Shown here: positions 1 through 64,000 of the stretch, piece by piece
Layout of the letters: every line of letters begins with the position of its first letter
Numbering within the stretch: position 1 is the first letter of the stretch
NCBI GenBank assembly: GCA_964106915.2
Contig: OZ066924.1
Origin: Podarcis gaigeae
Lineage: Eukaryota
Direction: 5' to 3' (one strand)
Length of the DNA: 64,000 bases
Notes under the pieces: model-generated
What the model was told of the DNA's origin: nothing
Database searches by the model: none
Seen by the model: only the letters and a program-made list of their open reading frames with translations
Program-made: the position numbers and the translations under genes

Positions 1-958
1 TAGTGAAGCTGCAGCGAAATCTCCATTGTACATGAGAAACTAAAACGGCAGTGGGTTAAGCGATAGGATTTTTAAAATTCCGACACCACAGAACTGCAGG
101 ACACTCGGCTTTGAAAAAGCTAACACAATGCCTTCCTAAATATCTGTGCTTGTGTTTTCCAAGGTGTTTTAAGTTTCGCTAAGTCTCAACTTGCCATCTG
201 GATGATCCTAGTTATTTCTGTGATTGACTCGTCCAAGCTTTGCAGGACCAAACAGTTTTTATGTTGTCACTTTGACAATATGAAGATAACTGCAAATAGC
301 TCGCCGGAGCCTTGCAACATGGTTTGCTTCATCTTGGGAGTTGCATAGCAGAAGTCTGTGGAAAGTGTTCTCTTATGGCGAGACTGTGCTAATTTGGTTA
401 CCTTCCAGTGCATCTCCCTGGGGTTTCAGACACTTTATGTAACAGACAGGACTAAAATTCTCTCTTCTGAAACTAGGCAGGTGGCCATATGTGGCCATAT
501 GTTGTCCGCTGCTGCTGTAGACTGCAGTGAGCTAAATGGAACGATGGGCAGTGTTCTAAGCAATCTAAGCAGAACATTGTTTAAGCAGTGTTCGAAACTC
601 CCATTGTTCTAGGCGCATTTTGCGACACGGAATTTCATTAGGGTGAGCAGTTTCTGAGCTCTGGGCGCAGTACTGTGCCTAAGATTTCAGATTAAAACTG
701 CAGAGCGGAAGGAAATGAGGGCCTTTTTCTGCCTTCCCACTACCAGCTACTCCCTGAAGACTGGAGGAGAGACCCTCTTAAGAATATTAGGGGGGAGAAC
801 AGGGGAAGGACTAGACCTTTGTTATTAAAAAGACATTCCATTGTTGCACCTAGGTTGAAGGTGCCATTTAGCTCCCAGCTTTCATATCTCAGTTTCTAAC
901 ACTGTGCCTAAAGCAGATGCCTATGCTGATGCCAGAGAATTACAGATCATGCAGATCA

Positions 959-1097
959 CATCCACATCTTATATTTAAAACATATGGCTCGCCCCCCCCC
1001 AAAGATGCTGGGAACTGTAGTTTAAAGGTCTCTTAGATGTAAACTATAGTTCCCAGGATTCTTTGGGAGAAGTCATGTGTTTTACATGTATTGTGCG
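959..1097. mobile_element. Palindromic MITE-like repeat
   Basis: Inverted core ctgggaactgtagttta (1008-1024) / taaactatagttcccag (1040-1056) with degenerate outer arms. Confidence 0.55.
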
Positions 1098-1823
1098 GGG
1101 GGGCACAGTCTTAATAGAGGTTCATACCTTCCTCTTCTGCCTTCTATCTTATTTTCCTAGGTACTGTACTGCATTCTGCTCTTGTGGTCATGTGCTAAAG
1201 CTGTTAGCCAACAGCACAGACATCTCCCATGCTGCATATTTTTGTTCCTTGTTGGACTTTTCAGGTTCCTTCTCACCTCATTGTAAATAATAGAATTATA
1301 TTGGTGACCAGCGTCTCCGTACAAGGCAAGGGCAAAAGGCAAATTAAGTTGGGGAACCCTATAACACATGTATTGTCATAAGACTGAACTTTGCAGACTT
1401 CCAGACACTCTGGTAAATCACTTTCCATTAATTGCATCAGCCTTCCTTTTCTTTTCTTAGTATTGCTGGGCCCTGCCTAAATAACTGGGCAAAGCTGAAA
1501 GTAGTTTAAAGTTCATTTAGTATCTCAAAGGTATTTGAATGTTTATGACCTACATAGAACACCAGAGGGAAAGTATGCGTAGATTAAATGTAAGTAACAG
1601 TAAAAAAAGAAAAGAAACAAAGTGGGTCAGAGCACTGGAGGAAAAAGGGATTCCTACTTGGTTTTGCAAAAGGGCTGCAAATGAATGTAATCGTGTAAAT
1701 TCTGGAGCATTTCTGTGGCAAACTCTTTAGAAACAGCACATGTAGATCCACAATCATTCCTGTAGGTTGGGAGAGGACAGAAGCAGTCTATCACGTCTGT
1801 TACCCTGCTTTTTCTCCCAAGGA

Positions 1824-1957
1824 TAAGGTTACCAGATTTTTTTTCAATGAATCTGGGGACACTTTTCAACTTCCTACTAAATAGATGGACTTTGTCAGGG
1901 GACTGATTTGTAAATCCGGGGACTGTCCCTGAGAAACGGGGGTGTCTGGTAACCTTA
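1824..1957. mobile_element. hAT-family MITE
   Basis: 13-bp TIRs TAAGGTTACCAGA / TCTGGTAACCTTA and a perfect 8-bp TSD CCCAAGGA. Confidence 0.9.
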
Positions 1958-2021
1958 CCCAAGGAGCTCTTCATAACCAGCTTAATAAGAAAAGGTCCGC
2001 AGTACCACCCAGAATGCTTGC

Positions 2022-2363
2022 CGTGACAAGAGGAGCCTTTCCCTTTTAAAGGGTGAGGAAAGGTCTTTTATCTCCTGCTTGGAAGTGGAATTTTAGAGGC
2101 TGTATCACAACTGGAGGGAAGATCCCTCTCAGTTTGCATTTCTTAGTGCAGAAAACATTGTAAAGATCTTTCCTATTCTTTTCTATTCTGATTAATACAA
2201 AAAGCTACTAGAAGCTTCTCTGTGTGAGAGAAGTAGAGGCAGAAGTGTTAATGATTATTTGGGTTATATCTTATGGGAAGCTGCTTTGAACTGAATATCT
2301 CTATTCTGCAGAGTCATGCTGACTATAAATATAGGCCAAAAGGACCCTGGGCCTTTACTTTTC

Positions 2364-2394
<31 letters not shown>

Positions 2395-2650
2395 CTTCCT
2401 TCTGGTGTGGTGTTTCTTAGTGTTTCTTAGTGTTAAGGTTTAGTCTTATTCTGAGTTATGTTTATAAATGCTGCAACTGGATTTTGTATGGACTGAGCCA
2501 ATCCTGATTGTATTGGATATGATAACCATTACGCTACATTTGCCTTCAGCACAAGTAAAGCTCTGCTGAATGAAGTTCTATTGCCTCTGGTCTATTTTTG
2601 GGAACTCTCCTGAACTCTGTTTAAGGTTTTCCTCCACACGTATGACAACA
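2022..2650 (+). mobile_element. Possible degenerate solo LTR
   Basis: TATA-like ctataaata (about 2323), (CTTT)n tract, degenerate polyA signal, ends ...acaaca. No TSD found. Confidence 0.3.
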
Positions 2651-5600
2651 TATGACAATCCCACCCCTTGCTTCAGCAGAGACAAAAGGCCATAGCTTGC
2701 TCTTTGGGGTTGGATGACAGAGGTGCTTAGGGCACCTTGGCCACCCAGCACCAAAACAAACGCCAGCCTTTCCTTTTAGCTCCAAAGAGAAAAGCCTTGT
2801 CTACTCTGAGTGCCTTATCCACCCAGGCAGTGGACCCACTCAATGCCTCGTCTGCCCACTGCAAACGTAAGCCCCTGCTGCAAACGCGGGAGCCAGGAAA
2901 ATGTGTGGGAATCAACTGAAGCTCAGTGTAACTGCAAGAACTGTCCTTTTCCAGATCCTTGCTAGAAGCTGGGAGAAGGGAGCAGGGCTCATGCAGGACT
3001 CATGCAGAGGTGTTGCATAAGGTTAGAAACAAGGGGCCACTTGCGGCTTTTCTACTAAATTGTAGCCCAAAATGTGTGGACCATTGTGTATCAGGTAGAT
3101 TAGGCTGAGAGAGTGTGATCATCCCTGGGTCACCTTTACCACACTATTCAAGTCACTCTTGTGACTTTGCCTCCTTGTCCATTGTGCTGCTGGAGGGGGG
3201 AGTAAATGCCCCATAGGAAGGACTTGTAAAGAAAGCCTGCTACCCTCTGTCTCTTTCTTGCAACAGAAATTTATTCCGCGCTTTTCAGTGCTCTGCTGTT
3301 GATTTGCAGTATTCTCAAGTCAGCCAGAAACCGTTCTGCTAAGTTCACTGTGTCTCTACTAAAACAGCAGCTGCCCATAAAAGTCCATGGGCTGATAGTG
3401 TCCCATGCCTATGTGGCTTCTCATGTTAGGCTGCATCAAAGCTTCTTTGAACCTGGTTATTAATTTCCCTGTCCAGTAAAAGCAAGAATGCCTTCGCCTA
3501 ATTCCATACTGCAGGCATTGTCTTCATCTGCACATCATGGTAAACCGGGCTGGGGAATCTCCAGTCCATGGGCCTAATCCAGTCCACCAGCTCTCCTCAT
3601 TTTACCCACCAGGATATTTTTAAGCAAGCTGCAGCCACCTGTCCTACAATTAATGTCACCAGGTGAAGGGAGGCAAAGGCTGGGAGGGCTTGGTTGAAAG
3701 GGGCTCTGAAGGACTTCCGGTCAGCTGTCTGCCAGGCACCTTGGAAGTACAGTGCAAAGGGCTTTCTGAGTCCTGCATTCAGTGCCTCCTTTGGAAAGAA
3801 AGAAAAATTCCTTCTTTGTTCGACATGGCATTCGCTTCTTTCCAAACCCACTGAATTGGCAACTTGACTGAGTTCCCCATGGGAAACTTGGTCTTATAGC
3901 TGATCCTTGCAGAAAGCAGCTGTGTGGTTGGTGCTCAGCTGAACATAGGGCTTCCTAGGCTCCCAACAACCAGCTACTGCCTGTCAGCTGATGACGGGAC
4001 CTGGAAGCCCACTGGATCAGTTCCACAAGGAGACTCTGTTGCAAAGACAATCCCTGAAGCAGGCTTGAAGTTACTGCCTGTCAGCTGATGGGCGGTAACT
4101 CTAGGCTTCACCGGTGCTTCAAAGCACTATGCAGGGTTATTTGCAAACACTGCATGGTGCTTTGACGTCCCTGTGCTGTAGATGATTATCTTCTGGAAAT
4201 AAATTTGACAGGTGGCTGGCCCCACATTCTGTAGCCAATGTTTGTTCTTGGCTTACTTGTAGTTTGTTTGAGAGAAACAAACCATGATCCCAGACAGAGA
4301 TTCTCACCAGGGATCTCCTCACCCACTAGCGATCTCCTCACCCACAATAATACAATAATACAATGTCTCACCCACAATAATAATTCCTGGTTTGGACATA
4401 ATTGCTAAGCCAGAGACAGTGGCATGTTTTTCCCTGTGCGGTAGCAGGACGGGGCAGATCAGCCAAGATCAATGTGTTCACAGTAACCGTTAACTACGGT
4501 TTACCACAATGTGCAAACTGGGTAAGGATTGAAAGGGAAGCTCTGTTTGTTTGTGCCTGTTCAGTGTGCTGAATTCTGCGTATGGTACTGGAAAATTTGA
4601 CAGCAGTCTTCAAACTTGCCTTACCTAAAGTGAGGATAAAATGGCCTCCATGGTGGATCACCAATCTTATAATAAAACACATGGCTGTGATCTTTTCAGA
4701 TGAAAGCCTGCATCATGCTCTGCTTCCTCATATACGTTGCTACGGTCCAGCCTTCCCCATCCCAGTGCCCACTATATATTCTGGACTGTTGCTCCCATCA
4801 GCCCCAGCCAGTATGGCCAGAGGTTGGGGATGGTCAGAAGTGAAGTCCAAAACATCTGGAAGGAATTAGTTTCGGAATGGACGCTATAGTTTAAGTAACT
4901 ACTTGACATTAAAAACAAGCCTGCAGTTATAATGCATTGCATCATACTGTTTGGCATAGCCCAGCTTTCAATCTACTCTGCCTTCTTAGAGATCATAATA
5001 TATACAATACATTTGCTTCGGGCACACTGGATAGTTGTTCTCGAGGGTCAAGTTGTTAGAACAATGTGACAATTCCAACTCATCTTTTCAAGAAACCTGC
5101 CAATAAATCTAGCTTAGTGAGTCTTTTAATTTGAATTTCAAAATCTCCCCACCCCAAGGCCTCCTGAACACAATTCAGCAACCTCCAATTTCTATTCTCA
5201 TTTGCTCAACCAAATTAGGTTTTGCATATTGTGCTTGGTACATTCAGCCCCAGTGAAAAACCAGTGAAATTGGTTTGGGATATGATTATCTCCATAGAGC
5301 TGGAGGTATAAATTGACAGCTTCAGCCAAGTCCTGATTCAGCAGATCTCTGCCTGGGAGATTTAGGCACTTAAAACGGAACAAAATGTTTCTTTGGCAAA
5401 CGTATTAAAACTGATTCGGTGGCAAACACTTCTTGCCCCAGGTCAGCAGGCAAGTGGCTTCACTTCAAAGTATTTTTGACCCGTCCCATTTTTACTGAGC
5501 TGGTGGGAAAATCCTCCCTCTGATCCCTCTTTCAAGACATCACTAAAATATTATTCCTTATCTACATTAGTCATATATTGGGAACAGAATAAAAGAGAGT

Positions 5601-7356
5601 GGTGGTCCTTGCCAAGAGAGTGGGGGGAAAGGTCATTGCACTGCCCTTTATCTTCTTACAGCAGGAAAGATTATTGCGGGATGTGTTTGTTATCCCAGAA
5701 GCACTGGAACTTAAAACATTTCTTCCCAATTGCAGAGTAGAAATTTAGTGTCCAAATGGGTTATTCATTCTCTTACCCCCCCTCCTCCCCCCAGAACAAA
5801 ACCTGTTCTTCTAGTTTCTAACGTCTGTTGTTTTTGAAGTGCTACATGTTTCTGTAGGTCAAACATATATATTACAAGCCGGTTTCAGAGTCTCTTCAAA
5901 TCTTACCTACCCTTCTGGTCCATCAAGGGCAGGTGTTTGCAAGTATTCGCTGTGTTCAAATATACCTTTCGGGCGGGGGGATGGGGGAAATGGCAAGAAC
6001 TGGAAAACGTTTATGATTGGATAGCAGTAACAAGCAAACACCTGTAGAAAGCTCTTGTGGCAGAAAGCGCTTGTGTTGTTTGAAGCAGAAAAGCTGTTCT
6101 GACAAGATGGCCAGAGGCAACTGACAGCTGCCTCACCAAACTCCCACGCCTACATTTATCTTAATACAACAGGAAACAGCCTAAGAAAAACTATATGGTA
6201 CAGCTACACATTTAGTCTTTAAACCATTTTCTGGAGTGTCACGTTGATTTAGATAAATCTCTGCACTGCCACATCCCCAAAATCCTATTGGCTCACTCCA
6301 GTTAGGTGCAAGTCTTTTTCCTGTATCCTGGTAGGAACTTCGAAACAGCTTGATTTCACTTTGCACTGGGTTTTCATATCTAATGGATATGTTAACACTA
6401 GCAAATGGCATAATTACAGGCTTTGTCTGGTCTTGAAAAAGAACAGTGTTTTCCAACAGAATAACTTAGCATAAGTGATCATTAAAATAATTATTCACAT
6501 TTAAGAGGCAGCAGCAGTTTTGGCTTTGACAGCGTATAATGTGAGCGATTCTCAATAGCTCTTGATGTTTCATAATCCACCAAGGTGTTTGGTAGCCTTT
6601 CAATATAATGGGGCGGGAGTACATTCTCACTGGGCTTCTTGCATCTGAGCTTTTCAGAGAGCCTCCTGGGCTGTGGACCCCCTGAGGTTTGTGAAACATG
6701 TGGAATCCACCCATGCTCAAAGTGTGTTTTATCTTCATGGTATCACTGGAACTTCTGAATGTTCTTAAGTGTACAACCTTGCTACCTGACCATGTGTATA
6801 GCTAAACTGGTGCACACAGTAGCTTATATCACCACAACCATATCATTATCATGTGCCTCAAACAGGATGCCACCTCCCCAGACCACCTGTGCAAGACTAT
6901 GCCAGCCTTGGAGCTGGCATAACGTATCCCCACTGACCCAGGCTGCCATAGAGAAAAAGAAAAAGATGTTTCCTCCATGTTCTGCCAACAGGGTTTAAAA
7001 AGTGATTGTTCTCTGCTACATTATTTTACCACCACCATTTAGGATTGTTTTTAGGATCGTTATTAGCAAACCAGATTTTGGTGGGAAATTGATGTAGTGT
7101 GCGCATTTAGTTTTGCAGCCCATTCGTATCCCTAGTGCAGATGTTATAGAAGATTGTAGCTGTAACTGTAAAGATAATGCTAAAAAAGGAAACCTAGGAC
7201 AGCTGCTTTGCCTGTGAGCACTCGGTTTGTGAACTGCCCTGAGATCTAGAGATGAATTGTGGTATACAAATTTAATCAACAGCGACAACAACTGGAGTAG
7301 ATCTGTGACCATGTGTGTATGTGTTGTAGAGGGAATGAGTTGACTTACCCTTTTAA

Positions 7357-7863
<507 letters not shown>

Positions 7864-8254
7864 TTTGGCTTTTAAAATCCGTGATGCAGGCGTTTCTTTA
7901 TACCATCTGCCGTGCAGGCATACCAATTTATTCCCTAGGTTTTAAGAAGTGACCTACTGGATCAGAGCAAAAGCCTGTCTAGAGCAGCATTCTGTTCCCC
8001 ACAGTGGCCACAGAGCTGCATCTAGGAAGCATCTTACAAGCAGGGTGTGAAGGCAGGAGTCTTCTCCTGCTACTGCTTCCCATTAACTAATATTCATAAT
8101 ATTAGTCACTGGTCTTGGAGGTTTCATATAGGATTGAACAGGCATTCTTTCTGCTTATTGGCTTCAGCATAGGACTGTGTCAAAAATAACTCTTAGGTGC
8201 ATGTTGCAATAAGTGTCATTTGCATGGGTTTTCAAATGTGAACCACACATGTAG

Positions 8255-8758
<504 letters not shown>

Positions 8759-8852
8759 TAGACTACTTTGTGGATAATTGTGAATATGTAGCTGGTTTTG
8801 AACAAAGGTGGAGGGGGAGAGAGAAAAGTGATGCTATGTGATGTACTAAGAG

Positions 8853-9080
8853 TTTGGATTTGATACCCCGCTTTATCACTACCCTAAGGAGTCTCAAAGC
8901 AGCTAACAACCTCCTTTCCCTTCCTCCCCCACAACAAACACTCTGTGAGGTGAGTGGGGCTGAGAGACGTCAGAGAAGTGTGACTAGCCCAAGGTCACCC
9001 AGCAGCAGTATGTGGAGGAGCGGGTACGCGAACCTGGTTCACCAGATTACGAGTCCAGCGCTCTTAACCACACTGGCTCT
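8853..9080 (-). mobile_element. tRNA-derived Squam3/MIR-like SINE
   Basis: ccccacaacaaacactctgtgagg...cccaaggtcacccagc...gaacctgg...ctcttaaccac. tRNA-type head reads on the minus strand. Confidence 0.75.
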
Positions 9081-10193
9081 TTACTATGGCATGTGGGTCT
9101 GTTTTATTTGAGTTAAGTCATACGATTTACTGCCATATTACGTTAAGGAAGAGACACTATAAAACCCAAGTAGCTCTTGATGGGATGTGTCTGTGTTCTT
9201 TTGACCATAGTGAGTAGCACTGGCTTTGACCTGAGCAGTAGTGGCAAATTTCATGGACACCTGGGATTGCATCAAATAAGCACCGAATCAGGTACTTGAT
9301 GCTGAAAATCCCTACTCATTTTTCAAAGACAAAGTCTCTAACCCAGGGGAGTGAAGCCCTCCAAATGTTATGGACTCTCATCAGCCACAACCAGCATGGC
9401 CAATAGTCAGGAATGATGGAAACTCTTGTCCCGACATCATCTGGGGGAGCCCATGAGTGTTTTGAGTTGCACAGAAAATACCTTATGAAATCTCAAATAT
9501 GGGAGGGGAGAGAATGTTGGGGTTCAGCAAAAGTCCCACAGAATAGGTTTGGTTTCCTCAGCTACCTTGTTGTTCAGCGTGAATAAGAGCAGCAGGATAA
9601 ACAATTCTATGCAATTATATTTCATCTGCTTAATTTAGACAGGTTGCAGAGTTTTTAGCACTGGGCCATTTAAAAAAAAGCACACCCATAACTCAAGAAT
9701 ATTGATGTGGAGGGCATTTCCAGAGCTGCGATAATTCCAGCTGCTGAACAATAGTAATTCAGCAATGCCATTATAATTAAAGCTCCTTTGTCTTTGCCAA
9801 ACAAGATAAGGTGGGCATGTACCAAAGAGGGTGGCACCTCTTTTGAAATGTCCTCCTTAGAGAGGCTTGAGCAACACGAGCAACACCTGCATTGTGATCT
9901 CTTCAGCACCGGGTAAACACCTCTTTGTTTCCCCAGGCTTCCTGATTTTAAGGGTTGTGGGGTTTTTTTGTGATCTATCGATTTTTTGGAGTCTTACTAA
10001 TCTTTCAAGATTAGCAAACATTTTGGTGCTGCTGTGAGATTTTATCTCTACATAGATTTTATCTCTGCTATTTTTATGATACATTGTTATGGCTCTCTTT
10101 GTGCTAAATGGTTTTACTTTTGTTTTATTGTAAGCTGGCCAGAGAAATACTGTTGTGCGATATATAAATGCCACTTTCTTCTTCTTCTTTCAG

Positions 10194-10243
10194 CTAAAAA
10201 AGCAACAATAAATTTACTGGGTGACGAGAAGAAGAGCACTTAA
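10194..10243 (+). CDS. REEP5: REEP5 terminal coding exon 5
   Basis: cttctttcag|CT AAA AAA...AGC ACT TAA. Translates (A)KKATINLLGDEKKST*, with a KKxx-type ER-retrieval end; phase matches exon 4. Confidence 0.96.
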
Positions 10244-10535
10244 AACGGTTAACTGGAAGATAAGTTTCCTCATCACTTCCCTTATGCAGCTTGATGTTAC
10301 TGGGGACTGTGATATAGTAATTTGAATCTTGTTGCCTTGTAAACATTTTTTTATTTTATTAAAGGAATGTGTTGTAAGATTGCTTGCTTTTGCAGTTCTC
10401 TGTATTGAAAGTAAGCATTTTTATTTAAAACCAGTGCAGTGGGTAGCATCTAAAGCTTACAGATTAGTTTATTCATCTCCTGAGCAGAGAAGGGACTTTC
10501 AATACTGTCTTGTCTTGCAGTTAACGTAAACTTTA

Positions 10536-10541
10536 AATAAA
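10536..10541 (+). terminator. Candidate proximal REEP5 polyadenylation signal
   Basis: AATAAA about 290 nt after the stop codon. Confidence 0.5.
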
Positions 10542-12525
10542 GTATGCCCCAGGTTCTGACCATTATTACACTTTGTTTCTTTGTGCATGCAATGTCCATG
10601 GTAAAAGCTCTGTTGCATATCTGACAGGTTCCCACTGTAATGTAGTTTGATAGCAAAGCGTAATGACAAATGCTTTTCATGCCAGTGTGTTTCTGCATAT
10701 AGAAGGTAAAAAAATCAAAAAGCCTTATGTTAATGTGTATTCTTAACACTCACACCTCTAACCGTGTTGTAAACAGTGAAGACTGGTTATGTACGGTGCT
10801 GAACACAAATATTCCTTATTGTTGCACAGACTGCTTGTAACTTGCAGTATTTCGTCAAGAGTGTGTATCTATGGGAATTGTCCTTAAAACACTGCGAAGA
10901 GCACTTTGTTGTTTATGACCAGAGTTGCAATGGTTGGATATACATACCAAATGGATGTATGTGAAAAGTGGGATAATGATGCCGAGGTCTGTACACTCAT
11001 CTGGGCCTTATCCTGTGGCCTTTGTGGAATACCTGCTCTACAGTGGAGCCTCCTACTGCTGTTGATGCACATGTGTGATGTATGCTGAAATATGCTCATG
11101 AATATTTGCAACAACAACAAAAAACCACAATATTGCTCTTTGGCCAAGGTCTCACTATGTGGCAGCTAGCAGGTGTGCCTTGGCCCTTCTCAATTATTCT
11201 CTCTAAGCATTAAAAAGCCTTGCTTGTTTCTTTTTAGTTAAGGATTGCCAGTGGAACCAAAGGATGATGATGCATTCTTATAAAGAAAAGCAGGTAGATT
11301 TACACCTATTGTTAGGGTTACTACACATGGGACTGTTTAAAAAAGAAAGATAAGAAATCCAATTGAAGAGTAGTGTCCACAAGAGGCAGACGTTCAAAAA
11401 ATACTGAATATTCGAAAAATATCTAGGATAATTTTAAAAGAATTTATAGGTAATGAGACAAAAACGGAAAGAGATATTGTGTCTAGGATAAATAACACCT
11501 ATGTGAAAGAGAAAGAATGAGGAAAGAAGATATCGCATAAATAAATGCTATCATTACACATGAGATTTTTAATTGGGACAGTGGAAGAAGCAAAGCAAGT
11601 CATATCAACACTAAGCAACGAAGTGGTTGCAACAGAACTTAGTGAACAGGGTATCGGCCAAAACAGGCCTCTTTTAATATTTGTATACGTATTTATTTTT
11701 TAAAACCGCTGTTTGGACCTGATTTTAAACCCCGTTTTGGAAAGCACCCTGATATACTCTACCAAACACTGTCCCTCTTCACCATCCATTCCTATCGGGC
11801 TCAGCACAGAGTGTTAGGTGGTTATTTGAAATCTGCTTTGCACGTAAAGTCGAAAGAGCTTCCCTGCAACTCTGTAGAAAAGAAACTAATCAATACATGT
11901 AATGCCTGGCTTGGTTCAGTCAAAACAGCCATCTAGGTTGGCATTCTGCCTCTACCACGGAACAGCCACATGCCCTTGCAAGCTTGCCAGCAAAACAGAA
12001 TGGTAATAACCAGCTTCTGCCTATTTGGTAGCCAGACCGTTCCTGTTACCAAGGTTTCATTTTCAAATGTAAGAGTCATAACAAGCCTATTCTCTATACT
12101 ATCAAAGCTAGTGTTCACTACCATATCTTCTAATTAAGCCAATTGCACTGCTTTTCTCTTGGTGACCAGTGTCCGAACGGTAGCACTACTTAATGCCAAA
12201 TCAGCATAGAGGTAGAGAGATGTGGAGGGAAAGGACTTGCCCCTTGACTTAACCGAGATTTAGCAGCAAAGGAAAGCCAGAGTACTGTATTTTAAACCTT
12301 ATGTTTGATCCAAATGCTTTGGATGTGCATCCAAGCAAGCACATGATATACATATGTACAGAATGCAGGTAAAGGGGTGAGGTAATGTGCATCCCTACAT
12401 CCTTAAGGAATGATGCGCTGGTAGTTAACACTCAGTTGATGTATATGCTTCTCAATCAAGTTTGTTCCATTCTGGTAGTAGACCTGTAAAGGGCTGCTAC
12501 TGCCTATTACAAACGTGAAACACCA

Positions 12526-12615
12526 GTTTAAAGGTCTTGTGTAACAACAGAGGAACAATTTAGCTAGTGCGTTTAAAGGTCTTGTGTAACAATAGAGGAA
12601 CAATTTAGCTAGTGC
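12526..12615. repeat. 45-bp tandem duplication
   Basis: Two copies of gtttaaaggtcttgtgtaacaa(c/t)agaggaacaatttagctagtgc with one mismatch. Confidence 0.95.
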
Positions 12616-13408
12616 GTCCACCCTTAGCAGATGTTTCTAGTTTGGAAATTATTTGTGCCAGCTTTAAACTACCCTGAAACTGATGACAAAATAAGTCCAC
12701 ACTGGTGGGCTTCATGTTTGTTCATAAGCATTTAAAACCAGTCTGAAAGAGTCAGAAGATGCTAACGATTTAGCTGCAGAGCAGTCTTGCATGCTGTAAT
12801 GTTTTATTTCTATTGCATTTTTACGTGCTTTTGAGTAATTTATGTGGAAGCTGAACTGATTAAATTGCTGCCATATTAGATAGATTGTAGGGCAAGGTGC
12901 AAGCAAGTGTAAATTTGTGAGGTTCAGATGATTTATCCTCACATAGAAACAAAATCTAGTTATATATACATTGAAAGTAACTCTTCAATTTGTAAAGATA
13001 GCAGAACAAAGTATCAGCTGCCTTACATCAATATATTCATCACATACAAAAAACTGCACTGAACATGACGTAGCCAGAGGATGCTCTGAGCCATTGTAGA
13101 AGAGGGTCCCCTCACAGCCACCTGTACCCCCCCAAAATCTGCTAGTGAAGGTTCAGGGACCCTTCAGAACTAGGGGGAAGACACAAGGGGGGCTTGCAGA
13201 AGAAAATCAGTAAGACCACCTCTCCCATCCACCCTCCTGCAGTAGGTATGTCTGACAGATCTCAGTCCCTTCCGCAAATGGGAGGTGTTCTGTTTGTAGA
13301 AGGGCAGCTCTGGATCCACACTCAAAAATTATTGTCAAGTGCTTGAAAAAGTTAATATACCTTACCAGCTTGTGCTGAAGATGTAATGTACGTAGAAGAA
13401 TGCAAACA

Positions 13409-13414
13409 AATAAA
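13409..13414 (+). terminator. Candidate distal REEP5 polyadenylation signal
   Basis: AATAAA preceded by TGTA motifs and followed by a GT/T-rich stretch; would give a 3'UTR of about 3.2 kb. Confidence 0.45.
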
Positions 13415-14789
13415 GAACAGTATCTTAAACCTAATGTGATTTTTACATTTCTTCACAGAATATATTCACACTGCATGTAGAGGAATTAAGAATTATGCAA
13501 AAATTCATTTTCATCCAATATACTACTGCAAAAACTCACCTGGCTAAATCTTCAGAGTTGAGCTCTTCATCTGCATAGTCAAAAGGGCTAAGAAAATTCA
13601 CTAGTGGGGGTAGAGGGAGGTGTGGAAGGTTTCATATAGTTTATACCATCAATGTTCAGTCATATCTCTTTTTGTGGGATAAAATATTTGCATTGATGGG
13701 GAACATTTTATTCCTCTCCTTTGCCTTAGAGCTGACCAAGGCAGCCCTCTTGCTTTTAACCCCTCTGATTAAGAGATAAAATGGGAGACCGATATGTATA
13801 CTAAACACATAAACGTAAAAGGAATTTGAAATATACTATTTATCCAGAGTCTAATAATGTTCAGTTCCCTGCTGATGCTCTTTTTAAGAGGCCAAAGCAC
13901 CCACAGCTTATGGTAGCCCTGTAAGCTGCACTTGAAACACAAGTCCTCAAGAAGTTTGGGCAGAGGAGACAAAAAAAAACCCCTTTTTAAAAATCCTTAA
14001 GAACATATGCTTTTGCTGGAACAGTCCGGTGGCCCATCTAATTCAGCATCCTGTTCTCAGTTGACAAGCAAATGCCTACAGAAAGCTCACAAGCAGGACC
14101 TGAATTCAACAGCACTCTCCCCTCCTTACAAAACAGAATTCAAGCATGACTAACAGACAGACAGCAACCATGCTACTTTGCTCAACCCCACATTCTAATT
14201 TTACTTTTTAATGTAGTAAAATCACCAGTTTTCCACCATGTGAATCATCACATTCATCACGTGACATGAAACCGAAATGGTAAAAAAGTCACATGATGAA
14301 TGTTGCTTGACTTTGACCTCAATGTAGCAAGAGTTGGTATGTATCATGAAACTGTAATCCCATCTCCAGTCATCACTGCAAAACATCCCTTCTTTAGACA
14401 AATATTTGGATTCATTTTATAAATTCTACGGACTCGGATAGAGTTCTCATTGTATATTTTAAATGTGCTTGGTTCCTTTAGTATAACACTAAAAGATGAC
14501 GTTGGATGTTTTATGTAGTCTGATTACTCTTTTTTTGTAAACTCCCTTGAGCAGAATGCTTCTGGCATTCAGAAATACAGATGCAGAAGGTACAACAAAC
14601 ACAAGGAAGCCTCTGAATGTGCGTCAGAAGTTGAATTCTGGGACTGATATAGCAGGTAGCCCAGAAAACAGATTTCAAAAAATGCCACTAACAGATTCTT
14701 AGGGCCAACATTTTAGGTTGTTCTATCAGCTAAGCAGCAGCATTACTGCAACACATTAGAAACTCGAGCTAGTGCGGAATTTGGCAGCT

Positions 14790-15110
14790 AGGTCGCTCAC
14801 TGGGGCAAGACGGTTTGAGCACTGCACTGGCTGCCAATTAGTTTACAGGCCCAGTTCAATGTGCTGGTTTTTACCTATAAAGCCTTAAAACTGCTCAGGA
14901 CCACAATACCTCAAGGACCACCTCTCCCCATATGAATTAACCTGGATGCCACCAAAATCATCCGAGGTCCTACTATGTGCACCTTCTCTGTGAGAGCTCC
15001 AGAGGGCAGCAAAATGAGAAAAGGCCTTTTTGTGGTGGCTCCCTGCTTGTGGAATGCTCTTCCCAGGGAGGCTTGCTTGGCACATTGATTACATATCTTC
15101 GGGCGTCAGG
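14790..15110 (+). mobile_element. L2 LINE ORF2 3' fragment
   Basis: Translates LHWLPI..QAQFNVLVFTYKAL..GPQYLKDHL, the L2 C-terminal motif. Confidence 0.75.
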
Positions 15111-16396
15111 CGAAGAATTGTGGAGTTGCTGTAAAAGCAGAGTGTTGAAGCCTCTTCTGATAACACAAAAATCCCTCCACTTCACTAGGCAATTTACATA
15201 CTTTTCCCTACACAGATGTACTTTCTGTAAAGTAATGTATAATATATAAATAAAGAAGTCCTTTGTGTCACCCTGACATTTTGGAAATATGACAACAGCA
15301 AGAAAGCATTATTTGCAAACATGATATGACTTAAATCATTTAAGGCAAGACTAGGCTAGAAGGCAATTTTTTTAAAATGCTCTAAGGAAACTTAAGAGAG
15401 AGCAAGTTCAACAGCATGCTTTCCACTGAGCAAGTCATGTTTAACATTGCTGCCATCTAGGGGAATTTAGCAAAACTTTCACATTTTGCAAATTTAAAAT
15501 CATGCACTCTGGGTTCTGATATTGAGGACTAAACTACTGGTCTTCAACTGGTAGGTTAGGACCCACTATTGATTTGCAGCCTCATTTAAGGCAGGTCACA
15601 GCAGCAGCACTAGAACCATACCAATATGGTAAAATATATATACATATTTGGTCTAAAGGTCTTTTCAACTCTGAAAAGTTGAAGACGATTTGGCTGAATG
15701 ACACAAAGCACCACGAGAGCTGCAAACTGGAACAAAGAAGCAGCACTATGTGCATAAAATATAATATATTTGATATGACAGGAACTTACACTTCTCTGCC
15801 ACAGTATCGCTACTCGAATCCTGTTAAGAATTCATGGCTTTTGGCTAAACAATTCACCAACTTAAATGTGTCATAATTTTGTATTATCATGATATTATGC
15901 TAGTCTCAGGTAGCAGTTGAGTAACCAAGTTCATTTAAGCAGAAAGAGTATACATATATTGGCCCAAGGTACTTTGGGATTAATCCAATTACAATAATTT
16001 CTTAAAAGTGAATGTTTTTATAGTATTATGTATCATGCTCTAAAAGCATTATAACAGATATGCTAAACCATCAGGAACATTGGAGAAGCAACATCAAAAT
16101 AGTTTACACTTTACCCCATAAATATTTTAGAATTAAATACATTTTTACAAATTGACTATTGTTTAATACGCAAATCTGACTGTAGTCTGCGTTCCACATT
16201 CATTAGACTATTCAAATACTCTACAAGTAGTCTAAACAAATGTTACAACATACCTCATTCATGAGGGGTCTTCAGATTGCCTAGCTCCATTATAGAGTGA
16301 TTCAGATGTAAAATTAAAATACCAATTAAAACCAGTTATTTTAGACTGAGGAAGTTTTAAAACCGTGCTTTCTAAGTGGTTTGATTCAAAGAGTTG

Positions 16397-16402
16397 TTTA
16401 TT
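16397..16402 (-). terminator. Candidate SRP19 polyadenylation signal
   Basis: AATAAA on the minus strand about 355 nt past the stop codon. Confidence 0.55.
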
Positions 16403-16755
16403 TTAATAATGAGAATAATCAGTTTAGAAGCCTCATACAACACTGAATTAACCTATTCCTCTGTTATCTTTACCAATCTGGACCATATCAAGGTCAATCA
16501 GTTCTATGAAGTATTGACTGTATCCATTTTTAATGTATTTCTGCACATTAATAGACAACATTTTCAGTATAAATACTAAAGTAGATGTTTCCATATATTT
16601 CCAATTGATCTGTTGTAGCATTAGATAAAAGTTAAACAAAGTCCAGTCCAGAAAGTTTTGACAGTTCCCATTTGTTTCTCCAACTTTCAGTTCAGATGCC
16701 AATAATCCCCTTCATCTATATTCATCTTAATACATTGCATATGTACCAGCCACAC

Positions 16756-16889
16756 TCATTTCTTCTTCTTTCCTTTACCTTTTTTACTTCCCTCTCCTTG
16801 CTGTAGGCTTTGGTCACTGCTTCCCATTTTCTGTGTCCTTGTTTTTAGTTTAGGAATTGTTTCTGCTGCATATAGCATCACTGCCTTAC
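16756..16889 (-). CDS. SRP19: SRP19 terminal coding exon 5 (134 bp); total CDS 435 bp = 144 aa
   Basis: ccttag|GT AAG GCA...AAA TGA. Translates (R)KAVMLYAAETIPKLKTRTQKMGSSDQSLQQGEGSKKGKGKKKK*. Confidence 0.97.
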
Positions 16890-17002
16890 CTAAGGGGGGG
16901 ACGGGGGACGACAGAGGTAAAGGAAAAATGAGAGAAGACGCAACGAAAAAGCCCTTCCATTTTCCACCACCGCTGCTGCATTTACAAGGTAACTGGAAGT
17001 TA

Positions 17003-17515
17003 CCGTAAATTTCGCTCCATAACACGCAGATTTTTCCTCCTAGAAAGTAAGGGGAAATGTCTGTGCGTGTTATGGAGCGAATGCCTACAGATGGCGGGGG
17101 AATCTGCTGCAGTTGTGAGCAGTCCGTGGCTTGCTTTGAAACAGCAAAGCAGGTGTAAGCGGCTCCTGTCAGCGAGCCGAGCTGGGGAGGAGGGAGAGAA
17201 GCAGAGCGGGCTTGGCTGCTTTAAAAAAACCCCGTCCTCTATGTTCCTCTCTCCTCCCCACTGATCTGCTAAGTAGCAGCGAAGCTTTTCAGCCAGCCTA
17301 GCCGGGAGGAGGGAGAGAAGCAGAGCGGGGTTGGCTGCTTTAAAACAACCCCGTACTCTCTGTCCCTGCCTGCAGTTTTTTGCTGTCCGATTTTGGATTA
17401 GCCACTGTAGGGGCTGTGTGTGTGTGTGTGCTTGAGCTATCGTTCTCCTCCTCCTGCTTCCCCTTCGCTCTCCCTGCGCCCCTGCGCTCTCCCTCCGACT
17501 TTAGAATTGACACTC

Positions 17516-17569
<54 letters not shown>

Positions 17570-18346
17570 CTCCTTCTCCTCCTCCTGCTTCCCGTTCACT
17601 CTCCCTGCGCTGTCCCTCCGACTTTAGAATTGACACTCTGTGTGTCTGTGTGTGAGGGCTCCTTCTCCTTCTCTTGCTTCCCGTTCACTCCCCCAGCGCC
17701 CTGCGACTTTAGGGCCAGTTCCCTCTCTGCGTGTGTGTGTGTTTTGACCTCACTGCGCTTGTTGGGGGAGAGTGTTGGTCGCAATTTTTCTTGATTTGTC
17801 TCAGAGTGGTTACTATCATGGTTTCCTTGCCGGGGAGGAGGGAGAGACGCAGAGCCTGCTTGTTCTAAAGGAGCAAAGCCGGAGAGGAGCCTCTCCTGCA
17901 TTATCAGCAGCATCCTTCTCCATACCCCCCACGCGTGCTCCTTGTCCCTTGAGTTCTTTTCCTTCTCTCCCCACTTAAAACGTGGTTACAAAGCACGGAT
18001 CCACATGGATCCTCAGGATTTTTGCACTAGGTCACCCCAAATTCACCATCAGATCACATAGCATATCCATGGCTACAGCCTGCACCAGAAAACACACGCA
18101 CCCACTGTTTCATGGGACCGCAATGGTGCAAAAACGTGGTTACAAAGCATGGATCCACATGGATCCTCAGGATTTTTGCATTGGGCTACCCCAAGCTCAC
18201 CGTCAGATCACATGTCTGTGGCCACAGCATGAACCACAAAAATCATATATCCACTGTTTCGTTTAGAATATTTTTTTCTTGTTTTCCTCCTCTAAAAACT
18301 ATGTGCGTGTTATGGTCAGGTGCGTGTTATAGAGCGAAAAATACGG
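17003..18346. mobile_element. Non-autonomous Tc1/mariner-superfamily (Tc2/pogo-like) element in SRP19 intron 4
   Basis: TIRs CCGTAAATTTCGCTCCATAACACGCA / TGCGTGTTATAGAGCGAAAAATACGG, TA on both sides. Internal (TG)n(AG)n and duplicated blocks. Confidence 0.88.
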
Positions 18347-19230
18347 TACACAGGAAACCACCCAAAGCTAGTCACCTGAAGCAAAAATGGGGAGCATTTT
18401 TCAGCCCAAGGGTCACAAACCCTCATAACTAACCTTCTGGGGGCTGTAATGGCAAGAGTGGGCACAGCCAAACAAAACATGGGTGGGTTGCACACACATT
18501 CCTTCACTACAAAAAAGAAGAACCCATCTCAAGTAACATGGTTCGGTTTGGCTGTGAAAGAGCCCTCTGTGAATGGAAGGGGCCCTTCCATTCACAAAGA
18601 AAACTGGGATCCTGCTGGAGTAAGGTAGCAGAACAGTAACTTAAGGTATGTCTACTGTATTTAGACTTATGCTTACAGAAGTATTTGAAAATGATCAAGG
18701 GCTCTAGCTGGCCCAAGACATTTTGGCACCTGAAGCAAACCACAAAATAGCTTTCCCCTCTCTGCCAGGGAAGAAGGGTTGAGGGAAGTTCTATATCAGG
18801 AACAAGGGGGCAGGGAATAAATATCTACATCGGGATCCTGCTGTCTGAGGCGATTGCCTCACATTGTTTCATGGGTGGACCGGCCCTGGGTCTAGCATTT
18901 GCATTGATAGATTTTTTTTTTTAATACTGTGCAGATGAAAATACACTAAGCCCAAATCAAGTCAGAGAGATGGGGAAGGGGCCTCTTGTACTGAAAGGTC
19001 TGGTAGTTGAGTATATGTATAGTTTTTACTAGGAAAACAGTGCTCCCTAGGGAGCAGAGGGTGGTCTCATATGGCTATAAGATTGCAGTCCTACCTCTAG
19101 CAGCCCCTTTTTGTAAGGAAGGTTTTTGCAGGACTCCCCACCCCTACATGTACACACACACCTTCTGGGTACCTAAACCTAGGTGTCTTTAGTTCAAAAA
19201 TTATAATTTAAGAAAGCTAATCTCACTCAC

Positions 19231-19342
19231 GTGTTGGAAACTGAGGCTGACATAGTTTGCCATCTTCTGTCTTCAGCTGAATGCGCACTCTTCCTCTATA
19301 CTGTGCATCACGGTTCCACTCCCTGGGATACATTTTGTTTTT
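19231..19342 (-). CDS. SRP19: SRP19 exon 4 (112 bp)
   Basis: gctag|AAA AAC...CCA ACA C|gtgagt. Translates KNKMYPREWNRDAQYRGRVRIQLKTEDGKLCQPQFPT. Confidence 0.97.
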
Positions 19343-19766
19343 CTAGCATTTGGGGAAAAGGTTACCATTTTATAACCACGCTTACTTAAAAATACATGCA
19401 TACTATGACTGCAATATGAAGTCCACTTACTATTGAGTAAGACCCACACTAAACTCTGAGTAAAGATGCTAAAGACTGAACAATTAGTTTGCACAAGTTT
19501 TTCACACATTATTTTCGTAAACACAAGCTCCATAAGGTAGGCCATTATTCCCATAGCTCATAGCTTACTCTTAAGGTGCTTTCCAATCTAAGCACCTCTG
19601 ATTACCATTAAAAACATGAACACTTTTTTGTAGTACACATATTTTTACTCTTTGTAAAAACAAGCAACTAGTAAATACAAAAAAACATAAATAAAACTAA
19701 AGTGGACAGACATGTATACCTGTGGTATATTTTCCAATTACATTGAGAACTAAACATTATTATTAC

Positions 19767-19838
19767 CTCCAAAAGCACATTAAGTCCAACTGCTGCACAT
19801 ACATCTTGAATTTCTGTAGATGTTGGATTTTCAACTGC
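19767..19838 (-). CDS. SRP19: SRP19 exon 3 (72 bp)
   Basis: tctag|GCA GTT...TTG GAG|gtaata. Translates AVENPTSTEIQDVCAAVGLNVLLE. Confidence 0.97.
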
Positions 19839-20099
19839 CTAGAAGAGTCAGACATTTTTAGTTACTATCAGGTGCAGCTAAAATGGTTGATTACTCCAAG
19901 TAATAAAGCTTTTCTTGTGTATAAACTTTAAAAAATGCTCAATGAAGAGTTCAGTAAGTATTACTTTGCACCAACATGAGATATTAAAGTACTGTGGCAA
20001 GAACCAAATGTTCTGAGCTGGTGAAACACAACTATTAAGAATACAGGGTGGGGTGGGGCTGACATAGCCCTTTCAGTCTCTGGTAAATAAATTTTAAAA

Positions 20100-20820
20100 A
20101 TGTCAAATCAAATACCTTTATTGGAATCACAATATAAAGTGTTTCAAATCACTAGGATAATTAAAAGGACAAGGGTGAAGCTGTCAAGGGTTATAGGGTC
20201 ACACTGTGGTGGTGTGCACTTAGATGTTCTGCTACACCCAGGCTATTTCCGAAAGGGATGGAAAACCTTTCGGGTAAAATTGTAGCTAAAAAGGAAGCTA
20301 CTAGAGCAGTGGTATCTTTGCCCTGATCTGCTAGGAGGAACCTCATTTGATTTCTTCTCGGAGTTGTGGGCCGGAGAAGCAACATTTTACTCAGCATCAG
20401 TTGGCGAGGTCTGCTATGTAAAGGGCAATCTAAGAGAATGTGGTCCATTGCATCTGGTACTTCTTTGTTGCAGACACACAAACAGGCTTGATATGGAGTA
20501 TGTGAGAATCTGCTGAAGGGAAAGCATTTAATCTCGCGAGCATAAAGGCTCTTCGATGGGAAGGGAGTAGTAAATCCTTTAGGTGTTTGTGTATATTTAA
20601 AAATGTACACAATCATTAATTCCCTCCTCCACCTTTCTACAAATTATTTCTATGCATGGTATGTATATAACTAATTTCATACATAAACAGCTCAGGCTGT
20701 ATACCGGAAGGGTGAAAGCTGGGTATAATTGCTCCAATATATAAAAAGGGTATATAACTAAATTTATAATTTCTTTGCCAACCAGTTTTATTAATGTTAC
20801 CAATTCTTTTACCCAACATT
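20100..20820 (-). mobile_element. Non-LTR retrotransposon (RTE-X-like) 3' fragment
   Basis: Frameshifted translation RRAFMLARLNAFPS...CVC...DHILLDCPLH..R (CCHC knuckle). 3' end AATAAAggtatttgatttga. Confidence 0.65.
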
Positions 20821-20938
20821 ATTACTGCTGTATTATGTTTTTAGGTTGAACACCCCCATATTGTATATCCAATGAAAGTGTGTTTTACACATATTTAAAT
20901 AAATAAATGTGACCCGCTCCTCCCCAATCCATAATTAC

Positions 20939-21014
20939 TTTCTCAAGTGGTATTCTTCTTCCTTCTGCTATTGTCTTCTTGTTATTTATATAGGCAGGAT
21001 ATATGCAGATGAAC
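20939..21014 (-). CDS. SRP19: SRP19 exon 2 (76 bp)
   Basis: tatag|G TTC ATC...GAG AAA|gtaatt. Translates (R)FICIYPAYINNKKTIAEGRRIPLEK, the SRP19 signature. Confidence 0.97.
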
Positions 21015-21861
21015 CTATACCAAGAGAAGAGCAACACAAGTTGAAAGCTGCTGGTGTATGTTTAGAATATTTAGTGCTGTACCCCACTCCAAGACTCAGC
21101 CTGAGACTCAACTTTAAAGTTCCTGCCTTGAGCCAACCAAAGTGGAGTTACAGCTGCCAGACAATGGCATGATCAACTTTTTAAAGAAAATACACTTTCC
21201 CCTTCACTTTCATTGCAAATATGAAGCATGGAGCTAAAGGCTTTGGCTACCACCCCCAAAGGCTGCAATAGTTAACTAATCAATTGAGTAAGAACAAAAT
21301 TAAATCAACTAAAAATGCATCTCTTGTTTGACCAGGCAGTAGACATATTATATTCGATACAGCAAATAATCAGATATCCAAATGTTAGCCTTATTAGCAA
21401 AACAGCACCATCCACATACAAGAAGGTGGTATTGGCAAGATTAGAGGAACCTAAATTATTAATTCATTAATTTATTAATTTAATTTGTATACCGCCTTAT
21501 CCCTGCAGGTCTCAGGGTGGTTCACAGGACAAAAAGTTTACAGAAGTATTTAAAAAATGGAGAAACCTCAAACCAACCTATTTAGGATTGAGCTTGCTCA
21601 ATGGCCACTGCAGTGTACCCTGAAAATAAGGGAGTGTGGATGGAACAGAGAATGCTAGACATGGGCCAGGTGGGCACTCTGAACAAGAACTGTACTGCAA
21701 CAATATATACCATGTATTCCACTTATATTGTTTTAAGTGCCCATAAAACTTGCCAGTGTGAGCCATCATCTTAAAGGGGCCCATCTCTAACACAAGATGA
21801 ATACATCCTTAAGTGAACTGCAGCAAATTAACAGCATTATAACCATAGAAATACATGTCTT

Positions 21862-21902
21862 AGAAGAAGAAGAAGAAGAAGAAGAAGAAGAAGGAGGAGG
21901 AA
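21862..21902. repeat. (GAA)n/(GGA)n microsatellite
   Basis: Directly visible. Confidence 0.95.
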
Positions 21903-22082
21903 GGATCTCCATATACATGTTTGTATTAAAGCCAGGACGTAGTTCTGCAAAAGGTCTAAGAGGATGCTTACTTCCACGTATACCATCTAAGAAAGTACGG
22001 CTCTTGATTCCGAAACATTATTTTGCTTCCCCAATTACAAAAAGTGCATTAATTAATGCACGAAAACCCTTATGGTCTAATA

Positions 22083-22318
22083 CCGTGGTTCCCAGCGTGG
22101 GGCACACGCCCACAGGTGAACAATTTGATTTTTAAGGGGGGCAATTCGAGAATGAGTTATCAACAAGTGAATGGCCTTTTAGGCTTCCTCCACGTGAATA
22201 GGAGTTCACTTTTTGAATAATAAGAATTTTATGTCACGGGGGCGGGAGGGGAGAGGAAGGCATCACGATTTTAGAGATGCTTAGGTGGGGCACGGCCAAA
22301 AAAAAGGTTGGGAACCAG
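22083..22318. mobile_element. hAT/Charlie-like MITE
   Basis: Degenerate TIRs ccgtggttcccagc / gttgggaaccagg. Confidence 0.55.
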
Positions 22319-22379
22319 GTCGCTCGGCTATCAGCAGACAGTTATCCTGCGGTTCTAATTACTTATAAATACGCTTTTT

Positions 22380-23160
22380 TATCCAAGGGCTGCCACAGCC
22401 GTCGAGCACCGCCAGGAGAATAACGGCCACTTATAATAACCACCTTCCCCCCCTCGGGGTCCCCAACCCACAGCCGGCAGAAATGGCGGGGAGCCGCCAC
22501 AGAAAGAACCATAAGCACCGCGGACAGCACCGCACGTTACCGAGACTTATCGTTGGGCAAAGAGGGCGCAGCCCAAGCCATGGTGTCCGCGCCGCCGGCA
22601 GACCGGGCCGGGCCTTCAAAGCACAGCTCAGCGGAAGTTTGGCCGAGCCGCAATGGGAGACGGGAAACAGGGGAATGGAAGAGACAGGACCGGACGTCCC
22701 GCCCTCACCACCGCTAACGTTGCCCTTCGCTAATGGGTCACGGGACTATCATTCAAAAGCAAAGCAAGCGAGAGAGAAAGAGAGAGAGAGAGCGTCCCGG
22801 CTTTGGGGACAAACCAATGGGAGGCCAGTGGTTCTAAGTATCGCGAGAATTGTAGAGGGAAAAGGTTACCGCCTCGCGAGAATTGAAGTTGCACCATAGA
22901 CTTACGAAAATTATCATCTCTATTTTTTTCCCCTCGGTGGGCGGGAGTGGGAAACAAAGCGGACCAATCAGAATGTTAGCGTAGCGGCGGGTGCCTAGAT
23001 AGAAGCACAGTATAGAAGTCAATATAGTTGCAAGCAGCGTAGTGCCGCCATATGCCCCGCTAAATTGAATGGGGCTTACTCTTGGGGAGGTGGACATGGG
23101 CGGGGCCGAGGGGACGCAGGGAGCGGCAGCTGCCCCCCTGCGCCCGCTACCAAAAAATCA
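22380..23160 (-). promoter_or_regulatory. SRP19 CpG-island promoter
   Basis: CpG-dense region around exon 1. ETS site GCGGAAGT (22631), two TCGCGAGA elements (22841, 22874), CCAAT boxes (22814, 22964), GC box (about 23098). Confidence 0.85.
22541..22581 (-). CDS. SRP19: SRP19 coding exon 1 (41 bp)
   Basis: Kozak-like acaccATGG. Translates MAWAAPSLPNDKS(R), ends TCT CG|gtaacg, lies in a CpG island. Confidence 0.93.
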
Positions 23161-23239
23161 AGTAATTCAATACAAAATACTTGACTGAGGTTCTGCACAC
23201 AGACGCATACACCCCACATAAATCCTGGCTACGCCCATG
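23095..23239. mobile_element. MITE (hAT-like) upstream of SRP19
   Basis: TIRs catgggcggggcc / ggctacgcccatg. Confidence 0.6.
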
Positions 23240-24729
23240 TAAGTGGGCATAGAATTGCCGCAGCCTAAGAGTGGGGGGCGCTGCCACTCGGGGATGTTAT
23301 ATGAGAGGCAAAACCACGAGGTCTTGGGAGGAGAAGCCGCGGGCTGCACCGAAATCTCTCTTTTATTATTAAAATAAAATTATTGAATAATAATAGAGAG
23401 GCTCGGGAAGGGAAGGTGAGAGAGAGAACCTCCCTCGGAGCGAGGGCTGCATCCAGACACAAGAAACTCTCCGGGGAGAGGATGGGCGAGGACGGCAGGT
23501 TTCAAGTCTGCTTTCCGAAAGGTTTTCCCATCACTAAGAGTGCCAGATTTTTTTTGGGGGGGGGGGGAGGCAGGTAAGCCCCGCCCTACATAATGGATAA
23601 CAAGACGCAGCACATGCACACTATTTGAATGACAATGCCCATCAACTTGGGGGGGAGCAGCCTCCTCAAATATTTTTTTTTTGGGGGGGGGGGACGAAGG
23701 GACCTCATCCCCTAGGAGTTGGCTTCTATGCCCATCATCTATTCTACGCTGTTTTAAATCGCTGTTTTTATTTATTTTTAATGGATAAGTTGCAGGGTGG
23801 GTTGGATGGCGCACAACACGTTTCAGTATCACCGCGAGTTACTTTCAAGAGAAGTCAGGGTTTTGGTTTTTGTTTTAAAGATAGGGCCACAAAAAGAACC
23901 TTTTGCCACCACGGTATTGTAGGGGGGGGGGTTACAGGAGTAGTTAGTAATATAAGGTTAATTAATTTGGGGCACCATAAAAAAATTGGCATCACAGATT
24001 CAGAGGATTGGTGTGTGTGTGTGTGTAAACACATTTCCGGCAGCCAAAACTTATTGGTGTGATGTGGGCTAGCTACCCCTTTTCTATGGCTTGTAATAAA
24101 AAACTCTTGGCTGAGGGAACTATTTCTTATAATCTTTGCATGTTCTCTAGGGGTTGTGTCTGGGAACAGATTGGAGCATGGGATGGGAGAGGAAGTTTCA
24201 TTGCACAGGTGGAACCTCTTGCACTAATAGGACAACATCGCTGGATACAAGCCTAGTTTTCCAAGGGTAGGTGCCACTGCAGGGTGGCTGGCATTAGAAA
24301 AGGATGGTGGTGTTGGTTGGTAAGGTGGGGGATAAGCAGTATTGCAGAGCATCAGATATAGTATCATTCCCATCTGTTCCAAAGTGACTTATGAACTTGG
24401 TTGGTTTGGTTAGCATTTGGCTGGCAATCAAGGCCATTTTTCTTTTTTTAAAATGCTGTTTATTGTCCAGAATGTGCATGGGACTGTGTATTCTGGAGAC
24501 ATTTCGTGGCTTATTGCATCAATCCTTTTTATCCATGTATAGCTTCTGAATTTGATTGGTTTAAACAGGCACCAGGCAAAAACATTTCTCCCAGGCCTTT
24601 GGCTAATCAACCAACCTTTTGCCTTTTAAACTGTGTGTAGGCAGGTATTATTGTTTTGTTACTATGCTATGTATTTTTCTGTTTTTGTATTATAAATCAC
24701 CTTGTGATCCTTGGATGAAGGGTGGTATA

Positions 24730-24730
<1 letters not shown>

Positions 24731-24776
<46 letters not shown>
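24731..24776. repeat. (GATA)n microsatellite
   Basis: Directly visible. Confidence 0.95.
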
Positions 24777-24777
<1 letters not shown>

Positions 24778-25660
24778 GAAGTTGGTGTTCCAGGCCATTC
24801 CATTCCAGATGGCACAAATGGGTAAATTTGATGGTTTCAGGTCTAAAGTATTGTTCACAAGTGTTTAACACATTCCACTCTTTTTGGATGTAAGTTTTAT
24901 TTATAAAAGGGACCTCTCTGGCCTGTTTTACAACATGCCATAAAATAATATCTAATGGAAAACTTTTGCAGATGAGCTCTTTAGTGCTCTTACAGTGTCA
25001 TCCTATGTATTTTTTACTCAGTCATAAATCTAATCTGTTCAATGGAACTTTGTCTCGAGTAACTGCATATGATTTCAGCCTCAAGGATCTCCCCCAGGGA
25101 ACCAAGCAAACCTAATTTGCATTCATAGCAAGGCTTCATGTATGAATTTCATTTCTCTGCCTGTGCTTTATGTCAATGCAGCAATAGTGTCTTTGTCATC
25201 AAATATTAATAGAACTACTACAAAGGAATGTCACTAGACACACCTGCGTAAACTGTAATTGCTGCTTAAGATGCTAACAGATAATGCTGACACTGGGGAA
25301 ATGTGGGATACGCCCCACTGTTTCATGCTGCTGCAATCTGCTGTGGCTTTGGTTCTATATAAAGGTTCAGCTATGCTGAGAATGTAACATTAACATTTGG
25401 CTGTATGTTACAGTTGTCAGTCAGGCCAATTGTCAGTGAAACCTTAGATAAAATTACATTTTTAAAAATACATGTCAGGGCAGGATACAGAACATCAAAG
25501 GCTGCATTTAAAGCTTACATAAACAGAGAAGATACATCAGTTTGCTTTAAAATTCCAAATGCATTTCCCAGCAGAGACTGCATAGGCTTGACTCCCTGCT
25601 CTGCGTTGCAATGCACTTTTTGCAAATGATACTTAGACCTCAAACTTTGTTAAATACACA

Positions 25661-25757
25661 GTCTTGTGACACCCTTAAGACTTGGCACATTTATAGCATA
25701 GGTTTTTTGTGGACCATGCTATAATAAATGTGCTAGCCTTTAAAGGTGCTACGAGAC
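25661..25757. mobile_element. Degenerate inverted pair of Penelope-like terminal fragments
   Basis: gtcttgtgacacccttaagac...catttatagcat is an imperfect inverted repeat of atgctataataaatgtg...aaggtgctacgagac. Resembles the element at 53198. Confidence 0.55.
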
Positions 25758-26299
25758 TCAATATTAACTATGTTTTCCCGGTCAGCTGGAAGTTTTATTG
25801 CAATATTTTCTTAAATCTGAGCGCTATGTCTTTACAGATGTTTTATTAAATGCAATTATTCAACATGCACAAAATATTATAATTCATGTAAGAAGAAGAA
25901 GAAATCACAAATTTTATTTCCCTGGCTACAATCCAAAACCACAAAAGGATCACCCTTTCTCCTTTCTTTATTCCTTCCCATACATATTTCCCTGGTGTGG
26001 TTCTTTTACGACTCTCCATAATATCCAGTCAGTCATTTAGAGCATTGCCTGTTGTGCCTTTGCACACCATCCAAGCTATTCTTTTAAATTCAATAGTAAA
26101 AAAAAATTCCACCTTTCACATTGATTTTGTCAGAACAAATATTTTTCCAAGTAAATTTACACAGCCACCTTATTTCTGAAAGCTATTCTTTTACAGATGC
26201 ATGTTTACTTTTCCAGTTCCTTAGGGCTGAATTTTTGCAGCAGGGAGATTGTTATACCCATGTAGGCTTCCCAGATGATTAGATAGTGATAATACAGTA

Positions 26300-26503
26300 C
26301 AGTCATACCTTGAAAGATGAACGGAATCTGTTCCAGAAGTCCGTTCGACTTCCAAAACGTTCAGAAACCAAAGCGTGGAACCCGCGTTGGATGTTCGAGT
26401 TCCAAAAGAATGCTAGAAAACTGAAACACTCACTTCTGGGTTTTGATCATTAGGGAGCCGATTTGTTCGGGAGCCAAGGTCTTTGAGATCCAAGGTACAA
26501 CTG
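26300..26503. mobile_element. Tigger/pogo-like MITE
   Basis: TA-CAGTCATACCTTG...CAAGGTACAACTG-TA. Confidence 0.85.
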
Positions 26504-27262
26504 TACAGCAGTCTCACTACTGCAAAGGTTCAGCAGTGCACATTACTCATAGAGGAACCACAGGCCATTTTAGTCCTGCTTCTCATTCTCCTTGAATGCT
26601 TATACCTGACTGAATGTGGCCTTGAACTATAATGACAGTACCTCTTTCTTACCTGATGGAGATGCAGAAAGGGGTATAGTATCTTCTGCAAGGCTATAAT
26701 GTAGCCTACTGTACAAAAGTAGCTCTCATCTGTTATGCCACTCACTTTGCCTCTGGCCTTGCCAACTGCTGCCATGCAGACCCTAGAAAGTTGCTCATGA
26801 GAGAACCCAAGACTTGGGCTGAAAAAGGTTTCCCACCCCTGTGAGGATCCTCTGGGACTCTCTCCCCCCCCCCCCCGCCCGGGTGTATCAGCAACTCCCC
26901 CCAGAGCAGAAATATATCTCACTTTTGCAGCTGAAATCTCTAGATCAAAGTCCCCACCTGCTACTTTTATGAATATTTTCTACTTACTGCCCTCTAGTTT
27001 CTTCAGTGCTTTCATTCCAGTATACTTCGTCACATACTCATTTATTGATACTTGATTGTGCTCTGCCTTTGTTGACATGTTTATACAGTGCCATAGATGT
27101 GCATGGTACATGTTACTCTAAACATGTGGGGAGGAAACAACCAGAGTGTCGGTATTGTGTGGTCTGAGCAACGCTGAGAGGTGAATGACCGTGGCTGCGA
27201 CAAAATTATGGAGAGAGGCAGGAAGACTGAAGCGAGACAATAGTAATCAAATCAGGAAATAC

Positions 27263-27617
27263 TTGTTGTTGTTGTTGTTTAGTCGTTTAGTCGTGTCCGA
27301 CTCTTCGTGACCCCATGGACCAGAGCACGCCAGGCACCTCCACTGCCTCCCACAGTTTGGTCATACTCATGCTGATAGCTTCGAGAACACTGTCCAACCA
27401 TCTTGTCCTCTGTCGTCCCCTTCTCCTTGTGCCCTCCATCTTTCCCAGCATCAGGGTCTTTTCTCTTCTCATGAGGTGGCCAAAGTATTGGAGCCTCAGC
27501 TTCACGATCTGTCCTCCCAGTGAGCACTCAGGGCTCATCTCCTTAAGAATGGATTCGTTTGATCTACTTGCAGTCCATGGGACTCTCAAGAGTCTCCTCC
27601 AGCACCATAATTCAAAC
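27263..27617 (-). mobile_element. BovB (RTE) LINE 3' fragment
   Basis: Translates RVPWTA.RSN.SILKE.SPECSL.G...KLRLQYFGHLMRR..TLMLGKMEG.RRRGRQRTRWLD; (CAA)n tail. Confidence 0.92.
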
Positions 27618-28634
27618 AGGAAAAGACTAAGATATGAATTAACATTTTGACTGAGGAGACAAGACAGGAACTCCTGGTCCTGTGTGACTGCACATCATTG
27701 TTACATACACTTACGCTGGAGGCTCACCAAGATGTACCACACATTTTAAAATGCAAGGAAAGATTTAATTTTCAGAGGAAATGCAAAAGGCCGATAAGCC
27801 ATGCAAATAGCAGATCTATCAAGTGTAGTTTTCCAAATATTTTGCTCCTTTTAAGGCAACCTGGATTCAAGCAGTACAAGCTCTGTCTAACAAAATGTTA
27901 ATGTTTTGATATCCAAATAGAAACACATTAACTGTGCATTGCAAGTCTCAACAGGCAATTACTGCTCCAGCTGTGTACATTGATGATCACACTGCTGCCT
28001 GCATACAGCCAGGGCAAATCCCAAGAGTCACCCAACCGCCTCACTCATTAATCATTAAATGGAGCAACAGCACTGGTAAGGAATGAAATCAGCAATTAGT
28101 TTAGGTTTGGAAGCGTAACTGATTTTAAATACAATTGTATCAAGAAAATGTACAATTGATCCAAATGAACTGGCTCAAGGTAACTGTGGATCTTAAAGTA
28201 ATTCGAGTGTGCTGCACAAGTCATTTTTCTCTAACAATTTCACTGGCAAATTTACAACCATGTTCCTATCTTCAGTAAGCTGTTATCATGTTTCAATTCT
28301 TTATCATTGAACACACATGCTGATTTAGTTCTAGTTGTGCTTTCAAAAGGGTTTAGTAATGAGAATGCTTAAGCAAGTGAGGCACATGCCAAATTCTTTA
28401 GATGGGGATAGTTGTGCTCAACCGAAACTGATCTGAATTAACATTAAGATACTTCATCAAAACTAATCTGGAATGTATCGTGTAACAGCAAGCATTAATT
28501 TAAAATACTTGCATGTTTTACTATGATGCATCGTACAGAGAAGCTTACAACAGCTTCTCCCTGTACTTGTTCTTTTAAATGTGTTTAAAACTCAACACTG
28601 TTCCAAAATCTGGCCATGTCTTTGCCCAGGCAGG

Positions 28635-29390
28635 TGCATTATGTGACTCATAAGAGCAGCAAAATAACTGTACAATGGTGATGGGATAAAATCAGGCCAA
28701 ATCTTTATTGACGGCAGCAGGCAGGACAAAGGTTGGCATGGCATTGGGTCCCAGGATCAGTTCATCATTCCATAACCCCATGTTGATAGAATGGATCCAC
28801 TGGGTTTGGACTGCTCCAAACCTGTATGATGGGAGTCGGCCAATGTTGAACCTTGCTGTGGTGCAAGCCAAGCAAACGAGGTCTCACTGTGGGACCAGGG
28901 TGCAGATTCCAACCAGGCAGATATCGAACCCTCGCTTGGGTTTGCTGTGGTCAATCCTCCCCTCAGGTCCCTTATGGGGGTGCCCACTATACTATATTGA
29001 TCCTGACCAATGCAGTTTCTGCCCTCATACAATGTTCTACTGCCTAACAAAGGAAAGTCCTATTTCACTGTGGGAAAGACTAAAAAATCCCCAACCAAGT
29101 GCCAATCAGGTTGAGAGAAAAAAACATTTCCGGCCCTATCAACTGGCAACCCAAAATTGCTCAATCCGAGGGCAAGCGGGCGGGAAGCTCTCAAAGCAAA
29201 ATGAGCTCCAGGGAAAGCAGCCTTATCTAGGCTTTCCCCTCCCCCTGCAGAAAGGGCTCATGGGACAGCTTTTTCCCATGAGCCCATCACACAGATAAGA
29301 TACTGGGCAAGACCTTGCCCAGTATTTTGCTGCAATCTATTGGCAACAGCGCCACCAGGCGAAGGCATCCCATGCTTATTCGACAACACA
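28635..29390 (-). mobile_element. Solo LTR (756 bp)
   Basis: TG...CA termini with a 5-bp TSD GCAGG (28630-28634 / 29391-29395). Minus-strand CCAAT near the start and AATAAA (28704-28709) near the end. Confidence 0.7.
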
Positions 29391-29486
29391 GCAGGGCTTA
29401 TCATATACATGTTTGACAGACTCTGAGGTATACATCTAGCAAAGTTCCTTGCTACTGCAGAACCGTATCAGACCATTTTCACATTA

Positions 29487-29725
29487 CAGTCGTACCTTGG
29501 CTTTCGAACAGCTTAGTTCTCAAATGTTTTGCCTCCCAAACACTGCAAACCTGGAGGTGAGTGTTCCAGTTTGCAAACTATTTTTGGAAGCTGAACAGGC
29601 AACGGCTTCCAATTGGTTGCATGAGCTTCCTGCAGCCAATCAGAAGCCGTGCTTTGGTTTCCGAACATTTTGGAAGTCAAACAGACTTCTGGAACAGATT
29701 CCATTCAACTTTTGAGGTATGACTG
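29487..29725. mobile_element. Tigger/pogo-like MITE
   Basis: TA-CAGTCGTACCTTGG...GAGGTATGACTG-TA; same family as 26300 and 30448. Confidence 0.85.
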
Positions 29726-30447
29726 TACAAGCCTTCAGCCATTTTCCAGGCAACTCTGTATCCTAGAATTCTCAAAACACAAATAGGGAAAAGTAACATG
29801 GGAAGTAGCCCTTAACAAGCAGAGAATAGTATACTCCATGTACAGTCAGACTATATATTTTAGGTTAAGCTTTCTGAAAACAATCTGTTGTAAGAAGAAT
29901 GGGTGTGCAAGGCTCTGCTGTCTAGTTTCCCCAACACATACAAACACCCATCAAGAGTATTGGAAAGCGCTGAATTGCCTAAGGAGGTCATTATCATTCA
30001 TTCATCCAGCAGGAATGGCTAAGAGAAGCTTGTAACACGGATCAATTAACAGATGGGGCAGGAAGGGATTATGCAGACAGAGTGGTGGCACCTCCCAACA
30101 AAAAGCAGATCAGTCCTGAAAAATACAGCTGAGTCTTTAGTCGATTCCAAGCAGAACTACATTTGCATGTGCGCAGATGGCAGATTTCTTGATTGGAGGA
30201 AAAGCTATGAGAGCTCCAGAACCTCGAGATATGAAAAAAACCACAACGCTACATTAAATTAATAACAAATTTTTTATCTTTTGGAAGGGAATGATGTAAT
30301 AGCGGCAATTGTTTGGATTTCCCTGCAGGTTAAGGGTTTGAAGACCACTCCCTAGACTTTTGCTGTCATTAGGAAGTTCATTTAAAGAAATGTTGAATAG
30401 TCTGTATACCTGACCTGACAGTTTCCCAGTGTCTGCTCCCCAAAATA

Positions 30448-30688
30448 CAGTCGTACCTTGGTTCGCAAACTTAATCCGTTGCGGAAGTCCGTTCCACTCC
30501 CAAAACCGTTCAAAAACCAAGATGCGGCTTCCGATTGGCTGCAGGAGTTTCCTGCAGCCAAGCAGAAGCTGTGTCGGACATTCGGCTTCCGAAAAAGTTC
30601 GCAAACCGGAACACTTACTTCTGGGTGTGCGTCGTATGGGAGCCAAAACGTACGAGTACCAAGACGTTCCAAAACCAAGGTACGATTG
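30448..30688. mobile_element. Tigger/pogo-like MITE
   Basis: TA-CAGTCGTACCTTGG...CCAAGGTACGATTG-TA; CpG-rich, so probably young. Confidence 0.88.
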
Positions 30689-31302
30689 TAGGCACAACAA
30701 ACCTGAGCATATTGGGAACTAGCAACCTCATCCTAACAATAGAATTCAAAATAGGGGGGAGGGAGCGTACACAGTGTGGGTAAAAGGGAAAGGATGTTCC
30801 TTGGACTGCGGAATCTCAGAAAAGGGTAAGCAGGGTGGAATGTCTTTTAGGTATGTTAAGTAAATACAGCTTTCTGGTAGTGGAGTTAAACTCAATGTGA
30901 ATGTTTTCTGCAAAGGTGTTCAAGCTTTAAATATAAATATTGCTCATCAACTATAGCTGATGCCTAATATTTATACTGAAATTGTAGGGTTTGTTTTTAA
31001 AATTTCAAATGTTGAGACATTATCTAGGAATTCCCAAACAGTGGTCTGTGAACCATGTCCTCAATGGTGTTTCTGTAAAGATACATTTAAAAACCATACA
31101 GCACCTAGCACCTACAAAGCAAAAAGAAGTGGTCTGCAAAGGCCCTCAGCAATTTTAGTGTCCATGGGGGGAAAGTATGGAAACCACTGATCTAGCCTAA
31201 ATATTAGACTGCCACAGATTTCAATGGAAGGAATACACGTGCTTAAATCTCTCCCACTGAATTCTGTCTAGATTGTAATTACTATTTCCAGCAACAGAGC
31301 CT

Positions 31303-31457
31303 GGAAAGGCAGTAGCTGAATGATAGAACATATACCTTACAGAAAGCTCACAGGTTCAATCTCCTGGTAAGGTTGGGAATGACCCTCGTTTAAAATACCG
31401 ACTGCAGACAGGTCACCAATGACAATACTGAACTAGATGGAACCAGTATTATGGCTC
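31303..31457 (+). mobile_element. Degenerate tRNA-derived SINE
   Basis: Box A-like gtagctgaatgatagaac, box B-like ggttcaatctc, CR1-type tail gacaatactgaactagatgga. Confidence 0.6.
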
Positions 31458-31804
31458 TGTATAAGACAAGTTCCTAAACATTGAACGGTATTTGAAGATG
31501 ATTTTCCCCATTTTGTTTTCTGTTCCAGGAGTCCTGAAGCCATGCTCTTTAGAGTAAGGGGATACAGAACAAAACAAAATTTTCATTTTAAATCCCAACA
31601 TAGGATCATTCTAACAAGACCTTTGATAGAACATCTGTCAGTGGCTCAAAATCTTAAATCAACACAATTTAAGCTGAAAGAATGCATTTAAAATGAAACA
31701 AGTTACACCTCACTGTAAAACTGTTGGTATATAAGAAATTGGGGTAGAGGTGGAATCAGACCATATGTTGGTTTTATGGTAAAACACATAATTTAGAAAG
31801 AAAA

Positions 31805-32265
31805 AACTTCAGATGACATAAAGCTGGGAGGAACGGCAAGAACTTCAGAAATAAGAATTAAATTGCAAAAAGGTTTTGCGTAAAATAGAATGCAGGAAGC
31901 AAAATTGAAAACACCTAGGAATTATCTGATCACAAATTGTGAGCTCCAAGTTTAACCCTGGTACAAAGATTATAATGCTAAGCATGCACATATCTCCCAT
32001 TAGCATGAATGGGAAAAAATACTTGAATCAGAAAAAAGGTAAATGCAATATGGCGTCCCACTAACAGTGTTTTAGGGCAATACGCTGTTCCATTTCTGTT
32101 GGCATCTTCATATCTTTAATGGATCTAATTCTAGGTCTAATTCCATATTTCACTGTAATGAACAAATGGTAGTAAAGGCATATTGACAAGGAGCTGTGAT
32201 GTGTAAGCATGCTCAACTAAACATGCAGCTATTGATTCACAGTTTGGAGAAGAGAAACTGAAAGG
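31805..32265 (+). mobile_element. Old CR1 reverse-transcriptase fragment
   Basis: tcagatgacataaagctgggagga resembles the FADDTKLGG motif; cagtttggagaagagaaactga further downstream. Confidence 0.55.
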
Positions 32266-32337
32266 AAAATGTGAAAAGTGCTCTAAAAATAAAGTCCAGA
32301 AACAAATTAATTACAAAATCATACACTCACACAGATG

Positions 32338-32351
32338 TTTATTTATTTATT
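32338..32351 (-). terminator. Candidate distal APC polyadenylation signal
   Basis: Overlapping AATAAATAAATAAA on the minus strand followed by a GT/T-rich element, at the end of a repeat-poor AT-rich stretch. Confidence 0.45.
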
Positions 32352-34506
32352 GGTTTGTTTTTTTAAAAAAAGAAAAAGCATTTGGCCATGTTAGTATTTT
32401 AGCCCTTTTTCAGGAGGCGGCTTGTGTCCAGGGCCTTTAACCCCTTCTTGGCTCAAGATTGAGGATACATCATAAAGGTCACCATCAAGAAGCTTAAAGA
32501 GGCTACATCAAAAAGATTGTTGTGTGTGTGTGTGTATATATATCTATATAACACCACGGGATTCTCTACTTAAAAGCTGTCACTCACTACCTTTTGGTCC
32601 AGAGAAGAACATTTTAAAGAGGGCGACAGACAAGTGACAAATGTATTGTCCATACACATTTATTAACTCTAAGCTGTGAAAATGTGGTATGTATTCTTGA
32701 AAAGTGTGCTTGCTTGACAGTTAATACAGACACTGTAAAATTCATATTGCCCTGAAGATTGAGACGAGCTCTGAAAGTTGACATGTTAAGCAAAGATCTC
32801 CACAGGGTTTGTTAACTATCTTGCCCTATCAAATAGAATTTATTTATCATCCTCAGATTCCATTTTACATAGTCTAATTCTGTTCAAATATCCATTCTTG
32901 CCGACACCTAACACAAAGCAGAAGCAGAGCAAATTATAGCCAATCTTGAATTTGCAATTGTTTGTCTATACAATGATACCTGGCTTAAGAAGGAATTAAG
33001 GTGACTTATTAAAGACACACCTAAATATCTTGGATTTTATTAATGGCAGTTTGCTGTATATTTACATGTAACACATACATAAAGGTTTTTGGACTGAACA
33101 TGCTCACTTTGGAAGCTTTTTATGTACATGACCCATGAGCAACACCGAAAAACTGAGAACTCTAACCTTGAAGTCATTCAACTATACAGTTATGAATTAA
33201 TTTCTGTTAAACACAAAATTTCAAATTTTAATTTTTTCATTTTCATACATTAAAAATATACATAGAAATTCAAGTTAACTTCTCAGACATGTCAAGAGTC
33301 AGAGATACTACTTTGAAAACAACTACCTCAGAGATCTTAAGTCACGGTGGGTTTGTCAGAGAAATGAAAATGTATCAGAATACTGACATTACATTATGAA
33401 TAGTAAAGCATAGTTTACAGGTTTCTGAAAAAGTATAAAGTACATAACTTGCAACAATAAATTATTTCATTGAAGACTCAAGTTAATCACAGTTCAATGA
33501 ATAATCTTAAAAGGAAAGGTATGGGCAATAATAGGCTTAAAATACAGATATGGTCACAGCCTTAAAATAAATATGTCTGTATGCCGCATACATTGAAACT
33601 AAAGGTACACTTATTGTAAAAAAGAAAAAGTTGAACATGACACTTTACACCTTTCTGGTTTTCCTGGGCTTAAAAAAAGACGAAATTAATCTTATCAAAT
33701 TATTAGTTAATTTCATTTTATTTCAGTTGAAGTCAGAATTTAATTACAGAAAAGAAAGCTCTTGGCTTGTACAGTGACTCACAGCTAATCAAAGGAATGG
33801 AGAATTTCAGTTCCAGAGCTCAGGGTGGAAGCAGAAAAGCTTTAGGAGAGTCAAATGGAATTGAAAAGAAGATGCTTTGAGTTTCTTGATTTGGCTTTGC
33901 CATACTGTGTGGTGCATCAGACCTATAAACTAGTGATTAAATTCATTAGAAGTAAAAATAGCAGTAATTAGCAAGTACAAATTTAAGAGCATCAGTGACG
34001 TCAAGTAGCCATTCAAGCCTGGTAGTCAACAACAGAGGATACATGCAACCCCTTTGGTGGGCTTTCCCCTAGCTGTGCTCCCCATTTTAACAGCTGTGGG
34101 AAGGGAAATGGAAGGGAATCATATATATGAACAAATTCTGATCCTACTGATTAATCCATATTGGAAGTGGTACATAAGTTACACCGAAACAGATACATAA
34201 ATGTATCATAAAAACTGTAAGATAGGCAGGGATCAATCCACATAAGATAGTCTACCAATATGGTATGCCCACTATATATGCCCATTTAAAAAGGCAAAAA
34301 GTATAAGTAATAAATACACATAGAGTGGAATTCAATGTCACACTAAGACGAACGTTCGCCTGCACAAGTGAATCAGTTTATCAGACAGATCAATTCCCGC
34401 TCCCTTCCACGTGCATGTTGTTCTGGGGGTTCTTGTGAGACACACACCCAAGCCAACTGGGGGGCATGTGGGTCGGGGGGGGGGGAGGAAGCCCCATTGT
34501 GTAAGC

Positions 34507-34642
34507 CAGGCATGGCCAAACTTGGCCCTTCAGTTGTTTTGGGACTACAACTCCCATCATCCCTAGCTAACAGGACCAGTGGTCAAGGATAATGGAAATT
34601 GTAGTCCCAAAACAGCTGGAGGGCCAAGTTTGGCCATGCCTG
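34507..34642. mobile_element. hAT-family hairpin MITE nested in an older repeat
   Basis: Long TIRs caggcatggccaaacttggccct / agggccaagtttggccatgcctg; 8-bp TSD gtgtaagc/atgtaagc. Confidence 0.88.
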
Positions 34643-36274
34643 ATGTAAGCCCTTGTGTGGGGCTTCCGTTGATGAGGTTTGTCAGGTGAATCCCACCCAT
34701 ATAGTCTTGACAGAGAATCAGGAATAGGGTGCTGTGTATTTTCTTACACAATAATTTTTATTAAGAGATATTCCACTTGTAAGCTTACTTATTTTTACTC
34801 TCTTGTAAACCGGCTTTTTAAAAGCCTTTTTGGATTAATCAGCTAATCTATGTGCCATTTTTTAAAGGGGGGGGGGAGTCAAATTAGGTGTTTGCATCTA
34901 ATATTAAACCATGGTTTACAGTTACAAGGATGAACTACAGAAAGCCTTGGCCTTGCATTCTGCTATGAGGAATGCAGAAATTGTCATTTCTGATTTAGAT
35001 AGCCAAACCCAGTTAATGTGTAAATAGTCTTAATGATATAAATAGTCTTAACGATGGGTAGAGGAAACAAGCCAACTTCAAAACACAGTTTACAAAGCTG
35101 GCTTGTTTTCACTAACCATAGTTAAGATTTACCAGTTTAGGATATTGCACTTAAGCTGTGGCTAATCAAAAGCAAAAGTGTAAGCTTCATATTTCCTCCT
35201 TGCACCCATGCCAGAGGATAGGGGAGAGTGAGTAGGCCCTAGGCTTGCTGCATTGTGCCCTCTTAATGTAAATCATGATTTAAGTCTGATGTTTCAACCG
35301 GACCGCTTAATTGATTGAAAATGCATGTTATTTGTTAATATCATTTTAGCTTAATATAGAGTTTAACAGATTTTGGAAAACTATAACTGATACAAGATCA
35401 CTTTCTCTAGTGTGTCGTACGATAAGAACCCCCGCCCCAATGTCAACGGTTAAGATGGCATATCTGAGGACATTTGTCAGCAGATTATGAACCCTTCTAT
35501 TAAACAATTACATGTACGATTTTAATAATGAAAACCAGCCTGAGACACAAAACTGACTTGCTTACTACTGTAATCACGTGCACACGCATTCTGCTATTTT
35601 TGAATAGAGGCACTTAAGTTTAGCAGAGTACTTCTGTTGTAAACAGTCTAATGAAGGTCTCTTAAGACAAAGCATATGTGAATACAAAGTTAGAGTTAAA
35701 CCAAAGTTAAGTGTGGTTTAATGTACAAATCTTATTTTCTAATAAGACACTTGCATTTAGTATATTAGTCCCAAAGTATTACCCAATTTCTTTTTTATTA
35801 TTTAAATGCCACAAACTTGAAATAAGCTTCCAATCTTAACCCCCTTCCCCCATTTTTTTTCAAAGCTGAAAAACTCTTATTTGTACACCAAATAGCACTC
35901 TAAGCTGTGTGTGTATGTATATGTATATATATATGTGGAAGTACTACTTTAAGCCTCTTTCTGTACCTGGAACCAATTAAAATCTCAACTGAAAACCCCA
36001 ATGCTTGATTTGAATGCCGTAGATATACATGAGTCTATTAACAGTAACTATAAACTGGAAGAGTACCGGTGTCTGTAACAGGCAATAGGTGCAATCCAGA
36101 TCCATTAAAATTGATGTGAATATTTCTACTGACTTCAATGTAATATAGATTATCCCCAACAAGCCTTGAGTAAGTGCATTAATACATAATACGGATATTC
36201 CTCAAAAATACTAAAACATCAATTTCTTATGTACTGCAAAAGTAACACACAACAAAATGTACATATAGCAATAA

Positions 36275-36280
36275 TTTATT
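36275..36280 (-). terminator. Candidate proximal APC polyadenylation signal
   Basis: AATAAA on the minus strand about 0.8 kb past the stop, followed by a GT-rich stretch (ttttgttgtgtgtt). Confidence 0.55.
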
Positions 36281-37085
36281 CTGAAATGTTCATTTAGTTC
36301 TGTTGAGACTTCACCCATGTCTCATTAATAAAAGAGCAGCCATCTCACCTCAAATACCAGAATATACAACAAGTTACAGCATAGCAAAAGTCCTACCTAC
36401 TGTCAGTTAAAATCTAGTTCTGGTAAAATAATTTTGTTCAAGTGTTACACATACACAGATTTTCCTTTTTCTTCTTCTTTTTTTGGAGCACAAAACCAAA
36501 AGGTAAATCATTACACCATAACTATCTATGCACATTATGCGACCACAGAAATGTTTATCATCATTTCAGAAAATGAACCATCAGTTCTATCCATGCAGAA
36601 AAAACAGGCTTGTTCAGCAGAAACCATATTACTGTGAATTTCACAGCCACATGATTAATTATAAGGTTAAGTGGCTTCACAAATACTTTTTTTTTTGCAT
36701 AAATACCAATTTCTCCCTGATGTAGTTTAGTCATTTTGCAAATCTAGAAATGAGTGATATAGCAATAGATTTCTCTCTTTTAATCTCTGTTCATCTTTCC
36801 TGAATACCCCCACCCCCACCCCACTTAAAGAATTAAAGGTATGGGATGTTAATTAAATATATGTAAAACATACTGTACAAATATAATCGCTTTAGCAATT
36901 TTATTGCTAAATAATAAATTGGGACTCCCTCAAATATTATTAGTGAAGACAAAGAATATCAAATATGGCTTCCAGAACAAGGACCCTCTACAAGAATCAA
37001 AGCTATTTACAAAAGAAAAAACCCCAACTTTGTATAGTTTTATTAAAAAGTTTCACATATAGCATTAACACATGAAAATTCTTTG

Positions 37086-40000
37086 TTAAACAGAAGTTAC
37101 CAGGTAGGATCCAGAATGACGCTTAGGACTTTGGGCACCACTTGAATCTGTACCTTCAGTCTTTGAATCTCGTTTTTTTGTGCTGTTATTCACTGGCGTT
37201 GGTATCTGTGATGGCCGAGTGGAACTGGAACTATTATCCACACTGCTTTTTCTGGGGCTTGGATTGTAGTTGAAAGGAGTCACTCTTGCCGCAACAGCAC
37301 CACTGGGCGAACTGTGTTTGCTCGAGCTGCTGGAACTGAATGGCGTGCGTTCATTAACAGTGTTTTCACTAGTCTCTGGGGCAAGGGCAGGGTTGCTTAG
37401 CAAAGGTTTCGTTTCCGTTCCTTTCTTGTCTGGACTATCTACTTGAATAAATGAATTCAGGCGGTTTTCTAAACCCACAGTACGAACAGGGACATTCCCA
37501 TTCCCTGCATTTTGTTTTCCGTTAAGATCTTTGCTATTCACATTCCCTTTCTCCGAAACACTGTCAATAACAGGGGGGGTGTTCCCTGTGGGAGATTTTC
37601 CAGATCTAGGATTATTAATAGGGCAGTCCTCAATCCTCACCCAAACATCTTCTGTCTTTGAGACAGCAGGTGCCATCTGGTAAATGAGAGTTTTTGAATC
37701 GGAACCATTGGTAGCACCTGGTGAGGAATTCTGAGGACTTGTCATTATCTGAGGAATTTCGTTCTCTTTAATCTTCCGCCAAGTACCTTTTGTTGGCGCT
37801 TGACTCTCTTTAGATTGCTTGAGTCCAGAAAAAGAACTTACATGTTGCTTCTCATCCTCACTCTTTGCCTTCTCACTGGATTCTGAAGAAGCTGAAAGAA
37901 TTGAGGAAGAACTTCCAGTCCTACGCCAGGTGCTCACACGAGGAAGTGATGAGGAATGTTTACTATGTTCGCGCTTCCAAGTCCCCGATCTGTTAATTGG
38001 CAGCCTGGAAGGACTCTCTGAGTGAGACCGAGTTATGTCATGCCGTTTTGTTGGTCTCCCATCACTGTATTCCAAAGAAGGACTCAGGCTAGGAGGTAAC
38101 TTTCGCCAACCACCAGCTTGGATGGCGGAATGAGTAGATAAAGACATATCAGGAAGGGATGGGCTTAAAACTGGAGTCTGTGTTTGGGACTGTGTAGGAG
38201 AGTCTGGTCTGGAAGGTGACAAAGATTCAAACGAGGCAGACTCTTCCAATTTCCTTCTTAGAGTGGGACTTGGAGTTTCTTTAATAAAAGTTGACTGGCG
38301 GACCAAAACAGGTCTCTCAGATCTATCAGATTCACTCCCACTGGATTTTGCCGATGACATTCTAGATACATCAGACTTCTTGTTTGATCCGCTGATACCA
38401 GAAATTTGGTTTAATCCTTTTGAGGCAGATTCACTTCTGGGAATACCACTGGTACTTTTGGGCAACCCAGTTTGTTTTCCCACCGTTTGCTGGCTCATCT
38501 GTCTGCCTGGAGAGGTGTATACCATTCTTCCTGAACTAGAAGACTTAGTGGAAGTCGTACTCGGAGAAGATGTTCGTGGCAGCTGGGAGAGTTTATTAGG
38601 GGGACTTATGCCATTTCTGCCGGGTGAAATTGAATTTCGGCCAGGAGACTGCAGAGGTCTGGTTAAGGGTTGCTGTTGTGGTCTAGAAGGTGTGGAATCT
38701 CTAGATCCTGATCTAGAAGGTCCTTTACTTGATCCACCCTGTTGAGATGGCTGCCTGGATATAGGACTTGGCTCAGGTTTTACAGATGGTTTGACTACTC
38801 TGGGAGAACTAGTAGAAGTCTGGTTATCATTAGGACTTTTGGAGGTTGCACTCTTTAGTTGAGGCCCTTTTTTAGAAACTGGACTTGTACTTGAGGAGCT
38901 ATTTCGAACTCCAGGAATATGAATCATTGTCCTACCTCGGGAGATTGAGGGCATATTGGTTTGCAAAGGCTGTTTCAAATGACTTGTAAGTTCTGAATTA
39001 GAACGAGCTTTACCTGTGATCATGCTTTTATACACTTTCTTTCCTCCTTTGATACCTTTATTTTCAGATTCTACTTTCTTTGTTTCCAGTGTACTCTTCT
39101 CCCCTGGTTTAATAATTCTTGGACCCTTATTACTAGTAAAAGGTTTTTCTTCTTGGTCGGGTGTAAGATGAAAGGGTGATCCTAAGGAAATTCCAGATTT
39201 TAATGAAAGGATTGAATCAGAGTCTGATGAGGCTTGTCTAGACAGTGAAGCTGCTGCAGCAGCTTGATGTAAGCTGCTAACAATAGAATTTGCACCTTCT
39301 TGAATAGCCTTCCAGTCAAAATTTTCTGAATCTGGTGAGAAACCATGTTCTGAATCAGGCCTTTGTATATCCTTCAAATCTAGTGTCAGGTCTTCTGCCA
39401 AAATCCCTCCCATATTTCTAGAGCTATTTTTTTCACTGTCTGATTTTGTTCTAGAAGGCTTTTTCTTTTTAGGCATGGCAGAACTAATACACTCCTGTAG
39501 AAGATCATCCTCTGAGTCAATACTAAGGGAACTGAGGGAACTGTTTCTTGAAAAACACACAGGAGTATCTTCAACATGAAATGATTTAGGAGCGTAGCCA
39601 GAAACTTGTGGTCTACTTGGTTCTATCTGTGCATCAGATGGTTCCATTTGTTCTCTGGGTTCACTTTCTTTGTTATTGTTGTTTTCTTGATCGATATCAC
39701 TGAGAGAACTCAGAGATGAATTGCGAGAGAAGCAAACAGGAGTATTTTCTATTGCAAAATTTTGTGTTTTCTCATCGGAAGCTGCAGCCCTTTCTGAAAT
39801 ATCTTTGGATGACTGAGGGAATGGGGTTTGCTTCTGCACCAGAGTTTTGGGTTGCTTTCTTCCGGCTGGAGTGTGTTTTTGGCAAGCTTGCATTCTACTG
39901 CTTGATTGCTGGCTTGCAGACTGATGTTCTGCATTGGTACTAGGTTTAATTTCCCTTTCTTTCCCCTTTCTCAGTTCTGCCTTTTCCCTTGAAAGATCCA

Positions 40001-43000
40001 CATCGTCGTCAAAGTCTAGAGAACTCAAAGAGTCATTACGCGAAAAACAAAAAGGAGTTCCTTCAATTGGAGTGTAATGATGGGGGGAATCAAATGCAAA
40101 GCTTCCTCTTCCACGCTCTTCATTATTTGGAAGTTTTTCATTGAAGTCCCTTGAGCTATTTTTAAGGTTTTGTTTCTTTGTCTCTTTGTTGTCTGTATAG
40201 GTTCTTTCACTACTAAAATTACTTTTTGGCTCTGTGGTTTTTCGTAAGCGTGCTCTATACTCATTACTTTGGGGTATGGGTTTTACTGGTGAAGTTGGTT
40301 TCTTTTTCTCAGCTTCTAGCTGATTTTTGGCACCTACTGATGAGGATGTAGATGCTTGCTGGATTTGATCCATTATCTTTTTCACTCTGAAAGGTTTGTG
40401 ACTTTTCCCTTTTGGCATAGCGGAATTAATGCATTCTGCAAGAATATCATCACCTTCTTCTGCTTTGTCATCATCCAATGCAATAGTAGTCCCAGTTAAC
40501 TTTTTCCCTCTCTGAGCATCATCAGTATTTCTACCTTCTGTGGGAATGGTATCTCTCTTTTCAAATTCTGCAGGTTCCATCAATGTACCACCTGTCTCTG
40601 CATTAGCCAATTCATTGGGTGGTGATTCTATTGTGAGATCACTCAGCGATGTAGCCGTTGAGAAATTTATTGGTGTTCCCTCAACACAATACACGCGTGG
40701 CATATCATCTCCAGGTGTAAAACTAACATGTTTTTGAGAATGCAATCTGCTTTGAGAAGGGAGAAGTTTATACACAGGCAACTGGCTTGGCTTCCTGGCT
40801 ACAGGTGGAGGTATTTTTGAAGCAGTTATCTGTGAAGGCTTTTTGGTTTTACGTGAAGATTTTGTTGGCATAGCAGAAATAATACATTCCTCCAATATTT
40901 CAATATCATCTTCATCTGAATCATCCAGGATATCCTTTTCAGTCTCTGTGGGCTTCTCTGTCTTCTTCTCTTGATTATCCTTTGTGTCATTTGGCTGCTC
41001 AAGTTCCGATTCATTCCCATGGTCGTTTTCATGCACAGGAGGCATTATTCTCAACTCTACATCTTTCTGTATAAACGGTTCATCAAGACTCAATGCACTT
41101 AGGCTTGATGAGCAAGAAAATCCATCTGGTGTACTTTCTGTAGCAAAATGTAACAAAGTGTCTGCATCTTGCAATACCTGTACTCTTTGAACAGCTGTAT
41201 TTACAGCTGTTTGCCTTGGCCCAGACTCTCTCTTTTCAGTGGTGGGTATTTTTGTTTTAACTGTTTCTCTCTTTACTTGGGTTGCTTGTGGAGGGGGTGG
41301 GGTTTTACTTCTGCTTGGTGGCATTGTTTGCCCAGGACTGTCTGGAAGGTCACTTGGGCTTATAATACCACTCACCATCCCACTACAAGGCTCGCTCTGA
41401 ACAGAGCTAGCAATCGAACGGCTCTCAAAACTATCCAGGGAACTGACAGAAGTACACCTACTAAACATAAGTGGAGTCTCCTGCACATAATGTTCTGGTG
41501 GGCTCTTAGGAGTTTGCGCACCACTTTTTGAAGGAGATTTGGCACCCGAGGAAAATTCTACAGCTTTGTGTCTTGCTGAATCAGAAGGGGATAGACTAGA
41601 AGCCTGAAGTCTATTTGATTTTGTTCTAATGTGTTGTGAGGCTGAAGAGGTTTCATTTACAGTACCTGCTGCAGACAAACTCCTACTATTTTCTTTCATC
41701 CCCGCTATCTTCAAAGAGTTGTCCGTGTCTCCTGCCCGTGTGGATTGTTCACGTCCTGTTTCATCTTCAGCTGATGACAAAGATGACAGAGAGCTACATC
41801 TTGAGAAACAGATCGGTGTATCTTCTACACAATAGGTCTGTATTGTTTCCTGGTTGATGGAGGGTGCTTTGCAGGTCGCAGACTTCTGGGTGTGACCGGC
41901 TCTACTTTGAGCAGAATTTGGGTGAAGCTGGTTGTGTCTCTTTGAGCCAGCCGAGGTTGATGTATTCCCACTACTTGATGAAATATGATCCGTTTTAGTA
42001 CTCTGTACTGAAGGGCTCTTTGAAAAAGAAAAAGATGGCTTCTGTGAGGAAGGAGGAACGTCTGTTGAATACTTGAGACTGTAATCAATAGGCTGATCTA
42101 CATGGTGCTCTTCTTCATTGTATTTTATGCTATAATTAGTTGGATGATCTTCTTCCTCATGCTGTTCCTCCTCAGAGTAGCGTTCACTATAGTTAGTTGG
42201 CTTATCATCCTCATAATCATCAACTGGACATATGGACTGGTTCCCTTTTGGATTTATTCCATGACTGCAGGTAACTCTGTTCTGTTCTGAACTATTAGAT
42301 TCCCTTGATCTGAAAGGAGATACACACTCTGTCTGTCCAAAAGCTGACTGATAATTCATGTGTTTATTATCACTACTCTCAGTGTATACAGGGTATGCTC
42401 CACTTTGGCTTCTGGACTGTCTTTGTTCATTCTGCTTTATTTCCTCTTCAATTATGTGCTTAGGTCTTGCCCACCTTTCATTTTGTGATGGGCTTTGCCT
42501 TCCAGAATTTAATTGCTCATCAGAATATTTTAGGCTATAGTTTATTGGAGTATCTAGCTCTCCATCGTTGTCATCCATATGGTTAGCACTGTGTATTTTA
42601 TGGGCTAAATCAGCAGGGTACTGTCCATAACTGCAAAATTTACTCTCTTCATCTTCAGAGTAAGATTCAATAGGCTTCATCTGTCCTCTTTTACCATACC
42701 CATCACTGCTACTGACACTATTTAAGCTATCATTAGAAGCTCTCTTATATTCCACTTTTGCATAAGGCACAGGACATGTCCTGTTCTCAGATTTAGGAAA
42801 GTTGTAGGTATTTGTGTGGGAATGGGCAGCGGCTGTTCTTCTTAAAGCATTCCTATCTTCTGGCAAACAGTGCATTTCAGTTACAGATCCATTGCTTCTC
42901 TCTTCTTGTGGAATATGCATATTTACTTCTTCCATCACTTTGGAAATCTGGGCTGCAGCAGTAGAGATCTGCATTCCCATTCGTTTAGAGGAGCTCCCAG

Positions 43001-43659
43001 AATTTTCTGTTGCTGAATGATAGCTGCTTAATCCCATTGCACGCTCTCTATCCAAGCTCCTGTCCTTGTCAGACCGAGAACTCTCTGTATTTCCTCTGCT
43101 TGAGGAAGAAGAGCCAGGCAGTACAGTAGTGTTTAAATATGGTGGAAGTACGGTTACATTGCCACTATTAAAATTCTCAGACCTGCAAACTCCATCTTCA
43201 TGTCGATTAGCATCTAGAACATATTCACTGTACAGATTCTGTTTGTGTCTTTGCTTATTACGATGAGATGTTTTGGGACTTAAGTTATCAATATTGTCAA
43301 AGGTCTCAGATAAATGTTGAGCATCTAACTCTGCTTCCAGTGCTTTTTGCTTTCTAACATGAAGAGATGGTAAGCTTGAACCCGGAGACATGATGTTAGC
43401 ATCTTTATATTTCGCAGGCCTGTTTGCCATTAGGTTCCTTAGAGCTGCAGCACTGCCCATGGCTATCATCTTGTGCTTTGAATGTATGAGATTTTTGAGC
43501 ATGCTAACAGCTCCCATGTCCCACAGTGCTTCCTGGTCCTTTGAATTCCGTGCAGAGAGGTTCCACAAGGTTCCACATGCATTACTGACTATTGTCAAAC
43601 TATGAGACTTCAAGTGATGCAGCAAGGTTTGCAAACAGCTGTTCTCTCTTAGAATTTGC
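37086..43659 (-). CDS. APC: APC terminal exon 15 (classical numbering), 6574 bp coding
   Basis: ttccag|G CAA ATT...TCT GTT TAA. Encodes the last ARM repeats, four 15-aa repeats (e.g. LDTPINYSLKYSDEQ), seven 20-aa repeats (e.g. EDTPICFSRCSSLSSL), three SAMP motifs, the basic region, the SQIP EB1 motif and C-terminal VTSV. Confidence 0.99.
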
Positions 43660-44899
43660 CTGGAATTAAAAAAAAGGGGGGGGAGGGAGGGAATCACTTT
43701 AACAAGATGAAAGACAAAAAAGTGTCTCTGTTTATTTCCTGCTAATAATGTTGCCCAAAATCCTATAAATAGGCATTAGCATAAATTCAATTTTAGACCA
43801 GGATCTAATAACGAATATTTGTGTACAGAAACTGTTTGTAGGATAATACTGACACTGTTGCTCCCAATTTGTCACCTGGGCTCAAATGGCAAACTTGGAA
43901 CAGAAACTTTTATTCTGCTTTGGGTAATGTTTCAGGGGGGAAGGAAGGTTCTGTCAGTGACAGAGATGGCTTCCTGGGGTTTCCCCCCCCCTGTCCCACC
44001 CCATTTTTTATTTTAGTTTTTAAAAACAGCTTAAAAGTTGCCAGGATGGCAGCAGGAAGTTCCTCTCCTACCAGTGCTCAATCCAATGGCACTGCTGAGA
44101 ATTAATTTTTTTTAAAAAAAAATTAAAGGAAGATTCTAGAAGCTTCCCATTTTCCATAGTATGTACTCCCTTCCCTCTCCAAAATATCCCAGAGCCCCTA
44201 AACGTTGCTGCCCCCAAACCACTTTCCAAAACCATGTGCCCTGTTGGAACAGGGGACAAGGCCACCAAAGAATTCAGCAAACCTCCAAACTGGGGGAGAC
44301 TCAATAAAATATAAAGCTTTTCCAAATGCACACACAGAGCTTGCTTTCTGGGAACAGACCCTTACACTTGCATGGGATGTCACTCTGAATGGTCTATTAC
44401 CAATGGGGATAGCTTTTCTGAGAGTGTTCCACCTGCAGTGAAAGATGTGTGCATTCATATGTGACTGCAGAATGCATCCCTTTGGATTCCAGCCAAGGTT
44501 TCAGCTAAGAACATCCCTACTTTTAAATAGGCTTATCCCACACTAACAAACTAAAATAAAGTTGATTTGTGCTGTACAAATCACATTATTCAAAACAGGG
44601 CTTATCATGTACTGCCTTTATATTATCTTATACTTGTAAAACTGGGACCATTTTTTATCACAAGCAGCGCAGGAATCTCTTACCAAATAAAATGCTTACT
44701 TATGTTCCAGAGAAAATTATTAAGCTGCAGCCATCTGAGCAGTGAGCTTCTAACAACAACACTGCAGCAATAATTTATGTAGCAGCATACAACAACACCA
44801 AGTATAACTTTGCTCATAATCTCTGCCTCCTTCCAGTAAATGTCATCTGCTGCATGAAATGCATGGCTTACTGCTTAGGTAACTAGATGGCACACTTAC

Positions 44900-45114
44900 C
44901 TGTGGTCCTCATTTGTAGCAATCAAGCTGGAGACATTACGCAGTATTCCCCCTCCACTTTCAATGATAGCTAAAGTATTTGTTTGACTCCGGTAAGTCAG
45001 TGTGCCAACTAAAAAGGCAAGAGCACCATCCACAGCACATATATCAGCTTTATTCTCAGTGCAGTGGGCTGACAGATTCCATAAAGCACTCAGTACGCTT
45101 TTTAGGGTAGATTC
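44900..45114 (-). CDS. APC: APC exon 14 (215 bp)
   Basis: ctgcag|GAA TCT...CAC AG|gtaagt. Translates ESTLKSVLSALWNLSAHCTENKADICAVDGALAFLVGTLTYRSQTNTLAIIESGGGILRNVSSLIATNEDHR. Confidence 0.98.
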
Positions 45115-45595
45115 CTGCAGAGAGAGCAAGCACACTGAATTAAGAGGGCTGATATGCAACCTTAAACCAAACAAATTAATGTTTTGACACTGGTAAAAAA
45201 ATAATAATCAAGAGAGGAATCCAACACTATTCTAAACATGAGCACAATATAAGGGGGCACAATTGGGGGGAGGGGGAGCCCTGTTGCAGTTCCATTAGTG
45301 AGACCAGTTAGTTAGTGTTTATTTTGCTAGTGGTAACAACTTCATTGTCTGCTGCATATAAGAGAATGGCACTCCAGTGTTAATTATTAGTGAGTTAGCC
45401 TCACTGAACTCAGTGGGAATTACTTCTGCCTAAACAGAGGGTTGTATCCAATATTACTAACAAAAACCATTCAATTTTAGTGGGTATTTTAGTTTGCTGT
45501 TGGAAGGAATAATTACACTTTTCTTCTATGAATAAGGAAACCAAAAAAATAATTTCATATACTTAAAATAGTGAAAAATGTGGTTTTGCGGTAAC

Positions 45596-45712
45596 CTTTT
45601 TAACTTCCAAAGCACACTCCATCAGTGCTTTCACACTTCCAACTTCACGAAGTGTCTTCTTACTGTTCACATCTGCTCGCCAAGACAAATTTCTCAACAC
45701 ACTTGCAATGAC
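45596..45712 (-). CDS. APC: APC exon 13 (117 bp)
   Basis: gtgcag|GTC ATT...AAA AAG|gttacc. Translates VIASVLRNLSWRADVNSKKTLREVGSVKALMECALEVKK. Confidence 0.96.
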
Positions 45713-46451
45713 CTGCACAAAATAGAAAAAGAAAAAAGCTCAATCTGCTTTATTAACTTTATTGTTTTCTACCCTTTAATATTTGCTGAAACAGTTTAGG
45801 GTGCATGATTTGCATGATAATAAGCTATTTAATTTACTGGGTTTCATTTTAAAATTTAATTCAATTCAGTAGCCCAAAGTTTAATTTCAAATTCTACTCT
45901 ACATATGATTTCAAATATTCTGATGAATATTTTGGAACGACTCTTTCCAAGTTCTATGTACCTGTGGTGAAATTACAAATTGGAGGGGTGTTTCTAGCTA
46001 CCCCACCCTGTGAGCACATCATGGGAAGATTGGTGAAGCTGTGAAGCTCCCTTGTTACTTTTGCTATGAGATGCTGTGGTCTTGTTATTTTTTTCTTTCA
46101 AGTAATCTTGTTATTATACCTGGTATTGTTTTGCTATGTTATTATGTAACTGCTTTTGTAGCATTTGTTTGAAATGCATCCCTGTTTCATTGTTGTTAAG
46201 CCACTCTGAGCATTGTTTTTGGTGGAAAAGCTGCATACAAATAAAATACATGTAAATTAAGAACTTTCAGACTATGTGGTTCAGCTTGTATTACATTAAG
46301 GAACACATAGAATACTTGGGCTTTGCCTAATTCCACTTAACATTAGAAGTTGTACAGTTCTATCAAGATGCCCCAATCAAGTTTCTTTAATGAAAAAATT
46401 TAAAAACTATGCAATACACAGTAGGATAAAAGTTCTACAAGTAAGATTTAC

Positions 46452-46529
46452 CTGCTGCAAATCTTCACTTTCAGATTTTAACTGGGCAACAAGGGCTCTC
46501 ATGCAACCTTTCATAGAACACAACGTAGC
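46452..46529 (-). CDS. APC: APC exon 12 (78 bp)
   Basis: aatcag|GCT ACG...CAG CAG|gtaaat. Translates ATLCSMKGCMRALVAQLKSESEDLQQ. Confidence 0.97.
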
Positions 46530-46614
46530 CTGATTAAAGAGAGAGGGAGATAATTAAACAAAGTATTATGCAGTATGTTGACAGGTGACAAGTTACTTTC
46601 TTTACAAGCAGAAT

Positions 46615-47260
46615 TAAAGGACATAAAACAACATAAAAATTATTATCCAACTTTTCTGCTCTAAGTGCACTCACAGCTACTCATAAAGCTAAAGCTCATA
46701 AAGCTAAAACAGTAAATATATAAATCCACAGCAAAAGAACAAAATAATAAATAACAGTGATTTAAAACATTCATAAAAGAAGCAGAGTTGGTTGAGCACA
46801 TGCTGGACTGAAACGGTCTTCAATGTACACTTATTTAGGCAAGCTGTTCCATTATCTGGGCATCACAACTGAGAAAACTCTTTCCTCACAACAGTTGAGA
46901 TGGCAAAGGCACACAAATAGAGTAGACCCTTTGTAGTGGGATGGAATTCTCTTTCATATGGAAAGTGGAGGGCCCAGCCAGTTTAGGGCTTTAAAACATC
47001 AAGGGCAGCACTTTGAATTTAGCCTGGAAACAAATAGTGAGCCACTGTAATTGGTACAAAATCAGAGCAATATGCTTTGATCATCTCTGACCCTTCCAAA
47101 ACCCCAATAGCCCCATTCTGGATGGATTGTTCTGGATGAACAATCTTCAATGGCAGTCTCACATAAAACAAATTACTGTAGTTCAACCTAGAGTGGACTA
47201 GGGCATGAATGACCATGGCCAAATCTACCTTCTCCAGGTAAAGACTTAATTGGCTTATCA
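46615..47260 (-). mobile_element. L2 LINE 3' fragment
   Basis: Translates DLAMVIHALVHSRLNYSN..Y..LP, the L2 ORF2 motif. Confidence 0.75.
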
Positions 47261-47641
47261 GATCATAAGATGGATTAAAATTTCCAAATAGTGGCAGGTT
47301 CAAGAATTACAATAAAGTGCAGATGTAAAAATATAGTCAACTATTTCATGACCTATACAAAATACCCTTAAAAAAAGCAGCAAAGGAGAATATTAAAATA
47401 TTAATTAACAATAGTCATAGGGCATAGGATAATAATACAGAGCATAATTGTGTCATTGTGGCTGTGTCAATGTCTGCTGAGGAATATCAAGAAATAAGCA
47501 GAACTACATTTTTCTGTTCCATGCTCAGCTGTATCACGGCCATCTGAAGTTAATGGCAGCAGCCCATTATATACAGAACTGCTGAAAAGCTGAAAGTCTT
47601 AATATTAAAACTATTAAATAGCAAAAGAAAAATTAACTTAC

Positions 47642-47781
47642 CTTATTTGCTACATCTCCAAAAGTTAAGTTTGTCAGAGCCATTCCAGCATATCGTCTTA
47701 ATGTGACACTATAGTGGTCATTAGTAAGCCCATACATTTCACAGTCTACTTGAAGCAATTCTGCAATGGCCTGCAATCCTC
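47642..47781 (-). CDS. APC: APC exon 11 (140 bp)
   Basis: ttatag|GA GGA TTG...AAT AAG|gtaagt. Translates GGLQAIAELLQVDCEMYGLTNDHYSVTLRRYAGMALTNLTFGDVANK. Confidence 0.97.
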
Positions 47782-47858
47782 CTATAAACATAGTTGAAAT
47801 TTTTGTTAGAAAGAATTATTTTTCTAAACAATTTATTCTAAATAATTTATTCTAAGTA

Positions 47859-48108
47859 CAGTGGTACCTCGGTTTAAGAACAGCCCTGTTTACAAACTAT
47901 TCGGTTTATGAACTCTGCAAAACCAGAAGTAGTGTCCCGGTTTGCGAACTCTACCTCGGTCTAAGAACAGAAGCTGAATGAGCTGAATGGTGGAAGGACA
48001 CCGGCGGCGGGAGGCCTCATTAGGGAAAGCGTGCCTTACTTTAAGAACAGTTTCACTTTAAGAGCGGACTTCCAGAATGGATTAAGTTTGTAAACTGAGG
48101 TACCACTG
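47859..48108. mobile_element. Tigger-like MITE
   Basis: TA-CAGTGGTACCTCGGTTT...AAACTGAGGTACCACTG-TA. Confidence 0.88.
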
Positions 48109-48765
48109 TAATTTTATACTAAATATTCTGAATAATTTATTCTAAATAATTATTGGCATTTATTTTCCAAGGCCAAAGACAAAGCAAGGGGATGGTTACA
48201 AGGGATCCATACTATAGCAACTAAGAATTGTTTTTAAAGAACTGGGAGCATTTCACGGAAGTATTAAGAATCCAAAGAAAGCAAACCAATTTGCCCCAAA
48301 TCAGAAAAAACCTGCTATCTGTAGACATTGCGGTTTTTGGATAACAAACACTCTTTAAGCTTTCAAAGATGAATTTCCCCCCTATGTCTTATATGCAAAT
48401 GTCGCAAGTGAACACAACTCGAAGAAAAGCAACATGTATGCTGCTAACAACCACTCTTGTCAGCACCACTGTTGTTTCTTCCTGCATATATGCTATGTAG
48501 CTATGGAACAAATGGGTTGGGGATAAAGATACCTAGCTCAATAAATTATCTAAATAGAAGGAGCTACAGCATTCTCCAGAGCCTAGATAACAATTTTGAA
48601 TCAATAAGCATTCATGTACTGAAAGGGTGAAGAAAATCTAACATTTTATCTTCCTGATTGTGGAAACCATCAGGTTGTTAAAGTTCTAACTAATCCGTAA
48701 TGTCATGTGTTAGAGGTAATGTGATCTTGAGCATATACTCTTGATACTTTTGGCTCCACTCTTAC

Positions 48766-48861
48766 CAAGTTCATTCATCGCATGACGGTGCTCTTCATCA
48801 AATGAAAGCTTCATAAGAACACACACTGCAGGACAGATCTGATGGTCAACTGGAGCCGGCA
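48766..48861 (-). CDS. APC: APC exon 10 (96 bp)
   Basis: ctgacaag|TG CCG GCT...CTT G|gtaaga. Translates (M)PAPVDHQICPAVCVLMKLSFDEEHRHAMNEL(G). Confidence 0.96.
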
Positions 48862-49047
48862 CTTGTCAGAACAAGGAAAATAATTACTATTTACTTCATC
48901 AATTAGTTATTTAACAAAGCAAAGCTTACAGAGGTTTAGAGAGGCTGTTTATTAGACACCTGAAAGGCAACCTAATTATGGGGGGGAACCCTACACAATT
49001 ATGAAATAAACAGTTTCTACATTCTGCATAACTGTGTAGTCGTTCTG

Positions 49048-49130
49048 GACTTCAAAGCAACAACAAAGCATACGAGGTGATTGACAGATTGACTTCAAAG
49101 CAACAATAAAGCATACAAGGTGACTGACAA
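49048..49130. repeat. 43-bp-period tandem duplication
   Basis: gacttcaaagcaacaa(c/t)aaagcatac(g/a)aggtga(t/c)tgaca occurs twice. Confidence 0.9.
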
Positions 49131-49871
49131 ATGGGTGTCCTCATCCACCTACTACATTTGGCTCATGAGGGAAAACCTGACCAGGATCTGGCCTGCAGAG
49201 CCAAAAAGGTTTCCCCTCCTTATATACATGGAACGCCACACAAGAACTCGGGCCTCTTTTTTTTAATTATTTGTTTATAAGATTACCTGCCCTTCACAGT
49301 GAGACTACATAACGTTACATAACAACGGGCTACATAACAACATATAAAAACATAAAACAGATGAAAATCAGAATAATTTTAAAGCATATAGAACAGATGG
49401 AAAATTGGAGCAGAGCACTATAAATTCAGCAGAGGAGCCAAGGTAAAGAGAGGAGTCTTCAGTATGTGTCACAGGGAAGGGCTTGGAGCCAATCTGGGTC
49501 TCTGCTCTTGGACCTAGGAGCCCTAATGCATTATGGGGGCATGTTATCATAGGGGAATTTGCCTACCCCTCCTGCCTTCCTCCACCCCAGGCCAACTACA
49601 GTTCTTACAGTCTTCCTTCTTCGCCAGTTATGTTGCTGCAAAGTTTCTTCCCTTGCAAGATTAAAGTAGCAACAGAGTGGAATTATAGGAAAACTAAGCA
49701 AAAGCGACATGGGCTATAGTGGGCAGATTTGCCCATCATAACCAGAGGTCTCATCTCTCACACAGCTTGCTTGAAATTGCTTGTTCTACAAAGAACTCAG
49801 ATTCGAAGCCGTAACATGAAAAAACACTTCATGCTGGTTTTCAAGTAAAAGCTTTAAACACAGTGACATAC

Positions 49872-50250
49872 TTGGATTTTTGTCTTGGTCCATGCCTTGG
49901 TCATGTGCTTCCTGCCATTCCCAACACGTTTCACAGTAAGCTCGGATTTGTTCTAGAAGATGAAGGACTCTGATTTCTCGCCTGCCTCGCTTATCGTCAG
50001 GCTGCGAGTGAATGATATTATGCAGTGCTGCGCTGGCTCTGGCACGGGCTTCCTTACTACCCCGGGAGTTTCCCAACAACACTGAGTCTTTATCGTTGCC
50101 ATGCAGAAGTTGAATGAGGAGCGGAAGACATCCAGACTGGCGCATAGCTATGCAGCTGTCCTGGGAGCTAGACATGGCTAGCAAAGTTCGTGACATGTCA
50201 TCTTTATCATGAGTACCCAACATGGACAGCAATGAATACACCATTTCAAC
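49872..50250 (-). CDS. APC: APC exon 9 (379 bp)
   Basis: ttgcag|GTT GAA ATG...AAT CCA A|gtatgt. Translates VEMVYSLLSMLGTHDKDDMSRTLL...WEWQEAHDQGMDQDKNP. Confidence 0.98.
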
Positions 50251-50583
50251 CTGCAAAGCAAGCAATTTTTTAAAAATGTTACCAATTTTTAAAGTATAAG
50301 CCATGGCATTTTTGATGAACTGATGATGAATTAAGCCTTTGGGCCTAAGTTAACAACTCTCAACGTTACAGATTCTGTATTGCACTATTCTTAGGCAGAT
50401 AAAATAATGCTGACATAGTAGTACAAACTGTATCACCAAAATTAGTGGAGGATTCACTATGTGTTACTCTTGTCTGTAAACAAGACAGGGCACTCATAAA
50501 CAATTATGCATTTTCAGAAAAGCTTAATGACACCCTCCTCATATTGTTAATGTAGCAGCAATCTATTGCCACATCATGAAATA

Positions 50584-51881
50584 CAGTGGTGCCCCGCAAG
50601 ACGAATGCCTCGCAAGACGAAAAACCCGCAAGACGAAAGGGTTTTCCGTTTTTTGAGGCACTTCGCAGGACGAATTTCCCTATGGGCTTGCTTCGCAAGA
50701 AGAAAGCCCATAGGGAAATCTCCGGGGACCTCTTTTAAATGCTGGCGGTGGGGAGCAAAGCCTTCCCCCCCCCCTCCGGCCTTCAGAAGAGGTCCAGGAA
50801 GGCCGGCGGGGGCCGAAAGGCTTTGCTCCCCACCGCCAGCATTTTAAAAGCAGTCCGGGATAGCAGGGAAGCGCTTCCCGCTATCCTGGACGGCTTTTGA
50901 AGGCAGGCGGGGGGAGCAAAGACTTTCGCCCCCCGCCCGCATTCAGAAGAGGTCCAGGACCTCTTCTGAAGGCTGGCGGGGGGCAAAAGTCCTTGCTCCC
51001 CCCTGCCTGCCTTCCCGGGAGAGCGGAGAAAAGCAGCGTGTTTCTCCGCTGTCCTGGACGGCTTTTGAAGGCGGGGGGGGGGAGCAAAGACTTTCGCCCC
51101 CCGCCCGCATTCAGAAGAGGTCCAGGACCTCTTCTGAAGGCTGGCGGGGGGCAAAAGTCTTTGCTCCCCCCTGCCTGCCTTCCCGGGAGAGTGGAGAAAC
51201 GCAGCGTGTTTCTCCTCTGTCCCGGACTGCTTTTGAAGGGGGGGAGCAAAGACTTTCCGCTCTCCCGGGAAGGCAGGCACGGGGGAGCAAAGACCTTTGC
51301 CCCCCGCCCGCCTTCAGAAGAGGTCCTGGACCTCTTCTGAAGGCGGGCGGGGGGCAAAAGTCTTTGCTCCCCCGTGCCTGCCTTCTCGGGAGAGCGGACG
51401 GCTTTTGAAGGCAGGTGGAGGGGAGCAAAGACTTTTGCCCCCCCGCCCGCCTTCAGAAGAGGTCCAGGACCTCTTCTGAAGGCGGGCGGGGGGCAAAAGT
51501 CTTTGTCCCCCCCGCCAGCCTTCCTGGGGGCTTTTAAATCGCCCCGGGACAGCGGAGAAGTCCTCTGCTGTCCCGGGGCGATTTTTAAATGCTGGCGGGC
51601 GGCAGCGAAGCCTTCGCTGCCGCCCGCCAGCATTTTAAAATGCTGTCCCGGGGTTTTTTAAAATGCTGGGGGTGGGAAGAAAAGCCCTTGTCCCCCCCCT
51701 CAGCCTTCAGAAGAGGTCGGGGGACAGACTGTCCCGGACCTGGTCTGAAGGCGGTTTCCATAGGAACGCATTAATTGATTTTTAATGCATTCCTATGGGA
51801 AACCGTGCTTCGCAAGACGAAAAACTCGCAAGACGAAAAAACTTGCGGAACGAATTAATTTCGTCTTGCGAGGCACCACTG
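50584..51881. mobile_element. Tigger/pogo-like non-autonomous element with an internal GC-rich palindromic array
   Basis: TA-CAGTGGTGCCCCGCAAGACGAA...TTCGTCTTGCGAGGCACCACTG-TA. Subterminal CGCAAGACGAA repeats and four full internal palindromes. Confidence 0.92.
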
Positions 51882-52463
51882 TACTAGTAATAGCATTGTG
51901 GTAGCTGCTTTGATTCTCCCATTCTGTAATGCTGAAGCAATTACTAAAGATTGACAGACTTGTTAGATTTTGTACATGACAAGGTCATCTGACACACTCA
52001 ATGCGTCAGTATATACTGGGCAGCTGAAACCATCTCAAGGGCCACAATAATATTTCAAAAGCAGCATGAGACTTTCCCTGCAAAATGACTGCCCAGTTGG
52101 ACAGAAAAAGATCAGCTAATTGGAGGTTGCCAGACAGGTTTGAAAGGGAACATCAATCAATCAGTCAATGTAAGTTTATTGTTCAAGTCAAAGGTAAACT
52201 TGCAGCAACAGTACCAATAAAACAATACATCCATAATATGAGCCAACATCTATGATGTAAGAGAGAGGTTACCAGAGGCACCAACAAACTTAAATTCAGC
52301 TTGGTTTCAAATCAAATTTCCGTAACACCACAACACTTTATAATTATTTTATCTAACCCCTTTTTTCCTTCAATGGGACTATCAATATTACTACCCTTTC
52401 TCAAAAGTAACATATTTTAAGTGTAAAATGTGGCATTAATAGCCTGTGACAAACTTTGGTTAC

Positions 52464-52562
52464 CTTAGTACCTAGGTGATTTGTCAGTCTTCGAGGAACA
52501 GAGTAACTGCTGCTAGAACTCATAACACTTGATGTCTCATGGTCCATACGAGCAGCTGAACC
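52464..52562 (-). CDS. APC: APC exon 8 (99 bp)
   Basis: tcttag|GGT TCA...ACT AAG|gtaacc. Translates GSAARMDHETSSVMSSSSSYSVPRRLTNHLGTK. Confidence 0.96.
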
Positions 52563-53197
52563 CTAAGAGTTTAATCAACAATTTGGCGATGAAAGCATTA
52601 GCATAACACAAAATCATTTTAAAATTTCAGCATTTTAGAAGGCAACACGATTTAGAAGATAGGGTTAAACTGACATGTCAACTCTGTAAAAATCTAATTG
52701 TGCCAGAGGAGGGAAAGCTGCATCATGACCTGAGTCACAAAAGCAACAAGCGGTTAGCCATTTTGCCAGCAATGACAAAAATAGAATCTTTTAAATTATT
52801 GTTAACAATGTAACCATACCGTTTACACTGGAGGGTACGAGAATAGGAAGTGCTGCACTCACAAAGTAACATTTTTTTGTGAGAAATATTTCATTCCCTT
52901 AACCATAGTCCCTGGGCCAACCAACACAATTCTCTCTCACAGCGGTATTCAGCTCCCAGGTGGCATTTTCAAGCACAATTTCAGCATTACTGCTCTTTTC
53001 TCCTTCACTTGCACTACCAACCCCTCTCAATGTCAGGGATGCGCTTAGTCATACCAATTGCATTTTCTCTCTCTTTCTCCTCTCCCTTTAGGCACTGAAG
53101 TGACTACCCAAATTTCATTTAGGGGTGATCAGTTAAGTGTGACTGTGACATCATAGCATTTGCTGGGTTGCTGTCCAGTTAAAGGATGTTTAGTTTA

Positions 53198-53354
53198 AGT
53201 TACAGATAGGTAGCCGTGTTGGTCTGCCATAGTCAAAACAAAAAAAAATTCCTTCCAGTAGCACCTTAAAGACCAACTAAGTTAGTTCTTGGTATGAGCT
53301 TTCGTGTGCATGCACACTTCTTCAGATACACGTCAGATACTGGAAGGAATTTTT
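53198..53354. mobile_element. Penelope-like element terminal (pseudo-LTR) fragment
   Basis: 13-bp TSD GATGTTTAGTTTA (53185-53197 / 53355-53367). Contains the agcaccttaaagac...gagctttcgtg...cttcttcagat motif, a hammerhead and an inverted junction segment. Confidence 0.8.
53292..53329 (-). ncRNA. Minimal type I hammerhead ribozyme motif (Penelope-like element associated)
   Basis: Minus strand reads GTAT-CTGAAGA-A-GTGTG(CATG)CACAC-GAAA-GC-TC-ATAC: core boxes CUGANGA and GAAA, helix II, palindromic mini helix III, 4-bp helix I. Confidence 0.75.
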
Positions 53355-56300
53355 GATGTTTAGTTTATTTACTATTTGGCTTTTAGATGATCAACTAAGT
53401 TTAAATTATTGCAAAACTCAATGAAGGTGCCCTTTTCAAAGTTTCTGTAGTAGGGAGAGCATTTCTCCATAAATGTGAGAAACTTACATTTGTATATAGT
53501 ATATACATCCTATTTCTACTAATTTCGAATAGGAATCAACTTAATTTAATCTGGGGGACTCAATACTGAGCACATCAATTAAATGATTAATAACTTGCAT
53601 CCCAGTTTTCTTAGGATAGATCATGTGGCAAAGGTGATAATATCCTCTTGCCATTTAATCATTACTTCACTCCAGGAAAAGCCACTTGGGTAAGAAATCC
53701 CATTAACCTTTCCATGTACAAGCACCCAAAAGATCATTGTGAATACCAAACATTTGGCTATTAGGAGGACAGGACGCAAGGGTGGAAGCTTTTGGCTTCC
53801 AAGCAGAATTTCATTATGTTTTTATTTATACCCCAGCCAGATGGGTGGGGTATAAATAATAAAATTATTATTATTACTATTATCATTATTATCAGAATGA
53901 AGGTGTTTCTTGCCTTCCACCTATGAGATGCAGCAGTTATTAATCACACTGGGATCCTCTAATATTCTTCTTTTGGGGAGACAAGTGGAATGGGGGCTCT
54001 TACTAGGGCACTCTAAAACCGTTTTATGCAAGGTTTCGGCTTGCAGACCTGATCATTATTTGCCCGCCCACCCTAGGACTACCCACTTGTCAATCACCTG
54101 ATGTCACAACAAAGTGAAACCACACAGGGAAATGTAAAATGCCTTTTAAAGTGCACCATAAGACCAGACAATCAGCTAGATGCAGGCTCTTAAGGAGCCC
54201 ATTGCAAATCACTTGGCAAGACCCCATTGTGCAGCCCCCTGCCAATTAGCTGAGCAGCAGCAGCTGAAGACCCCTTTCAGGAGAGGAAGGTTGTTTACCT
54301 GCCTTGAACCTGTCATTAGGTATAGGGCTGGTGGGTGTGGCCTGGCTGCAACTGCCTGGCAGGGTTAGGGTTGACCTGACAGGTCTGATTAGGCCCCCAG
54401 GACAGAGGTTCTCCACCCAGATCCAGATCTTACTCTCAACACATAAGCAAGTCAGGCCATGTTTACCTTCCTCTACATTCCTACTGCTGTTTCAAAATTA
54501 AAAGAAATCCAGAAATGGTGGAAAGGAAGCACATGCAGCCCCTAAAGATCCACTCCACATCCAACTTGAATACAAATAACTCCCTGCTTGCATGCGTTCA
54601 GCACACACACAGTTTTTGGCCCCAGAAGGAGCGGTGGAATGGGCTTACATGTGCCCTGCCAAGGCACATGGTGTTTCAGAACACAACCCCCATGCAAACG
54701 GGGAGTTGCCAGTACAATGATGGCAGAAGTAATATAAAAGGGTAGTGGGCATAATTTTTATAGCACACTCATATCTGGGCTTTACACCTCCCCCACCACT
54801 TCCCAAAGGATTGGGGGTGCACCATGCATTTCTCCAGCCAAGGTAACCAAGCCCAATATTAGGAAACCTGTGTTTATTGTGTTCTCTTTGCCTCAACGGT
54901 TGCAAGACAAAAAGCTTGGCAGCTGCCTGCATTAGCGAGTATTTTCCAGGAATGAAAGAAAGTTCAGAGCTGAAGTAGCAATAGGGCAACAGATAGTGCA
55001 GTTTGCCACTTTGCTGTTTGGTCCAACAGTATAGAGCTGAAAGTGGGACAGACTTTAATCAGTGGACTTTTTAATTCTGTGCTTGGTCCAAAGGCAATTT
55101 GCTCCTCTCATCCTCCTTCCTGGCAGCCTCCTTGCTCAGAATCATTTTTTTAAAAATGTTTTCTGCATAAGTACTGCTTATTCCAGGGGAATGGCAAAGC
55201 AGTAGCATATTTACTCAATTTTTTTTTAAAATTGTGACGGGTAGAATTTAAATCCAAAGACTTCACTGAAATAGTAAGGTTCTTGTCTAATATTTTGGTT
55301 TGTAAATGACACTTGCTAGTCAAGGCCCTCACAGACTGCATATATATTTAAAAGATTATTTAATGGAAGTGTTTATATTTATGTGGCCCAAGGATGGCGC
55401 TCTACACATACAGGTGCTCCAAGGGGCACATGAAAAACCTTCCCATACAAATACCTCACCATTACTTCAAATATAGGTGGGTCTTCTAGGCTAACAGCAG
55501 TTGTTGAACTACAATTCCCATCAGTCCCAGTCATGTTAGCCAATGGTCCAAAGATTATGGGAGCTGTCCTTTTTCAGTATCTAGAGGGACACAGGTTGAT
55601 CAACCCTGCTACAGGCAATATATTAACCAATTTTTTTTTTTAAATGTAACAATTCAAGGAAGGACAGAAAAAATATGAAAAAGATACAGTAAAACTGGTT
55701 GTGTAAATAAGGGAAAAAATGATGATGAATAAGGCAGTGATTATGAGAGAGCAAGAGAAGAGAGTCTTTACACTAAGCTGTCCTCTGCCACAGAAATAGC
55801 TGGAAAAGCACACAAAGTGAAAGCACTGCAGCTCCAATGATGTGTCCATGGAACCTAGTACTAAATTCCTTATAATAATCAAACCTGCTTTGGATAAGCT
55901 ATAGAGCTTAAACATTGGCAATTGTGAAGATGACCAATCAATTTGTTCTTCCAGAAATTGTTAGAAAGCCCTGAATTTGACAAAAGACCCAAATAATGCT
56001 GAACTGTATTTTTCAACTAATCTTACTGAAGACAGAACCAGTGTTAAATATACCCCAAACCTATTAAAATAGTAGCAAAAAGGAGTCCTTGGAATGTACC
56101 AATCCTCATCTCTTATTGGACACTCACTCTACCTCTGCCACAACCCTTTCTGATCCTGCTTGAATATACTCTTATTTTTTTCTCATCAACGCAACTAGTT
56201 CTGCTACATTCCCATCCTACTGTCTTCAACTCTATTCTCAACTCACGCGGTGCAGTTTTTTATTCTTATTTTAATATTCTCTCTATTGAAACACATCGCC

Positions 56301-57576
56301 AAATGGATTTTTCTTGTAAAAATGAAGTTCACTCCTATCCTTTAGCTAACTTAGGAGCATCCACATTTCAGCGAATTTCATTTGCTCTCCCTAAATGCAG
56401 CAGAGCGCATGCAGAACAGTGCAGTCATGCAGAAAGAAGTGTCGCCTTCTGAAAAATACTATGGTAGCCAAATCATCAAGTATAATATTCATTTGACTAT
56501 CAAAAAAATGTCTGGGCTTGACCAGGGTATTTTATTTTTTAAATTATTTTTTGCCTTCTAGTAATAATATTCTCTGCCACAAGGTAGGTTGACCATAGCT
56601 CCAGAAATGAAATACTGGTGCCCAATCCATTAAGCCTTTTCCCCCTGGCCTTGCATAAAAAGGAGGTAATCCCCCAGATGTCTCATAGCAAGATGGATTG
56701 AATGACTCATATCCATAAAGCTAGGGGGGTGGGGAAATAACATTAATACTATAAGCACAATTTTTTATGAGGCAAAGTCAGAATTGTTCTAAAGCACCAG
56801 GGTTATTCATACCAAGCTCTCTGGCTATAAGACACTTTTCTCATCACCTCCTGAGTTCATCCACATTAAGGTCCCATACAAGGCTATGCTGTATCTTATT
56901 TACAAGAACATTTTTTTAATTGGTTTTAAATCAGAGCAAATCGGGTTTAAACTGTATGTCAGTCTAAATGAATGTTTAAAATATTCCACATGATGAAAAC
57001 ACAACTGGACAACAATCATATTATTATATACATAGCAAAGGAACAGCAGGAAATAATGAAAAATATATCTGCTTCCAATATAAATGAACAATTTGACTGA
57101 TAATTTATTATTCTAGTGGTTTATAACACTACCTTCCACACACACACACACCCAAATTTATAATCATAAGCTTCGACTTTGAAGCCATAAAAATAATGCA
57201 GAATTAGCAGCCATTTTAAAATAGTATCAAAGAAAATTCCCTGTATTAATCACATTTTAACTTGAAAACCTGGCTATATCAACATGAATTTGATAACCAT
57301 GCAAGGCTCCTTTCCCTTAAATTCACACACAATAGCAATCTGACCAAGATTTGTACTTGCTTACAGTGTAGAACATTTAAATTCTATCTATATGGTACAT
57401 TCCTTTGTAACAGATTAAAGAGCACTCATCTCCTCCAGCACAAAGCCTTCTCTGATTTAGTGCACCTGAAGGAATCCATTCGCGCACAATTATACTGCCA
57501 TAGCAGAATCACTATATCCCACCTCCCCAAGCACCCTATGTTGAAGCATTACTTATAAATAAAATGTTGACTTTAC

Positions 57577-57681
57577 CTGACTACTGCCAGCAGTTGCCAC
57601 GCTGATTTCTGCTGCTCCTTGACCTTCATTTTGCCTCTCAGCTTCATGCGAGCCTGCATCGTGCTTGCTTGGAGGTGTCCT
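57577..57681 (-). CDS. APC: APC exon 7 (105 bp)
   Basis: tgacag|AGG ACA...AGT CAG|gtaaag. Translates RTPPSKHDAGSHEAERQNEGQGAAEISVATAGSSQ. Confidence 0.94.
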
Positions 57682-58714
57682 CTGTCAATGTAAGAGTTTG
57701 CAACATTTTACGCACAGAAATGGAGTACGCTTCCACTTTAAGCTTAAAACTGTGAGCACGTCAATGCTGTAGCTTCACGAACCACTGAACTATGCTTTAT
57801 TTTTCATAACCTCTAGCCTCAATAATTAGCAGCCGAGAGCGACCGCCTTAGCAAAATTGCAGGATGAAAGTGAAGCATGTCCTCTGAGGATTATAGCTCT
57901 AGAAGACAAAGGATTTGCTGTGAGATACAAAACACCATCCTCCACCAGCTGTGCTCACATCACTATCAGAAATGTAACAGAATTGGAGCAAACAACTGTC
58001 TCCTCTGCAATGTCACATGATCTATGCACTTACTGGAGGCTATGACTGGAACAGTTAAAATATTACTTACGCTTCGCAATCAAATAGAAACACCTTCTGG
58101 GTGGATAGCCCAAAATACACATAGTACGCCCGTTTTGTACTATTTGGAAGCTTTCCACAATTTAGTTATAGCATGACACATATCAGAGCATCCATCTTAA
58201 CGTGAAAGAAATTTAGACAAGTGGTTTGTCCCCAGACTAATCGTTCTGCAACTCAATGAATAAAATTGGGCAACGTAACAGTGCTTTTTCCTATTAAAAA
58301 GGCAAACCAATATATAGAAAATAAAACCCAGATTTTTTTCATACCATCTTAAAGGTAATGAAAGTTAAAGGTTGTGAAATTTTATTTTTAAAAGTGACTC
58401 AAATGCACAAAGAACTGCATACAGAACAGGAGATACACCTTTATTCAGTTTTTTACTGTCTGAAGCTTCATTTATACATCCCTTATGAAAAAAAACCCTA
58501 TAGAACAGTTTTAAAGGAATCACTAGCCCCACTATAAAAAAGGTTAGATCTCTACCGCCTACAAACATTGTATGGCCATGTGCATTTCAAGAAGTTCAGT
58601 GCTGTATTAGACTGTGCGGTTCTATGTCTGAAGCTAATGGCAATAATTAAATTGAACATGGGGCTATTAGAGAATAAACTGGGACACAAAATAATCTACA
58701 GTAATAATCCAGTA

Positions 58715-58796
58715 CAGTGGTACCTCGGATTAAGAACTTAATTCGTTCTGGAGGTCTGTTCTTAACCTGAAGTGTATGTAACCCAAGGTACCACTG
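58715..58796. mobile_element. Short Tigger-like MITE (82 bp)
   Basis: TA-CAGTGGTACCT...AGGTACCACTG-TA. Confidence 0.85.
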
Positions 58797-58834
58797 TATG
58801 TTCAATCTTTTTCTCCCCCTCCATCCATGATAAA

Positions 58835-59060
58835 AGTCAGAACTCAGGGACCTCCACTGAAGCTAAATGTTGAAAGATTTAGGAGAGACTAAGGAAGTAC
58901 TTATTCACACAGTACATAGTTAAATTATGGAATTCACTTCCACATGCTGTAGTGATGGCTACCAACTTCGATGGTTTTAGTGGAGGGTTAGATGAATTCA
59001 TGAAGGATAAAGCTGGCCATTGTGGCTAGTAGTCATGGATATGTTCTCCTTCTGCTACAG
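58835..59060 (+). mobile_element. CR1 LINE 3' fragment
   Basis: agaactcaggga...agatttaggagagactaaggaagtacttattcacacag...tggaattcact, the CR1 ORF2 end. Confidence 0.75.
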
Positions 59061-59295
59061 GGGCAGCAAGGCCAACAGGGGGATACAAGTGCTTTAAAAC
59101 AAAGTCAACTGGACAATTCTGAAGGAAGTCAGAGCACAAAATGCGTAGGCAGTTCTAATGCTTCAGCACTTGGCAGGCAGCACCACTGCTAAGATTTTGT
59201 GAGAGACTCCCAGAGCCTGTGCAAGAGCTTCCCAGAGCTCGGTAAGCAAGTCTGAGAACTTAAAAGCTCTTTCTGCGCCAAGAAAACCCAGTGTG

Positions 59296-59297
59296 GA

Positions 59298-59345
<48 letters not shown>

Positions 59346-59351
59346 ATAATA

Positions 59352-59387
<36 letters not shown>
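59296..59387. repeat. Compound (GAAA)n(AAT)n microsatellite
   Basis: Directly visible; abuts an L2-type tail. Confidence 0.95.
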
Positions 59388-59388
<1 letters not shown>

Positions 59389-59768
59389 TGTATACCTCGA
59401 CCATCTGGCTGGGCTTCCCCAGCCACTCTGGGTGGCTTCCAAAAAATTATTAAAATACTGTAATACATCAAACATTAAAAGCTTCCCAATTGCTTGTGCA
59501 ATTTCAGCAGGCCGACTATGGAGCATGTAAAGCTGAAATTGCACAAGTTAAATATGCACAAGACGCAAGTTGACTGTATATGTATCTTGGTTTTCTTCCC
59601 AGGAGCTCAAGGCTGTGATCACTGTCTTCCCCTTCCCTTTTTTCATATTCACAACAGCCCTGCAACGTAGGCCAGGCTGAGAGTTGGTAGTTCAGATATC
59701 CACATACTTAAAAGTATTTTTGGCCGGTTATCATATATAAGGGTTGGCAAAAAAGATTTTCCCATTTG

Positions 59769-59770
<2 letters not shown>

Positions 59771-59822
<52 letters not shown>
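59771..59822. repeat. (AAT)n microsatellite
   Basis: Directly visible. Confidence 0.95.
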
Positions 59823-59823
<1 letters not shown>

Positions 59824-59934
59824 TATTTATACCCCACCCATCTTGTAAACTTCAGGCCTATGAAACATTGCAGTTAAAGCAAGGAAGATTCTTTTCTAGC
59901 TTCCTTTACATTATCTTTGAATGACATTACTGAA

Positions 59935-60205
59935 GAATTTAAGAAAAGCCCTGCTGGACAAGGACCCATCTAGCCCAGCATCCTCTTCTCACAGTGGCCA
60001 ATCCCTTTTCTATGAAATGCCTGAAAGTGCAATGAAACCCTCCCCGTCCTTTGGGAATACAGCAAACTGTATTCAAGCAACTGTGGGGCCAGAGAATAGC
60101 CTTATCCTCCATGAATTTGTTTAATTCCCTTTGAAAGCCAGGCAAATTGGTGCCCTTCACTGCCTCCTATGTGAGTGTTTTACGCAGTTTAACTATGTGC
60201 TGTTT
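59935..60205 (-). mobile_element. CR1 LINE 3' fragment
   Basis: gccctgctgga...cccatctagcccagcatcct...tccatgaatttgtttaattccctttgaaagcc, reversed CR1 end. Confidence 0.65.
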
Positions 60206-62456
60206 GACATATATTTGCATCTTGCTTTTTTATCCAGCAGCTTGTACATTTCCCTCCCCTCCCAAACTTTTTATATTTGCAACAGCCCTGTGAAATAGGC
60301 TAGGCTAGGCTAAGTAAATATAAGTACATATGCAGCAGTTCTTGCCACTGGGTTGTGAGACAGGGAGGGGGAGTGTAGGGGCCCTAATCCACATACAGCA
60401 GACAGGTCCAGGAAATCCTGTTGGCATCCCTGGATTATTGCCAGTTGCTGGGAATCAAGAGTAGGAAGAGTGCTTTTGCACTCACATCCTGCTTACAGGC
60501 TTCCTACAGGAATCTAGTTGGCAGCTGTCAGAACAGGATGGGCCTTTTGTCTGATCCAGAATGGCCCTTCTTATGCTCTTATGTTTTTATTAAATGTGAG
60601 CTACACTTATATTGCATATGACATTACACAGTGATAGAAACACATTTATATAAATTAATCAGTTACATTTCAGAGTAAGCCTTCTCAGCTTTCTCCTGCT
60701 CCCCCTCCCCCACCAAGACATCTGTCAAGCAAGCATGCCTTCAAACGTTAAGAAAGAATCTACTGAAAATAGCAAGCAGCAGAACTAAGCTGAACACGAT
60801 AAAAACAACACGAAAAAGCAAAAGGGAGTTGGGAGGGAAACTTTGTATTGGCGGGGGTGGGGGAGTAATCAAACATACAAAATATGCTAATTAACCAAAT
60901 AATAAAGAAAAAGCAAGAGATAATCTTTATATAAAAATACCTATCAGCTGCATTAAAGTCATTTTTCAAGCTTAATTACTGGGGAGGGGGGAGGGGACAG
61001 TGGGTCAAACACAGAAAATATATTGTGTGTGTGCATTTCTGTGTTGAGGGAGACCCCTTTTAAATGTTTTTGGTTAACGGAATTTGAGAAACACAGTTTG
61101 ACAAAGTCCATCTTACCAGCTTAAAGGGAGGAGGGGAGTCACAGCAGACTAAGAATCTGCTACTAAAGACACACAAAAGATATTCGTACATACCCATGCA
61201 CAGTCGACACCTAAAAATTAAGGCTGGTAGCAAGAAACAATAAATAATTTTCCAGCCCAGTTAGTCACACAAATCATGTTGTTGTATCTTGGGATGTGTG
61301 GTCAGGGAGATTTAATACAAGTAACACAGGGAATCTTAATTCTCTTAGTGTTTTCCAAGCCAAATTGGCTGTCTAGCAACTATCTTAACAAATATTCAAA
61401 TCACTGAATTCCATTATTTAGTCATCTATAAGTTTCATTTTCAGCAAAATGTAACTATCTTTATAAAGTGCTGTTTTACTGAACCCAGCATCTCACCCCT
61501 CTCACTTTTTACAGCTAACCAGGATGCAATATGTCTGACAGGCATGAAGCCAACATAATTAGTTTCAATCTTCTGCTAAAAGTTTGCAAACTCTTACAGT
61601 ATTTGAAATTAATCATGGTTAGTGCCATAATTTATTTAAAGCACTTATATTCAAAGCAGCTGAAGAAAACATCCTATAACGCTGCCATACCAAAAAACCT
61701 GTACAGATCTAATAGAAATCTACAACAAAGAAGATCAAAACCACCAAAAACAATAATCAATCAATCATAGCATCACTAAAATAAAAGCTAAGGGAACAGT
61801 CAATTTAAAACAGCCAAGTCTGCGAAATCAGTCCAGTATCGGACAGATGTCTAAAAGGAAAAGTACTGGAGCCTGAAACGTAAGGGGAAGTGGTGAATGG
61901 GAGTGAAAGGAGGAAATCTGGACATGAGATAAGAAGGAAAGAGAAATGAACACATGTAGTACTCCAGATCTTCTATCATAGCTTAGAGACTGGGACGGGC
62001 AGTATTTCAGTGGTAGAGCATATGCTTTCACGCAAAAACCAAAACCAAACTCATATTGGCTCCCTGATATTGCCAGATAGGGTGGGGAATGTGTCTGTCG
62101 GAAACCTCGCAGAACAATTACCAGGTAACGTAGACAAGGAGTTGGGAACTGGATACAACCTGCCAGCCAGATCCTGGGTTTCTTCCTAGCAGGCCATTAT
62201 AACAGATGGACAGAGCCCTGCCCACCTGCCAATCACCTGATATCAAGTGACCAATTTTTCCTTTGTACTGCACTATAAAAGTAAATCCAAGCCAAGTGAA
62301 GCTTGACTTTACTGTCAATCAGCTGACAGGCAGTGATTTCAAGCCTGCTTTCTGCAGAGAACAGCTGCTCACTGGGAACTCTGTTGCACAGTCAATCCAG
62401 CAGGCTTGGAGTCACTGCTTATCAGCTCATCACCTGGTCCACTTTGGGAAGGAGTA

Positions 62457-62806
62457 AAGGTAAAAGGACCCCTGATCATTAGGTCCAGTCGTGACCGACT
62501 CTGGGGTTGCGGCGCTCATCTCACTTTATTGGCCGAGGGAGCCAGTGTACAGCTTCCGGGTCATGTGGCCAGCATGACTAAGCTGCTTCTGGCAAACCAG
62601 AGCAGTGCATGGAAATGCCGTTTACCTTCCCGCCATAGCGGTACCTATTTATCTACTTGCACTTTGACATGCTTTCGAACTGCTAGGTTGGCAGGAGCAG
62701 GGACCGAGCAACGGGAGCTCACCCCGTTGTGAGGATTTGAATCACCGATCTTCTGATCGGCAAGTCCTAGGCTCTGTGGTTTAACCCACAGCGCCACCCG
62801 CGTCCC
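62457..62806 (-). mobile_element. Full-length Sauria SINE (Squam1)
   Basis: Minus strand starts gggacgcgggtggcgctgtgggttaaac and ends (accttt)n; 12-bp TSD TGGGAAGGAGTA. Confidence 0.93.
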
Positions 62807-63412
62807 TGGGAAGGAGTAGACTAACCCAAAGAGGTGTCAACAAGTGCACTTTAGGAGTCCCAATTGGGCACTGGCACTTGTGTCTCTACCTGCCCTGCAA
62901 CTGAATGCACCTTCCTGTACATATTTTGGCAGGACCTCACTACAAAAGCTATAAAACTTCAGACATGGAATACAATAGCTAGCAAAGGGTTCCAAACTCT
63001 CACAATAATTAAAAAGACCATAGGTGATAGAGATTAAAAATTCTGTACACATCTATACCTGAACTCTGAGCATTTTCTCTCTCAGAGGCCGAAAGGGTTC
63101 ATTAAAAAATGAAGATAAAAACACCAACAGCACAATTTATTTGATCTCATGGCCAGTCTAGGATTGCTGAGCAGTGACTACTTTGAGTTTCTCTCTTATG
63201 ACTGATACCATGTAGCTTTAAAGCAAGAGTAAACTGTAATGTATCTCTTATTGATCTGTTTTAGTGATGGATCATATGAGCTACCTTGAATACGTCACGC
63301 TCGAAGATGAAAAGCAGGATACGAGTTCTTTAAACAAGGAAACTGCTGTCTTGACTAAAGCAACACAAAATTGCTCAGCCACAGGTGAGTAACCACAAAG
63401 AGTTATTAGTTA

Positions 63413-63745
63413 CCGTATTTTTCGCCCTATAGGACGCATCTAGTTTTTGGGGAGGGAAATAAAGGGGGGGGGGAAATTATCCCCCCAGCCACGGATATCT
63501 GCCCAAAGCGCGGGGCGCTCTGCTTCAGCACACCCTGCACTCCGGGCAACAGGTGGCTATCCGCAGCCTAGGGAGCTTGCTGATAGCTTCCTGAAGCCTG
63601 GAGAGCGAGAGGGGTCGGTGCGCATCAACCCCTCTCACTCTCCACACTTCAGCGAAAGCCTGCATTCGCCCCATAGGACGCACACAGATTTCCCCTTCAT
63701 TTTTGGAGGTGAAAAAAAGTGCGTCCTATAGGGCGAAAAATACGG
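63413..63745. mobile_element. Tc2/pogo-like MITE related to the element at 17003
   Basis: Perfect 26-bp TIR CCGTATTTTTCGCCCTATAGGACGCA; TA on the left flank. Confidence 0.88.
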
Positions 63746-63843
63746 AATTTATACAGAAGGTCTCCTTGTTCAGTCAGGTCTACTTATTTGTTTCAAACAT
63801 GCATGTACAGTACATAAATAAAGGGCAGGAAATAAATACTAAC

Positions 63844-63927
63844 CTCTGCTTCAGCAGCTTGGGACTGCAAGAGTTGTCTTATACGTAGAATATCCTTTTC
63901 AATTTGTTGAATTCTAGCAACTCTCAC
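63844..63927 (-). CDS. APC: APC exon 6 (84 bp); earlier exons lie beyond the window
   Basis: ttccaag|GTG AGA...GCA GAG|gttagt. Translates VRVARIQQIEKDILRIRQLLQSQAAEAE. Confidence 0.96.
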
Positions 63928-64000
63928 CTTGGAAAAATGAAGTTCAGATACAGGTTTATAACCTTGTTGCCTACCCATCCACAGCAATCAAACTTTTAAA

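Follow-up and report, generated by a model that had tools for sequence, protein, structure and literature searches.

The hammerhead motif in an APC intron of Podarcis gaigeae is likely a passenger of a high-copy Penelope-like retroelement

An intron of the APC gene of Podarcis gaigeae contains all parts of a small hammerhead ribozyme, which raises the question whether the APC pre-mRNA can be cut at this site or whether the motif merely travels with it. The analysis started from a stretch of 64,000 nucleotides of contig OZ066924.1 (assembly GCA_964106915.2), which is called the window here. It was verified that its minus strand from 53329 to 53292 carries a complete minimal type I hammerhead, and the core boxes, helices and palindromes of the original prediction were confirmed letter by letter. 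Read on this strand, the 5′ strand of a 4-bp helix I (53329-53326) is followed by the core box CUGAAGA (53325-53319), an unpaired A (53318) between positions 9 and 10.1, a helix II of 5 bp with a 4-nt loop, which as a whole is a perfect 14-nt palindrome (53317-53304), the core box GAAA (53303-53300), a palindromic AGCU in place of helix III (53300-53297), C17 (53296), and the 3′ strand of helix I (53295-53292). Cleavage is predicted between 53296 and 53295. Thus, the sequence characteristics of a minimal hammerhead (min-HHR) are present, i.e., the CUGANGA and GAAA boxes with an NUH triplet, the unpaired base 9/10.1, a G10.1-C11.1 pair (G 53317 with C 53304), a palindrome at 15.2-16.2, the absence of loop III and a short helix I.

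The closest counterpart was a min-HHR of the turtle Chrysemys picta bellii (PMC4209133, Fig. S3), which shares the 4-bp helix I, the CUGAAGA box with the unpaired A, a 5-bp helix II opening with a G-C pair and the palindromic AGCU. In contrast to the turtle motif, loop II has four instead of seven nucleotides and helix II is palindromic, C17 replaces U17, the motif could be tied to a full element, and its identical copies are unusually uniform. Searches with general models, as had been proposed, gave a divided result: an Rfam scan of the window at the gathering score yielded no match, while a generic type I descriptor matched exactly once when both strands of the window were scanned. For a minimal motif the Rfam result is no evidence in either direction. 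The 38-mer alone folds no better than shuffled sequences (z -0.44; 61 of 200 shuffles were as good).

The claim that the motif is sense in the APC pre-mRNA also held. Pfam was run on 61 minus-strand frames, and APC families were found in two of them, namely APC domains in a frame of 2,229 amino acids (37086-43775) and an APC repeat at 49786-50349. The same strand carries a Suppressor_APC exon immediately after the end of the window (C23:22262467-22262577). The next exon downstream of the motif has 99 nt (52562-52464); it is an AG/GT-bounded open frame between Pfam-matched APC exons and has itself no Pfam match. The hammerhead is therefore intronic, in sense orientation, and 730 nt upstream of this exon, which we take to be exon 8, preceded by intron 7, from the numbering of human APC. 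A downstream APC intron contains a GC-rich element (50590-51840) with internal repeats of 168 bp and 69 bp and similar short repeats at both ends, which looks like a non-autonomous DNA transposon.

The genome-wide count that had been called for was performed with the exact 38-mer. It occurs 9,021 times in the 1.515-Gb genome, and its reversed control does not occur at all. The copies are evenly split between 4,512 forward and 4,509 reverse, relative to assembly strands and not to genes. When helix II was left free and only both core boxes were required, 13,077 matches were found (control: 1), and a 34-mer directly downstream of the motif occurs 12,081 times. The exact copies correspond to an expectation of 0.38 per 64 kb. 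If placement is assumed to be uniform, a gene of 100 kb would contain a sense copy with a probability of 26%. The motif is thus not a product of chance, and yet one copy in the window is what would be expected. Because of this density, the presence of a copy in APC needs no special cause.

The motif is part of an insertion of 157 bp (53198-53354), which lies between 13-bp direct repeats, i.e., two copies of a target-site duplication (plus-strand 53185-53197 and 53355-53367). The main piece on the minus strand (53198-53331) starts 2 nt before helix I and ends in a tail. It derives from the pseudo-LTR of a Neptune-like Penelope-like element, of which it comprises the 3′ part; it is 97-100% identical to many other copies over about 135-165 nt, and the same sequence also flanks the open reading frame (ORF) of a full element (see below). 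The tail has 33 nt (53198-53230, minus strand) and equals the first 11 codons of the element ORF, identical to the ORF start in three full copies. The other end of the insertion is formed by 17 nt of a second pseudo-LTR piece, inverted and 5′-truncated (53338-53354, plus strand), which is complementary to 53244-53260. Between both pieces a junction filler of 6 nt is found (53332-53337, minus strand), and the filler together with the end of the inverted piece (53340-53333) forms a second copy of the initial 8 nt of the hammerhead. A TATA-like box, which is present upstream in full elements, is missing from the stub, and therefore it is expected to be transcribed only as part of the APC pre-mRNA.

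A comparison showed that 29 other loci share this family end; in many of them the inversion is longer and the insertion is flanked by repeats of about 12-16 bp. Inverted 5′ pieces and tails of 30-40 bp have been described as a signature of Penelope-like elements (PMC8557442), and the tail has been described in that study as well as in PMC11167929. Short re-copied patches of the hammerhead 5′ end are frequent at the junctions of other copies. In many insertions of the family two copies stand head to head, so that each strand has a core, and for 33 of 100 cores another one was found on the opposite strand at a distance of at most 1.5 kb. Another stub of the family, on the APC strand but lacking both hammerhead and tail, is located on C23 at about 22,284,000 (position 88,032 counting on from the window).

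To characterize the age of the insertion, 8 of 24 listed sequencing runs were compared at the site, all of them as contigs. In all five DNA-type runs of other organisms a contig joins 53184 directly to 53355, with 13 letters fitting both sides, which is a clean pre-insertion site; the flanks differ by only about 1-2%. Two runs came from the same species. X1, the best-matching one, may not be independent of the assembly; it contains the two ends of the insert. In the other one (X2), a single contig at flank depth, with no other differences, skips 53195-53394. This allele is either a filled site with a deletion of 200 bp or an empty site with a deletion of 30 bp, and in both cases the hammerhead is absent. 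In the eighth run, guessed to be RNA, the contigs stop at 53185 and resume at 53396 without a bridge; contigs can show presence but not absence, and allele frequencies cannot be derived from them. Because the site is cleanly empty in five of five other organisms and the X2 allele is devoid of the hammerhead, the insertion is recent and not fixed. The notion of a special link between the motif and APC was thus not borne out: exact copies exist in thousands, the relatives have an empty site, the species itself has an allele without the motif, and a second core is missing from the window and the next 80 kb.

Longer copies extend upstream into a GIY-YIG frame, and this led to the parent element. 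In a full element (L071, C17:77539500-77546500) two hammerheads are 3,010 bp apart and enclose an open ORF of 911 amino acids with a reverse transcriptase domain (RVT_1, E 9.5e-12) and, at its C terminus, a GIY-YIG domain (E 7.8e-6); these domain assignments come from L071, of which the APC stub keeps 11 codons only. With the motif at both ends of such an ORF, in the layout given in PMC4209133, its assignment as the minimal type I hammerhead of a Penelope-like element was corroborated. Translations of L069-L075 contain a C-x4-C-x2-C linker between reverse transcriptase and endonuclease, in agreement with the CX2-5CxxC linker given for the Neptune and Nematis clades (PMC8557442). In vertebrates, Neptune and Poseidon are present (bioRxiv 10.64898/2026.07.22.740005). 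Because of the linker and of this occurrence, the sequence makes it likely that the parent element belongs to the Neptune clade, a placement by features, with a linker that is common to Nematis.

The further features agree with those of Neptune-clade EN+ elements (Craig et al., 2021, PMC8557442), i.e., a single ORF for reverse transcriptase and C-terminal GIY-YIG, a zinc-finger-like linker, two cysteines between GIY and YIG, pseudo-LTRs, 5′ truncation, an inverted 5′ piece, a tail of 30-40 bp and a variable target-site duplication. L071, L069 and L070 are full-length copies whose open frames exceed 900 codons and encode nearly identical proteins. One full element (L070:511-6167) is located inside an apparent LINE endonuclease-reverse transcriptase frame and splits it. 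Judged from these sequences, the family is young and possibly still active. As in other metazoan min-HHRs (Cervera and de la Pena, 2014, PMC4209133), the motif resides in the pseudo-LTR and occurs in thousands of dispersed single copies from truncated elements. Non-LTR retrozymes (bioRxiv 10.64898/2026.07.22.740005) are likewise non-coding, derived from pseudo-LTRs and equipped with type I hammerheads. Unlike the head-to-tail arrays described there, with one motif per unit, the APC site contains a single stub with a target-site duplication; no tandem array was found at the site, and only one core is present in 144 kb.

The thousands of copies also record where copying of the element RNA ended. 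The first 100 cores from the search with free helix II, located on C1, were used for a survey of boundaries. In 42 of them the match with the full element stopped 4-6 nt upstream of the core, i.e., at the edge of helix I, in 40 it continued for more than 12 nt, and the remaining 18 ended elsewhere within 12 nt. Among all 9,021 exact copies in the genome, no more than 2,903 retain the upstream seven bases. In the survey, 22 copies stop exactly at helix I, and 15 of them have a G before it that is not templated by the element. Genome-wide, 1,606 copies have a G before helix I, while A and C together account for at most 880, counted with a slightly shorter pattern. In full elements, an initiator-like site immediately precedes helix I, and a TATA-like box is located 30 nt upstream of that site. 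In the simplest reading, the element RNA would start at helix I and reverse transcription would run from the tail to the capped end of the uncut RNA, which suggests that uncut RNA is what gets copied. Alternatively, the extra G could stem from a fold-back of the cDNA end on helix I, in favor of which the next helix I base is also a G.

Starts at the cut site are rare. Raw counts were 42 at the cut site versus 34 at a control offset, and about 120 versus 60 after correction for filtering. Of 20 inspected cut-site starts, eight were junctions with an inverted copy, formed by way of the 4-bp match of helix I. A small excess of true cut-site starts is possible. Their rarity means that cut products are not the usual template, and it is not a proof that cutting never happens. 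Splicing of a 5′-UTR intron was also considered as a cause of the hot spot, as helix I is preceded by a stretch resembling a splice acceptor, with one donor-like site 145 nt upstream. It was not supported, because among 102 copies with boundaries 4-8 nt upstream of the core, a mixed and partly selected sample, none carried the upstream pseudo-LTR at the junction. In a literature search that covered mainly papers outside of subscription, no published account was found of a 5′-end hot spot at helix I with an extra G, of a non-templated G or cap in Penelope elements, of an orientation bias of intronic hammerheads, or, apart from the Anolis study discussed next, of Penelope-like or Neptune elements in lizards.

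These results can be compared with Poseidon of Anolis carolinensis (Frangieh et al., 2024, PMC11167929), in which the tail also equals the ORF start and marks internal initiation of reverse transcription. Uncut RNA is the main template there too, and that study found no RNA-seq reads ending at the cut site. Its hammerhead cut only with the element protein. However, the Poseidon ORF starts inside helix II and reverse transcription starts 111-118 nt into the ORF, whereas in the family described here about 60 nt separate the motif from the downstream ATG, and the tail comprises no more than the first 33 nt of the ORF.

Can the copy in APC be expected to fold into an active ribozyme? According to PMC4209133, a single minimal motif showed no cleavage and dimers and trimers showed low cleavage. 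As no second core, with up to four mismatches allowed, was detected in the window and the next 80 kb (144 kb in total), there is no partner in cis in this region. Folding in the context of the intron predicted that the 17-bp inverted repeat closes a stable stem, with pairing probabilities of 0.6-1.0 for the inverted piece, while the probability was 0.49 for helix II and only 0.015 for helix I. For two 38-mers, a duplex through the helix II palindrome was predicted at -28.0 kcal/mol and the best structure at -30.6 kcal/mol. In contrast, the active double hammerhead reached -11.1 kcal/mol and two free monomers -13.6 kcal/mol, so that the active form would make up about 8e-15 of the two-strand ensemble (Boltzmann); such nearest-neighbour energies ignore magnesium, tertiary contacts and proteins. 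Because the duplex is far more stable than the active double hammerhead, the palindrome would be predicted to compete with activation and to trap two copies in an inactive duplex.

Taken together, the hammerhead in the APC intron stems from an inserted 157-bp stub of a Penelope-like retroelement that has a high copy number and likely belongs to the Neptune clade, and the motif is likely an inert passenger, removed by splicing without having been cut; we hold this view with high confidence. The sequences show how the insertion is built, from which element it comes, how many copies exist, that the site is empty in relatives and that the same species has an allele without the motif, while we infer the inertness from folding models and analogy. 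The fully intact core counts against inertness. The insertion would have begun with a nick of the intron by the GIY-YIG nuclease with a stagger of 13 bp. The reverse transcriptase would then have started about 33 nt into the ORF, leaving the tail, and would have proceeded to the 5′ end of an element RNA that had not been cut and whose start likely lies at helix I; at the junction, another short piece would have been joined in inverted orientation. In the APC pre-mRNA, a single copy with a helix III lacking a loop would be unable to form the core, a partner in cis would be missing, helix I would rarely form, and an encounter of two copies in trans would end in an inactive duplex held by helix II.

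The most serious alternative accepts the origin as a passenger and supposes conditional activity, in that the element reverse transcriptase-endonuclease or a host chaperone folds intronic copies and a measurable share of the APC pre-mRNA is cut. The core is intact and in sense orientation, and protein-assisted cleavage in vitro has been reported for the reptile Poseidon hammerhead (PMC11167929). Open-frame copies exist, so that by analogy to that system the family protein may be present and able to assist cleavage, and 33 nt from the start of the ORF remain beside the motif in the stub. However, Poseidon needed the first 172 nt of its ORF in the template RNA (PMC11167929), far more than the stub retains. 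In addition, cut-site starts are rare in comparison to at least 1,606 starts at helix I. Thousands of sense intronic copies also seem to be tolerated, because a third of the surveyed cores are paired with an opposite-strand core nearby and are sense in either gene orientation. Furthermore, a cut within an intron need not block splicing, which also counts against a conditional role in APC. Altogether, conditional activity is regarded as unlikely. In a broader version, insertions of an active Penelope-like family would have placed thousands of intact hammerheads in host introns, where the family protein would activate them; upon expression of the element, carriers would then cut part of their pre-mRNAs, that of APC included. 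This version is viewed as slightly less probable again.

It had also been suggested that the 14-nt palindrome of helix II could favor pairing with other copies, so that dimers in trans might cut the APC pre-mRNA. The palindrome is real and would, according to the models, drive strong pairing of two copies, and the family RNA is probably plentiful given the copy number. Yet the pairing that it drives is the inactive form, with a vanishing share of active structures. An active form of two strands with exchanged helix II would moreover require that helices II and III link the same two cores in a small closed ring, which appears sterically implausible. Neither the close turtle motif nor the majority of the 56 motifs in the alignment has a palindromic loop II (PMC4209133, Fig. 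S3). In the folding model, the suggestion thus turned into its opposite, and cutting by trans dimers is very improbable.

Domestication of the motif as an intronic ribozyme selected to regulate APC, which could be considered because it is sense and intronic in an amniote-type gene and such domestication has been proposed for the RECK hammerhead, also a type I hammerhead in a host intron (PMC6155905), is largely refuted by the empty orthologous site in all five close relatives, the same-species allele without the motif, the identity to thousands of copies and the intact target-site duplication. RECK-type hammerheads are conserved across birds and mammals and have tertiary contacts (PMC6155905), in contrast to this recent, non-conserved, high-copy minimal motif, and the canonical layout with a 6-bp helix I and a capped helix III (PMC4209133) differs from the 4 bp and the missing loop III found here.

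The copy in APC as such matters little, as it is another stub of a known kind of element. In contrast, the thousands of insertions of the family record the ends of their template RNAs, which lie mostly at helix I and hardly ever at the cut site, and this record bears on the open question of what role the hammerhead has in Penelope-like elements. Furthermore, APC alleles with and without the motif in one species offer a clean test of whether an intronic minimal hammerhead cuts its host RNA, and, if the element protein should indeed switch on intronic copies, these presence and absence alleles would provide a direct, allele-specific test.
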